64,000 nucleotides of DNA from Sulfolobales archaeon HS-7 (GTDB taxonomy: Archaea; Thermoproteota; Thermoprotei_A; Sulfolobales; Sulfolobaceae). Within the stretch, counting starts at the first letter, position 1; each line of letters begins with the position of its first letter. The notes below the pieces were generated by a model that saw nothing but the letters and a program-made list of their open reading frames with translations, ran no database searches and was not told the origin of the DNA. The stretch is taken from the NCBI GenBank assembly GCA_019704295.1, contig AP024596.1, positions 1,056,001 through 1,120,000 on the forward strand, given 5' to 3'. Position numbers and translations under genes: made by a program. Shown one piece after another: positions 1-64,000 of this stretch.

Positions 1-2
1 CA

Positions 3-1178
3 GGTACGAATGTCCTATTGGTCGACGGGCAGGAAATAACGTTTTACTTCAACCATAACATAACGTTCTTTGATGGTATGCCACTAACCGCGTTATCCTT
101 GAATTTTTCACTATGGTACTTAGATACGGGAGGCTTCTCCTCCAATCCTTACAATCCAAGTCAGGACACGGTATATATAGGGAACTACTACGGTAAGCCC
201 GTTTACGTGAACTATACTGCGGAATCAATATATTCATCAATTGAATGGTTTGGCGACTTACCTGGACTTGCCTACAGCTACGTCCCCGCAAACAATCCAT
301 ATGTAATACATATCTTCTTTAACGACAGTGCATTCACTAACATATATAAGGTATCCGGCATTCCGCTAATGCCCTGCTTCATATTCGAAAACATACCTCC
401 ACAGGAGCTGGGGCAAGACGTATACTCGGTATCTCATCACGGACAAGTAATAGGTTCCGGACCTGTATACATGTATCAGTGGAATACAACATACGGTCTC
501 TCACTAGTTAGGAATCCGTCATACTTCAAGTTTAATGCTTTAGCGAACTCGTTTAATGTTTCTCCAGGAACGGACTATACACTCATGGTTAACATTACTC
601 AGATTTACGCGTCTCCTGCATATATAAATGGTAAGCCTACAGTACCCGAGCCATTTGTACCAATAGCTAACGCAACAGGTTACGTGGCTGTTATTCCTTA
701 CGGTTCTACAACCCCGGTAGAAACTGTACCTCTTACTCAGGTGAGCGGAAGTATGTATAAAGCTGTAATACCCACGGCGTCCTTATCTACGGGTGCAACG
801 TATGAACTAATGGTAAACGCTACTTACGTTGAGCCAATTGTGTTAAACATGAGTGCAATGAGCAATGGGAGTGGCTTAACTACAGTTCCAGTAACTCATT
901 ACTTCTACGAGTACTACGCAATGAACGTAGTATCCCCAACTGTAACTCCTCCACCAACAACTACAACAACTACTACACCTGTAACTACAACCACCACCCC
1001 TACTACGACTACAATAGCTCCTCCGCCCTCTCCTCCGCCTTCTCAACCTGTTACTGCAACCGTTAGTCAGGTGACGACGATTACTAGTGGTGTCTCGTTA
1101 GCTGTATATGCAAGCGTTGGTATAGAAGCATTAGTAGTAATAGTGGGTGTAGCTGTGCTTTTCCTCGTTAAAAGGTAA
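3..1178 (+). CDS. ABC transporter substrate-binding protein (family 5, OppA/DppA-like), 5'-truncated by the window edge
   Basis: The frame is open from position 3. It has a VIGSGPVY..RNPSYF SBP5-like motif, a Thr/Pro-rich linker and a C-terminal TM anchor ending in KR, and it precedes oppBCDF-type genes. Confidence 0.88.
   Translation, partial: GTNVLLVDGQEITFYFNHNITFFDGMPLTALSLNFSLWYLDTGGFSSNPYNPSQDTVYIGNYYGKPVYVNYTAESIYSSIEWFGDLPGLAYSYVPANNPYVIHIFFNDSAFTNIYKVSGIPLMPCFIFENIPPQELGQDVYSVSHHGQVIGSGPVYMYQWNTTYGLSLVRNPSYFKFNALANSFNVSPGTDYTLMVNITQIYASPAYINGKPTVPEPFVPIANATGYVAVIPYGSTTPVETVPLTQVSGSMYKAVIPTASLSTGATYELMVNATYVEPIVLNMSAMSNGSGLTTVPVTHYFYEYYAMNVVSPTVTPPPTTTTTTTPVTTTTTPTTTTIAPPPSPPPSQPVTATVSQVTTITSGVSLAVYASVGIEALVVIVGVAVLFLVKR
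940..1060 (+). repeat. Low-complexity Thr/Pro codon tract encoding the SBP linker
   Basis: ACT/ACA/CCT-rich run encoding PTVTPPPTTTTTTTPVTTTTTPTTTTIAPPPSPPPS. Confidence 0.8.
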
Positions 1179-1189
1179 AAGGGGTTTTT

Positions 1190-2182
1190 ATGACCTCTTT
1201 TCTTTCCTATGCTTTGAAGAGATTTATTGATAGGTTTATACTCTTAATTGGTTTGATCGTATTTAATTGGCTTCTCCTAGAGGGACTACCAGAGGCCTTT
1301 GGAATTAATCCCGTAGTGTGGATAGTCCCTCGTGAATTAAGTCATAATGTAAATGCCTATGCAACTCAGATAAAGACCCTAACAGTTCTATTCGGGTTTA
1401 ATCAACCTCTATATGTACAATTTGTAAGATATGTTTATAACACACTAACTTTTCACTTTGGATATGATTTCCTAGCAAACGAGCCAGTAATAGTGGAGAT
1501 AATACATCATTTACCGTATACATTGGTTTTAACCATCCCCCCTCTTATAATTTCGACTTTCCTCGCTATCATTCTAGGTCAGATAGCGGCCTTAAGAAGG
1601 GGCTCTGCCGTTGACAATACACTCTCGAATTATTTCATAATTCAGTATAACATACCAGGGTTCTTTCTCTCGTTCATTCTATGGGTAGTCCTCATAGTAG
1701 CTTTAAAGTTAGGCCCTATAAGTGATGCGTCTGTGTTAACTTCTTGGAATATAGTTAATGTGTTAAAGGCTTATTGGCTGCCATGGATTATCATAACTCT
1801 CATCTTCGGATTTCCCGTAAGAGGTCTTCTGATGAGAAATACAATGGTAGATATTCTCGATTCTGACTTTATTAGATACGAGAGGATAGCAGGGGTAAAG
1901 GAGGGAATTGTTAGGAGTCATGCAAGGCAAGTTTCCCTCATACCGGTTGTTACCAGGACATCTATAGATTTAGCGTTTATCTTAGGAGGAATTTTCGTCA
2001 TTGAATACGTTTTTGGTATACCAGGTATGGGTTACCTGCTAACTGAGGCAGCTGTAAAGTTTGATTTTCCCCTATTAGTGGGAAGCTTCTTTGTGCTAAC
2101 CTTTTACTCTCTTATAGTACTTTATATAAATGATTTAATATACCCATTAATAGATCCTAGACTTAAGAAGAGCCTGAGGTGA
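1190..2182 (+). CDS. ABC transporter permease, OppB/DppB type
   Basis: Multiple TM helices, EAA-like loop, IEYVFGIPGMG and C-terminal IDPR. Confidence 0.92.
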   Translation: MTSFLSYALKRFIDRFILLIGLIVFNWLLLEGLPEAFGINPVVWIVPRELSHNVNAYATQIKTLTVLFGFNQPLYVQFVRYVYNTLTFHFGYDFLANEPVIVEIIHHLPYTLVLTIPPLIISTFLAIILGQIAALRRGSAVDNTLSNYFIIQYNIPGFFLSFILWVVLIVALKLGPISDASVLTSWNIVNVLKAYWLPWIIITLIFGFPVRGLLMRNTMVDILDSDFIRYERIAGVKEGIVRSHARQVSLIPVVTRTSIDLAFILGGIFVIEYVFGIPGMGYLLTEAAVKFDFPLLVGSFFVLTFYSLIVLYINDLIYPLIDPRLKKSLR

Positions 2183-3777
2183 ATGCTATAAGGATTCCAA
2201 AAATATTAACGACGCCGCAAGGAATAGTTGGCATAACTGTGTTGGTAATTTTAGTGGGAAGTGTAGTAGGGGGAATATTTATAGTTCCAAAAACGAATCC
2301 CTATGCTGAAAATGGAATGTACGTGGCCGCACCGTTTGCTGTTCCTGCTTGGGCTTCATCACTTTACGGCAATCTCCCGCCTAATATACCACTTCCTAGT
2401 ACTGTTTCCTTAATAGAGGATAAATCCCCTCAAGTATTGAGCTTTTGGAATGCGAGAAATATATCCATTGATGGCGATAAAGTTGTATTTTTATGGAATT
2501 CGACTTTGGGACCCTCAGGAACGAGCTTTACGGAAACGGCTTCAACGTATGGAAATAGTGGCCCGGGAAGTATAGAGCTAATAATATCAGGTCCCAATCC
2601 TATTAACGTATCATTGTATCATATATTCAACTACACATACGATCTACCAGGTGATTACAACTTCTTTATAATGCAGAGTAGCATTTACTTCCAGCAATAC
2701 AACTCAACTATAAACTATGATGGTTACTTAACTAATCCTAAAAATCAAACCTTCTGGATGTTTACTGTTGGAAGTGCCGCTCCCGTTAATCCCTTAGCTT
2801 CTTCTGCCTTTCAATACTTTGGACCTAATGGTTGGCATTACGTTCTAGGAGATAGCGCGTCTCCGATTTACTCTCCGTGGTATTATACTTCGAATTTAAC
2901 GCCTAATGAAACTTCATTTGCGTCTTCAATACTGTTACACTCTGCTTTTTCCTCTGACGGTGCATATAAAGTTCAATACCAAATCCAGTATAATCCGCAA
3001 TCCAGTAACGCTTCGGCGAAAGTCTTTCTCTCCGATGTTTTCTTTAAGTTTCTGGGCTCAAAATATGGATTGTTAGGCACTGATAATAACGGAGCTAGTG
3101 TGTATCAGGAATACGTCCAAGGGGGGGAATTTGATCTTATTCTGGCTACATTAGTCGGATTAATGATAGTTTTCGTAGGAGCCGGTACTGGACTTTTAGG
3201 GGGGTATTTCGGGGGGAAAATAGATCAGGTTTTAGTATCGATAACTGATTTTATATTTTTGTTTCCTGCTTTGGCTCTATACATAGTCCTTATTTCTGTC
3301 TTTGGGCAGTTGCTTAATTTGACCAGTCAAATAGATAGGACGATTTTAATTGGGGCGATAATAATCGTCTTCTCATGGCCGGCAACAGGCAGAATAATTA
3401 GGGGGCAAACATACGCGGTAAGTAATCAGCAATTCGTTGAGGCTGCTAAGGCTTTAGGAGAATCGAATTTAACGGTAATAAGGAAGCATATTCTAAATCA
3501 TATATTTCCTATAATCGTTGTACAAATAATATTTGACGTACCAGCTGTCATAGGAGTCGAATCTACCCTCGATTTCCTGGGGTTGGGAATTACGGGCTTT
3601 CCAACATGGGGTAATATGTTGGGTTATGCGGAGCATTATGTTACATCGGCACCACATTACATATGGTGGTGGATTCTGCCTCCAGGTCTAGCACTGCTAA
3701 TATTGGGAATAGCTCTATTTTATTTCGGTGAGAGTCTGCTAAGGCTATACGGTATTCAGGGAGGTAGACTGCAGTGA
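2179..3777 (+). CDS. ABC transporter permease, OppC/DppC type, with a large extracellular insertion
   Basis: LLGTD, FVEAAKALG, LDFLGLG, PTWG and WWWILPPG motifs. GTGA overlap with the upstream gene. Confidence 0.92.
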   Translation: MNAIRIPKILTTPQGIVGITVLVILVGSVVGGIFIVPKTNPYAENGMYVAAPFAVPAWASSLYGNLPPNIPLPSTVSLIEDKSPQVLSFWNARNISIDGDKVVFLWNSTLGPSGTSFTETASTYGNSGPGSIELIISGPNPINVSLYHIFNYTYDLPGDYNFFIMQSSIYFQQYNSTINYDGYLTNPKNQTFWMFTVGSAAPVNPLASSAFQYFGPNGWHYVLGDSASPIYSPWYYTSNLTPNETSFASSILLHSAFSSDGAYKVQYQIQYNPQSSNASAKVFLSDVFFKFLGSKYGLLGTDNNGASVYQEYVQGGEFDLILATLVGLMIVFVGAGTGLLGGYFGGKIDQVLVSITDFIFLFPALALYIVLISVFGQLLNLTSQIDRTILIGAIIIVFSWPATGRIIRGQTYAVSNQQFVEAAKALGESNLTVIRKHILNHIFPIIVVQIIFDVPAVIGVESTLDFLGLGITGFPTWGNMLGYAEHYVTSAPHYIWWWILPPGLALLILGIALFYFGESLLRLYGIQGGRLQ

Positions 3778-4748
3778 GCTTAGAATTAGATAGAGTGAAT
3801 ATATATTACTCATTAGGAAGAGCTGAGCTCCGTGCTGTAAGTGACGTAACCCTTAACGTAAATAGAGGGGAATCCTTGGGAATAATAGGAGAGACAGGAT
3901 CAGGTAAGACGACGTTAGTTTCATCGATCGTAAGAACACTTCCAGAAAATGCGAGGTTTGAGGGTAGAATTTCCTTAGACGGCGCAGATATTCACTCTAT
4001 GCCATTGAAGGAATTTAGGAAAAATATTAGCTGGAGTAAAATTTCGATTATACCCCAATATTCCATGAATGCTCTTAACCCTGTAAAAAAAATTGGTGAA
4101 CAGTTAGGTTTGATAGCATCAGAGCATACTAATTGGAGTACTCAAGAAATTGCCGAGAGGATATATAACTTATTCAAGGAACTCGGTTTACCCCCTGAGA
4201 CCTACTTTAAGTTACCGGACGAACTCTCTGGTGGTCAAAAGCAAAGGGTGATCATAGCATCAGCACTACTTTTAGAACCTGACGTAGTAATAGCTGATGA
4301 ACCTACAACTGCACTCGACGTCATAAATCAAGCGAAAGTGATCTCCCTTATCAAGAGAAGCGTCAAGGAGAGAGGAAAAACTATGCTATACATTACTCAT
4401 GATATAGCCGTCGTAGCGGGAATCACAGATAAGATGGTGACAATGTATGCTGGGAAGGTTATGGAATACGGTTCTACCAGGAAAATGTTTAGGGAGCCAT
4501 TGCATCCATACACGATGCTTTTAATTAACTCTGTACCCGACATAAGGAGAGGGAGAGTGAAGAAGCTCTCATATATCCCTGGGGAACCCCCCGATTTAAT
4601 AAAAAGAGAAAAGGGGTGCTCCTTTGCTAAGAGATGTCCGATCGCTAGGGACATTTGCAGATTACAGGAACCTGAACTCAAAAATATTGATGGACGCCTA
4701 GTTTCGTGTCATTTTGCCGAGGAAACAGTTACGCTTAGGCAGGGATGA
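3774..4748 (+). CDS. Oligopeptide ABC ATPase, OppD type
   Basis: Walker A GETGSGKT, LSGGQKQR, ADEPTT, HPYT and a C-terminal Cys cluster. Confidence 0.95.
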   Translation: MSLELDRVNIYYSLGRAELRAVSDVTLNVNRGESLGIIGETGSGKTTLVSSIVRTLPENARFEGRISLDGADIHSMPLKEFRKNISWSKISIIPQYSMNALNPVKKIGEQLGLIASEHTNWSTQEIAERIYNLFKELGLPPETYFKLPDELSGGQKQRVIIASALLLEPDVVIADEPTTALDVINQAKVISLIKRSVKERGKTMLYITHDIAVVAGITDKMVTMYAGKVMEYGSTRKMFREPLHPYTMLLINSVPDIRRGRVKKLSYIPGEPPDLIKREKGCSFAKRCPIARDICRLQEPELKNIDGRLVSCHFAEETVTLRQG

Positions 4749-5722
4749 AAATGTCGGAACCTGTTTTAACAGTAAAGAAATTGACATTGAGTTATGCGTT
4801 TGGAAGAGAGGGACTTTTCAGAACTAAGTATGTTAGAGCTGTCAGGGACGTCTCATTAACAGTAAAACGCGGTGAAATCACTTCGCTAGTTGGGGAGTCT
4901 GGTTCGGGAAAAACTACTCTTGGTAAGGGAACATTACGCCTTCTCAAACCCACTGAAGGGGAAATATTCTGGGAAAATGATAACGTAACGAACATGAAGG
5001 ACTCTAAGCTCAGAAGGCTTAGAAGATATTATCAGATAATTCAGCAAGATCCTTACAGTTCCCTTGATCCTACATACAAGGTATATGATATAATAGCTGA
5101 GGGAATAAGGTTGCATAAGCTGGCTACGTCAAGGCAAGATGAGCAGGACATGATCTACAGAATGCTGTCCGTCGTTAGATTAACTCCACCCGAGGAGTTC
5201 GCAGTAAAGAGACCTTATGAACTTTCAGGTGGACAGAGACAGAGGGTGGCCATTGCTAGAGCCCTAGTTCTCAAACCAAAGTACATTGTAGCTGACGAAC
5301 CCGTGTCAATGCTTGACGCATCAACGCGGGGTCAAATAGTTGATTTTATCCTTAAAGCAAGGGAGAATGACGGAACATCAATATTGTTTATAACTCATGA
5401 TATTTCCTTAGCAAGTTATATTTCAGATACGATAAACGTTATGTATTTAGGTAAGGTAGTGGAATCTGGGAAACCTGAGGATATAGTAAATAGGCCGATG
5501 CATCCGTACACACAGGCATTAATAGAGGCAGTGCCTATACCAGACCCTGAGGTTGGGATTAAAGACCCCAGGATAAAGGGAGATATGGATACCCTCCTTA
5601 ATATACCAACAGGCTGTGTGTTTAGGAACAGATGTCCCTATGCATTTGCGGCGTGTGAACAGGAACCTACTTTGAGGAGGGTGGAAGGTAATCATTATGT
5701 CGCTTGTCACCTTATTAGGTAG
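4745..5722 (+). CDS. Oligopeptide ABC ATPase, OppF type
   Basis: GESGSGKT, LSGGQRQR, ADEPVS, HPYT and a C-terminal Cys cluster. Confidence 0.95.
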   Translation: MKMSEPVLTVKKLTLSYAFGREGLFRTKYVRAVRDVSLTVKRGEITSLVGESGSGKTTLGKGTLRLLKPTEGEIFWENDNVTNMKDSKLRRLRRYYQIIQQDPYSSLDPTYKVYDIIAEGIRLHKLATSRQDEQDMIYRMLSVVRLTPPEEFAVKRPYELSGGQRQRVAIARALVLKPKYIVADEPVSMLDASTRGQIVDFILKARENDGTSILFITHDISLASYISDTINVMYLGKVVESGKPEDIVNRPMHPYTQALIEAVPIPDPEVGIKDPRIKGDMDTLLNIPTGCVFRNRCPYAFAACEQEPTLRRVEGNHYVACHLIR

Positions 5723-6359
5723 CCTGATTGTCTTAGCATTAGTATTGCAAGGTACTCAAGCAATACTTTATCACGGTCTAATTGTGGGGCTAGGACAGAG
5801 AGGGGAAGTAACAGTAATTCCCACAGAGATCTCTAGTGCTCAGTATAACGTTTCAGTTCACATTAGAGGAGAGGTGGGAAATTCTACACTTAACTTAACC
5901 ACTAGATATAATGGCGAATATTATTATCTGGTTTCAAAGAATGGCTCTACACTCTCAATATGTTACTACTCGGCTAACTTCAGTAAAGTTCAAATTGTAG
6001 CGCCATTTTACCTACCCTTTCAATTACCCGAAGGAAACATAACCCTTAAAATGACCCTCAGGAACTCCTCTGAAATCTCTGCTCAACTTATTAGCACAGC
6101 TCATGTTAACACGACCGGGAACACTACTGTTATAATATTCAAGGACTTGAATATAACTGAAGGAATATACCTTTCATTCATTTATCGGTACAATGATAAC
6201 TACCTTACAGATATCCAGTCAAATTACTCGTTTACCGATTTCTTTCTAGAGAATAACGTGATCATTTCCCCAAATCACGAGCAGCCGTTTCCTTATTATA
6301 TACTAATTATACCCGTTGTAGTGGTAATTGCTGTTATCTTGTGGAGAATAAAGCGCTGA
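5697..6359 (+). CDS. Hypothetical secreted, C-terminally anchored glycoprotein
   Basis: Hydrophobic N-terminus, many N-x-S/T sequons and a C-terminal TM followed by RIKR. T-tract after the stop. Confidence 0.7.
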   Translation: MSLVTLLGSLIVLALVLQGTQAILYHGLIVGLGQRGEVTVIPTEISSAQYNVSVHIRGEVGNSTLNLTTRYNGEYYYLVSKNGSTLSICYYSANFSKVQIVAPFYLPFQLPEGNITLKMTLRNSSEISAQLISTAHVNTTGNTTVIIFKDLNITEGIYLSFIYRYNDNYLTDIQSNYSFTDFFLENNVIISPNHEQPFPYYILIIPVVVVIAVILWRIKR

Positions 6360-6371
6360 ATTTTTTTCTTC

Positions 6372-7958
6372 ATGAGCTTTGTTGTATCCATGAACGGTGC
6401 AGAAGTTATACTAAATATTTTAAAAAAGTATACGGACAAGGTATTTATTGTTTCTGGAACGGATTACGCGGCTTTTATAGAGGCAAGATACAGGGGAGTA
6501 GGACCGGAATTTATCGTAATACCCCACGAAATTACTGCCGTGTCCGCAGCTATGGGATATTCCCTTTCAGGTAAGCTAGGGGTTGCAATGGTACATACAG
6601 TGCCTGGGACGCTAAATTCATTAGGAATTATCGCTGATGCCTTCTCATCCAGGATTCCCTTAATTGTAATAGCTGGGAAAAGTCCTTATACAGAAAGGGG
6701 TTCTACAGCGAGCAGAAATCTGAGAATTCACTGGACACAGGACCTTAGGGACCAAGGCGGAGTTTTAAGGCAATACGTTAAATGGGATCACGAGATAAGA
6801 ACTGTAGAACAGATCGCTGATACGATTCAGAGGGGAATACAAATTGCATTAAGTGAACCTCCTGGACCTGTTTACATCACTGTTCCTAGAGAGATATCAG
6901 TAGCGGACACGACTTTAACTGAGAAAAAGATGGACTTTACGGAACCAGGAGTTTCCACAAGTAAATTAGAAAGGGCTAAGGAACTGTTAAGCAACTCTTC
7001 AGCACCGTTGATAATCACGTGGGGATCTGGAAGGAGGAGGGATTGGTTTGATTCGGTGAAAAGGTTTGCTGATATCCACAGGATACCTGTCGCAGGATAT
7101 GTAGGGGAATGGCTCAATTACCCCACTACTGGGGATATGGCTCTAGACTCATATAATACTAAGGACTTTGACGTTATACTGGTTTTTGAGAACGAAGTTC
7201 CGTGGATTCCAAAGTACGGAGAACCTGATGCAAAGATAATTAGGGTTGACGTAGACCCCCTGTACTCGCAAATACCTTATTCCGGTTTTCCTTGTGATCT
7301 ATGTGTTCAATCTGGCATTAGCGATTTCCTTGATAACCTGAATGTAAAAAAGAGTTGGGATTGGGGAGACATTTTCGTGAAGCAAAGGGAGGAGAAAATG
7401 AGGAAACTTGAGAAGATGAAGGACTCAAAAAGAATTCATCCGGCTCTTCTTTCATACGAGCTGAGTAAGATTGGATGGACGATATATAACGAGTATCCGT
7501 TCAGGGGAGAGTACGCAATACTAAATAGGTACAACCAATACTATGCCGATCCTGGATTTGGACATCTCGGTTGGGCATTAGGGGCAGGACTTGGATACAA
7601 AATCTCCACAGGAGAAAACGTAATAATAACCGTAGGAGATGGCTCGTTCATTGAGGGTGTACCAACGGCTTTCCTTTATACCGCTAAACGGCACCCCGTC
7701 TTAGTGGTAATTTACGATAATAAAAGCTGGTTCGCAGTCGAGAAGGCAGTTAGGGAGGTATTTCCCTCAACGTCTATGGACAGTTTCCCTGGTGCTGATT
7801 TAGACATAGATGGTTTAGCTGAGGTAGTAGAAAGTATAAGCGGGGAGTACGTTTACATTGAAAGCCCCTCTGAGATTCAGGACGGATTAAAAAGGGGAAA
7901 AGACGCCGTATTGGCAGGAAGGACAGCGATAATCCACGCTCGTACTGAGAAGGTTTAA
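6372..7958 (+). CDS. Thiamine-diphosphate-dependent enzyme (acetolactate synthase/decarboxylase family)
   Basis: PHE catalytic Glu motif, HTVPG and the GDGS...YDN ThDP-binding motif. Confidence 0.88.
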   Translation: MSFVVSMNGAEVILNILKKYTDKVFIVSGTDYAAFIEARYRGVGPEFIVIPHEITAVSAAMGYSLSGKLGVAMVHTVPGTLNSLGIIADAFSSRIPLIVIAGKSPYTERGSTASRNLRIHWTQDLRDQGGVLRQYVKWDHEIRTVEQIADTIQRGIQIALSEPPGPVYITVPREISVADTTLTEKKMDFTEPGVSTSKLERAKELLSNSSAPLIITWGSGRRRDWFDSVKRFADIHRIPVAGYVGEWLNYPTTGDMALDSYNTKDFDVILVFENEVPWIPKYGEPDAKIIRVDVDPLYSQIPYSGFPCDLCVQSGISDFLDNLNVKKSWDWGDIFVKQREEKMRKLEKMKDSKRIHPALLSYELSKIGWTIYNEYPFRGEYAILNRYNQYYADPGFGHLGWALGAGLGYKISTGENVIITVGDGSFIEGVPTAFLYTAKRHPVLVVIYDNKSWFAVEKAVREVFPSTSMDSFPGADLDIDGLAEVVESISGEYVYIESPSEIQDGLKRGKDAVLAGRTAIIHARTEKV

Positions 7959-8902
7959 ATCCTTTCGAATCCGTTCTCTTCTATTATTGGAGAGATCTTC
8001 TTCATCACATAACTAATAACCGGTCCGGTCATTCCTAGTTTTCTATATATTCTGTATAAGAGGGGTAGCTTTAATGAAGCACCGGCCGCTAGTGGATGTC
8101 CCCCTCCGCCTAATCCTACTGCGAACTTTCTAACGTTAAAGGAGTTGCTTCTGAATGAAACTGCTACACCATTAGCAGATACGAAAACTGACGCTCCAGT
8201 TCTAGACATTATGTACTGTGCGGCATAGCTTATATCTGGAGGTCCCTTCCATCTAATTGCAAATGCAACTTTCTCATTATCTATTGTTATAACCTTAAAG
8301 TACTTCTTCAATTTATTGTACCCCTTTAACTCTTTGTTTACCATTTCCTCAAGAATTTCATTGAAATCATCCTCCCACAGTTTGCCCGAATAGAAGAGCG
8401 CGATTAGGTGTTCTTTCCAAGAGTAATCCCTATTGTATTCAACGATCCTTCTGAGCTTTTCTCCTAAGGGATCATTGTGCAACCAAATGTCGACAGAGCA
8501 GTCAGCACTTGCTATTTTTTTCGAGAAATCATCATCGGGATTCATATACTTATTTACTACTCCCGCACCACACGTTGACACATCATGATACAGTTCAACT
8601 CCTGCCTTTTTTACCTCCTCCTTCCAATTCTCTTTCCAGACGTGATGGTCAAACCATTCAACTTTCACTTCTTTAAATTTCTGCAATGCGGTAAGAACCT
8701 TTGGAAGAGTGTCTTGATTCATACCTATATCGGCGATCATTATTTTCTTTACGTCGCCGAGATTGAGGTTATTTAATAAGTCCCCAATCTTAGTTGGTTC
8801 TGTGAAGAATACCTTTTTGGGTAGAGTCCTTGCTGCCCTTGCGTAAACGGCCGCTGATGCAGTCCCATCAAAGTCGTTATGAACTATGGCATAGTATTCC
8901 AT
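7955..8902 (-). CDS. DHH/DHHA1 family phosphoesterase
   Basis: HNDFDG, ADIG, FDHH and GGGGHPLAAG motifs. Confidence 0.92.
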   Translation of the reverse strand: MEYYAIVHNDFDGTASAAVYARAARTLPKKVFFTEPTKIGDLLNNLNLGDVKKIMIADIGMNQDTLPKVLTALQKFKEVKVEWFDHHVWKENWKEEVKKAGVELYHDVSTCGAGVVNKYMNPDDDFSKKIASADCSVDIWLHNDPLGEKLRRIVEYNRDYSWKEHLIALFYSGKLWEDDFNEILEEMVNKELKGYNKLKKYFKVITIDNEKVAFAIRWKGPPDISYAAQYIMSRTGASVFVSANGVAVSFRSNSFNVRKFAVGLGGGGHPLAAGASLKLPLLYRIYRKLGMTGPVISYVMKKISPIIEENGFERI

Positions 8903-8905
8903 ACG

Positions 8906-9826
8906 TTATTGTTGAGGTAGAAGCTTATAATTTCTCCCGAACGTTAATCTTGAGAACAGTTTTTCCTCGCATAGGAAGTATCCTAGTGGTATTGCTATTA
9001 GGTAGACTATGAAGTGAAATCCCGTTGCTCCCTGGACAACACTAGTTAAGATTAGGAGAATCCCTGTCACTTTCTCAATTTCACCCTTTATCCCAATTAT
9101 GAGTAGGCTAGCTAATATAACTCCTAATAAAGCGAAAGTTATACCTGTTTGAGAACTATTTACTGTGATTCCTAAGGAGGACGGAATTACCATAGTCATG
9201 ATAGTTTGTAAAAAGGCGTTTCCTGAAATTAGGAATCCGAAGAATATGAAGGGGATTGATATTAGGGCTCCCGAGATGTACGCGATTATAATTTTCCCTT
9301 TCTTGGATCTGAGTAATATACTGTAACTTAAAGTTCCAGCTGCTAATAATGCCAGCAAGATCAGGGGACTATACGTTAGGGCGGGTCCGTGAGAGTATAA
9401 AAGTATAGATTGAAGGTAGAAGTAACCTGTGAAAAGCATTATTGGAACGAGGAAAATTAACTCACGCCGTGTACTATTACCCATTTCAAGTAGGGAAATT
9501 CCTAAGGAGAAAAAAAGTAGGAAAAACGTAAAGGCATACCAAAGTAGAGTACCGTAGTACTCAGGGTAAATATATGGAATCACAGAGGATACAAGCTCTA
9601 TTGCGAACAAAATTAAGAACTCCTTCAATTTCAGGGAGAGAATCAACAGCGTGACCATAATGGTTACGTAAAACAGAGCGGAACCTATGATACCTAAAGG
9701 ATACAAATAGTTGAGAAATGTCTGGTGAAGGGGGAGGGGGATTAAGGCATAAAGGGCGTCCCTAAAAACGAATTGCAGAATTGTCCCTGCAAGAAGTAGG
9801 GAAACTACTCCAGTGATAAATTTCAT
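8906..9826 (-). CDS. cbsB: Cytochrome b558/566 subunit B-like membrane protein
   Basis: Polytopic hydrophobic protein of about 306 aa directly downstream of cbsA. The assignment rests mainly on position and size. Confidence 0.72.
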   Translation of the reverse strand: MKFITGVVSLLLAGTILQFVFRDALYALIPLPLHQTFLNYLYPLGIIGSALFYVTIMVTLLILSLKLKEFLILFAIELVSSVIPYIYPEYYGTLLWYAFTFFLLFFSLGISLLEMGNSTRRELIFLVPIMLFTGYFYLQSILLYSHGPALTYSPLILLALLAAGTLSYSILLRSKKGKIIIAYISGALISIPFIFFGFLISGNAFLQTIMTMVIPSSLGITVNSSQTGITFALLGVILASLLIIGIKGEIEKVTGILLILTSVVQGATGFHFIVYLIAIPLGYFLCEEKLFSRLTFGRNYKLLPQQ

Positions 9827-9830
9827 CCTC

Positions 9831-11150
9831 TCACTTCTTGAAAATTGTCTGTAGTAAGATGAGCACTAGAATAGCTATTACACCCGCAACTATCATTATG
9901 TAGAAGGTCAAAGGATTCAATGCAGTTGCCTCTTGGGGTGATATGAAAACAGTTAAGAATTCTGGGGCGATTGATTTATCGAACAGCGTCTCTCCCTCCC
10001 TTCCCTGCCATATCGCAAAGGCAACGTTATATTCCTGTCCCACTTTGAATGTAGGCATGAATTTCGACTCATGAGGGGAGACAGTCATACTCCTCACGAA
10101 TTCCACTGTCCAATACCCATTCGAATAGTTTGCACCCGTCCAGATCATGAAGAGAGATCCATTTAGACCAGACGATGCAACAGGAGAGTACCATATACCT
10201 GAGGTGTCGACCTCATACATATCAGTTTGGTTTGTAAAGAGAGGTACGGCAAATCCGTGATCTGTGGTGTAATTAAGTCCTGTCAGCGACGTATTTTGCC
10301 ATAGATTGTATTTAAAGGCAGGATTAAGTGTAGAATTCCATGTCGCTCCAGAAACCCACATCCATATGTTAGCAGGACCTGCTGATAGTGACCCTCCTGC
10401 TTCCGAAAAGTTAAAACCATCGAAAATTTGCCCTGGATATTTACCCCCTACATTCATTGCATCCATCGGTTCAGTTTCGTTTCCCATATACCACATTATC
10501 GCGGCTCTGTCAGGGTAATACCACGTTTGATTGGTATAATAACCGTAGAAAAGTCCTGAGGAATAAAGGATAGCCTCGATTGGCCTGGGGGAGTGATATA
10601 AGAGTATTGTGTTGTTACTCACGGTTATTTGAGTACTGTTTGGGAATAGTATGGAAACTCCTTCATGCATAACCTCTAATCTTCCCTGGTAAGTCTTTCC
10701 GTTAACTATTGCTGTATAATTCGTGTAATTATTTAGGATTTTATAAGTTGTATTGGGTTCTAACTCAATTATTCTAAAAAGTCCTATTCCTGTCGCTGAG
10801 GAATTTAGGGCTGCTGCAGCAGCCGACCACGCGTTGAACGCGGGTTCTGGGGAATACCATCTCATTAGTACGAACATATCTGTACCGTTATAGGCCATCT
10901 TTACTTCCACCCAGTGAGTTTCACCAGATGTAGGAACTCCTTTGAGATTAGGGGCTAATGTAACGTTTGTCCAGGGGATATTTCTCCAGAAAGGCTCTGA
11001 GCCAGGTGCGCCAAGATCTGCGCTCCCCGAAACTTTATATGCTATAATTTGAGGTGCCGTTAATCCCTCAACTAGGAGTCCTCCAATAAGAATTAAAACA
11101 AAGGCAATTAATGTGACGATCAAGTTTATTCTCCTGTTAAAGGCTACCAT
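9831..11150 (-). CDS. cbsA: Cytochrome b558/566 subunit A (ethylbenzene-dehydrogenase-type heme domain)
   Basis: N- and C-terminal TMs, many sequons, and [16 protein letters not shown] and [15 protein letters not shown] motifs. Confidence 0.88.
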
Positions 11151-11537
11151 AGCAGTATTCTCTGAACGGTAACTTAAATCGGTATACCCTTGTACGTAAT
11201 CGGTAAATTATACAATAAGTACAACGTTTTCAAAGTATTTACCAGCCTTTTTCTCTGTTAACAACTGCTGCAGGCAGTTTATGAAAGTCGTATACTAAGT
11301 AATAAGTGTTTTAAAACTTAGGAAGTCTGCAAAGGAGTTTAATTTCTCGTAATTCTTTCGTACTATCGTCCTGGCTATGTACCAAGGAGTAGATTATCCG
11401 CGTATATTAAAATTTAGTTAATAAAGTAAGTAACGTCTATTCAACATTGGACACTATCTCGTGGGAATTTCTCAAAAATAGGAGGACTTTGTACAACGTA
11501 GTTAACTTATATCTAACGATGCAGAAAATAATATGAA

Positions 11538-12440
11538 GTGAAAATGTCGAGACCCCTTAGAAGATGGGATATTCTATTTGCTCAAATGCTATCAAGAATG
11601 ATGAGAAATCCGCGGACTAAATTTGATGAGAGAGAGTTTGTAAAAGGCGGAGAAACTTACCTTCTTAATTACGTTAGTAAAAATGCCGGTTCAATTGATG
11701 AGAATAGGAGAAACTTTCTGAAGGGATTAGTTATAGGTGTTGGTGCGGCTACAGTAGCGGGCTTTATACCAGGTCTTTCCTCGTTAATTCCCCCAAATGT
11801 TGGCTTAACATCATTCCCCAAAATAATACTCTTAGCCTCGAATGGTAAGCCAATTACTGCCTCCTCAATACCAGTTAACGAACCTATAATAACCGTATTT
11901 CTCTACCCTCTTCAGAATGAACCTAATTTCCTCGTAAACCTAGGAGATGAAAATAATAATCCTGTAGAAATTAAGCCTACGACAGTTACTGTTCCAGCAA
12001 ACGGTCAAAAGTATAAATTTCCAGGAGGAGTAGGTCCTTACAATTCGATTGTAGCCTATAGTGCAATATGTCAACATTTGGGATGCCAGCCTCCAGAAAT
12101 CCACTTCTATCCTCCGCAATATATGAAGTTAGGCATGGCACCGCCCTCTTCTTTAACTTCACAGGCATTACAGGCGGCTACGTCAGCTAATGCCCCAGGC
12201 GTTATTCATTGCGATTGTCACGGCTCCACTTACGATCCGTATCACGGGGCTTCCGTTTTAACAGGACCGACAGTGAGGCCTTTGCCGTTCGTATTGTTAG
12301 AATGGGATGAGAAGACGGATTACCTTTACGCGATAGGGGAAGGCGGCGTACCTGTATATGGACATGTATCTGATCTAACGGGTGGTACACCTCTTTCTTA
12401 TGACTATACTACTGTCACGCAAGAGGTAAACCCATTCTGA
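11538..12440 (+). CDS. soxL: Rieske [2Fe-2S] protein SoxL
   Basis: Tat-like RRNFLKG followed by a TM. Rieske boxes CQHLGC and CDCHGS. Confidence 0.92.
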   Translation: MKMSRPLRRWDILFAQMLSRMMRNPRTKFDEREFVKGGETYLLNYVSKNAGSIDENRRNFLKGLVIGVGAATVAGFIPGLSSLIPPNVGLTSFPKIILLASNGKPITASSIPVNEPIITVFLYPLQNEPNFLVNLGDENNNPVEIKPTTVTVPANGQKYKFPGGVGPYNSIVAYSAICQHLGCQPPEIHFYPPQYMKLGMAPPSSLTSQALQAATSANAPGVIHCDCHGSTYDPYHGASVLTGPTVRPLPFVLLEWDEKTDYLYAIGEGGVPVYGHVSDLTGGTPLSYDYTTVTQEVNPF

Positions 12441-12449
12441 ATTCGAGGG

Positions 12450-14036
12450 GTGAGTAGTACGTCCTCATGGTTTAAGGAAAGGTTGGGCTTAGACGATCTC
12501 CCATTTTTTAGAACTCCAGATTACATGTATAACGTAAACTATTGGCTAGGTGCACTGGTGGCAGGCGCATTTATTTATGCGGTAATTAGTGGTTTATTTC
12601 TGCTACTGTACTATTACCCTAGCGATCCTTACGGTGAAACATGGTTTTTAATACTTCTGGTTCCCTATGGGTCGGTCGTACTCTTTAGCCATTTATATTC
12701 CTCTTATGCAATGATAATTCTTGCCTACATCCACATGTTTAGGAACTACTTTTCAGGAGCGTATAAGAAACCTAGGGAAATCCCCTGGGTAATTGGTGTT
12801 CTCATGCTTGTACTAACATTGGCTGCTTCCTTTGTTGGGTACTCCCTCATAGCTGACGTATTGGGCGTAGACGCAGTCGACGTAGGAAGGGGAATTTTAA
12901 ATCAACTTCCCGGAGGAGGAATATTCAATTCGTTATTTTTTGGGAACGGTACCTCTCTTGATCTCTACACAAGGCTTTTAGCATGGCACATAATTCTTGT
13001 TGCAGCCATTGGAATGCTCTTTGTGTTCCACTTCTTCTTAGCTGAGAAACATGGTATTATGCCAGCTAGAAGGGAAAAGCCTACAGTGCCTGCTGTGTAT
13101 TCCAAGGAAGAGGAGAGCAAATTCAATCCATGGTGGCCTAGGAATTTCGTTTACATGTTATCACTTCTTTTCATAACTTGGGGCTTCATAATAATGGTTC
13201 CAAATGCACTAGCAGAGATAAACGGCCTCCCGTTACTCGTAAATCCTCATCCAGCTCCGTCTCCCACATCGCCCATGGCATCAACGGTTCCTGCGTATCC
13301 ACCTTGGTTTTTCCTTTTCTTTTACAAGATAGCCGACTTCTTACAGCCTAATGGTCAACCGTATAGTCCGTTATTGGCTTTAATTATAGCTGTGGCAATA
13401 CCCTTAATCTACCTAATAGCACTTCCATTTATGGATAGAAGTAAGTACCTAACTCCCTGGAAAAGAAAACTATGGATATGGATAGGTATTCTCATGATAA
13501 CTTACCTAATAGAGACTTCGGTGTGGGGATATGAACAACCAGGTGTTCCTGAACCTTTCTTAGTACAAGCCGAACTGTATCTACCTCCCGCCATAATAGC
13601 TGGGGTTGCGTTATATCTCATTCGCCCTAGAGGCAGTTCAGCAGTAAAAAAAGCGTCATTAAGCCCCCTGAACGTTTTAGCGTTAACTGTGCTTGCATTA
13701 CTCTTGGTTGGAACACTTGGCGATTTCATCTCAGACCCAACAGTATTTGGATTAGGAATACTTATCCCATTGATCATGGCAACAGTCATAGGTTTTCGAA
13801 GCGTAAACGTAACTGAGCAGAGTAAGGTTAATCCACCTAAATTAAAGGTGAACAGGAAAATTGGAGAGGTACTCTTGTTAATCATCTTGATTTTATCAGT
13901 CCTTGTAGCATCTACGATGTGGACGTTACCGTCATTGGGACCTCTCTCAAATCTCTTCGGAGTAGAATTGGGTATACTTTTCATACTGCTTGGAGAGGCC
14001 CTATCGCTATATCATCACTTAGTTTTCGTCAAGTGA
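12450..14036 (+). CDS. soxN: Cytochrome b SoxN
   Basis: Heme His pairs (SHLY..IHMFR and WHII..FHFF), a YPPWFF PEWY-equivalent and extra C-terminal TMs. Follows the Rieske gene. Confidence 0.9.
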   Translation: MSSTSSWFKERLGLDDLPFFRTPDYMYNVNYWLGALVAGAFIYAVISGLFLLLYYYPSDPYGETWFLILLVPYGSVVLFSHLYSSYAMIILAYIHMFRNYFSGAYKKPREIPWVIGVLMLVLTLAASFVGYSLIADVLGVDAVDVGRGILNQLPGGGIFNSLFFGNGTSLDLYTRLLAWHIILVAAIGMLFVFHFFLAEKHGIMPARREKPTVPAVYSKEEESKFNPWWPRNFVYMLSLLFITWGFIIMVPNALAEINGLPLLVNPHPAPSPTSPMASTVPAYPPWFFLFFYKIADFLQPNGQPYSPLLALIIAVAIPLIYLIALPFMDRSKYLTPWKRKLWIWIGILMITYLIETSVWGYEQPGVPEPFLVQAELYLPPAIIAGVALYLIRPRGSSAVKKASLSPLNVLALTVLALLLVGTLGDFISDPTVFGLGILIPLIMATVIGFRSVNVTEQSKVNPPKLKVNRKIGEVLLLIILILSVLVASTMWTLPSLGPLSNLFGVELGILFILLGEALSLYHHLVFVK

Positions 14037-14086
14037 AACATTTTTGCCTTAGTTAAGCTTTTAGTTTTTATTTCCCTTAAATCGTC

Positions 14087-17000
14087 ATGAAAGGATATTA
14101 CACATACCCAGAGATACGGGGTAACACGCTACTTTTCGTTTCAGACGACGACTTGTGGAAAATGGATTTAACTGATATGAAACCTCAGAGGCTAACCTAT
14201 GATATTGGTGTAGTGACTAAGTCTAGAATATCCCCGGATGGTAGGAACGTCGCGTTTTTGGTTACTCAAATCGGTAATGGCTATGGCATAAACGAAGTCT
14301 TTGTCGTGTCAATTGATGGGGGAATTCCAAAGAGGTTAACCTACTTCGGAAGCAGGAGAACAGATCTTGTAGGATGGCTAGACAATGAGAGGGTAATCCT
14401 TACTTCCGACTATCTTACTCCTTTTCCTTCTAGAACCGATCTTTTTACAGTAAGCGTTTCAGGGGGAATGCCAGAGAGACTTCCCTATGGCCAAGCTACC
14501 GATTTGGTAATAGGTAACGGAATTACAGTTCTGAGTAGATATACTAATGACCTTCAATATTGGAAGCGGTATAAGGGGGGTACTAAGGGCGTTCTTTACA
14601 TAAGTCGAGACGGGAGAAATTTTCAAAAGTTCTTAGAGTTAAACGGAAATATAAATTCCCCAATGATAGTGGGAGATAGGCTGTACTTCATATCCGACTT
14701 TGAGGGCTTTGGTAATATATATTCGGTTGACTTCAATGGTAACGATATGAGGAAGCATACAAATTTGAACGACTATTACGCGAGAAATGCAAGGAGCGAT
14801 GGCAGAAGGATAGTATTTCAGTCGGGTGGACAGGTTTACTTGATGGTAGACGACAACATCCAGCTCCTTGATATCGATATACCTACTATAGGAAAGAAGC
14901 GAATGCCCAAATTCGTTGATGTGAAGATAGGCGATATCGGAATTAATGGCGATGTCTCTATGATAGGAATTACATCTAGGGGGAAACCATTTATAATGAG
15001 ACCTTGGGATGGTCCAGTCTTTCAACTTGGGGAGAAGAATGGGGTGCGGTATAAGTTCGTCGAGATAAGCGGCAGAAGAGTGGTTACTGTTTCAGATGAA
15101 ACGGGAGAAGAGAGAGTGGAGATACATGAGCTACCCGATGATGGAAAGAGAAGAGTCGATGTCGACTTTGGAAGGATAGAGAATATGAGAATGTCTCCTG
15201 ATGGGAAATATTTGCTTCTCTCAAATCACAAGTTTGAGATATGGCTTCTCAACTTAGACGATCTGAGTTACAGAATGATAGATAAGAGCGAGTATGGGAT
15301 AATTTGGGACATTGCATGGCATCCTAAGTCTTACATGTTCGCTTACACTTTTAGGGAAGACAACTTCGCAATGTCAATAAAGATGGGAAACGTTGATGGT
15401 AAAACGTGGAGAGTAACAACGCCGACATCCATAGATTATTCCCCGAGCTTCGATAAATCTGGAAAATACCTATATTTCCTGTCAAGGAGGCATTTAGATC
15501 CAGTATACGATAGGATTATATTTAACCTGAGCTTTCCGTTAGCTTCTAAGCCCTATATGGCTATTCTCGGTAAGGGATACTCCCCGTTTGATGGTTCACC
15601 GGATGAGGAGTTTATAGAAGATCCCGAAGGAGTTTTAGAGAGGATAGTTCCAATGCCTATTGACGAGTCAAATTACGTCAAGGTAGTGGGCGGTAATAAC
15701 AAAGTGTTTCTCCTCTCATTCCCCGTTGAAGGCAGTATGAGGGGATGGTATTCACAATCCCCTGATAAACCCACGGGCGTAATTGAGGTATTCGACGTTC
15801 AGACGAGAACGAAAGAAGTTTTCCTCCAAGGAGTTTCGGACCTCAGAATGAGCCATGACGGTAATAAACTTGTGGTCAAGCAGGGGGAGCAGTTGAGGAT
15901 TGTAGAGACCAGCAAGAAGCCTGACGTTACGACAAGCGAGCCAGGTCCTAAGACTGGGTTCATCGACTTAAAGAGGGTGAAGGTCTACGTCGAGCCAGAG
16001 AGAGAATGGTCCCAAATGTTAAGGGAAACGTGGAGGCTAATGAGGGATAATTACTGGGATGAGAAAATGAGGGGGATAAATTGGGAGGAAATTTACGAAA
16101 AGTACAGGAGGCTTCTGCCAAGAGTTAACACAAGATTCGAGTTATCTGACGTGATAAAGGAGATGATAGGAGAATTGGGTACATCACATACTTACGAGAT
16201 TCCTTTTGACTTTGATGTGGAGAAGCCTTACCCAATAGGTGGACTCGGCGCAGAGTTAAAGTTTGAGAGCGGTTGTTATAAGGTCGTTAAGTTATTTTAT
16301 GGTGATAAAGCAAATGAGGGAGAGAAATCTCCTCTAATGGCGCCTGGTGTTGAGGTAAAGGAAGGGGATTGCATAACAGCTATAGACGGTGTAGAGTTAA
16401 CTAAGGACGTAAATCCCCTTTCACTACTTATAAATAAGGCTGATCAGTTCGTCACTATGGACATTCTAAGCAGTGGAATAAAAAGAAAAGTTTACGTTAG
16501 GACTTTGAGAGATGAAAAGAGCCTAATGTACAGGTGGTGGGTGGAAAGCAATAGGAGGTACGTTTACGAGAAAACTAACGGGTTAGTTGGATACGTTCAT
16601 GTGCCTGATATGGGACCTAGAGGATATGCGGAATTCATGAGATTGTACCCTCAGGAAATACAGAGGAGGGGAATTATTATAGATGTAAGGTTTAATACTG
16701 GAGGCCACGTTTCCCCACTTCTAATAGAGAGATTGGCGTTAAAAAGAATTGGAGAAGATAGACCAAGAAGGGGAAAACCCGTACCCTATCCACAGTTAGC
16801 TCCACCCGAGGTATTAGTTGCCTTGACCAACGAAAACGCAGGTTCTGATGGGGATATATTCAGTTACTCATTTAAACGTCTCAAGTTAGGACCCCTCATA
16901 GGAAAGAGAACTTGGGGAGGAGTAATAGGTATTACAGGTCGTCATAGATTAGTTGATGGTACGATGGTTTCGCAGCCTGAGTTTGCGTTTTTCTTTGACG

Positions 17001-17158
17001 ACGTGGGATTAGGGGTGGAGAATTACGGAGTGGATCCAGATATAGAGGTAGATATATTGCCTCAAGATTACGCAGTGGGCAGAGATGTTCAGCTAGATAA
17101 GGCAATCGAAGTCGCAATGGAAAGACTAAAAGCTCAAACTAAGGTAGAACAGGTTTGA
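14087..17158 (+). CDS. tri: Tricorn protease (S41)
   Basis: 1023 aa with beta-propeller repeats, a PDZ-like region, ELGTSH, AGSDGD and RTWGG. Confidence 0.95.
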   Translation: MKGYYTYPEIRGNTLLFVSDDDLWKMDLTDMKPQRLTYDIGVVTKSRISPDGRNVAFLVTQIGNGYGINEVFVVSIDGGIPKRLTYFGSRRTDLVGWLDNERVILTSDYLTPFPSRTDLFTVSVSGGMPERLPYGQATDLVIGNGITVLSRYTNDLQYWKRYKGGTKGVLYISRDGRNFQKFLELNGNINSPMIVGDRLYFISDFEGFGNIYSVDFNGNDMRKHTNLNDYYARNARSDGRRIVFQSGGQVYLMVDDNIQLLDIDIPTIGKKRMPKFVDVKIGDIGINGDVSMIGITSRGKPFIMRPWDGPVFQLGEKNGVRYKFVEISGRRVVTVSDETGEERVEIHELPDDGKRRVDVDFGRIENMRMSPDGKYLLLSNHKFEIWLLNLDDLSYRMIDKSEYGIIWDIAWHPKSYMFAYTFREDNFAMSIKMGNVDGKTWRVTTPTSIDYSPSFDKSGKYLYFLSRRHLDPVYDRIIFNLSFPLASKPYMAILGKGYSPFDGSPDEEFIEDPEGVLERIVPMPIDESNYVKVVGGNNKVFLLSFPVEGSMRGWYSQSPDKPTGVIEVFDVQTRTKEVFLQGVSDLRMSHDGNKLVVKQGEQLRIVETSKKPDVTTSEPGPKTGFIDLKRVKVYVEPEREWSQMLRETWRLMRDNYWDEKMRGINWEEIYEKYRRLLPRVNTRFELSDVIKEMIGELGTSHTYEIPFDFDVEKPYPIGGLGAELKFESGCYKVVKLFYGDKANEGEKSPLMAPGVEVKEGDCITAIDGVELTKDVNPLSLLINKADQFVTMDILSSGIKRKVYVRTLRDEKSLMYRWWVESNRRYVYEKTNGLVGYVHVPDMGPRGYAEFMRLYPQEIQRRGIIIDVRFNTGGHVSPLLIERLALKRIGEDRPRRGKPVPYPQLAPPEVLVALTNENAGSDGDIFSYSFKRLKLGPLIGKRTWGGVIGITGRHRLVDGTMVSQPEFAFFFDDVGLGVENYGVDPDIEVDILPQDYAVGRDVQLDKAIEVAMERLKAQTKVEQV

Positions 17159-18903
17159 CTCCTGACGAGGCATACGATATAAGGATTGTAGGAGAGGTTG
17201 TACTGTGGCAAAAAGACACGTTCTTTACACAGACCTGGATAGAAAATAATCAATATAGGACGGCGATTTTTAAGAACGGCTCACAGTCTACGAGAGGTAA
17301 TGATACGTTAATTAAGGTGGCGAATGACGGGATTTACTTCGTAAGGAATCAGGATGGGATTTCCAAACTCATGTTCATGTCAGAATATGCCGAACCTGTC
17401 GAGTTACTAACCTTGGGTAAAATTGTAAAGTACGACTTTCATGCAGATGGCATTCTGATCATCGGGGAGGAGAAAAAAGACAATAGCGGCATATTTGAGA
17501 CAAAAAGGCATAAGTTCAAGTTCAATGGGAGGGGGCTACTAACAAGTACTCAGTCTCTTTTCCTATTCAACAAGGAAGGGCTAAGGAAAATAGTGTCGGG
17601 GGACTTCGATGTAACTGACTTAGCCACCAATGGAAAAAGGGTGGTAATATCTGCTACAATAGAGGATAACGACAGGAACTTGTCAAATCTCTATGATGTG
17701 GACCTAAATTCAGGTGAACTAAGGAAATTGACAAATGAGGTTGGGGATGTAATTGCTGTAGCCATGAACGAGAAAGGAGAAGTGGCTTACCTAGGACACA
17801 AAAACGGTTTAGCGCCTTGGTCGTCTAATAAACTGTTCTTGCTTGATCTTGGAAAGGAATTCATGTGTGGAAACAATTGTGGGTCTAAGGTGTTGTCAGA
17901 TTTATTCGACTCAGTTAAGGAGAAGATCATTTATAAGGGGGATACGATAATAGCGGCAGGGCAGACAGGAGGGGCAGTTCACCTCTATCAGATAGACGAT
18001 AAGGTAACCCAACTAACCAGCGGAAATATCGTTGTAAGGTCTTTTGATTACGACGGTAATTCCTTGGCGTACGTCTACTCTACACCAATAAAACCCACGT
18101 TATTAAAGTCCGGTTCCTGGGAATACGATCCTAATCCCGCCTTGCGGGCCATTTCACCCGAAGAGGTAATTGAAAACAAGGGTTGGATAATTAGAACTAA
18201 AAGGGAAAATCCGACAATTCTCTTCATACATGGTGGACCTCATATGGCTTACGGTTATTCCTATTTCATAGAATTTCAGTTTTTTGCGTTAAATGGATAT
18301 AATGTAGCTTATTATAATCCCCCAGGAAGTCAGGGATACGGAGAGGAATATGCTAAGGCATGTGTAGGTGATTGGGGTGGGAGTGATATGGAGGAGTTAT
18401 TGAACTTTCTAACTACTGTAAGGGAAAAATATGGTCTAACCGGTAAGGTAGGAGTCACTGGAGGCTCATACGGTGGATATATGACAAACTGGTTAATAAC
18501 TAAGGTTGATATCTTCTCTGCAGCAATAAGTGAAAGGGGAATATCTAACCTATTAAGCATGTGCGGTACAAGCGATATAGGATTTTGGTTTAACGCAGTT
18601 GAGGCGGGTGTAGAGGATCCGTGGTCAACTGAGGGTATTGCAAAGCTCATGAAATTATCTCCAATAACTTACGTAAGGAATGTAAAGACCCCACTTCTTC
18701 TTATTCATGGAGAGAACGATTACAGATGTCCAATAGAACAGGCAGAACAGTTTTATCAGGGTTTAGTGGATCAGGTTGACGTAAAGCTTGTCATATATAA
18801 TGAGGAAGATCACGAACACGCAAGGCGCGGTAAACCAATTAACATGAAGGATAGACTATCCAAAAAGCTGGATTGGTTTGATGAACATTTAAAAAAGAAC
18901 TAG
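17155..18903 (+). CDS. S9 family acylaminoacyl peptidase
   Basis: IHGGPH, GGSYGG nucleophile, HGENDYRC and a His in EDHE. TTG start overlapping the tricorn stop. Confidence 0.93.
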   Translation: MTPDEAYDIRIVGEVVLWQKDTFFTQTWIENNQYRTAIFKNGSQSTRGNDTLIKVANDGIYFVRNQDGISKLMFMSEYAEPVELLTLGKIVKYDFHADGILIIGEEKKDNSGIFETKRHKFKFNGRGLLTSTQSLFLFNKEGLRKIVSGDFDVTDLATNGKRVVISATIEDNDRNLSNLYDVDLNSGELRKLTNEVGDVIAVAMNEKGEVAYLGHKNGLAPWSSNKLFLLDLGKEFMCGNNCGSKVLSDLFDSVKEKIIYKGDTIIAAGQTGGAVHLYQIDDKVTQLTSGNIVVRSFDYDGNSLAYVYSTPIKPTLLKSGSWEYDPNPALRAISPEEVIENKGWIIRTKRENPTILFIHGGPHMAYGYSYFIEFQFFALNGYNVAYYNPPGSQGYGEEYAKACVGDWGGSDMEELLNFLTTVREKYGLTGKVGVTGGSYGGYMTNWLITKVDIFSAAISERGISNLLSMCGTSDIGFWFNAVEAGVEDPWSTEGIAKLMKLSPITYVRNVKTPLLLIHGENDYRCPIEQAEQFYQGLVDQVDVKLVIYNEEDHEHARRGKPINMKDRLSKKLDWFDEHLKKN

Positions 18904-19268
18904 GCAGTTGCCTTTTTCTCTGTTCTACGGGAGATACTCCCACGCAGTGTAATTGAGTCCTCCCTTACTAACTCAGTACCATCAGAGAAATATTTATTTA
19001 TATCTCTTATTATCTGTTTAATCTCCTCTTGTTTTTTCCTGAGCGTAACTATCTTTTCTAGTAACTCCTTGCCTTTATTAGTTATTACATAGGTATCATC
19101 TTTTTTAATAACAAGTCCTCCATCTATCAATCTGTTTAAGTATTTTTCAGTCAATTCGTATGATAAATTAGCCTTATTCATAATTGCAGTCTTCTTAGCC
19201 CCGTTCCTTACAACATTTAAGATATCCCAGAGAATGCTAATACTTGTTCTCTTTTTTCTATTTACCAT
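18900..19268 (-). CDS. Winged-helix transcriptional regulator
   Basis: KTAIMNKANLSY...YVITNKG archaeal wHTH pattern with a coiled-coil tail. Confidence 0.85.
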   Translation of the reverse strand: MVNRKKRTSISILWDILNVVRNGAKKTAIMNKANLSYELTEKYLNRLIDGGLVIKKDDTYVITNKGKELLEKIVTLRKKQEEIKQIIRDINKYFSDGTELVREDSITLRGSISRRTEKKATA

Positions 19269-19399
19269 TAATAGATATGTGGAGTTATCGAATATAAATC
19301 TATTGCATACAATTGTGGAAAGGCGGATTAAGAGAATTAGGAACGTTATTAACTGTAAGTTAATGGAGTGAAAATCGCTCCCAGAACTTACTAGGGATA

Positions 19400-20026
19400 T
19401 TAACCAAGGGACTCGATATCGATATGCTTACTTTGCGTCGAAATTCCCTTTTTACTAACGTTGGGGTTTGGGGCAAATTCCGATACAAAATAGTCGCTTT
19501 CGTATACAAAATCCTTGATCTTTCCTGAAACTTCGTACCAACTATTTCTAGGAGTTGTTCTATAGAGTCGTAATTTGAAATCCCTTGAAATTTCCTTAAG
19601 CGCAGTTAAACATACATCATATATTGGGCACTGCGAACACGGACCATTCCTCTTAATATCCACTCTATCAAGATATCCCGAATTAGAAATATATATTAGC
19701 TTATAAGATGGGATTTTCTCTCTATTAAAGGGTATCAATAGTTTTGCGATTATAGAGAAGTCCTTAGAAATTACCTGGTATTTTCTCAAATTTGAAAGTA
19801 AGTAATAGTAGTAACTCTTACTTATTTCAGTAATTTCGCTCCCTGTAAGTACATCAACGTATAAATCTGACATTAACTTATCGAATATATTTTCTTTAAT
19901 GAGTATTACTTTCCTATCCGTTAACGGCCTCTCTACCTTAATTCTCTTTACGGAGCATTTACTCTGTTTAGCTGAGTTAGAGCCATCCAGTGCTACTTGA
20001 TATGACATGTCTTGTACTCTACCCAA
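19400..20026 (-). CDS. Hypothetical protein with a CxxCxxxxxC motif
   Basis: Long ORF in AT-rich DNA containing PCSQCPIYDVC. The start codon is uncertain. Confidence 0.7.
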   Translation of the reverse strand: MGRVQDMSYQVALDGSNSAKQSKCSVKRIKVERPLTDRKVILIKENIFDKLMSDLYVDVLTGSEITEISKSYYYYLLSNLRKYQVISKDFSIIAKLLIPFNREKIPSYKLIYISNSGYLDRVDIKRNGPCSQCPIYDVCLTALKEISRDFKLRLYRTTPRNSWYEVSGKIKDFVYESDYFVSEFAPNPNVSKKGISTQSKHIDIESLG

Positions 20027-20309
20027 CTTCGATAATAATGATTGAATGTATTTAAGGTTAGATTATGAGAAGAATTAACACTATTATAGAGCACTAATAT
20101 AAATTTGTTAGCAAAAGTGGTATTAGTTATACTATTTATGATGTTTCTCCCTTGTTATATCTTGAAGAGTTGAGAAATTGCATAATTAAAGTTAAGACAT
20201 AATTAAGTATCTTATATATATTTTATAAAATTTTTTAGTAATGAGAATAGATTAGTAAGTGTCAATTTTTTTTAGAAGAGTTTTTAACTTTTTTTCTAAA
20301 TCATCACTC

Positions 20310-21299
20310 ATGAAGGTTCTGCTTTTTGAGAAATCCGGAATAGAGAACCTCAAGTATACTGATGTAAAGGATGAAGAACCTGAGACTCATCAAGTCAAAA
20401 TTAGGGTTCTCTCTGCAGGTGTTAATCCCATAGACTACTTCGTTGTAAACGGCATACCAGTCAGACCTCTCCCTCATATTCCTGGGGCAGAAATTTACGG
20501 AGAAGTTGAAAAAACAGGGGATAGCGTAAGGAACTTCAGTAGGGGGGATAAAGTTGTAGTTTACAACAGAGTGTTTGACGGAAGTTGCGATATGTGCCTA
20601 CAATCCAGTGAGAACTTATGTAGAAATGGCGGGATAATTAGCGTGATAACTAACGGAGGCTATTCTGAATTCTTTATAGTAGATGAGAAAAACCTAATTA
20701 AAGTTTCTGGAATATCGGAAGAAATTGCTGCTAGTCTGCCAGTGGCTGCGCTCACCGCTTATCATGGTTTGCGGACAGCAGGATTAAGAGCAGGAGAAAC
20801 TCTTGTAGTATTTGGTGCCTCAGGAAACACGGGACAGTTCGCTGTTCAGCTGGGGAAGATAATGGGAGCTCAGGTAATAGCAGTCTCTAAAAAGGGTTGG
20901 GTAAAGGAGTTAGGCGCTGACCTTGTTACCGACTTAAGCAATGTAAAGGATGTCGTCTCTAAGGTAACTGAGGGGAAGATGGCCGATGTGGTAGTCGATC
21001 CCCTGGGGGAGAAAACGTGGTTAAACAGTCTTGAGGTAGTAGGAGTTAAGGGAAGATGGGTGACTTTCGGTACATTAACTGGAAGTAATGTATCGGTTCA
21101 GTTAAATACGATTTACAGTAAGCACATTTCGCTGTTTGGAACAACTGGAGGTAATAGGAAAGAACTACAGGAGCTTACCTCACTTTCCAGGAAAATGAAG
21201 GTAAAAGTAGGAAAGGTCTTCTCGCTTGAGGAAGGAAAAGAGGCATTGAAATACCTAATGGCTGGAGATAGGGACGGAAGAGCAATAATTAAGGTCTAA
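20310..21299 (+). CDS. Medium-chain dehydrogenase/reductase (MDR)
   Basis: Start moved to the ATG at 20310 (MKVLLFEK). Structural Zn site D-C-C-C and GASGNTG. NPID and PGAE replace the catalytic Zn Cys/His, so it is quinone/enoyl-reductase-like. Confidence 0.88.
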   Translation: MKVLLFEKSGIENLKYTDVKDEEPETHQVKIRVLSAGVNPIDYFVVNGIPVRPLPHIPGAEIYGEVEKTGDSVRNFSRGDKVVVYNRVFDGSCDMCLQSSENLCRNGGIISVITNGGYSEFFIVDEKNLIKVSGISEEIAASLPVAALTAYHGLRTAGLRAGETLVVFGASGNTGQFAVQLGKIMGAQVIAVSKKGWVKELGADLVTDLSNVKDVVSKVTEGKMADVVVDPLGEKTWLNSLEVVGVKGRWVTFGTLTGSNVSVQLNTIYSKHISLFGTTGGNRKELQELTSLSRKMKVKVGKVFSLEEGKEALKYLMAGDRDGRAIIKV

Positions 21300-22200
21300 G
21301 GTTTCTACTTATTACGCTAGCTACCTCATAAATTAAGTTTGCTGCTAGCATAGCCGTTATTTCCGAGTGATCATATGGCGGACTAACTTCAACTACATCC
21401 ATGCCAACTATGTTAACCTCCAGCGATCTCAATAATTCCATTACTTCGAAACTGGTTAATCCCCCAACTTCAGGTGTTCCAGTGGCGGGGGCAAACGCTG
21501 GATCAACAACGTCTATGTCAAGGGATATGTAAACTGGTCCATTTAATTTCCTTAGTTCCTGGATAATTTTGTTGTAGTTATACTTTACATCTCTTATGTT
21601 GAATACGTGAACTCCCAGTTTCTTGGCATCCGAGAGGTCTTCCTTTGAAAACAGAGAACCTCGAATGCCTATCTGGTAGACATTATTAACCCTGTCCTCT
21701 TCTAAAGCCCTTCTTAACCACGTCCCGTGGGTATATTTCTTGCCTCCGAAATACGTATCCCAGAAATCGTAATGAGAGTCGAAGTGAATTAAATTGGCCT
21801 TTCCCTTTACTTTATGTAATGCCCTTAAAACTGGGAGAGTTATTGAATGATCTCCTCCAGCTATTAACGGTATCTTATTTACAAACTCCTGACTTAAGTG
21901 TTCCTCAATTCTTCTCATCGTATCCTCTATATATCCTGGTACGACATTGACGTCCCCATCATCACACATCATCAATTCATCGAAAGGTTCCGAGTCAACG
22001 AAAGGATTATAAGGTCTGAGTAGACGAGAACCATCCCTTATTGCCATTGGACCAAATCTTGCGCCTGGTCTGTAAACTACTCCATCATCAAACGGAATAC
22101 CTATGAAGGCAGCTTTTTCTTTTCCATTACACGTAGGTAACCTAGCGAAAGTAGATATTTGAGTAAATCTAGGAGATTCAAAAGCGTTTATCTGCCTCAT
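21289..22200 (-). CDS. speB: Agmatinase (ureohydrolase family)
   Basis: GARFGP, GGDHS, DSHYD, DIDVVDPAFAP and VEVSP motifs. Confidence 0.9.
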   Translation of the reverse strand: MRQINAFESPRFTQISTFARLPTCNGKEKAAFIGIPFDDGVVYRPGARFGPMAIRDGSRLLRPYNPFVDSEPFDELMMCDDGDVNVVPGYIEDTMRRIEEHLSQEFVNKIPLIAGGDHSITLPVLRALHKVKGKANLIHFDSHYDFWDTYFGGKKYTHGTWLRRALEEDRVNNVYQIGIRGSLFSKEDLSDAKKLGVHVFNIRDVKYNYNKIIQELRKLNGPVYISLDIDVVDPAFAPATGTPEVGGLTSFEVMELLRSLEVNIVGMDVVEVSPPYDHSEITAMLAANLIYEVASVISRNLRP

Positions 22201-22785
22201 GACAGTACTTTCGCGATTATCATTAAATTTTCTCCTATTACTTCATCACTCTTAAAGTAAGTCGAGGAGATAAAAGATCCTAGGACTTACAGGAGTTCTT
22301 AATGAATTTAGTTCATTTGGAAAAATAGAGCAAATTAACTTGAACGTTTCTCATTAACCGGAGAGAGACCATAGTTTATAGTTTCCTTATTCAACCTGTC
22401 TCAGCCATAATTACAATAAGGAATTCATACCTAAATGCCCGAATCTTTCCTTAAGAACCTATACCCTGTAAAGAGAAAACATCAATACGCCTTTTGGTTT
22501 CGAGGAGATCCCACAATATTTACAAGAGAGAGTTAAAGGTTCTCAATCACGATAAGCTCAATCTAATACCTGTTAACCCTGATTACTTAACATTTAGGAA
22601 AAGCTGCCTCAGTAATGGATACTCATGCCAATAATGGCCCGACCTAACCTTCGGTATGAGGCGGATTGGGATAGACACCTATTTGAAAAGCAAAACTGGA
22701 AGTATGTAGATGTCCTGGTTCAGAAATGCGACCTATAGATTCTAACGAAAATTCTAGAGTAAATAATGGTTGAAAGTAGAATTAT

Positions 22786-23688
22786 TTACGTTTTACTTAA
22801 TTTCTTTATCTCCCTATACGAACTTATCAGCGAAGTCACTCCTATTACGCCTACTATTGTTACAACAAGTATAAATCCTACGTTGATCGCGTCTAGGTTG
22901 GGTATTGGGTTTCCCGTAGGCAGTGCTATGTTATCGATGGGCGGTATAAGGATTATAAGTAGTCCTGCAAGTAAGAATACGATCCCCCCATAGTATAAAG
23001 TCCGTCCAGCAGTTCTAGACGCAACTTTTGCTATTTGCTCTTCCGTTATCTTCTTTATCTTCATAATGCTAGCAAATATCGCACCGAAAATAACTTGCAT
23101 TGACATAGTTCCTAATCCGAACATTAAGCCTGGAATTGGAGCGTAAACTATTGATGGCATTCTCGGAGCCAACACAAAGGTAATTATAGTGGCATAGGCA
23201 CCAAAACCGAAACCGGCTATTAACCCATGAATTATCGTCATTTTAAGCGGTATTTTACCCTCAATCTCCTCATTAAGGGGAATTCTGATGGCCTTTTCCG
23301 TGTGATGACTTTTCCCCCCTATAGCTAAATCAATAGGAATATGGATGTACTTTCCTTTAAGCACGTAAGACCCTGCTATTGCCATAACTAATCCTACTAT
23401 TACATAAACCGGTCCATCAAGATTGTACTTCTGATATATATACGCAAGACCGATAAACCCGAGTGTTGTAAGTAGCATCCTCTGAACAGTGAATCCAAGA
23501 GAGAAAAGAAATCCAGCCTTCATTCCCCTCCGGGTGCTGTACTCCCCTATCGCATAGCTGAAAGTTATTGGCCATGTATGTTCGTCAGGTGTGGCTCCGT
23601 GTAATAGACCGAGAATATAGCTGATCAGTATTACTTCGCCTACGGTCAAAGTTGAAGGGGGATTTAGTATATCAGACAGGCTAATCAT
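22786..23688 (-). CDS. NicO/UreH-like Ni/Co transporter-family membrane protein
   Basis: GLLHGATPDEH His motif, His-containing loop and multiple TMs. Start moved to the ATG at 23688. Confidence 0.65.
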   Translation of the reverse strand: MISLSDILNPPSTLTVGEVILISYILGLLHGATPDEHTWPITFSYAIGEYSTRRGMKAGFLFSLGFTVQRMLLTTLGFIGLAYIYQKYNLDGPVYVIVGLVMAIAGSYVLKGKYIHIPIDLAIGGKSHHTEKAIRIPLNEEIEGKIPLKMTIIHGLIAGFGFGAYATIITFVLAPRMPSIVYAPIPGLMFGLGTMSMQVIFGAIFASIMKIKKITEEQIAKVASRTAGRTLYYGGIVFLLAGLLIILIPPIDNIALPTGNPIPNLDAINVGFILVVTIVGVIGVTSLISSYREIKKLSKT

Positions 23689-23763
23689 ATGTATTAGGGT
23701 AACCCTAACACTATATAAGCTCATCGTTATAAAATGTTTACACTTTAACATATAAATGGTCGT

Positions 23764-24633
<870 letters not shown>

Positions 24634-24662
24634 TTAGTGCAATTCTTGCTTTAATATTTCTC

Positions 24663-24732
24663 GAGTCTAGGACAAAATAGTTTAATGGGTTTCTAAATTT
24701 ACATACGATTTCAGGATTTTTAATCTAACACT
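24663..24732 (+). repeat. Left 70-bp inverted end of the composite transposon
   Basis: GAGTCTAGGACAAAATAG...AATCTAACACT. Confidence 0.95.
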
Positions 24733-24738
24733 TTAGAC

Positions 24739-25254
24739 TACATTAGGTCATGAATCGCGACCTTTGCTAAGACCGTCAAGTGGACCCTCTCTTCCCTGAC
24801 CTTGTTTATGATCCACCCTGTCCTTCTTGGAGGAGATCAGACACTCCGCCTTCTTACGCTCGACTCCTCCACTCCAGTGTTCATGAGCCTCAATATCGTC
24901 TTCACCCTTTCCCTCCTTTGATCGTGGTGTTAGACTTAGGTATCTAGTAGACCTCGGATCAGGGAAGTCATCAAGTGTAGACTAGTACTTGTCAGCCCTC
25001 AAGGAGTCCACTTGCACGCCAAGATCCCTTAGGACCTCTAGGGCCATCCTTTAAGCTTCTTGCCCTTAAGCGAGTAACTAAGCGATCAAGTTACTGCCTA
25101 GGTAATGAAGAGTACACGAAGTCCTTTCCTTCCTTTATCTCTTCCCCGGACTTCTCCACTCATGTAATACTCACTAAGGGAATAGCCTGTCCATGACCGC
25201 ATCAATCCTAAGGCCATTAACGCTCTTTGAGAGCAGGTTATAGAGGATGACGTT
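24739..25254 (-). pseudogene. Degraded transposase, ISA1214/ISC1043-like (C-terminal part)
   Basis: Hand translation across frameshifts gives TGYSLS, KDFVYS, ALEVLRDLGVQVDSLRADKY, IPKSN and GWIINKVREERVHL..AIHDLM*. The family is assigned from recalled motifs. Confidence 0.7.
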
Positions 25255-26702
25255 GTGACAGTGTGCTATGTGTAATTAAAGTTAATAACTAAATAAAGTA
25301 AAAAGTTATGAAAAACGTCTTTTCAAAATTAAGTTCGCTTAATTATTAGAGAGAATAATATAAAATCACTTTATTAAGTGCACTCGCAACTAATCTCGAA
25401 ACTTTCAAGAATTGCTCGATTCAGGTTTCCATTACGAATTGCAATTATGGAAAATAGGGATTAAATAAAGGAAATTATTAAGTACTAATCTCTATCCAGT
25501 CTAAACAATTGCATTCAATTAAATCCATTCTACTTTTCTAAATAAATCGAATTCGCAACGAACGCGTTAACGGTCCCGAGAATCAAGGCTAGAGACGAGT
25601 TTCTCTAGCGAGGTTTTAAGTGGAGATCTCAGCGTTTAGTAATGGATCTAAACCACTAAATATTGTAAGCCAGGCCTGAGAGGTTGGCAAAGACGTTCAA
25701 TCCCCTTATGCTCCTCGCGTAAGGCCTCATGTTCTGAGGAAAGTGTCAAAGAACTTTACGCCTCCTCTCAGTATTCCCAAGCCCCTCTTGACTCTGTTCA
25801 CCTTGCCTTTCTCGGCAAACCCCCTGTCCACAAGCGTGATCACGTTGCAGATAGGAGACTTAAAGTCGGAAAAGTTTGCCGGAACTATCTTAACCTTGCA
25901 AACCATGAGGGTCTTAAGGAGATCTCGGCGAAGCACTTCCCTCCGAACCAGGTTCTGTCCCACTTCTTTCCCCAGCTTCCCTCATGTTCCCTAAGGGTGT
26001 AGTTTCTAGGGAAATGGGAGAAGAGTTTCTCCCTTTTTTTCTCATCAAGAGATGCTAGCACTTTATGGGGTTTCCTCTTTGGATCAATTTCCCTGAGATC
26101 CAGTACAAGCTTCTCAATGTATATCTCAACGCTCTTCTCTCCGGGAGGAGGCTTTACAGGAAAGCTGTCCATCAACATTTGCCTTCCAAATTTCTCCTTT
26201 GCTAGGAAGTGGTGGAAGTTGCTCCTCGTTAACGCGCGACTCCAATCTCGTTAAGACCTTGAGTGGCGGATCCCTTATTCTATCATCTTACTTATATGCA
26301 AATCAGTGCAATGAAGACCTTGAGGGTACCTCTTTAACGCCACGGAAAACCTTGACCACTTTATTGGTAACCGTAAGTTCACTTCTCTATACGACTTATG
26401 GAAAGCGCCCTCACAATCAGCATCTTCAAGTAGACTACGTTCGTACTTGAAGGACTTGCGGTCCTTGAACTCTCTTTCAATTACGTCCTCCAACTCACTC
26501 AGGACTTCCTCGTACTCCAAAAGATATTTACTCTTCCAACCCAACTCTTGGGGGATTACGTCTTGGTAAATCATCACTATGGTATAACCTAAGCGTAATC
26601 CCCCTTAAGTATTATCCCGTTAGTTGAGTTCTTGATATTTATTTTCTCGCAAAAATTTACCAATAAACTAGATTACATTTATTCGAGATTGGACATTGTC
26701 AC
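25255..26702 (-). mobile_element. Degraded IS with a DDE transposase pseudogene (IS5/IS982-like; fragments about 25640-26577)
   Basis: Collinear fragments 26275-26577, 25885-26178 and 25727-25963 carry DSFP, WFGGK and DRGF. Imperfect inverted ends GTGACAGTGTGC and GTGACAATGTCC. Confidence 0.68.
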
Positions 26703-26856
26703 GAGTTAGTACTACTCTTACCAATTACATAGTTCTAGCTATTATTTTCATAATATTCGGGGAGGTTTTACTAGTTAAAATAGGTAAAATCTAAAAAAGA
26801 AGAAATTAAAAGAGAAAATTAAATAAAGGATTTATTCCAAGTATATTCAAATTGGT

Positions 26857-27609
26857 CTAGGATAATATATCAAGCCCTACTTTATCGAGGTTTTTAAGCC
26901 AGTTAAGGAATTTTTTAGCGTTGTCTCCTATAAATATTGAGCCGTGTTGGGGAGTAACAATATTAATTTCCAAGCCTTCTATTTTCTTAGACCAAAGTTC
27001 TATAGCTCTTCTCGAAGCTATATACCTCCTGTGAAACCATTCCATAGTTTTGACATGCTCATCAAAATTATCTACTATTAAATACCACTTATCTTTAAAG
27101 ACAGCTGCACCCATGTCTCCAGAGAAGTAAATTTTTGCTATCGGGTCGTAATAGTGGAAGTTACCTGGAGAGTGCATAAAGTGAGCTGGTATGGCTTTGA
27201 CCATAAACGTACCGAAGTTAATGTCCATACCTTCATCAGGTAGATCTATTATCCTATCCCGTAGGTCAACTCCCAAGTGGGGGATGAACCTCTCCCATAA
27301 ATATGACACATAGATTTTAGCGTTGGGCGCCATGTCGAGCCATAACGTTAGTCCGCCTATAACGTCAGGGTCTTGATGGGTATATAATATTGCCTTAATG
27401 TTTTCTGGCTTAACGAACCTAGTAGCGTTTTCGAAGACCCTTTCGAAGACGAAATAACCGCCAGGGTCGATCAGTATCCCCTGTTCGCCATGCATGACGA
27501 GGTACTGGTTAGTTAATATACCTTTTTCGGCTTCGCTTTCGTCCAGTCCTAGCCAAACAAATTTGTGATCATTTGAGTCGTATAATATGTAAGGCTCATG
27601 AACTTTCAT
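26857..27609 (-). CDS. Oxygen-binding di-iron protein (ODP), stand-alone FprA-like metallo-beta-lactamase fold
   Basis: NQYL, DPGG, THQDPD, PAHFMHSPGN, SGD and PQHG motifs. No flavodoxin domain. The probable start is the ATG at 27609. Confidence 0.87.
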   Translation of the reverse strand: MKVHEPYILYDSNDHKFVWLGLDESEAEKGILTNQYLVMHGEQGILIDPGGYFVFERVFENATRFVKPENIKAILYTHQDPDVIGGLTLWLDMAPNAKIYVSYLWERFIPHLGVDLRDRIIDLPDEGMDINFGTFMVKAIPAHFMHSPGNFHYYDPIAKIYFSGDMGAAVFKDKWYLIVDNFDEHVKTMEWFHRRYIASRRAIELWSKKIEGLEINIVTPQHGSIFIGDNAKKFLNWLKNLDKVGLDILS

Positions 27610-28399
27610 CTTTGATAACACCCGGGATCTCTGGGACAAGTAATACGTATACGTTAACTTTGAACTCGCCTGAGAGCGAACTTAACGCATTTTCGTCATT
27701 GAAGTACTCTTTTCCATTATCGTTTACATAGACCCCTTTTAGTTCTCCGTTTATGAAGAGTAACCTGAAAGAGGCTGAGGTAGCCGATGCGGACACATAG
27801 ATAGTTCTATACTTTGAAAGAACTTCTCCTATAGAACCTAGAACCGTATCAAGCATTTGTCCCTTAGGTATTGATATTCCTTCGGACTTCACCAGACGGG
27901 ACTTCAGTAGAAGTTTTGAGACGAAACTCAACTTGTTTAGTTGCTTAGAATAATCGAATTCCTTTTCATTAGACTCAGCTTCTATTTCGGAAACTCTCTT
28001 AACTTCTTTATTTATTCCTTCTAGTAGACTCTCTGCTATATCAGGTAAGTATTTCTTCACAATCCACTCTTTTTCTCCGCCATATTCTATGGCCATATGG
28101 ACCAAAATAGTAGAGTTCTTATTATCTCTTACACTGATAAAAATTTGAAACTTATTATTTCTACTTTTTAATGACTTAAGAGTATAGCCGAACATCAATG
28201 ATGACTGTTTAGAAAAAGAGATTTCGAAAGTGTCTTTAAAACTTAATACCAAAAATCTTGAGAACTGTAAGGTAAGAGTATTCCTTCCTTTTTCTACTTG
28301 GTATGGAAAGTAAGAGAGTAATGTATCAGCATCTTTTACCACTGAAATTACGGTATTTGAATTAGCGTCTACAGCCTTTTCAGCCAGATAAGTTACCAT
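27596..28399 (-). CDS. Hypothetical two-domain protein (possible SRPBCC/START-like N-terminus and DUF2226/PATAN-like C-terminus)
   Basis: Intact 267-aa ORF overlapping the ODP start, with C-terminal FRLLFINGELKGVYV. The domain calls are inference. Confidence 0.7.
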   Translation of the reverse strand: MVTYLAEKAVDANSNTVISVVKDADTLLSYFPYQVEKGRNTLTLQFSRFLVLSFKDTFEISFSKQSSLMFGYTLKSLKSRNNKFQIFISVRDNKNSTILVHMAIEYGGEKEWIVKKYLPDIAESLLEGINKEVKRVSEIEAESNEKEFDYSKQLNKLSFVSKLLLKSRLVKSEGISIPKGQMLDTVLGSIGEVLSKYRTIYVSASATSASFRLLFINGELKGVYVNDNGKEYFNDENALSSLSGEFKVNVYVLLVPEIPGVIKDESS

Positions 28400-29706
28400 A
28401 TATGTATATATTTGGAGGAAGAGGTTAAAAAGATTATCGTACAGTAAAGATAATAATTGAAACCTTTAACAGTGTTAAACGACTTGATTTTATTTAATGA
28501 TTGTCTCTACTCCTGAACAACTTGAACAAGTCCTGGCACCAGATATCGTCATTAATACAGTTGTGTTTCGCCAATTTTACTAAAAATGAGATAATTCCTA
28601 AACATGGGAAAATTCCGCTTAAGAGTAGAAATTAACTAAATTTCTGCTAAGGTGGAGAAAGAATCGATATTTATCTCAGAAAGAGGTGTGTAACCTAGCT
28701 TTTACACGTACAGTAATACCTTGTGTTTAGTATTATCAAGTGGGGAGAAATGAGGACGTTAAAGTTTAAGCGAGGGACTTTCCAAATTTTGGTATGAAGG
28801 AAATCAAGGCGAGGAACAAGTCTCTCGCTAATAGTAGAGGAAGCGTTTAAGAAGATTTCCTCTAATCCCCGGGACGTTATCAAGAGGAGCAAATCTCTCC
28901 TCTTGGGGAATAGAGGAAAGGACTACATTTCTCTTGTAAGACAAGGGAAAAAGCTAGGAGAACTCTTGAGTAAAACCTTAGAGTTCTAGGAGCTGTGTAC
29001 AATTTCACGAGCGAGAAGATTGTGCTCGGTTTCGACGAGACCTTCTTGAGGGTGGCAGAGAAGGAAGCAGAGAGAGAGGGGGACGAACTGTTCTCGGGAA
29101 AGGCCAAGGTTAGATCCGCAGTTCTCTTGTCTCCCGTGAGATGTAACGTGGTTACCCAATTCGCAGTTCCGGGGGGATCAAAAGCCCTCCGAGTTTCTTC
29201 GAGAGTTCGTCAATAAGGCTTTACAGCACGTCAGCTTGGCTTACGTCGTTGCTAACGCTGGATTCCTCAACCTCGAGATCCTCAAGGAGTTACCCGCTAA
29301 AACTGTGATCAGAGGGAAAACTAACTTGAAGGGAGTCAAGGAACTCTTTGCCTAGCCCCTTACCGTGAGGTACCACGCAGTTAAGGACAGAACTTACGTT
29401 GCCTATAGAAGGCTAGATTACAAGGAACTCTACTATTACGACGTGATTTACGTGAAACACAAGGGGACACCAATGCACTCCTTTTTCGTGTCCAACATTG
29501 AGGAAGATCCTTACAGCCTGGCCGAGACCTACAGGTCGAGGTGGCAAATAGAGGAAGGGTTCAAGACGAGGAAGGCTAGAATAGAACTCATAAGGGGGTT
29601 ATGTAACAAGCTCTTCCTGATCTACGCCCTTCTCGACACTTCCTGGAACTTGTACCTCTTCCTCTCGTTTAACTTCAAGGCGCTACATGCTTCGCCTCTA
29701 ACACAG

Positions 29707-30827
29707 CTATGGGAACAGCGTGTTCAAAACACTACTTACGTCAACGTCGTAGTCCTTGACGTTCTTAGCCTTGGCCAACTTCGACCTCTTTGTAACTAAA
29801 CCCTTGTACACACCATCCACTAGAACGTGGTAGCTGATGCTGGCGAGCTTCCCCGCGAGCGCACAAGTTGCCTCAATGCTACTTTTACCCTTGGCGATGA
29901 GCCTCTCGTAGAAATCCGCAAAGGGTCCACGCCTTGCTATCATAGCGCACAAGTAAAGTGTCCTTCGCAAGTACTTGTTACCCTCTATCATGCCCACGTG
30001 GGACTCGCTATTTCCACTCTGCTTGGTCCTGGGGACGAAGCCCGTATAAGCTCTCGCAGCCTTAGAGCTTGGAAAGCGAGAGACGTCGCCGAACTCGGCG
30101 TAGATCACCGCAGCGGTCCAACTCCGGGGATCTAGGAGAGCTCTACAACTTCTTGTGGGATTTTCGAAGGTTAGCTTTCTCGACGTCCTTTATCATGTCC
30201 TCCAGTTGCTTTAACAACTCTACAAGCTGTGCAAGCATTAACCGCTCGGCTCGGTTCAGTGTTCTTCCCAATTTCTCGCCTAACTCCCTCTTGTCCTCCT
30301 GCTTCAACTCTCCCTTGGACAGCTTCTCAAGCAGCCCCCTCTTGTTGAACGGCTCTAACTTGTACCTAGCGGTTTCTAGAATTTTCCTTATCTCGTCACT
30401 TGCGCCTCTTTCTCCACAAGGCTTGTCCTGTACCTCGTTAGCTCTCTTAGCTCCCTTATCTCCCCATCAGGTATGTATGAACCTTTTACTACTCCCGTCA
30501 TGAAGGCCATTACAAGCCTTTGCGCGTCGAGTTTATCCGTCTTCTTCCCGAGTATTTCGGACAAGTGCAAGGGGTTAACTACAGTTATCTTGAAACCTCT
30601 CTCCGTGAGTTTCTCGTGCAGGTAGTAGAAGGGCCTGTAGCCTCCATTATTCCCTCCTTGTAATTACCGAGGAATTTCACGAGCTCCTCTATCCCCTCGT
30701 TGTCGTACTTGAATTCCCTCACTTCCTTGATTGAATACGGATTTCCCTTGTTCCACTAGAAGCTCTCCCTTTGCTACTGTTAACTCTCGGATATGTCTAT
30801 CGCGAAGGCCTTGGTGACAGCTTCCAT
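29707..30827 (-). pseudogene. IS110 DEDD recombinase pseudogene
   Basis: AIDIS, VNPLH, KTDKLDA, AEFGDVSRF, QSG and GNKYLRRTLY motifs spread across several frames. Confidence 0.9.
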
Positions 30828-30829
30828 GG

Positions 30830-31105
30830 TATACCTTACTCACTCGTGATATATTACCTTAACTAGCGTAATACCGTCCCTCTCGTTTCTTAGCATTAAC
30901 TAGCGTCAACCCCTAGAGAAACTTGTTACAACCTCGAGGGTTCTATCCCCTCTTGTGTTCTAGAGACATCACAGCCAGCCTTGAAGACGGGGTTTTCCCC
31001 TCCAAACCGCTAGGCTTACCTTGTTTTACCCTTGCTACCTCATATGCTTAACTCACGTAATACTTGTTTTATCTTCATAACTAGTAGTACACGTTTTTCC
31101 CGTGG
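30830..31105 (-). ncRNA. Candidate IS110 bridge/seek RNA region
   Basis: About 275-bp non-coding end upstream of the recombinase, containing hairpins. Inferred from known IS110 architecture. Expression is not shown. Confidence 0.4.
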
Positions 31106-31380
31106 AAGGCACCGAGAGAGAAGCCTCTCTCGTTTGATCAGTTCGTCAATCTCCTCTAAGCGTTTTCAAGCTACAGGGTGGACTATGTACCTCGTTTTAA
31201 CCTCGTGAAATAAATTCAGAACTTCCCATCCTTTTTATCATTAACTTATAAAATATTCTAGATTTCGACTAAACATATCATATTGTTATGCTTCTCATAT
31301 TGACCTAATCCTATATTTTTATACAACAATTACGTTAATAATATCTTACAACCGTGAAATTTTTTGGTGAAACAAGACTG

Positions 31381-31450
31381 AGTGTTAGATTAAAAATCCT
31401 GAAATCGTATGTAAATTTAGAAACCCATTAGACTATTTTGTCCAAGCCTC
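31381..31450 (-). repeat. Right 70-bp inverted end of the composite transposon
   Basis: Reverse complement of 24663-24732 with 3 mismatches. Confidence 0.95.
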
Positions 31451-31929
31451 ATATTTCTCGGTAATTCTTTTTTCTAGTATTTTATGTGAAACTTAATTAA
31501 AAAGGAACTAAATTTTCTGCAGAGTTTTGGTTTACAAAGTAGTAGTTAAGACGGGAAAAGCTTTACTGCTTACGGTGGAGATATGTAACCCCCTTGTACA
31601 TAAATATCCTTTCGTTAAGGTTTCTTTTAGCGATGTTAATGTTTCTCTTTTCCAGCTCGATTGAGGGTTTAGTGAGATTAAGGGACGAGTAACAAGTCTA
31701 GCCCTTACTGTATCCAGACAGCGTAAATTATCGATCTCTACTTTCAGGAAGGAGACTTTCTATACCCCGCCTACCAAAGAAAGATGTAACCCTAAATCAA
31801 CAGTGGAAAAGATGAGCCATCACAAAGGAACAGTTGCCTCGGTCAGGTAATAAGGAACCGTTGTAAAAACAGGCTACTTTACTATTCCTTAACAGAAAGG
31901 CATCTATATGATTACCGGCACCCTTAACT

Positions 31930-32502
31930 CTAAGACTCTTCCACTACGGAATTAATCTTCCTTAACGACTTAGCTAAACTAGCGAGGTTTTCAAGATGTT
32001 CTTTAATGAATTTCTTCGCATCGTCATCCAATAGTACTCCCTTTTCGTCAAATCTCTTCGAGGCGAATGTTATGATCACCTCTGGCCTATTAACCGCTGT
32101 AATGTTGAGAAATGTAAATATCTGTCTTAAGTGAAGTTGTGCTCTTTCTCCACCGATCATTCCAATCGATGCACTCATAATTCCTGCTACCTTACCGTCA
32201 AATACGTTGTCGTTATAGGGTCGCGATGCCCAATCTATTGCGTTTTTTAATACTCCAGGAACTGAGTAATTATATTCCGGTGTAACGAAAAGAAGGGCGT
32301 CCGCTTCTCTAATTCTTCGTTTGAAATCCCTTACTACTTCGGGCAGATCGCTCTCCAAGTCCTGATTAAATAGAGGGAACTCCCCTAGTCTCTCAAAAAG
32401 TTCTATTTTCATATATTCTGGTGCAAGACTCTGAGCGTTTTTAAATAGCATCATGTTATACGAATTTTTCCTCAAGCTTCCTACAATGCCGAGGACTTTC
32501 AT
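31930..32502 (-). CDS. NAD(P)H-dependent FMN reductase (ChrR-like)
   Basis: GSLRKNSYN and TPEYNYSVPGVLKNAIDWASR. Confidence 0.93.
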   Translation of the reverse strand: MKVLGIVGSLRKNSYNMMLFKNAQSLAPEYMKIELFERLGEFPLFNQDLESDLPEVVRDFKRRIREADALLFVTPEYNYSVPGVLKNAIDWASRPYNDNVFDGKVAGIMSASIGMIGGERAQLHLRQIFTFLNITAVNRPEVIITFASKRFDEKGVLLDDDAKKFIKEHLENLASLAKSLRKINSVVEES

Positions 32503-32583
32503 TTTGCTCTAATGTCAGTTTTAGGCTAAAACATAAAAGCTTTTACTTAATGATGTAAAAAAACGTCAAATATCTTTTACTTT

Positions 32584-33849
32584 TTAAAACAGAGCTTCAC
32601 CGACTCTCTCCCTTGGTGCGGGTATAACAAAGATCAAAGCTAATAATCCCCCTATAATTCCAACTAGAGACGTTGCTACTGCTTGACTTATGCCTGTGAA
32701 CAGCAGGAAGGTACTTATGTAAGGGGCGAATGAACTAAATGCTACGCCCACGTTAATTATGAGACCTATACCGGAGTATCTGACCTTTGTCTCTATGCTT
32801 TCAGCCAGCCACGCCGGCAAAACAGCGTATTGTGCCCCAAAAATTAAACCCATAATTGCGCCAGACACAATTGCTAGACCTAGTGAACGTGAGGTCATCA
32901 TAAGGAACAATGGATAGTTTATAACTGCCATAATTATGTAAAAGGTTATCAATATTTTCTTTCTGGTCCCTATATTATCGCTTAAAAGGCCGAAAAACGG
33001 ACTAGTGAAAAGCCATACTGCACTTGAAACGAGTATTACCAGAGATGTCTCACCTGGTGAGAAGTTAAGAAGAGGTAAAAGCGTTCCCATATAGCCTAAA
33101 GTGCTGTAGTAGTATAAGGCCTCTCCAAAAATAACTACAACAGCTATTACTATGAACTTCCAGTATTTTCTTAACGCTGTTGCTATGGGAATTTTCTCTA
33201 CTGCAAGTTTAGCCTCCTTTTCCCAGACAGGACTTTCCCCTATAGACCATCTAACAATAAATGCAATGAGTAGAGGTAACAGTCCGAACCAGAAAACTAT
33301 CCTCCATCCTATAGTATCGAAAGTTGTTGTTGTCGGGGCTAAAAATGACGCAAGTGCAATAGCGGCGGAGCCGAAAATACCTCCTAGTGCGGCGCCTGCT
33401 TGTGATATTCCTCCAAAGAATCCCCTTCTATTGTTTGGTGCGAACTCAGTCGTTATTGTCATTCCTCCCGCCCACTCTCCTCCTAGGAAGAAACCCTGTC
33501 CGAACCTAAGGATTACGATGAGTATAGTAGCAGCTATTCCTATCGACTGATAGGTCGGGAGAAATCCAATGAGCAAAGTTGCTAGTCCCATGCCCAATAA
33601 CGAGATTAACCAGTACGTTTTCCTACCGAGCTTGTCACCGAAGTGGGCCAAAACAATTGCACCTATAGGTCTTGCGAAATAGCCTATAACTAGAGTTATG
33701 AGGGCTTCTAAAAGGCTTGCTGCGTAACTTGAGGAAGGGAAAAAGAGTGGAGCTATTGCCGTGCTTACGTATATAAAGGTTAACAGGTCGTATAACTCTA
33801 GAGCCCATCCCAAATTGGCCGATATGGCCACTTTCCACGCGTCATTCAT
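32584..33849 (-). CDS. MFS transporter, metabolite:H+ symporter family
   Basis: ELYD, RPIG, GDKLGRK, GGEWAG and ESP motifs with about 12 TMs. Confidence 0.9.
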   Translation of the reverse strand: MNDAWKVAISANLGWALELYDLLTFIYVSTAIAPLFFPSSSYAASLLEALITLVIGYFARPIGAIVLAHFGDKLGRKTYWLISLLGMGLATLLIGFLPTYQSIGIAATILIVILRFGQGFFLGGEWAGGMTITTEFAPNNRRGFFGGISQAGAALGGIFGSAAIALASFLAPTTTTFDTIGWRIVFWFGLLPLLIAFIVRWSIGESPVWEKEAKLAVEKIPIATALRKYWKFIVIAVVVIFGEALYYYSTLGYMGTLLPLLNFSPGETSLVILVSSAVWLFTSPFFGLLSDNIGTRKKILITFYIIMAVINYPLFLMMTSRSLGLAIVSGAIMGLIFGAQYAVLPAWLAESIETKVRYSGIGLIINVGVAFSSFAPYISTFLLFTGISQAVATSLVGIIGGLLALIFVIPAPRERVGEALF

Positions 33850-33944
33850 TTTAAACTCCTGTATACAAACTTTTATATAAAATTAACCATATAGTATGTG
33901 AAAAATAGCACATAGTTAAAAACTATAGATATATATAAATCAAT

Positions 33945-35012
33945 ATGAAGGCCGCAGTTATAAGAAACTACAACGGGGAAATTTCAGTTCAGGACGTCGA
34001 AGTAGAACGTCCAAGACGAGGAGAGGTTATGTTGAAGATCATAGCGACAGGACTTTGTCACTCCGACTTAAGTGCATATGAGGGTAAGATCCCCGTTCCG
34101 ACTCCATTCGTTGCAGGGCATGAGATATTCGGGGAGATCGTTGATATTGGCGAGGGAGTGACGAACTTCTCCGTTGGGGACAGAGTGATCATGGCGTTCA
34201 TTAAACCTTGCGGAAAATGCGAATACTGCGTAAAAGGGCAGGAAAATCTCTGCGAGAACTACGGTAAGAACGTATTGAGGGGTAAAATGTTAGACGGGAC
34301 GACTAGGCTTAGATTAAGGGGAGCGGAATTGAATATTCTGGGCGGTGGGGGGTTTTCTGAATACGCGGTTATAGAGGAAACTGGTCTAGCGAAAGTGCCA
34401 AATGAGATTTCAGATGAGAGTATTGCGGTGTTAGGATGTGCAGGATTAACGGGATATGGAGCGGTTAATAACGCCATGCCGATCTTCGGTAAACGCGTGA
34501 TGGTAATCGGAGTTGGAGGCGTAGGAATGTCCGTAATACAATGGGCGAAAATAGCAGGAGCTAGGGAAATAATAGCAGTGGATATATCAGATGAGAAACT
34601 TAAAAACGCAAGGGAATTGGGAGCTAAAATTATAAACTCTAACATTACGTCAAAAGAGCAAGTCGAAAACGAGAGTCCCGACGTTGTTATAGAGGTAGCA
34701 GGTACTACTAAAACTGAGGAAATGGCGGTAAATGTTGTCAAAAAGGGGGGAAAAGTCGTGTTTGTTGGGCTTCCAAACGTCAATGAGGCAGTAAGGATTT
34801 ACGGTGCAAGTGTAGTCAGAAAGGGTATTACGATCACGGGCAGTTACGGTGGAAGACCTAGGATTGACTTGCCCGCTATGATGGAATATGTGAAAAAAGG
34901 AATTTTTAGACCAGATCTGTTAGTGTCTAAAAGGTATTCTCTTGAAGAGCTTCCACGAGCATTACGTGATTTGGCGGAGGGAAGAATAGTAAGGGGTCTA
35001 ATTAACCCCTGA
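33945..35012 (+). CDS. Zn-dependent alcohol dehydrogenase, succinic-semialdehyde-reductase-like
   Basis: CHSD, GHE, CGKCEYC..C, GCAGLTGYG, GVGGVG and YGGRPR motifs. Confidence 0.9.
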   Translation: MKAAVIRNYNGEISVQDVEVERPRRGEVMLKIIATGLCHSDLSAYEGKIPVPTPFVAGHEIFGEIVDIGEGVTNFSVGDRVIMAFIKPCGKCEYCVKGQENLCENYGKNVLRGKMLDGTTRLRLRGAELNILGGGGFSEYAVIEETGLAKVPNEISDESIAVLGCAGLTGYGAVNNAMPIFGKRVMVIGVGGVGMSVIQWAKIAGAREIIAVDISDEKLKNARELGAKIINSNITSKEQVENESPDVVIEVAGTTKTEEMAVNVVKKGGKVVFVGLPNVNEAVRIYGASVVRKGITITGSYGGRPRIDLPAMMEYVKKGIFRPDLLVSKRYSLEELPRALRDLAEGRIVRGLINP

Positions 35013-35029
35013 TTTTGCCACCATAAAAC

Positions 35030-35255
35030 AATATCTTCTCGCCAATTTTACTAAAAACTACGCAATTACAAAATTCGAGAAAATTCGCATAAAAGAATGC
35101 AAACTAGTTTAATTTTTGTTGAGGTAGGGAAAGGATCGGCTCTTATATCAAGAGATTAGCACGTGACTAAGTTTTTACGCTATTGTAATACCATATGTAG
35201 TATTGAGTGGAAGAGGGCGTTAATGCTTAGCAAGGAAGTTCTTAACTCTTGTGCA
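35030..35255 (+). mobile_element. Relic of an ISH3-like left end
   Basis: TCGCCAATTTTACTAAAAA and the following sequence align with 28568-28790. Confidence 0.7.
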
Positions 35256-35317
35256 ACGCTAATAGTAGAAGTGGGGGGAGTTGCTTACTAGTAAATTAGT
35301 ATCGGGGGACGTTTAGG

Positions 35318-36346
35318 TCATTCCTCAAGTCCGAGCTCTCTCAATATCTCCTCTGTGTTCTCCCCTACTGAAGGTATTTGTTCATTTGATGTGGAGGAAA
35401 TCGGAAACGGAGGCAAGATATAATCCTTGAGTTTTTCCCAATTGACGTTTAACTTAAGCAATGACGGAATATCGTTATACGGTACAGCAGGTATGCCGTT
35501 CTTGAGCAGGATTTCTATTATTTCCTGCGTAGAGTATTCTGAAAATCTTTTCTGTAAAACGGCATGAAGTTCTTCTCTGTCATGTACCCTTTTCTTATTT
35601 GTGTTCCACTTCTCTTCATTTATCCCCAATATCCGACTCAGTTTTTCCCATTTTTCGTTATTGTTTACCGCCAGGTAGAACTTCTTTCCGTCCTTTCCCT
35701 CAAAAAGTTCATATGGCGCCCAAAATGGTAAGGCATCTCCCTTAGAGGGAAAGAGTTCTCCGAGCTTCTGATATGCTAGTATGTAATATCCCAGCCAATA
35801 CATTGCCGATTCAAAGAGGGTGACTTCGTAGTACCCAGGTCTGTTAAAGAGCAACGCATTAAGTACAGTTATTGTAGCATAGAGGGCAGTTGTCATATCG
35901 GTAATTGATGCTGGAAGTCTAGAATTCCCGTTACTCCACATAACTCCGCTGATGGCTTCTATCATTGTACCAAAGGCCGGATATTTACTCATATTACTTG
36001 GGAAGCCTTTTACTGAACAGTAAATTAAGTTGGGGTTTACCTCAGAGAGTTTTTTGTACTCCAATCCCAACCTTTCCATCGCTCCCGGTGACAAGTTTTC
36101 AATAACAACATTAGTTGTTTTTATTAACTCTATGAAAATTTTCTTATCATCCTCTTTCTTTAAATCCAGTACTATTGACTTCTTCCCCCTATTAATGAAG
36201 GAGAAAATCGTGTCGTCCATAACATCGTCTTTCCTTAAGGGATCTCCTCCGGGGGGTTCAACCTTGACAACTTCAAATCCTAACCTTTGTAATACGTATC
36301 CAGCGTAAGGTCCAGCTATGACAGAACCGACTTCAACTACTCTCAT
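35318..36346 (-). CDS. CaiB/BaiF (family III) CoA transferase
   Basis: IAGPYA, VKVEPP.GD, NRGKKSIVLDLK, EN..PG, and a C-terminal GENTEEIL.ELG. Confidence 0.92.
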   Translation of the reverse strand: MRVVEVGSVIAGPYAGYVLQRLGFEVVKVEPPGGDPLRKDDVMDDTIFSFINRGKKSIVLDLKKEDDKKIFIELIKTTNVVIENLSPGAMERLGLEYKKLSEVNPNLIYCSVKGFPSNMSKYPAFGTMIEAISGVMWSNGNSRLPASITDMTTALYATITVLNALLFNRPGYYEVTLFESAMYWLGYYILAYQKLGELFPSKGDALPFWAPYELFEGKDGKKFYLAVNNNEKWEKLSRILGINEEKWNTNKKRVHDREELHAVLQKRFSEYSTQEIIEILLKNGIPAVPYNDIPSLLKLNVNWEKLKDYILPPFPISSTSNEQIPSVGENTEEILRELGLEE

Positions 36347-37880
36347 TTAATTCCCTCCTAATGAGCTCCCTAAGTTCCTTTCTCCTAATCTTTCCAGTTA
36401 CCGTAGTTGGCAACGTATCTACGAACTTAACTATTCTAGGATAAGCGTAATAAGCTAGTTTTCCCTTAACGTGATTCTTTATCGAGTTCTCGAGTTCTAG
36501 GGACGGGTCATATCCTTCTTTTAAAACGACGAACGCGGCTATTATAACCCCCCTTAAGGGATCTTCAACGCCTACTACGCTGCACGTCTTAACTGCGGGG
36601 TGAGAAGAGATCACAGATTCAACTTCTATAGGGCTTATCCTGTAACCAGAGGATTTTATTATGTCGTCATTTCTTCCAAGGAAGGAGATGTAGCCGTCGT
36701 TACTTAATTCCCCAATATCTCCTGTAAATACCCATCCATTCCTCATTTTACTTGACGTTTCCTCAGGTTTCTTGAAGTATCCTATCATAGCTGATGGGTC
36801 TGGAAGCTTTACAACTATTTCACCTGAACGGGAGGGATTACCATTCTCCATAATTGAGACGAAGTGACCGGGGCAGGGCCTCCCTAAATATCCAGGCTTA
36901 TACACACCTAACGAAATCGAACTACATATGACCAAATTGACCTCTGTCTGACCGTATATCTGATTAAGATGAAAACCCCTTTTCATTGACCACTCTACTA
37001 AGTCTGGAGTAACTGGTTCGCCACCGCTCATTACAGCCCTTAAGGGCAATTCCGCCTTACTCAACTCCTCTTCGCCCCTTAACATTCTGACCACTGTCGG
37101 TACTAGGAATGCCCTATCCACCTTATGTTTTTGAATTACATGTATCAAGTCCATAACGTCAAGTCTTCCCTTTCTCGAATACACTACAACTGTTCTGCCG
37201 TAGTATAGTGTGCTTAATAGAAGGTCTCCTAGACCTCCTATCCAGGCCCATTCCGAGGGGGTAATGAACTTTCTACCGTCAAATTCATAAGCGATCTGCC
37301 AGGCTGGTAAATGTCCTAGTATCCAACTCCTCGGCAGCAGAACCCCTTTCGGTTCGCCCGTAGTACCAGACGTGTAGAATAATTGAGTTGGAGTAGTTGG
37401 TTCCGGTGAAAACGTCTCAAAATTTGCAGTCGACTCATTAACCTCTGTAATTACTGGAATGTTGACGTTTGCGTCCTTAAGTTTTCTTTTTCCATCGTCG
37501 TCAGTTATTACCACTTTAGCTTCGCTATGCTTTAGTCTGTAGGTTAAAGCGTCAGTTCCGAATAGGGTAGAAAGGGAGAGAGCAACTCCCCCTAACTTAT
37601 ACACCCCTAAGATTCCAATTGGTAGCATTGGAGATTGGGGAAGCAAAACGCCCACTACATCCCCTTTTTTCACACCTAGATCTTGAAGGATTTTTGCAAC
37701 ACCATTGCTCTTGACCCTGAGTTCTGAATACTGGACCTCTTTATCATCATCGATCAGGGCTACGCCTTCGTTATTATCGATCACTTTAACTGGATCGTGA
37801 AAGCTCCACCTGAAATTAGAGGATATTTCGTCAAAGGAATTACCAAATTTCCTTAAATCTATTTTCTCCTCTTCGTTCAT
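36333..37880 (-). CDS. AMP-forming acyl-CoA synthetase
   Basis: YTSGTTGEPKG, YGQTE, TGD, GRNDD and LPTTVTGK motifs. Confidence 0.93.
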   Translation of the reverse strand: MNEEEKIDLRKFGNSFDEISSNFRWSFHDPVKVIDNNEGVALIDDDKEVQYSELRVKSNGVAKILQDLGVKKGDVVGVLLPQSPMLPIGILGVYKLGGVALSLSTLFGTDALTYRLKHSEAKVVITDDDGKRKLKDANVNIPVITEVNESTANFETFSPEPTTPTQLFYTSGTTGEPKGVLLPRSWILGHLPAWQIAYEFDGRKFITPSEWAWIGGLGDLLLSTLYYGRTVVVYSRKGRLDVMDLIHVIQKHKVDRAFLVPTVVRMLRGEEELSKAELPLRAVMSGGEPVTPDLVEWSMKRGFHLNQIYGQTEVNLVICSSISLGVYKPGYLGRPCPGHFVSIMENGNPSRSGEIVVKLPDPSAMIGYFKKPEETSSKMRNGWVFTGDIGELSNDGYISFLGRNDDIIKSSGYRISPIEVESVISSHPAVKTCSVVGVEDPLRGVIIAAFVVLKEGYDPSLELENSIKNHVKGKLAYYAYPRIVKFVDTLPTTVTGKIRRKELRELIRRELNESS

Positions 37881-38272
37881 CAAACTCCAGTTTATAAATA
37901 ACGATATAAATGTTTAATCTAGTTCTATAAAGGATAAACGTTTTCAAATTAAATAAATAGTAAGTTGTGAGATACCATTTTACTGTGGTTAAGGTAGAAC
38001 TCATGTGAGGAGTCCTTGTATGAGAATTACGTGTTTACAGTGCCTATATTAATGACGATTGCAAGGAGTAGACGTATTGATACGTTGAACAGTTCGAGGT
38101 ATCATCGTTGAGAAGCCCTTTAGGGAAGGTGAGAAATAAGGTATTCCTGAAGTAATATCATTAACGTTTCCCTCGCCTATAGAGGAGTGAGTTTGTGGTA
38201 ACGAACATTCTAATAGTTTACTTACGTAAAACTCTTAAAAACCACATGAAGATATAACCAATAATCATACCG

Positions 38273-39220
38273 TTATTCGAAGAAAATTTTCACATTTCTC
38301 TCGTAAGGCTCTCTCTTAAAACGTTCCAACGCCTCTGCAAAGTCGTTATTTAGCTCAGATAGACGTTTCACAGTGCCGTTAGTAACCACGAGCGGATCTA
38401 CGTATCTTTTTTTGATTCTTAATTTTACCTCACCGTTATCTTCTACTCGTATCTTTCTATTTAATAACTGGATTTTCTCTTTGAATTCTTCTATACCCAT
38501 AACCTTGTCCATAACTTGTTCCTCGGTTGCGAAGAGATCCTCCGTTGACAAAATCCCGCTATCTAGGGCCTGTTTAATAATTCCAGCGAAGATATACCTT
38601 CTGGCGGTTTCCTCCCAATTTCCCCAGACTTTCCTTTGCATTTCTAAGTATTTGTTAGCGAATTCCAGAGCATCGCTCTCATCATAGAACGCCATATATC
38701 CGTTATGATTGATTATTTTATCCCAATTCGCCTCTTCTCCGCGCAAAATTATTTCCCTGTAAAGGTGGTCTGCTCTATCAGCACACAGATTAGGGATCTC
38801 TAGGTCCACTAACGGAAAACGAGATAAGTCGGAAATCTTTTCAGGGTCAAAGCCGTAATTTCTCAGGACTTGACCTGCATCTGAGTTCGATAGAAATTGA
38901 GCATGTATCGAATCCTGAAAGTTCTGAGTTGAATAGTCCCCGAAAATCATGTCCATTGTATGGGAAAATGCCATATGTGATACGTCATGTAGGAGACCTG
39001 CTATCTGTTCCTCTAGTTCTCCACCGAGTTTTCTCACCAGTATAAACACACCTATCGAATGTTCATATCTTGTAAAATAGGTTTGATTATCTAAGAGAAT
39101 TTTAGGCAGACCTTGTTGAGAAATATGTTTTAGTCGCTGGACCGTTTTAGAATTTAATAAGTCAATTATAACATTTTCATCTACGTTCACACTTCCGTAA
39201 ACGTAATCTGTAAGAAGCAT
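38273..39220 (-). CDS. HD-domain phosphohydrolase
   Basis: QRLKHISQ, RYEHSIG, LLHDVSH..FSH and CADR. The probable start is the ATG at 39220. Confidence 0.9.
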   Translation of the reverse strand: MLLTDYVYGSVNVDENVIIDLLNSKTVQRLKHISQQGLPKILLDNQTYFTRYEHSIGVFILVRKLGGELEEQIAGLLHDVSHMAFSHTMDMIFGDYSTQNFQDSIHAQFLSNSDAGQVLRNYGFDPEKISDLSRFPLVDLEIPNLCADRADHLYREIILRGEEANWDKIINHNGYMAFYDESDALEFANKYLEMQRKVWGNWEETARRYIFAGIIKQALDSGILSTEDLFATEEQVMDKVMGIEEFKEKIQLLNRKIRVEDNGEVKLRIKKRYVDPLVVTNGTVKRLSELNNDFAEALERFKREPYERNVKIFFE

Positions 39221-39250
39221 GAAAGGATTAGCAAACATAGGAAAAAAAGG

Positions 39251-40642
39251 CTACTGGGTTTCCTCCATATATATTTTATCTTCAGAGACGTCCTCTAAAC
39301 TCTTTAACTTAGGTTCCTTTATGGTAAATATTGTGAGTATCGCGCCAATTACGCTCACCGCTGCAAGCATTTCCATTATCCCCTTAATCCCTATATCGCT
39401 TTTGAGAAGTGGAAAGAGATAAGTTGTAATAGCCGCTCCAGTCTTGCCTGCAGCTGCAGATATTCCATGACCTGTGGTTCTCTTCGACGTCGGGTAAACC
39501 TCAGCCGGAATAATGAAAGTTGTTGTATTAGGCCCGAAGTCTATGAATAAGTAGGAGAGTGCAAAAAGTCCGAAAGCGCCATAAGCTGGTATTAGGAAGC
39601 CCGTTATATTCGTTCCGCTTGTTACCATTACTAGCGCAATTAAGAAGTAGAGTACTCCCATACCAATGAAACCTTGAATTTGAATTAATCTCCTTCCTAA
39701 GGAATCCATTAACGCCACTGCGGTAAAGTATCCTATGAATCCTACGGCATATGGTATTCCCGAATCTAGAATTAAATTTCCCACTGCTGTCGGTTTACCT
39801 AAAATTGAACTTATTATTACACCTTGATAAATTCCAGTTCCGTAAAAGGCTATGTCAAGAATAAACCAAGTCCCAGCAGTTCCCAACAACAATAACCCGT
39901 ATTTGCTCAGGAAGTCCCTTAACCCTACCTTTCCTAATTTCACATCCGTTTCATTCTTATTTCCGTTAGTTGCGATGAATTTCCTAGCCTTTTCCACCTC
40001 AATCTTATTGCCCTCTAACGCAGCATATCTGGGAGTTTCTGGAACCTTTCTCCTTAGGTAAATAACGCTTGCTGCAGGTATTGCCCCGATTAACGCCATA
40101 ACCCTCCAGGCTATATCTGGCGGGAGGGAGAAGGCGGACAACGCTCCTACTGCCACTGCTACTAAGCTTCCGAACCCTTGATTTGCAAATACGAGCGCTA
40201 TCAGTTTTCCTCTATCCTTGACATTGGCGTATTCACTCATTATCGTAGCTGATATGGGGTAATCACCACCTATTCCAAATCCTAAAAGAGTTCTGAATCC
40301 TATTAACCACCATATGTTGGGGGAAAATGCCGAAAGTAATGCTCCCGCGGTTAAAATGGCAGCTTCACTTCCGTAAACTTTTTTCCTGCCTATTCTATCT
40401 CCTAGGAATCCAAAGAAAAGTTGCCCTATAACAGCGGAAATCAGTGCTGAGGAAGTGAGAAGTCCCTCGGTAACGGCATTAAGTGTGAATCCCTTCAGGT
40501 TATAAGCAGTGAAAATATCTAATATAGCTGATATTATTAAAAGGTCATATGCGTCCGTGAAGAAACCCATCCCAGACGTATACCAAACTTTTATGTGGTT
40601 AAAGCTTAACTTACTTTTGTCTAAATCCTCAAATCCCTTCAT
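39251..40642 (-). CDS. MFS phosphate:H+ symporter (Pho84-like)
   Basis: GFFTDAYD, GIGGDYPISA, DIAFYG, FGPNTTTF and GHGISAAAGK motifs. Confidence 0.88.
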   Translation of the reverse strand: MKGFEDLDKSKLSFNHIKVWYTSGMGFFTDAYDLLIISAILDIFTAYNLKGFTLNAVTEGLLTSSALISAVIGQLFFGFLGDRIGRKKVYGSEAAILTAGALLSAFSPNIWWLIGFRTLLGFGIGGDYPISATIMSEYANVKDRGKLIALVFANQGFGSLVAVAVGALSAFSLPPDIAWRVMALIGAIPAASVIYLRRKVPETPRYAALEGNKIEVEKARKFIATNGNKNETDVKLGKVGLRDFLSKYGLLLLGTAGTWFILDIAFYGTGIYQGVIISSILGKPTAVGNLILDSGIPYAVGFIGYFTAVALMDSLGRRLIQIQGFIGMGVLYFLIALVMVTSGTNITGFLIPAYGAFGLFALSYLFIDFGPNTTTFIIPAEVYPTSKRTTGHGISAAAGKTGAAITTYLFPLLKSDIGIKGIMEMLAAVSVIGAILTIFTIKEPKLKSLEDVSEDKIYMEETQ

Positions 40643-40816
40643 GACTTTATCTACGGTTCATTACTCACGGAAGCTAATATGAATCCCCGACGTAATATAT
40701 AGATTATCAATAGTTTATATAGATCTGTTTTTGAAATTGAGTAAGCAAAATAAAGTATGGTTTTAATGCTTAAAAAATTAACCAGCTATGCCGTTTTCGC
40801 GCAGCCTAAGTAGTTA

Positions 40817-40856
40817 CCTTCCGTGGCAAAAACGCGTAACACTAGGGATGAGGATA
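40817..40856 (+). mobile_element. Short relic of an IS110 terminus
   Basis: CCTTCCGTGGCAAAAACGCGTAACACTAG..ATGAGGATA aligns without gaps (about three quarters identical) to the reverse complement of 31070-31109. Confidence 0.55.
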
Positions 40857-41080
40857 GCGATCCACTAGAAGGTTTTGGTCTATAGAGTTTCAAGTCATTT
40901 AATATTTAGAGCGCCAAGATTTACGACGTTAATGTAGGCAATGTTCTGGACTCGCTGTTCGCTTAGTTATGTTAGAGGCGAAGCGTATAGTCTCTCAAGA
41001 ATGTATTATTGGTATCTTTCAACCGCTTTCCAAAAAATATATTCCAAAAACTCTCTTAGAGCTTTCAATAATAAAATACT

Positions 41081-41998
41081 TCATGCTCTCCTTATGCTAA
41101 TTGGGATCTGAATTCCGTTAGAGAGCCTGATTACCCCAGAATAGACGTTCCCAGGAGAAATCGCTTGAGACGGATCAAATTTTATCGTTAAGAAGTTCCT
41201 CCCTGGGTAAATTACGTTAGGTTGAAAACTTATTACGGTTAAACCATTAATATCTATCGTAAATATCGAGTAAACACCATTTGAGTAAAGTGCTAAATAA
41301 CCTTCACCGTTTTCTGAGATTGTCCCATTCCCTAGCTGATATACAGGTGTCTGCTGCATAGGAGTTGGCGGTTGATAGTAATAGGGTTGAGTAGTAGGCT
41401 GTGGGGTAGCAAGTGGACTTAGCTTCCTTCCAAGAGCTATGTACGAAATAAATAGACCTGTGAACCATATGAAAGGAATTGCTGTTAAAACACCTCCTAT
41501 AGTCGCTAACGTGTTGGATCCCGAGTTCCCGATAGCCATAATGCTTTTTCCGATGAGTATGAACCCTATCAAATATAGGATAAAAGTTATTACGTAAACG
41601 AAAATTCCTATTACTATGAACATACCTAATCCACCAATTATTCCAAGTATCCCTCCTATAAGAACGAGGGTCATTCCTGTAGGGGAGAACCCCCTATCCG
41701 GAAAACTACTCTTTAAGTTATTTAAAGATCCGTGACCTTGTGAGTAACCTAGATAGTTAAATACAGCAATGATTATAGATGATATAGTTGAAACTACCCC
41801 CACGATTGTTAAAAGGGATACGATGTCTCCTAGTGTAGCAGCCGGGTTAACCGAAGAAGAGACTAGATTCTCTATTTCCACAGCAACACTGCCAAGGTAT
41901 GAGAACGTAAAAATAGTAACTGCGAAAGTTATCAACGAACTTATCCCGAGGTAAAGCAGTGACAGCCTTAGTTTATTTATTTCCGACTCTTGTCCCAT
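41081..41998 (-). CDS. DUF973-family membrane protein
   Basis: TM-rich N-terminus, Q/P-rich linker and a C-terminal YQLGNGTI..NG Ig-like segment. Confidence 0.8.
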   Translation of the reverse strand: MGQESEINKLRLSLLYLGISSLITFAVTIFTFSYLGSVAVEIENLVSSSVNPAATLGDIVSLLTIVGVVSTISSIIIAVFNYLGYSQGHGSLNNLKSSFPDRGFSPTGMTLVLIGGILGIIGGLGMFIVIGIFVYVITFILYLIGFILIGKSIMAIGNSGSNTLATIGGVLTAIPFIWFTGLFISYIALGRKLSPLATPQPTTQPYYYQPPTPMQQTPVYQLGNGTISENGEGYLALYSNGVYSIFTIDINGLTVISFQPNVIYPGRNFLTIKFDPSQAISPGNVYSGVIRLSNGIQIPISIRRA

Positions 41999-42063
41999 GA
42001 GTTCTTCATAACCGAATTAAATTTAACGCTATTCATAATAAATTCGAAACGACTTCCCCCAAA

Positions 42064-42330
42064 TCAACTGCTCTTTATAGTTCCATCGTCATGTAAATAG
42101 CATATCTTCTGGGTCTCATCAAGCGTAAATATCAATCTGGCTTTATTCCCAAGATTATCAACCATTACCTTTCCAACGCCATCCTCTGTCATAACTATTA
42201 GGTAAGCACCTCCTGTGCATGTTTTGAAAGCCTTTAAGTTCTTAGGATTAATTTGAAAAACGTTTTTCAACACTTCCGCGTAGTCAATTTTCCCTCGGTT
42301 AGTTTCTATGCCCTCTTCGCTTATTTTCAT
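42064..42330 (-). CDS. Hypothetical protein (88 aa)
   Basis: Isolated ATG ORF with an AT-rich TATA-like sequence upstream. Confidence 0.6.
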   Translation of the reverse strand: MKISEEGIETNRGKIDYAEVLKNVFQINPKNLKAFKTCTGGAYLIVMTEDGVGKVMVDNLGNKARLIFTLDETQKICYLHDDGTIKSS

Positions 42331-42702
42331 AACTTTTTTCTAGAATAGGTAGATAAAAGCGTTTTTCTACATTGTCTTCTTAGAGAAAATAGGGAAATCG
42401 ACATTTCTCGAATTCCCATAAATAACGATAACAACGAGGATCAAGATAGTAACGGGCGTTTTAGTTCTACTCTATTGGGATTTTTGCATAGTCTTATGGA
42501 CTCACAAAGTACCTGACTCCAGTTTTGCGAATTCTCCCGTTCTTCTCTCCGTTAAACGACTAAGATGAAAGTACAGAAACGGTTGTGACTTTTAAATTCG
42601 CTTTTTGGGTCGCGATTAATTGTGTACGTGAAATAATTCCACGATTGTTATTCATGGACACCTTGTAAGAGTTTATTATGATATATTTTTCAAAATATAT
42701 CT

Positions 42703-44211
42703 ATGGAACAAGTCATAGGATACACTATCGGAGAGGCTAATGTACTTTATGCTCATGCACTAGTGAGCAAAGCAAGGATGGGTACTTATGTTATTCTCTC
42801 TTACGATGAAGGAGAAGTTCTGGGATTAATTACGTCAGTAGTGCGGGGAAGCAGACTCATAGGAGACGACTTTAGCGATCTGGAGACTTTGGGGAAGATA
42901 AGGGAATTTGATAATGCGAAAACGACCTATATGAAGGCTAATATTAGATTGATTATGGATTTATCAAAGGGAACGACCCCTGATACGCCCCCTCCTCCAG
43001 GGACTCCAGTGAAGCTAGCTGGGGACGACGTGCTACGAAATCTACTTCAAGATTCTAATGACGCTACTATAACTATAGGGAATCTAATCGGGAACGAGGA
43101 CGTACCAGTTAATATTAACATTAGGTACCTGGCAAGCAGGCATTTGGCAATTTTAGCTGCTACAGGTTCCGGCAAATCGAACACCGTAGCCGTACTCTCA
43201 TCAGGAATCGCCGAAATAGGGGGATGCATAGTCATATACGACTATCACGGCGAGTACATTAACAGTGATATAAGGGAAAAACATGTAATACAGCCTTTCA
43301 TAAACCCACTATACTTAACTTCGTCTGAAATTGCAGAGCTTATGAACATAAGGGAGAACGCGACCAATCAGCAAAGAGTCCTGAGGAAGGCAATTAAGAG
43401 TTTACGGGGGAACATCGAGAAGGGAGTAGATAGTAACAGTGAATTCACGCAACTCCTCTCTGATGCAATTGAGGCAAAGGGAGAGAGAAGCGAAAAGGGG
43501 TACGGAGAGGATAAGAAGGCTATTACGGATCTCCTAAATAAGATTGAGGACTTCGAAGACAGGTATGCTTATATATTGCGGTGGGATGCACCCCCAGTTA
43601 CGTCAAATTTGATGCTGGGAAGGGTTAACATCGTTAATCTTGAAGGTTTGGACGATAATGTAATTGATGCGGTCATTTCTCATTATCTGAAGAATATACT
43701 TGAAGCAAGGAAGGCCTACAAACACGGTAGGCAAGGTTTACCCTTTCCCGTAATCAACGTTATAGAGGAAGCACATATATTTCTTTCCAATACTGATAAC
43801 ACCTTAACTAAGTACTGGGCATCACGGATTGCAAAGGAGGGCAGAAAGTTCGGTACTTCTCTAATAATAGTGAGTCAACGTCCTAAAGGGCTGGACCCAG
43901 GAATTTTAAGCCAAATGACAAATAAAATCGTAATGAAAATTGTTGAACCTGAGGATCAGAAATATATAATGTCATCAAGTGACAATCTCAGCGAAGATCT
44001 CATTAATCAGTTGCCGGCTTTAGCTGTGGGACAGGCAATAATAGTAGGTATGATAGTGAGGATCCCAGTCTTGGCGAAAATAAGGAAATTCGAGGGGGTT
44101 CTAGGAGGTGCGGATCCGGACGTAATGGCCGAGTGGAGTAAAGCCAAGGAAAAAGCCGAAGAAAACGAGAGGATAGGAAGGGAAATATCCAATATGGGTG
44201 AGCAATTGTGA
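42703..44211 (+). CDS. herA: HerA helicase/ATPase
   Basis: HAS barrel, RHLAILAATGSGKS, EEAH, AKEGRKFG and SQRP. Confidence 0.96.
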   Translation: MEQVIGYTIGEANVLYAHALVSKARMGTYVILSYDEGEVLGLITSVVRGSRLIGDDFSDLETLGKIREFDNAKTTYMKANIRLIMDLSKGTTPDTPPPPGTPVKLAGDDVLRNLLQDSNDATITIGNLIGNEDVPVNINIRYLASRHLAILAATGSGKSNTVAVLSSGIAEIGGCIVIYDYHGEYINSDIREKHVIQPFINPLYLTSSEIAELMNIRENATNQQRVLRKAIKSLRGNIEKGVDSNSEFTQLLSDAIEAKGERSEKGYGEDKKAITDLLNKIEDFEDRYAYILRWDAPPVTSNLMLGRVNIVNLEGLDDNVIDAVISHYLKNILEARKAYKHGRQGLPFPVINVIEEAHIFLSNTDNTLTKYWASRIAKEGRKFGTSLIIVSQRPKGLDPGILSQMTNKIVMKIVEPEDQKYIMSSSDNLSEDLINQLPALAVGQAIIVGMIVRIPVLAKIRKFEGVLGGADPDVMAEWSKAKEKAEENERIGREISNMGEQL

Positions 44212-45326
44212 TGTTTTTACACATATCCGATACACATCTCGGAAAAAGACCTTATGGAAAAACCGAAAGAGAGGGGGACATATACGATTCCTTTAAGCAG
44301 CTTGTGGACATAGCTATAAACGAAAGGGTCTCATTTGTAATACATTCGGGCGACTTCTTTGACGTTTATGAGCCATCTGCTATGGCATATACAGTTGCCA
44401 TTGAGAATCTGAAAAGGTTAAAGGAGGCAAACATCCCGTTCTTCGTAATACCAGGAAATCACGATCTTGCTACCATAAGAGGTAAGGGACTTCCATTAAG
44501 GGTGCTGGAGGTTGTTGGATTAGTAAAAGTACTTGATGGAAAGGAAAAGACAAGCGTTTTTTCTGGAATCAACATCTACGGGATAAAGTACTCCCCGACT
44601 AGGGAGGCATTTGTCAGCGAGGTAAAAGGTATTGTCCCAAGTGGGAAGTCCGTATTAATGATTCATCAGGGTCTTAAAGAGTACCTCCCTTTCAACGGTT
44701 CATATCAAATTGAGGAATCTGAACTCCCAAAGGGATTTACGTATTACGCACTTGGCCACGTGCACACACGTAAATATAAAAGGTTCAACGACGGTTCCCT
44801 GTTAGCCCTACCCTCATCTCCAGACATCCTCGATGTCAGGGAGATAGAGGATTACAGGAAGAACGGTAAGGGGGGATTTCTTGTTGATTTGAGCAAAGAC
44901 GAACCCTATATTCAACAGGTTAACGTTGACGTAAGGGAACAACTTCTAATATGGGTTCGAAAAGAAAATATTAAAAGCGAAATAGATAAGGAATTAGCTA
45001 GCGTATCTTCCAAGAAGTTACCCCTCATCCACCTCATACTTCACGGCGAACCCATAGAGCCCAAACTTCTAACGTCAGTAATGAAACAGTTTTCGGACAG
45101 GATTTATTGGTGGAGGGTAGAAAAGGACGAAACGGAAATTTCAAAGGATATCAAGCTCTTTGGAGACACGTCCCAGGAAAACGTTACATCACTTACAAGA
45201 AAATACCTTTTAGCTCAGGGATATACAGAGGAAGAATCTAACGCAATAATAGACCTGATCGAGAGTGCAGAAGATGAAGAGGAAAGTTACGCCAAGTTAA
45301 AACGGTTCCTCGGGATCCAAAAATGA
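44208..45326 (+). CDS. mre11: Mre11 nuclease
   Basis: SDTHLG, GDFFD, GNHD, HQ and LGHVH phosphoesterase motifs. Confidence 0.96.
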   Translation: MMFLHISDTHLGKRPYGKTEREGDIYDSFKQLVDIAINERVSFVIHSGDFFDVYEPSAMAYTVAIENLKRLKEANIPFFVIPGNHDLATIRGKGLPLRVLEVVGLVKVLDGKEKTSVFSGINIYGIKYSPTREAFVSEVKGIVPSGKSVLMIHQGLKEYLPFNGSYQIEESELPKGFTYYALGHVHTRKYKRFNDGSLLALPSSPDILDVREIEDYRKNGKGGFLVDLSKDEPYIQQVNVDVREQLLIWVRKENIKSEIDKELASVSSKKLPLIHLILHGEPIEPKLLTSVMKQFSDRIYWWRVEKDETEISKDIKLFGDTSQENVTSLTRKYLLAQGYTEEESNAIIDLIESAEDEEESYAKLKRFLGIQK

Positions 45327-47965
45327 TACTGGTTAAGTCCATAACCCTTAACAATTTTCTAAGTCATAAACAAAATAAGGTTGAGTTCGTCGGAGGAATT
45401 AATGTAATTGTAGGTGAAAACGGGGCGGGAAAGAGTTCTATCATGGAGGGTATTCTATACGCTCTTTTCGGCGGATCTGCCCGGGGTCACCTAAAGGGAA
45501 AGACGGCGGATTTAATAAAAAAGGGAGAAAGACAGGGCTGGGTTCATCTAGAGTTACTCGATGAAAACGATACCTATATTATTCATAGAACGATTTCGGT
45601 TTCCTCATCCCATGTTACCGACACTCTTGCAAGTGCAAGAAAGGGACCGTTAGCTAGTAGTGCGCAAGCGATAACCCAAGAGATCACTAAAATTATGGGA
45701 CTCGACAAGGACACGTTAATGGATACAGTGTTTGTTAAACAAGGAGAGATGGAAAGCGTTATCGATAACCTAGGGAAAGTGTTAGAGAAAGTAGCGAACG
45801 TGGAGAATATAACAAAGTTGAGAAAGCAGGGGACTTTTAGGGAATTAAGAAAGGAGATTCAGGGCAGGTTAGAATACTTCGAGAAAATTACGGAAAACTC
45901 TAAGGAGTTGGAGAAGGAAATAGAGGATAAGGAATCCAAGGTAGTGAGGGAGAAAATTGCCATTGATAACTTCTCTAAACAGCTTGAGAGGGTAACAGAG
46001 GAGAGAGAGGAATTGGAGAAAAGAATAGTACCAATGAAGAAGGCAAGGGAAGAGTACATTTCATTAACTGGAAAGCGAGATACGATAAGACTGGAAATAA
46101 TTAGCCTCCTAAAAAAGTACTCTCTGGATGAGGAAAACTTAGACGTTGGGGAGGGAATGATTATCTCAAAGATGAAAGACGTTGGGAATTCATATGCAAA
46201 GGAAAAGGAGGTATTAGATGAACAAATTGCGAAACTAGAAAGAGCGGAAGGGGTGTTGAAGTTACTAGATGAATTAAGGAGGGAATCGAAAAGGCTAGAA
46301 GGCAATATCAAAGAAAGGGAGAAGAAATTAGTAGAATTAAAACAGAAATACGATAAGAAAATTAGTTTGTTTCCTAATTATAACAAGTACGCAGAGTTAA
46401 GGGAGAAAGCTAGGGTATTGGAAAAGGAATATCTAAACTTTGCAAAGGAAGATAAGATGATTAAGGAATTGAGAAAAAGGGTTGAACAGCGGAAAATCAA
46501 CGTAAATAACCTACGAGAGAAACTGTCAGGACTTGAGAAAAATGCGCAAGAGTTTAATTTGAACTTAATTAGAGCCGAGTCTGACAGGGTAATACAGGAG
46601 CTCAGTAATAACAGAACTGAATTAGTAAGGATTACTGACGCAATATCGAAATTGCAGAACACTACGGAAGGAAAATGTCCTGTGTGCGGAGCACCTATGG
46701 ATGAAGAACATAAGAAACAACTATTAGAGGAGTACGAAAAGAAGAAGGCTCTGTTACAGGGCAATATATTCCGACTGGAATCGGAAAAGAAGGAACTCGA
46801 GAATAAGATGAAAAAGGGTGACGACTTTGAGAGGCAAATTATTAAGGTAAGGGCAGAAATATCGCAAGCAGAGAGCGAACTCAGTAAAGAGGAAATCGAA
46901 CTGTCAAGCAGGGAAAAGACTCTTAAAGCTCTCGAGAGTAATGCGAGGGAATATGAGGGAATTAGGCAAGAGCTTTCCCGCCTCGAATCCGATTACAATG
47001 AGTACGTTAGTGTATCAAGCGTATCTGAGGAGGAGATAAAGGAAACGGAAATGAGAATTGAGGAGGAAAGGAGAGAATTTGAGGAGAAGAAAAACGAAAT
47101 AGTAAAACTTGAAAAGGAATTACAGGGTATAGAAAGGAGTGATATCGTAAAACTTCCTGAATTAAAGCAAAGGAAGGACTTCTTACTAGGTAAAATGAAA
47201 GAAGTTGATAATGATATCGATCGGTTTACAGATTTATTCAGGCAGTATAAGGAATTAATCAGGATGATAAATGTCATGAATTTCAATGAAGAGGAGTATC
47301 AGCAGACGGACAAGCAACTTTCCGAACTAGAAAAAAGAGAGAACGAATTGAAGTCCGAAATATATAAAAGGAAGTACCTCATTGAGAACGAGGAGAAGGA
47401 GATCTCCCAACTTAAGGACAAATTAATCAATACTAAGGAAGAAATTAAGGAGAAAGAGGTTTATGATAAGGCTCTAGGGAAGTTAAGGAAACTTGAAGAT
47501 GTTCTTTCTGACGAGAAACTACCTGCCTACTTAAAGCAAACAGTATCAAGAATACTAGAAAAGAAAGCGTACATGAACCTCTCTATGTTCGACATGCAAT
47601 TTTCATCATTAGCACTGGACGAAAGAAACGATTATCAACCATTACTTGATAAAGGTGACGGGTATACTATACCTGCGAGAAATTTAAGTGGAGGAGAGAG
47701 AGTTGCTCTCTCTCTATCGCTAAGGTTAGCCTTAGCTAGTTTACATAACAGTAGAGTGGGCTTTGTTATACTGGACGAACCCACGGTATTCTTGGATGAA
47801 ACAAGGAAAAGGGAACTGCTATCAGTGATCTTGAAGAGCAGGGAATTCATATCCCAAATAATAGTTGTTACTCATGACGAGGAGGTGGTGGAAGGGGCCG
47901 ATTCCGTAATTAAAGTTCGAAACTTAAACGGCAATAGCGAAGTCGTAAGGGAGGCTGTGGCATGA
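45323..47965 (+). CDS. rad50: Rad50 ATPase
   Basis: GENGAGKS, coiled coils, CPVC zinc hook, LSGGE, LDEPT and VTH. Confidence 0.96.
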   Translation: MILVKSITLNNFLSHKQNKVEFVGGINVIVGENGAGKSSIMEGILYALFGGSARGHLKGKTADLIKKGERQGWVHLELLDENDTYIIHRTISVSSSHVTDTLASARKGPLASSAQAITQEITKIMGLDKDTLMDTVFVKQGEMESVIDNLGKVLEKVANVENITKLRKQGTFRELRKEIQGRLEYFEKITENSKELEKEIEDKESKVVREKIAIDNFSKQLERVTEEREELEKRIVPMKKAREEYISLTGKRDTIRLEIISLLKKYSLDEENLDVGEGMIISKMKDVGNSYAKEKEVLDEQIAKLERAEGVLKLLDELRRESKRLEGNIKEREKKLVELKQKYDKKISLFPNYNKYAELREKARVLEKEYLNFAKEDKMIKELRKRVEQRKINVNNLREKLSGLEKNAQEFNLNLIRAESDRVIQELSNNRTELVRITDAISKLQNTTEGKCPVCGAPMDEEHKKQLLEEYEKKKALLQGNIFRLESEKKELENKMKKGDDFERQIIKVRAEISQAESELSKEEIELSSREKTLKALESNAREYEGIRQELSRLESDYNEYVSVSSVSEEEIKETEMRIEEERREFEEKKNEIVKLEKELQGIERSDIVKLPELKQRKDFLLGKMKEVDNDIDRFTDLFRQYKELIRMINVMNFNEEEYQQTDKQLSELEKRENELKSEIYKRKYLIENEEKEISQLKDKLINTKEEIKEKEVYDKALGKLRKLEDVLSDEKLPAYLKQTVSRILEKKAYMNLSMFDMQFSSLALDERNDYQPLLDKGDGYTIPARNLSGGERVALSLSLRLALASLHNSRVGFVILDEPTVFLDETRKRELLSVILKSREFISQIIVVTHDEEVVEGADSVIKVRNLNGNSEVVREAVA

Positions 47966-48882
47966 TAGGCGTAATGTATTCCAGATATATTGAGAGAGTT
48001 GACGAGATAAAGTTACAGATGGAAAACCTGGCAAATAGAACTGTTCGAGAGGAGGAAGAGAAAGTTAAGAACCTATGGATCAAGTATTATTCGAACGCAG
48101 ACGAATGTTCCGTGTTAGCAGTCGATGGAGGTCACTTTACATATGAGATTAGGAGTGGAGTTATTTACGCTATAGATGCTGAAGCGATAAGCTGGCGCGA
48201 TCAAGAAAAGATAGCATACCAGGATGGGGAGGTATCGATAATGAGGCCAGGAGAGGGAGCTAAAAAGAAGGTATCCCTTGAGATGGAAAGATTAGAAATA
48301 CTCTCCGCTCGTTCTGGGTATAATGGGGAGGATTTAGTCCTCATGGATGGAAGTATTGCCAGCGTTTTTAGAGTTGAAGAGGAGTTAGCTCAAGTCTATC
48401 AAAAGCTTCACGACGAGTTCAATAAACTAATAATACTGGCTAAAGACGTAGTATGGATATCGAAGAATTCCAGGTTAAGGCCTTTGTTTAAGTCAGAACT
48501 TTCAGATGTAACGTTACTCGAAATGTTAACGGAAACACCCGGTTTTACGAGACCCACGAGGAGGAAGGTGAATAGGAACAAAGCGCTTAACTCAGAACTA
48601 TGGGAAAAAATAGGAGGGGGTGCGTGGTTTACATACTTTAGACTTTCGAAGGGGGGACCGATATTAAAGCTCGAGTACCTTAATGAACTTACTGAGAAGA
48701 GGATAGAAAATATATTGAATTGTTTGTCTAAATACAATGTTCAGGGTTATCCCTACCCTCTTTTAAAAGTACATTACGATGTTAAGTTTACTAAGGGCGA
48801 TAAGTTAAGAATACTAGAGTCGCTGGGAGTCAAGGTAAAGAGAATAGCAAATTGGTGGCCGAGGCAACTATCCGACCTATAG
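47962..48882 (+). CDS. nurA: NurA 5'-3' nuclease
   Basis: AVDGG, LMDGS, ISK and GYPYPL..VH motifs. Expected operon position. Confidence 0.93.
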   Translation: MIGVMYSRYIERVDEIKLQMENLANRTVREEEEKVKNLWIKYYSNADECSVLAVDGGHFTYEIRSGVIYAIDAEAISWRDQEKIAYQDGEVSIMRPGEGAKKKVSLEMERLEILSARSGYNGEDLVLMDGSIASVFRVEEELAQVYQKLHDEFNKLIILAKDVVWISKNSRLRPLFKSELSDVTLLEMLTETPGFTRPTRRKVNRNKALNSELWEKIGGGAWFTYFRLSKGGPILKLEYLNELTEKRIENILNCLSKYNVQGYPYPLLKVHYDVKFTKGDKLRILESLGVKVKRIANWWPRQLSDL

Positions 48883-48932
48883 GAAACTTCTGACTAACTC
48901 ATTATGTGACCCTAATTTAAACGAGATCTACT

Positions 48933-49259
48933 TCAGGCTTGTGTCATTACATCGATAAATTTCTTATACCATTGCTCATATTCATTCCTTGTAATTACAT
49001 GTATCTCGAAGACCCTATTATTTATTGCTTCCATCACTATTTCCACGGTTCTGACCTTACTTTTTAGATCTATTCCTAGTGTATCGGATATAACTAAGAC
49101 GTCAATGTCGCTGTCTGGTCTGTAATTCCCCTTAGCTACGCTTCCAAAAATGTAAACCTCAGCTTCAGGATCGAGGAGCTTTACTAATTCCTTTATCTTA
49201 GTGAGAAAAGTGAGTAAATTATTGAAAGCCTCAGCCCTCTCTTTTGCTCTATCCATCAT
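48933..49259 (-). CDS. Minimal nucleotidyltransferase (MNT) antitoxin
   Basis: FGSVAKG..SDIDVL motif. ATGA overlap with the HEPN stop at 49256-49259. Confidence 0.9.
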   Translation of the reverse strand: MMDRAKERAEAFNNLLTFLTKIKELVKLLDPEAEVYIFGSVAKGNYRPDSDIDVLVISDTLGIDLKSKVRTVEIVMEAINNRVFEIHVITRNEYEQWYKKFIDVMTQA

Positions 49260-49633
49260 GAGGTCAAGCATCTTATAATCCCCGAGAATTTCTCCGCTAT
49301 TTCTACGGATCTCTCCGCATCCTCTTTAGTAAATTGAGTACCGAAGTATCTTCCCTGTGTGTAGGAGAAATAAATCACATACAGAAAATCCTTGTTCTTG
49401 GTTATAAATTCGCTAACTTCACACCTGCTTGAGTATAATTTATCTATATCCCTTAATAGAGCCAGGATATCATGTGTTTTGGGATAGTCACCAACTTTCA
49501 AGTAGATTAGAAATTTGCAGTAAAGCTGGATGTATTGTTCCACGTCAAACATCACTAGATTATAAAATCCCCTTCCGAGGTTATATTTGGCGTTATCGAG
49601 AAACTCCTCGGCCCTGTCCCTCAAGAAACTCAT
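49256..49633 (-). CDS. HEPN-domain protein
   Basis: EQ..QL..K, YPKTHDI and Y...RY motifs. Paired with the MNT gene. Confidence 0.9.
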   Translation of the reverse strand: MSFLRDRAEEFLDNAKYNLGRGFYNLVMFDVEQYIQLYCKFLIYLKVGDYPKTHDILALLRDIDKLYSSRCEVSEFITKNKDFLYVIYFSYTQGRYFGTQFTKEDAERSVEIAEKFSGIIRCLTS

Positions 49634-50071
49634 GAGGAAATTGACGTGCTTGACTAAATAATGCTATTGTAAAACATTACTTCAGCGACTTCCACTGTCA
49701 CGTCAAGAGGGTTTTGACTTTAACTGATCGTGTGTTCAGCGGCCGTAAATAAGGTTGGACTGCTAGGGACTATAATGCCCTTCCCCCCAACATTTTGAGA
49801 AGATCTAGGTGGTATCTCCGGTATCTCTAAAACCTTCAACTCTTAGCAGAAAGCTACCGGTAACTATTGAGTAAGCCGTACACAGTAGAGCGGAGTAGCT
49901 CGTCTAAGTCTAGTGAGGTAGTTCATACTTAGACGAATCGTCACTATTCACTAGTGATTCCAGAGTTTTTCTTTACCAAAAAGGAATAAGATAAAAGCTT
50001 ACTAAAATACTAACGAGAAGGTCATAGCCATCTTATACTAAGTTTTAAATATTACGCCATTAAACTTTTAA

Positions 50072-50314
50072 ATGATGGAAAACTACATCCCTTCCTTTAC
50101 GAACTGGTCTTTAGGAAGGGGAGGAAAGAATGCGGATTCTGTTGGCAAATACAATTTCTTAGGACAGGTTTCCGACAGGAGCTGGACTTTTTCAGCTAAC
50201 AAGGAGAAAGAGGGAAAGGATTGTTGTAATCGAACGGTTATAAGTTCATATAACAACGGCGTGCTTACTAGCAAAGACGTAATTTTATTAGAACAGGGGG
50301 TAAGCAATGGATAA
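50072..50314 (+). CDS. Small hypothetical protein
   Basis: TATA-like TTTTAAATA about 25 bp upstream. Overlaps the next gene. Confidence 0.45.
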   Translation: MMENYIPSFTNWSLGRGGKNADSVGKYNFLGQVSDRSWTFSANKEKEGKDCCNRTVISSYNNGVLTSKDVILLEQGVSNG

Positions 50315-50774
50315 CTTCAAGGAGTTGATCATATCATCTGCCCTTTCAACGATGATACAGGATTATCCACAAATCGAAAAGGAAGGAAAAGACAAAAAGG
50401 AAAGCTGTAGATATTATTATCGCGATTATTGTGTCTTATTTAGAGTTCGGGGGGACACGGTTTCAGTATGGACGTCTGGTGAAAGGATGGACCCCCATCC
50501 AGTTGTATGTTATGTATGTCCTTATTATTATTCTCATGATGAGGAGAAAGTTATAGACTTTTCATTGTCCGAATTATACATTTACTATTATAATCAGGAG
50601 AAGTCCATAGAGCGGGAACTGGAATGGCTTGAGGATAGGATAAAGAGAATTGGATCGATGGCGATACCAATAGGTTTAATTAGGAGAAGGGAGGGACTGC
50701 TCAGCACCTTGAACGATATGAGAAGTAAGAGAAGGATCGTAACAATTATAATGCGCCTATCAAGGAAAATATAG
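50307..50774 (+). CDS. Hypothetical Cys/His-rich protein with a C-terminal helical hairpin
   Basis: GGGGGT SD. CRYY...C..PHP..CxxC pattern. Confidence 0.75.
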   Translation: MDNFKELIISSALSTMIQDYPQIEKEGKDKKESCRYYYRDYCVLFRVRGDTVSVWTSGERMDPHPVVCYVCPYYYSHDEEKVIDFSLSELYIYYYNQEKSIERELEWLEDRIKRIGSMAIPIGLIRRREGLLSTLNDMRSKRRIVTIIMRLSRKI

Positions 50775-51016
50775 AAAACCATTTTGAGATTTCCGTACCT
50801 TACAAACAACTAACGTTAAATTCCCCTCGATCCTTGAAATCCACGATAAGTTATCCAGTAACAACAACCGTATATTGCTGTTTTCATTATTGAAACTTAT
50901 GATAATTAGGGATATAATGAATTATAACTTGGTGGGCGGTAACTATCTCACGAAAGCGTTAATCACGTCAGATGATCGGCAGGTGAGTTTTTAAATAGCG
51001 AAGTTATCTATTACTC

Positions 51017-51346
51017 ATGATCATATTTTACGCTATAGGGGAAAAAGAAAAAGCAAGAGAACTTGTTCGCGTTATAACTAAGACGAGGTGGAAGATAGTT
51101 TCAAAGCACGCCGTTAAGCTAGCTAGTTCCTCAATAGGTCCTACTGTGGTGATATTAAAGCCGACTAAAGCAGGTCTCGCTGTTGCTTTATGGCTTCATC
51201 AGAGGGCTAAGGAGATGGGCATGATAAGTTCGGTGGGATGGTTTACTCCTATAGAGGGAACTCCTGACGACGTAGCCATGGCTATACAAAACGACTTAAA
51301 AAGGAAGTTCATGGTTCCCTTGGAAGTTCCATGGTCTCCAAAATGA
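51017..51346 (+). CDS. Hypothetical protein (109 aa)
   Basis: TTTTTAAATA about 25 bp upstream of the ATG, suggesting a leaderless transcript. Protein-like composition. Confidence 0.75.
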   Translation: MIIFYAIGEKEKARELVRVITKTRWKIVSKHAVKLASSSIGPTVVILKPTKAGLAVALWLHQRAKEMGMISSVGWFTPIEGTPDDVAMAIQNDLKRKFMVPLEVPWSPK

Positions 51347-51785
51347 TATTTAACAATGATAATCCGATAACTACGACCGTAAACTCACAATAACCTTACG
51401 AATCGAGCCTTGTCTCGCCATTTCCTGCTATATGGGAAAACGCCTTTCCATTCATCCATAGTGTGAGTTCTATTGAATCGTTCTATAATGCCTCGTATGA
51501 AAGAGAGGTCAAGGAGATTTTCTCCACAGGCTTAAGTTGCCCAAGCCCCGAGGTTATGGACCAATATCCTTCAGCCTCGATCCTAGTAAATATTACCGCT
51601 TTTATGTTGGAAAACCTTTCTATAAGGGGACTAACTGTATCTCATGGGAGGGGGGACTTTCAGTCCCAAGCCCTTGATAAGTTAAAAATGAGGTATGTAA
51701 TATTTATCATCCCAGACTATATAATGCGTAATTTCCCCTATCTGAAGTTGCTAGAATAAAGGCCATCGAAAACAAACGGATGTAA

Positions 51786-52274
51786 TTATTGAGAAGATGT
51801 CTCAATCACTCTTCCTTTAGTTTTAGCGTCTAAATCTAAAACACCTATAACGGTGTCTTCATCTTCTTCAAGCTTAAACCCAAACTTTCTCCCTAGGGCA
51901 ATCATTGCTGCGTTTTCCAATAGCGTATAGAAGATCAATCTTCTCAGACCTAATTCCTTTGCTCGCTCTATTATCTTCTTCATTATTATGCTCCCTATAC
52001 CCATTCTTCTGAACTCAGCCCTTGTTACTAAAGAAAGCTCGCCAGATAAGTGCAAAGTTCCCTCTCCTGCGATCTTTCCGTTTACAAGAACTACAAAGGT
52101 GACATGATCTTTCCCTGTCGTCATTTTGATTGCATCGTTCTTAGAGAATTTGTAGAAATGGAAGAATCTTAGATATAAATCCTCAGTAGTTAAAGAACTG
52201 TAGAGTTCGTATATTAGCATCCAATCGTTCTCCGTAGCCTCCCTTATCTCTATATTGTCTCTTTGACATTCCAT
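51786..52274 (-). CDS. pat: Protein lysine acetyltransferase Pat (GNAT)
   Basis: LYSSL..EDLYLRFFH, R.MGIG and FYTL.EN..MI..GRK.GF, as in Sulfolobus Pat. Confidence 0.88.
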   Translation of the reverse strand: MECQRDNIEIREATENDWMLIYELYSSLTTEDLYLRFFHFYKFSKNDAIKMTTGKDHVTFVVLVNGKIAGEGTLHLSGELSLVTRAEFRRMGIGSIIMKKIIERAKELGLRRLIFYTLLENAAMIALGRKFGFKLEEDEDTVIGVLDLDAKTKGRVIETSSQ

Positions 52275-52509
52275 ATTTATATCTTACAATATGAGTTTAA
52301 ATAGATTTCCTATAATATATTACCGTCTAATAGCGTATGCATAGGGTTAATTTCCCTAAGTTCCCCGTTTCATCTTAATGAAGGAGAAGGGGATAAAAAC
52401 CAAACTAGGATTGGAAGTCCTCTTGGAGAGTATGGAAATTTAGCTATGTAGGTTACGTTCAAAAACTGCACGAAAACCTTTTAACCAAGGCAAAGTGAGG
52501 TAAAGTCAG

Positions 52510-55632
<3,123 letters not shown>

Positions 55633-55771
55633 ACACTCACTCAGGTGTAAATTATCTCGATTCAATTAAAAGCTTATTAGTTAAAATTGATTACATGTAA
55701 TAATTGTTTAAACATAGGTAGTGATATATTAATTCTGAGTCCGCCTACAAAGAAGTAGAACAGTTTATACT

Positions 55772-56362
55772 CTACGTTTTTTTCCTATACAGGGATACAT
55801 AATACAGTGGAGAATTGTTAGAAAGCCTAGGGTTTACATAATAGATTAGGTCAAAACCCTTAACCTTATCGTTATCCTGAATAAAAGACTGCTCATTCCA
55901 AAAAAGGTCTCCGTTAATGAAGAACGAATCCGCTTTCAATATATCGCGAACTCTTTGATAAGCGTCGAACCTTCTTTCACCCAGATTATGGAACACCAAG
56001 TTAGATATTGCTAAATCAAATCTCCCTAAAGTTTCACTCATCCCAAGGATATTTACTCTTTTAAACTCAACCCTATCGGAGAGTCCTAAAAGTTCCATAT
56101 TTCTCTTAGCTTTAACAATACTAGATTGCTCTAAGCTCTCATGACTAAAGGTGTCAATCCCCAATATGTCAGCGTTAGGGAAGTATTTAGCAGCTACATA
56201 TGAGAGAAATCCCAATCCACATCCTACGTCAAGTATCATTAAATGAGAACTCCTATCAACGCCCGTCCTCTGAAACAATACCGTGAATACTTGTTCGGCG
56301 TTCCCTCTTAGTTTCTCAGATTGTTCCCTGGTGCTATTATGGTAAATCCCGAAGTCGATCAT
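55772..56362 (-). CDS. Class I SAM-dependent methyltransferase
   Basis: LDVGCGLG motif I and FDLAISNLVFH. Confidence 0.88.
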   Translation of the reverse strand: MIDFGIYHNSTREQSEKLRGNAEQVFTVLFQRTGVDRSSHLMILDVGCGLGFLSYVAAKYFPNADILGIDTFSHESLEQSSIVKAKRNMELLGLSDRVEFKRVNILGMSETLGRFDLAISNLVFHNLGERRFDAYQRVRDILKADSFFINGDLFWNEQSFIQDNDKVKGFDLIYYVNPRLSNNSPLYYVSLYRKKT

Positions 56363-56373
56363 TGAGATGCCTT

Positions 56374-57069
56374 TTACGACTTTAATCTGTTTCCCCCGTC
56401 AAGCGGAACGACAACTCCGTTTACCCACTCACTATCCTCACTAAGTAGCCATATCGTTACTTTTGCAAAGTCCTCAGGGGGTGCTTTAGGATCCCCAAGG
56501 TTTCTTAACTTCCTGTAATCCCTATTTGGAACGAAATCTCCATCAATCCAGCTAGGAGCGACTCCGTTAACCCTTACTCCTCTGATAAGGAACTCCGATG
56601 CTGCCTTTTCAACTAGCTTTGCCGTACCAGCCATGGCTACAGAATACGACATCGCATCCTCCGAGGTAAATAACCCCCTCATTGATGAAACTAATACAAT
56701 GGACCCGCCCCTTCTTATGTTATTAGCTAAAGCTCTCATGCAGTTTATGGGAACTTTAACGTGATTTGTTAGCATTTCCTCTAGTCCAGAGGGATTCTCA
56801 ATACTATCTTCTACGTATCCTCCTACGGCAATTACTACGCCATCGAGTTCGCCGACTCGTTCCGAAAGTGTTTTACATCCTTCATATGTTGAAACGTCGG
56901 CCGCTATATACGTGGAATTCGGAACCTTTGAGGAAATGTCCTTTAACTTAATTTCGTTTCTTGAATTGAGAATTACGCTCGCCCCTTCCTTAGAGGCTAG
57001 ATAACCCAGGGCGAATCCAAAGCCTGTGCTAACCCCTAAAATTAGAACTCTCTTTCCGTTAAGAAGCAT
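56374..57069 (-). CDS. Short-chain dehydrogenase/reductase
   Basis: GVSTGFG, VSS and VRVNGVAP motifs. YSVAM replaces the usual YxxxK. Start moved to 57069. Confidence 0.85.
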   Translation of the reverse strand: MLLNGKRVLILGVSTGFGFALGYLASKEGASVILNSRNEIKLKDISSKVPNSTYIAADVSTYEGCKTLSERVGELDGVVIAVGGYVEDSIENPSGLEEMLTNHVKVPINCMRALANNIRRGGSIVLVSSMRGLFTSEDAMSYSVAMAGTAKLVEKAASEFLIRGVRVNGVAPSWIDGDFVPNRDYRKLRNLGDPKAPPEDFAKVTIWLLSEDSEWVNGVVVPLDGGNRLKS

Positions 57070-57102
57070 GACTCTATAAGCCTTAAAGGAGTAAAAAAAC
57101 TT

Positions 57103-57624
57103 GTGATAATCGAGAGCATATTCGCTCGAGGTCACCATAACGTAACTGCCCTTCATAAAACTACGATGGAGGTAACCAGGGAGGAAAACCTTTCATTAAG
57201 GGGGGATTGTATAGTCGGGGTAAGGAGCGAGAAGGGGGCTAAATCTCTCTCAGTGGAGTTGAAGCAGACTATCAGAAATAGCGGTCATCTCGTCGTCCTA
57301 CTTACAAGCGACGAAGCCTTTGATTTCTTTACGTGTATGGGAACGCGGGAACTCCCGTTTTCTGACGAGACTAAGATCATCTTCAGGAAATCGTCCTTTA
57401 TATCCCCTGCAACAGTGGGGATCAGGTGTTCAAAATCCGCTGGAGATCTCAACAGGGAACTTATCTCTAACCTGAAAAACGGGAAACCCCTTACGGTTCA
57501 TCTTTTAGCATTTACTGCACAGCCTGAAGATGAAGAGGTCCTTAGAGTATTCATTGATCTTCTTCCAGGAACTAACGTTAAATCCCTCAAGGATCGGTTT
57601 CTTGCCGAGAAAGTAAACGCATAG
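57103..57624 (+). CDS. DUF371-family protein
   Basis: ARGHHNVTALHKTTMEVT, RGDCIVGV and FRKS motifs. Confidence 0.85.
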   Translation: MIIESIFARGHHNVTALHKTTMEVTREENLSLRGDCIVGVRSEKGAKSLSVELKQTIRNSGHLVVLLTSDEAFDFFTCMGTRELPFSDETKIIFRKSSFISPATVGIRCSKSAGDLNRELISNLKNGKPLTVHLLAFTAQPEDEEVLRVFIDLLPGTNVKSLKDRFLAEKVNA

Positions 57625-58386
57625 TTCCTTTGACACTCTTATTAGTTCTGGAAGAAATTCCCTAATTGCTGACGGATTATCAGCTAAGGTAAAGTCAAAC
57701 GATTTTTCCCTAAAGGGAAGGAAATGACAATCGTAAAGCACCACGTCAGGGTAGAGCTTATTCCTTTTTGAATTATACCTAAGCATTTCAAGTCCGTCAT
57801 AGTTGAGATCACCCGCCACGACATATAATCTCCTTTTTGCAATTCTGAGACTTACGGGTCCGTACCCTGAAAAAGCGTCCAGGACCTTTCCGGAGGCCAA
57901 TTTAGAAATCTCTTCCCTCTCAGCAGAAAGCGTCGTGTTGACGTAAACCTTAGATATATCTATTGTAAAGGTTATTCCTCCCTCTTTGTAAGTTGTTACC
58001 GTTCTGTTCTCTCCGGCTAAATGGATGAGTTCGCCTATCCTGAAATCTCCACTTACTCGCCTTTTTAGGAAAACCGCTCTAATCCTTTTGTTTATCTTGA
58101 GTAGCGCCTCTCCAACAGCGCGATAGTCTATATAGCTGGTTTTTAGTGATATCAGAGCTATGTCCCCGATCAATTGGTATCCAGAAACCCCCTTCACTAC
58201 ATCTCTAAGCTTCGGTGTCTGTTCTCTTAGAGGAGGGAAACATTCTACTGTTTCGGAGTAACCTCCCCCTTCTAACGGTATTAACAGGAAATTTCCATCC
58301 CTTACTATTCTGAACTTCTTATCATACTTTATTTTACCCTTTACCTCATTGTACTTTGTCCGAGGTACTTTAGCACAGATAGTCAG
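57505..58386 (-). CDS. Trm5/Taw22-family tRNA methyltransferase, probable CTG start
   Basis: IGDIA, LAGE and DAFSGYGP motifs. The frame is open upstream of 58197 and encodes a Trm5-like N-terminal domain. Confidence 0.8.
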   Translation of the reverse strand: MTICAKVPRTKYNEVKGKIKYDKKFRIVRDGNFLLIPLEGGGYSETVECFPPLREQTPKLRDVVKGVSGYQLIGDIALISLKTSYIDYRAVGEALLKINKRIRAVFLKRRVSGDFRIGELIHLAGENRTVTTYKEGGITFTIDISKVYVNTTLSAEREEISKLASGKVLDAFSGYGPVSLRIAKRRLYVVAGDLNYDGLEMLRYNSKRNKLYPDVVLYDCHFLPFREKSFDFTLADNPSAIREFLPELIRVSKELCVYFLGKKPILEGFNVSSWKKINEYSKDLFIFRLCSKC

Positions 58387-58399
58387 GAGGCTTACCTCC
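58386..58399 (-). promoter_or_regulatory. Shine-Dalgarno GGAGGT inside a GGAGG-TAAG-CCTCC hairpin
   Basis: The minus strand reads CGGAGGTAAGCCTCCTGACT. Confidence 0.55.
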
Positions 58400-58481
58400 G
58401 GTGTCCTGTGATTTACATGTCAAGTTTCTTACTTAACTTTTTAGCAGGTTATGGGTGGTTTCGAAAAGATAGGAAAGATAA

Positions 58482-59483
58482 CTAACTTTTCTTTAGTTTG
58501 TCCATTTCGGAACTATGACCACCGAATAGTGAGGACTTGGGATCTATATACTTTTTCGCAACGCTTATTGCGATGGCGGCCTGACCGAACCCCGTTGCGA
58601 TAAGCGCTAACTTAGGAGAGCCGTTTACCTGCGCAATGTCACCAGCAGCGTATATTCCAGGTATGTTGGTCTCCATGTTTCCGTTCACCACTACATCTCT
58701 TCCCTTCATGTTAAGCCCCCACCCCATGATCGGGGTAAGATCACCCTTATACCCTATACTTATTACTATTGCGTCAACATCAAGGGTGGTCTCTGCCTTA
58801 GTCCTGTTATCGAAAACAATCGCATGTGTCACTTTCTCACCATCACCCACAACCTCCTTAAGTTCATGAAAAACCATAACTTTCGCAACCTGATAAAGCT
58901 GTTTAACGCTACTTTCGTGAGCCCTAAACTGATCCCTCCTGTGAATTAACGTTACGGACTGAGCAAGTGGGGCTAACATTAGAGCCCAATCAACCGCTGA
59001 ATCTCCTCCTCCTATTACCAGCACTTTTTTTCCAGCGAAGTCTTTTTTCCTCTTTACCGCATAATATACTCCCTTGTTTTCGTAGTCGACCTCTCCTTTT
59101 GCTCCAAGTCTGGATGGTTGTATAATTCCTATACCAGCTGCAAGGAGAACCGTCTTTGTCCTGCCCTGAAAACCTTTACTTGTCGTAAAAGTAAAACTTC
59201 CGTCCTCCCCTTTCTTTAACGAATTGACAACCTCATTCGTTCTAAAATCTGGACCAAATATCTTTGCCTGTTCAATGAGGTTCTGAGCTAGCTCGTAAGC
59301 GGAAATACCTGGGTATCCTCCGACATCATAAACTATTTTTTCCGGGTATAGTGAAACTAGTTGACCTCCGAGTTCTGTTTGCGAATCAACTATTACAGTC
59401 TTCATATCCCTTAAACCCGCATAAAAAGCAGCGTATAGTCCTATTGGACCTCCGCCTACAACTAACATGTCGTAATCAGTCAT
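58482..59483 (-). CDS. Ferredoxin-NADP+ reductase, thioredoxin-reductase-like (YumC type)
   Basis: [38 protein letters not shown] and AAGD. No CxxC. Confidence 0.9.
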
Positions 59484-59575
59484 GTTTTCTCATTCTATAA
59501 TGCACAATTTACGTTCTAATTAAGTTTTCCGTTATTTTTTGAGTCCAAAATCTCAATCTTGTTTGTATCGACTTA

Positions 59576-60004
59576 TCATGAGTTGTATATTTCCAAGTGC
59601 ATGGTAATTTCATCATCAACTGATAAGGCCTTTACGCTAAGGTGTTTCTCCTGCTTGTCATAGCAAGCCCTGCAGGGGTAAAACAAATATCCCCCTAAGA
59701 ACACGTATCCTTCATAATAAGAAAGTGCGGTCCACCCCTTATTCTCCACCAGTGTTTTTAGAACCCTTTCCGAGAAGGTCGGTATTACGATGAGGTCGTT
59801 AAACTTAACGAAAGATAATGTCATCTTCTTTAAGCTAAACGGATGTAAGAGGACCCTGTAAGGATTATTCATGTCCATAAATTGAGACGTCTTTATCATC
59901 TCAATCTCGTTGTTAACAGTGTATACTGCGACAGCAGGATAATCCTCAAATATTTCGACCATATCTTTCCACGGTAAAATCGGACTTCCTATCAACCACT
60001 GCAT
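59576..60004 (-). CDS. Hypothetical protein (142 aa) with CxxC
   Basis: Intact ATG ORF containing PCRAC. Confidence 0.7.
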   Translation of the reverse strand: MQWLIGSPILPWKDMVEIFEDYPAVAVYTVNNEIEMIKTSQFMDMNNPYRVLLHPFSLKKMTLSFVKFNDLIVIPTFSERVLKTLVENKGWTALSYYEGYVFLGGYLFYPCRACYDKQEKHLSVKALSVDDEITMHLEIYNS

Positions 60005-60060
60005 GATTTTGTGTTAAATGAGTAAGTAATAGCGTCATCGCGAAATTCTACTGACAGTCC

Positions 60061-60498
60061 CTATTTCTCATATGGATACTTCGAACGAACGAATTCTAAG
60101 AATCTACGTTTAAACTTGTGATGATTTTCGGGTTCTTCTAACCAAGCCCTGTGAAGTTTATTTTCAGCAATTATTACTGGTTCCCAAGTTTCAAATAATA
60201 CCTTATCGTTCCTATCGTATATCGTTTCACATAAGTTCCACACTATATACGCGTAAGTCTCATATTGAAGTCTTTCTTGTGGATCTTTAAATGCTACCTT
60301 GTAATTTCTCGTATACGCAGGATCCCTAAATTTAGGGTATTCTATACCTAATTTAAGAACTTCCATATAGGCGGAGTCGATATCTGAATAAGTTACATCT
60401 CTCTCGTTTTTTATGAAGGTAATTATTGAAAATATTGCAGCGAAACCACTAAGGACTACCGTTAATATTCCGGTGATAACAGTAAATCCTAAGCTCAT
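60061..60498 (-). CDS. Hypothetical single-TM helical protein
   Basis: N-terminal TM and an aromatic-rich helical domain. ATGA-coupled to the GNAT gene. Confidence 0.78.
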   Translation of the reverse strand: MSLGFTVITGILTVVLSGFAAIFSIITFIKNERDVTYSDIDSAYMEVLKLGIEYPKFRDPAYTRNYKVAFKDPQERLQYETYAYIVWNLCETIYDRNDKVLFETWEPVIIAENKLHRAWLEEPENHHKFKRRFLEFVRSKYPYEK

Positions 60499-61109
60499 TC
60501 TAAGGTTACGATCGAAGGAATTGTATTTAAAGTATACGCGACATATTTATTTGTAGTATTTAGGGAATAAACTTCCTCATATATTTGAATTACCAATCTC
60601 CTTACTATTTCTCCAGAAATTACGTCTTCCCTCTGTATTACCATCAAAATCATGTCAGTAGGAATATCTCCTGAAAGCGGAGGAAGTATGTATTTAACCC
60701 CTTTTAATACCTTAGCTCCGTTTTTCTTATAGAATTCAACTCTCAACTTCCTCTCTTCACTACCGTTTGCAGGATCTTCGACCTCAAATAACAGTCTCTT
60801 CCCTAGAGACGATAAAAAACGTATAGTTGCTGTACCTATCCCCTTACCTCTGAATCCCTCCTTTACTGCTACGTAGTCAACCAATGCGAAATCCCAAAGA
60901 AGAGGCCAAACAAGGGCGATTGAGATAACGTTGTTCCTCATTGTTCCGATGTAAAGTTCCTCTTTATCGGAATCTACTCTACTAGAAATTACCTCAGGTT
61001 TTTGTCTTTCGGCAGGGGGAAAAGAATTGACATATATTTTCATTGCGTCTTCAAAAAACTGATTTCCAGTTTTAATTCGTTTAAACTCTATAGTCTCCAC
61101 AATTACCAT
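60495..61109 (-). CDS. GNAT acetyltransferase
   Basis: YVNSFP..ER, DYVAV...RGKGIG, EVE, FYKKNG and YILPPL motifs. Confidence 0.88.
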   Translation of the reverse strand: MVIVETIEFKRIKTGNQFFEDAMKIYVNSFPPAERQKPEVISSRVDSDKEELYIGTMRNNVISIALVWPLLWDFALVDYVAVKEGFRGKGIGTATIRFLSSLGKRLLFEVEDPANGSEERKLRVEFYKKNGAKVLKGVKYILPPLSGDIPTDMILMVIQREDVISGEIVRRLVIQIYEEVYSLNTTNKYVAYTLNTIPSIVTLE

Positions 61110-61140
61110 TCATTTGAGTGTAAATTAAGGTTATCGTGAA

Positions 61141-61562
61141 ATACTTTTCAGGCATCTACCCAGTCTTGTTTCGCCAAAATATTATGTTTGTAAAATATTA
61201 TTAAAGTAATTCTTGTATAAAAATATAGTATTAAGTCAACTTTAAAAGTATTACAATATGATATGTTTAACCAAAATCTAGTATATTTTACAAGTTAATG
61301 GTAACGAACACAAGAAGTTCTCAATTTATTTCACGAGTTTAAAACGAGGTACGTAGTTTCCCTAGCTTGAAAACGCTTAGAGGAGATTGACGAAATAGTT
61401 AAACGGGAGGAACTTCTCTCCCGGTACCCTGAGGTTAAGCGAGAGGAAGTTATGTAAGCTCCATCCAATGTCAAGGAGCGCGTAGATTAGGTAGAAGAAG
61501 GGCTTGTTCCTTAATCTCCTGATTAGTCCCATCTTTTCCCGTCTTGAAGCCCTACTCCATTT
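61141..61562 (-). mobile_element. Relic of an ISH3-like right end and transposase 3' part
   Basis: Begins CAGTCTTGTTTCGCCAAAA. Its reverse complement aligns with 29545-29680 joined to 31111-31225. Confidence 0.82.
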
Positions 61563-61649
61563 GCCACCTTAACCTTAGATCTAGGCAAACTTCTATGAGG
61601 TTGAAACAAATTTAACCTCACGACGAAAGTGTAATAACAAGGGAAACGA

Positions 61650-62459
61650 ATGAGAGTTCTAATAACAGGACTTCTACCCCAAGACTCTGGGAAAACTACG
61701 ATGGGGATCAACTTGATCAGGGCTTTTAAGGAGGTCGGAATCAGAATGTTTCCATATAAGCCAGTTGCGGGATTCAACGGATGGTATAGTTATGAATATC
61801 TTATTCGTGGTGTAAATATGGGAATAATAGCTGGGGGAGACGCATTTAAGTATTACGATGAGACTGGGGAAGATATCAGGAAAATAAATCCCTTTACACT
61901 GCTCACTCTTCCACTGGACTTGGAGAAGGCGGATTTTAGAAATGTGTTCTTTGAGAACAAAGAGGGAATAGTTCATGCCCTTTTGCGAGCTGAAAGTTGC
62001 ACAAACGCAGAGGGATATTACTTAGCTAAAGAATATCAATTTTCATCAGAGGGCCTCATTTCCATCATCAATGGTTTTTTGGCGAGAAGGGGGTTCAATT
62101 TAATCTCGGAAAATCAGATAATTACGATGATAGACGACTCAGTAAATTCTACGAATAACTGTACACCACAAGATGATAACATCATAATAGAATCATATAA
62201 CGACGCGGCTGCCCCGAACTGGGAATCATTGAAAGTCGATTTCACTCTTGCTGTATCGCCAGGAAAGTCGTTCTTAATTTCTGGCGAAGAGTACAGTATG
62301 GCTGTTAAGGCATTAACGTTTTCTCGGCTAATGATGAAAACTATTAAAGTCGTGGGAGTCGTAAGACCTATGAAATCCTTTTCATTATCTCCTCATAATT
62401 TTGAAAACTATAGAGAAATTGTGAATTGGTTGCTAAAGTATAACATTATTTCAAAATAG
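61650..62459 (+). CDS. P-loop NTPase (BioD/CobQ-like archaeal family)
   Basis: GLLPQDSGKTT, YKPVAG, INP and IIESYND motifs. Confidence 0.8.
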   Translation: MRVLITGLLPQDSGKTTMGINLIRAFKEVGIRMFPYKPVAGFNGWYSYEYLIRGVNMGIIAGGDAFKYYDETGEDIRKINPFTLLTLPLDLEKADFRNVFFENKEGIVHALLRAESCTNAEGYYLAKEYQFSSEGLISIINGFLARRGFNLISENQIITMIDDSVNSTNNCTPQDDNIIIESYNDAAAPNWESLKVDFTLAVSPGKSFLISGEEYSMAVKALTFSRLMMKTIKVVGVVRPMKSFSLSPHNFENYREIVNWLLKYNIISK

Positions 62460-63180
62460 CCTGGGTCAGCTTAACCTCTCCTTTTATCTCTAATATCTTT
62501 TTTAGCAGTTCCATGCCGCTAAGCTTTACCTCATTGTTATCAATCTTTACGTTGACCACTTCACCTTGGGCTAGGAGGATCCTCATATTTGTCTCCTTAT
62601 TCTCAATCCTAAGCGATGCAACACCTTTACTTTCAAGTATTTCCTTAATTTTCCACATCACCTTAGGAGGTTCAATCTCCTCCTCTACGAAGTCCATCAT
62701 AGAACTGAGTAGCTCTTTGTAATATCCTGCAGGTAACAAATCGATTCTGTCCGAGACTTTTTCCTCCTCTTGTTCAAATCTGCTGTAAAATTCTCTCATA
62801 TGATGTAATAGATCGTTTAGATCGAGTGATGGGGTTTTTATAATTCCTGTTGGTTTCATGTACTCTATCATAGTGTTGAAATTTCTCTCTGCAACGGTCA
62901 AAGTAAACTTATATATATGCCCTCCCTTCTTATACTCTCTTACCTCGTAAGAGACTCCGTTAATCTCTGGAGTCGGACCTCTTATTAAATAAACATATAA
63001 GTCTTCACTAGGCCGCAAGGTTACGTCTTTTTCCCGAGGATACATTACTGAAATATGTTCAGTTTCACCACGAATTATAAGGTGAAAGTGATATGTTGAT
63101 AGCGTGAAAAGATCAGGTTCAGTTATTAGCTTCTTGATATATCTCGGTCTCGCTATACGAATCCTGTCTGACACTGACAT
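62446..63180 (-). CDS. Hypothetical two-domain protein, C-terminus resembling 27596-28399
   Basis: Intact 244-aa ORF. MRILLAQGEVVNVKI..SG.E.L..I pattern. Confidence 0.72.
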   Translation of the reverse strand: MSVSDRIRIARPRYIKKLITEPDLFTLSTYHFHLIIRGETEHISVMYPREKDVTLRPSEDLYVYLIRGPTPEINGVSYEVREYKKGGHIYKFTLTVAERNFNTMIEYMKPTGIIKTPSLDLNDLLHHMREFYSRFEQEEEKVSDRIDLLPAGYYKELLSSMMDFVEEEIEPPKVMWKIKEILESKGVASLRIENKETNMRILLAQGEVVNVKIDNNEVKLSGMELLKKILEIKGEVKLTQAILK

Positions 63181-63529
63181 TATAATATTATTTTTCGATT
63201 TTGAGTTAAAATCATTTACCGTTTTGTTAACGTTGATATATGATGAATAGTTACCCTTGGTTATACCAAACTTTTTTCTTTATAAAATTGTTTTATAAGA
63301 TTTTAACTACTTTTGTATTTACTAGCGATTGGGAGAGATCTGTGGAAACACCCTGTACTTGAATATGAGATTTCCTAAATAGTTATGTTAGCCCCTGATA
63401 TGGGTTTCGCTTTCGTGTCTATATCAGCGAACATTCAAGGCGTTAAAAGCAGTTGTTACCAGTTTCGGATGAAACATGAAGTTTAAGTACTTTATATATA
63501 AAAAATATTTTATAAATTTTATCCCTAGA

Positions 63530-63720
63530 CGTGAATCCTTTTTCCTCAAGGTTACAGGGTACAAGATGTACGGATTTCCCTATCCATGAGTGGGTGAGGG
63601 TTATCCCGCTAAGAGGATGGAGAGGCTTGACGGGACAATACGTCTTGACTCAGGTGAAGTCGAAGGGCCGAAGATTGAGATGAAATATGACGAAATCTTA
63701 AGAAACCCAAACCCCTATTG
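63530..63720 (+). mobile_element. Relic of an IS200/IS605 tnpB 3' end / omega-RNA region
   Basis: GATGTACGGATTTCCC..ATGAGTGGGTGAGGGTTATCCCGCTAA..GGTGAAGTCGAAGGGC..ACCCAAACCCCT resembles Sulfolobales tnpB right ends as recalled. Confidence 0.6.
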
Positions 63721-63789
63721 AAGTTAGGTTATAAGGTGTGTAACACCCCATTGTGGACAAAATACCTGTTTTTATTGCATAGTGTATAG

Positions 63790-64000
63790 CAAATGTTATT
63801 TACTTTATGAACTAAATTTCTATACAAAACAAGCATCGTGGAACCCATTGAGGAGGACAGTACCTAAGGGAATTACGCGGAGATTATATTACGATGATTA
63901 CGATTTTCAAACGTAATTCCCCAAGAGAACCGTAAGAACGAATTCCTTTTGCGAGTAGAGCCTGAACTAGTTGGAAGACGTGATTAAGAGGGAGTTCGAA
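63790..64000 (+). mobile_element. Degraded IS start, same family as 25255-26702, running off the window
   Basis: Aligns with the reverse complement of about 26465-26680 (TAAGGG..TTACGC, GTAAT.CCCCAAGAG, GTTGGA.GACGT.ATT.A.AG.GAGTTC). Confidence 0.7.

Follow-up and report, generated by a model that had tools for sequence, protein, structure and literature searches.

A 6.8-kb block in a Sulfolobaceae chromosome is probably the relic of a composite transposon with two inverted ISC1043-like arms

The window that we analysed, a stretch of 64,000 nucleotides from the chromosome of Sulfolobales archaeon HS-7 (Sulfolobaceae), contains a 6.8-kb block (24654-31459) that is probably the relic of a Tn10-style composite transposon, with two inverted arms that derive from an ISC1043-like insertion sequence (IS) of the ISNCY/ISA1214 type, hereafter IS-A, and with a cargo of genes from a donor resembling Stygiolobus caldivivus. 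ISs crowd Sulfolobales genomes; clear examples of host genes moved by them as one block are scarce in this order, and our search of the open-access literature returned no paper on one. A single transposase-mediated event inserted both outer ends of the block at ATATTTCTC, and the only intact genes of the block are an ODP pair originating from a Stygiolobus-like archaeon. The unit is old, and today it is immobile: each arm is cut short, substitutions have altered the terminal repeats, and the genome has no intact cognate transposase, all six of its IS-A loci being frameshifted relics.

The left arm (24663-25253, minus strand, 591 bp) starts at the terminus GAGTCTAGGACAAA and continues through a 60-nt non-coding end into frameshifted transposase codons ~128-324, the 3' two-thirds of a minus-strand gene, which tblastn aligned with amino acids 128-324 of an intact 324-aa homologue. 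The right arm (31381-31450, plus strand) is an inverted stub of exactly 70 bp that ends in GTCCAAGCCTC on its outer side and on its inner side directly adjoins another IS, whose right terminus is complete and lies at 31380. Both arms represent the IS-A end downstream of the transposase gene, alignment to full IS-A copies from five genomes places their outer boundaries at the IS termini to the exact base, and the inner parts are gone from both (591 bp and 70 bp left of ~1.0 kb). Over the 70 nt that they share (24663-24732 and 31381-31450), the arms are complementary at 67 positions (96%), with mismatches at element positions 4, 7 and 20; neither exceeds 91% identity to any other genomic copy, so that the two are sister copies. 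Directly outside each arm lies ATATTTCTC, on the left at 24654-24662, 26 nt upstream of the pip start codon, and on the right at 31451-31459, as a perfect 9-bp repeat. Recomputing positions and identity thus confirmed the inverted ends and the perfect duplication described in an earlier note on this DNA, and its view that the left copy is the downstream end of an ISC1043/ISA1214-type transposase relic was borne out by the homology to the intact 324-aa transposase and by the termini of full copies. The same type of end on both sides, the sister relationship of the arms and a direct repeat of the length made by this IS family together show that both ends integrated in one event.

We take IS-A to belong to the ISC1043/ISA1214 group of Sulfolobales, ISNCY in ISfinder; NCBI gives the name ISNCY family transposase to an 82% homologue. 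The likeness to this group covers the homologous transposase, the size, and the terminal-repeat and duplication patterns, with termini GAGTCTGGGACAAA, a length of 1.0-1.08 kb, a single ~324-aa transposase and 9-bp target duplications; one copy in a Saccharolobus-genus genome is exactly 1043 bp long, and the intact 324-aa transposase is present in genome G017. The block departs from the group in that only relics are found here and in that the unit has the same end twice rather than a left and a right end. Six full copies in relatives (G017, G046, G048 and G018), with termini GAGTCTGGGAC...GTCCCAGACTC, are flanked by 9-bp repeats, three perfect and three matching at 8 of 9 positions; two further full copies have an imperfect A-rich flank match (G046) and no match (G058). 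This duplication length, which the earlier note had singled out as a check on its reading, is the same as that of the block and indicates that the block entered its site as one two-ended unit. A bona fide IS-A target in G048 (CATATTTC) is also similar to the target used here. Within this genome, recognisable target duplications are absent from most IS-A relics; in five other copies the similarity to the left arm runs inwards from the common terminus over >580 bp, the opposite end sharing only ~16 bp, and the closest matches of the left arm are among these resident copies (84% and 82%). A DNA search of three Stygiolobus genomes detected no IS-A.

Two other arrangements were considered and rejected. 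A single IS-A with long terminal repeats does not account for the ends, as full copies share only ~16 bp between their two ends. Replicative inversion would have left the two duplication copies inverted, one inside and one outside the segment. The process and its duplication arrangement have been described for the IS6 family (PMC7986276).

The interior of the block, apart from the cargo, is nested IS debris. IS-B (25254-26703) is a degraded IS5-like element of ~1.28 kb with terminal repeats CGTGACAGTGTCC and an intact homologue carrying a DUF772 transposase, and it is interrupted by a MITE-like repeat of ~160 bp (25413-25576) that has dozens of genomic copies. IS-C (28558-31380, plus strand), a 1.4-kb DDE IS, is split by IS-D (29679-31108, minus strand), an IS110-family element with frameshifted DEDD_Tnp_IS110 and Transposase_20 fragments. 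IS-B and IS-C, each of a family with many copies in the genome, have IS-A sequence on their outer side and cargo on their inner side, so that the cargo abuts them and is not contiguous with inner IS-A ends. Neither has a target duplication of its own at this locus, IS-C being flanked by TCATTAATA and AGTGTTAGA. Since, in addition, the rest of the right IS-A copy is gone, the right arm was not cut by a simple insertion, and the interior was remodelled by deletions or recombination. Scans for Rfam families and tRNAs across 20000-36000 found nothing.

The proposal that an ISH3-like IS had cut the right arm holds only in part: the arm is the same IS-A end and stops after 70 bp at the terminus of a CAGT-ended DDE IS, but the family resemblance of that IS is incomplete. 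ISH3 elements have CRGT termini, a length of 1225-1500 bp, a DDE transposase and 4-5 bp target duplications (PMC2266710). With 1403 bp, CAGT termini and a 28-bit DDE_Tnp_1 match, IS-C agrees with them in terminus, size and transposase; however, three of its genomic copies have 9-bp repeats (GTAAACTAG, GATATTTTC and CT(C/T)ATGGAG) instead of 4-5 bp. Elsewhere in the genome, one 52-bp fragment from the right end of IS-A stands alone, with no IS next to it, and another IS-C is adjoined by an unrelated stub, 41 bp long, of the IS-A left end.

Between IS-B and IS-C lies the cargo segment (26704-28557, 1.85 kb), which is unique in this genome, has 90% DNA identity to the S. caldivivus chromosome and groups as sister to S. 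caldivivus within the Stygiolobus clade (support 100/100). It opens with the last 29 codons and stop (26705-26794, plus strand) of a gene that is truncated by the IS-B terminus and whose S. caldivivus homologue, a 196-aa gene, comes before the ODP pair there. It closes with an ornithine cyclodeaminase homologue that the IS-C terminus cuts off after the first 20 codons (28497-28556, plus strand). The intact genes, both on the minus strand, encode an ODP-family protein of the metallo-beta-lactamase fold (26857-27639, 260 aa; 94% amino acid identity to S. caldivivus, dN/dS 0.085) and a partner without a Pfam family (27596-28399, 267 aa; 89% identity, dN/dS 0.215), and the native divergent intergenic region is kept at 28400-28496. 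The ODP pair, together with its native promoter region, is intact and under purifying selection. Judged by these sequence comparisons, the cargo is foreign. Against the S. caldivivus genes beside the ODP pair, the resident ornithine cyclodeaminase and cobalamin adenosyltransferase reach only 48% and 58% amino acid identity; gene order around the pair is conserved in several genera, and the native locus at 1.885 Mb in the present genome holds no ODP pair. Neither the cargo nor the IS matched anything in a plasmid collection.

Relatives bear on the target site as well. The earlier note would have counted its reading as refuted by relatives in which the ODP pair, with no IS ends, separates pip from the FMN reductase gene; no such arrangement was found, the pair sitting in its different, conserved context. 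The predicted empty junction had no exact-pattern match in genome contigs, a set that includes no other species of this genus, or in metagenome contigs; the left flank alone found nothing in metagenome contigs, and an exact look-up of the pip protein returned no identical record. Among the nearest available relatives, the two that have both genes do not carry pip and the FMN reductase gene side by side, so that relatives cannot confirm the ancestral junction.

We propose the following history for the block. A two-ended IS-A unit integrated into ATATTTCTC upstream of pip, and it then presumably carried a chromosome piece from an S. caldivivus-like donor with the 196-aa gene, the ODP pair and the ornithine cyclodeaminase gene. 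Later, the IS5-like element would have inserted into the left arm and the CAGT-ended DDE IS into the right arm, and each is postulated to have caused an adjacent deletion, which would have removed the inner part of the arm and trimmed the cargo to 1.85 kb. The nesting of the MITE in IS-B and of IS110 in IS-C would have come last. Of the claim that two inverted IS copies moved the whole block as one unit, the two-ended entry is upheld by the 9-bp duplication; that the ODP genes were travelling inside the unit at the time of transposition we can only infer, because the cargo adjoins IS-B and IS-C, both without their own duplication.

The same junctions would also arise if the two-ended IS-A insertion were real and the ODP segment had come later, which we consider unlikely. 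IS-B and IS-C would then have invaded the IS-A pair, and a segment lying between further copies of these two ISs, from elsewhere in the genome or from incoming DNA, would have replaced the interior by homologous recombination. A double crossover would give just what is seen, IS-B and IS-C without duplications and each with IS-A outside and cargo inside, and both families are multicopy in the genome. Such an exchange needs, however, another locus where IS-B had entered the 196-aa gene and IS-C, in matching orientation, the cyclodeaminase gene, and neither that locus nor the reciprocal product, an orphan inner IS-A next to IS-B or IS-C, has left a trace: a search for orphan inner IS-A fragments beside these elements gave only the lone 52-bp fragment and the unrelated stub mentioned above. 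The number of events equals that of the deletion scenario, with a vanished donor locus on top.

The composite transposon with later deletions also has to be weighed against a block that was already non-autonomous, with truncated arms as in mobile insertion cassettes, and was moved in its present form by an ISC1043-like transposase supplied in trans. DDE-type ISs need only their outer termini for transposition, and both termini and the duplication are present, yet we regard this course of events as distinctly improbable. The earlier note had inferred mobilisation in trans from ends far better conserved than any internal transposase, and this argument is not supported: comparison with paralogous copies gives 84-86% identity over the first 70 bp and 65-86% over the interior, and two of the three differences between the arms fall within the terminal inverted repeat. 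The 96% identity between the arms reflects sister copies, not selection on the ends. Mobilisation in trans is further disfavoured by the lack of an intact cognate transposase in this genome, and nothing in the present data places the inner insertions before or after the transposition. That IS-A inserted twice independently, in opposite orientations, and that the 9-bp match is due to chance or target preference is hardly credible: some IS-A targets do share an ATTTC-like motif beside this end, but an exact, specified 9-mer recurs at one fixed position with a chance of ~1e-5 (0.3^7 x 0.2^2, from local base composition), the flanks read in the orientation of their own IS copies are reverse complements of each other, as one target duplication gives and as oriented target preference cannot, and the arms are sister copies.

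Composite transposons are a kind already known, and this locus adds a probable case. The block resembles Tn10 and Tn5 in its two inverted copies of one IS with the same 'outside' end on both sides, in the 9-bp target duplication that brackets the whole unit and in the passenger DNA between the arms. It differs in that the IS is of the archaeal ISNCY/ISA1214 type and not IS4, that both arms are truncated from the inside with the cargo abutting secondary ISs and no transposase left, and that it is known from sequence alone. Like mobile insertion cassettes and MITE-like derivatives, it has IS termini bracketing non-transposase DNA and would now need a transposase in trans; unlike the cassettes, its left arm keeps two-thirds of a transposase gene, which points to descent from full IS copies and not from a minimal cassette.

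Although no new mechanism is revealed, the locus offers base-resolved evidence of a two-ended ISC1043-type integration, tied to a gene pair from another genus that is the genome's only ODP pair, and its defined ends and target could serve in a transposition assay. We tentatively suggest, as a possibility only, that an ISC1043-type composite transposon was the vehicle that integrated genes between Sulfolobaceae genera, from an S. caldivivus-like donor into this lineage, and that in archaea a substrate with two identical 'downstream' IS ends is enough for transposition. If so, intact relatives could still move such units in trans. The locus documents a route by which horizontally acquired genes could become fixed in thermoacidophilic archaea.

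A repeat search identified the inverted arms of the block at 24663-24732 and 31381-31450, 70 nt each and 96% complementary, with three mismatches between them (element positions 4, 7 and 20). ATATTTCTC lies directly outside each arm (24654-24662 and 31451-31459), so that the inverted 70-bp ends and perfect 9-bp duplication reported in the earlier note were borne out. Given the local base composition, we put the probability that a specified 9-mer recurs at one fixed position at ~1e-5. Both arms belong to IS-A, an ISC1043-like IS, and when the flanks were read in the own orientation of each IS-A copy they were reverse complements of each other, which fits one duplication around a two-ended unit and not an oriented target preference in two separate insertions. 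We conclude with high confidence that both IS-A ends went in by a single integration event into ATATTTCTC. On the pip strand (window 24628-24662, minus strand) the duplicated target reads GAGAAATAT; it starts 26 nt before the pip start codon ATG and overlaps a TATA-like AAATATTAAA, whose spacing is what a leaderless archaeal transcript would call for. The duplication of these 9 bp left the putative BRE/TATA stretch of pip intact. Exact-pattern scans gave no match for the empty junction in genome and metagenome contigs or for the left flank in metagenome contigs, an exact-protein look-up showed the pip protein on record nowhere else, and neither of the two relatives with both genes has pip adjacent to the FMN reductase gene. 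The empty site that the earlier note proposed to look for in relatives was thus searched for and not found, HS-7 being the sole species of its genus among the genomes searched.

The window (G000:C1:1056001-1120000) comes from a Sulfolobaceae chromosome of 2.15 Mb that is complete as a single contig, although marker genes put genome completeness at just 91%. BLAST of the block against this genome revealed five other IS-A copies (546605, 1252232, 1276418, 1415024 and 1636072), each ~1.0 kb and sharing a start terminus with 24663. The two ends of one IS-A copy have only ~16 bp in common (GAGTCTGGGACAAA...), whereas the two arms of the block match over all 70 bp, indicating that the block carries the same IS-A end at both boundaries and ruling out a single IS-A with its two ends. 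By tblastn, the intact 324-aa transposase of a relative (L041:1548-2522) aligned through aa 128-324 to 24723-25251, minus strand, in two frames, which puts the transposase gene upstream of the end common to both arms, in agreement with the earlier note. We then checked target-duplication length, a clearly different value of which that note had named as a refutation, in eight full IS-A copies of related genomes. Perfect 9-bp direct repeats flank three of them (G017 CTCATAATG, G017 GGTGTGGAT and G046 TCATAATTC) and 8/9-matching repeats another three (two in G048, one in G018), while the remaining two show an imperfect A-rich flank match (G046) or no repeat (G058). The block boundaries align base for base with the full IS-A termini, GAGTCTGGGAC...GTCCCAGACTC. 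These results agree with the reading and identify the 9-bp repeat round the block as a product of the IS-A transposase. No gathering-level Pfam or NCBIfam family matched that transposase, and a Saccharolobus shibatae homologue 82% identical to it carries the NCBI name "ISNCY family transposase"; judged by this name and by one full copy of exactly 1043 bp in a Saccharolobus-genus genome, IS-A would fit ISC1043. Every IS-A copy in G000 is a frameshifted relic, and no intact cognate transposase was found there. Divergence of 10-30% and frameshifts mark every ISC1043-like copy in G000 and the majority of copies in the three further IS families examined.

Inside the block, the left IS-A arm (24663-25253, 591 of ~1008 bp) is followed by IS-B, an IS5-like element (25254-26703) with an intact homologue carrying a DUF772 transposase in another genome (G007) and a nested MITE of ~160 bp (25413-25576). 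Unique DNA, the cargo, occupies 26704-28557, and IS-C, a 1.4-kb DDE_Tnp_1 element with CAGT termini (28558-31380) interrupted by IS-D, a frameshifted IS110-family element (29679-31108), leads to the 70-bp right stub of IS-A (31381-31450). IS-C resembles ISH3 in its CAGT termini, size and DDE domain, but its copies with target duplications in G000 (843829-845219, 2002834-2004236 and 1279230-1280617) have 9 bp, compared with 4-5 bp for the ISH3 family (PMC2266710), and we therefore did not file it as ISH3. IS-B and IS-C each have IS-A sequence on the outer side and unique DNA on the inner side, and neither shows a target duplication in the block (flanks GGATGACGT and AGTTAGTAC for IS-B, TCATTAATA and AGTGTTAGA for IS-C), while 417 bp are missing from one IS-A arm and ~940 bp from the other. 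Of the claim that an ISH3-like IS had cut the right arm at 70 bp, the abutment of an IS terminus on the stub stands; a simple insertion does not, as the rest of the arm is gone without a duplication. This arrangement implies that, once IS-B and IS-C had inserted, either deletions next to them or recombination between copies of an IS took place. Elsewhere on the chromosome, at G000:C1:1331575-1331615 and so beyond the window, positions 2-42 of this IS-A end survive as another stub, 11 bp from the left terminus of an IS-C copy 98.6% identical to the reference copy. The IS-A end was thus truncated by IS-C on two or more occasions, which differ in position and orientation.

The stretch 26700-28562 has 90% DNA identity to one place in Stygiolobus caldivivus (G011), and the homology of the cargo stops no more than a few bases from the terminus of IS-B on one side and that of IS-C on the other. 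The cargo holds the final 29 codons of a gene homologous to an S. caldivivus 196-aa gene, an intact 260-aa ODP-family gene (Pfam ODP, 244 bits), its intact 267-aa partner (27596-28399, minus strand; no Pfam or NCBIfam family) and the initial 20 codons of an ornithine cyclodeaminase gene, with the native divergent intergenic region of the pair kept. The arrangement methyltransferase, 196-aa gene, ODP pair, cyclodeaminase and cobalamin adenosyltransferase is found in S. caldivivus and in genomes from several further genera, with no ISs near the pair; this is the native context of the ODP pair. The ODP protein is 94% and its partner 89% identical to the S. caldivivus proteins, compared with ~70% and 40-53% for other genera, and no closer relative was found among 5.8 billion proteins. 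The partner is co-inherited with ODP across the family and diverges much faster (by the same between-genus identities). A maximum-likelihood tree built from the gene pair placed the copy in the window as sister to S. caldivivus within the Stygiolobus clade (support 100/100). G000's own cyclodeaminase and adenosyltransferase, encoded at 1.885 Mb, served as an internal control: they share just 48% and 58% identity with their S. caldivivus counterparts. Their native locus (G000:C1:1884589-1885957; L064 2590-3958) lacks the ODP pair that stands beside these two genes in other genera. Together, the identities, tree, control genes and ODP-less native locus indicate that the cargo is a horizontally acquired piece of Stygiolobus-like chromosome. 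The transposon-borne pair is the only ODP pair in G000, and replacement by horizontal transfer is possible. Its dN/dS against S. caldivivus (0.085 for ODP and 0.215 for the partner; dS 0.29 and 0.23) indicates that it was kept under purifying selection. The left arm is nearest to G000's own IS-A relics (84% and 82%), not to copies in other genomes, and a DNA search detected no IS-A in three Stygiolobus genomes, so arms and cargo differ in origin.

The most likely history is that of a composite transposon with the cargo aboard before transposition; the two-ended integration is read directly from the block, and we infer the remaining steps. A Stygiolobus-like fragment already in the HS-7 lineage would have become bracketed by two inverted IS-A copies and transposed with them, as a composite unit, to the site upstream of pip. 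IS-B and IS-C would then have inserted in the two arms, each giving rise to an inward adjacent deletion that trimmed arms and cargo, and the MITE and IS110 element would have nested later. The absence of IS-B and IS-C duplications is explained equally well if a two-ended IS-A insertion came first and the ODP segment entered later by double crossover through IS-B and IS-C, but this requires another locus, since lost, where both ISs lay in the appropriate genes and orientation, and a search for the reciprocal product found none, making it unlikely. Mobilisation of the present block in trans, which the earlier note had suggested on the ground of ends far better conserved than the transposase, is more doubtful still, since the terminal 70 bp are 84-86% identical across paralogues against 65-86% for the interior, two of the three arm differences fall in the terminal repeat and G000 offers no transposase source.

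The block works like a composite transposon of the Tn10/Tn5 type. The match between its ends, its genuine termini and a duplication of the length made by the cognate IS all agree with that type; it lacks intact inner ends and an available transposase, and is best described as a decayed relic of such an element. A search of mainly open-access literature turned up no report of composite transposons in Sulfolobales. Overall, the block is a well-supported and tidy example of an element of a known kind, with passenger genes of clear inter-genus origin, and shows neither a new mechanism nor current mobility. G000 resembles an old IS graveyard more than a genome with active transposition.
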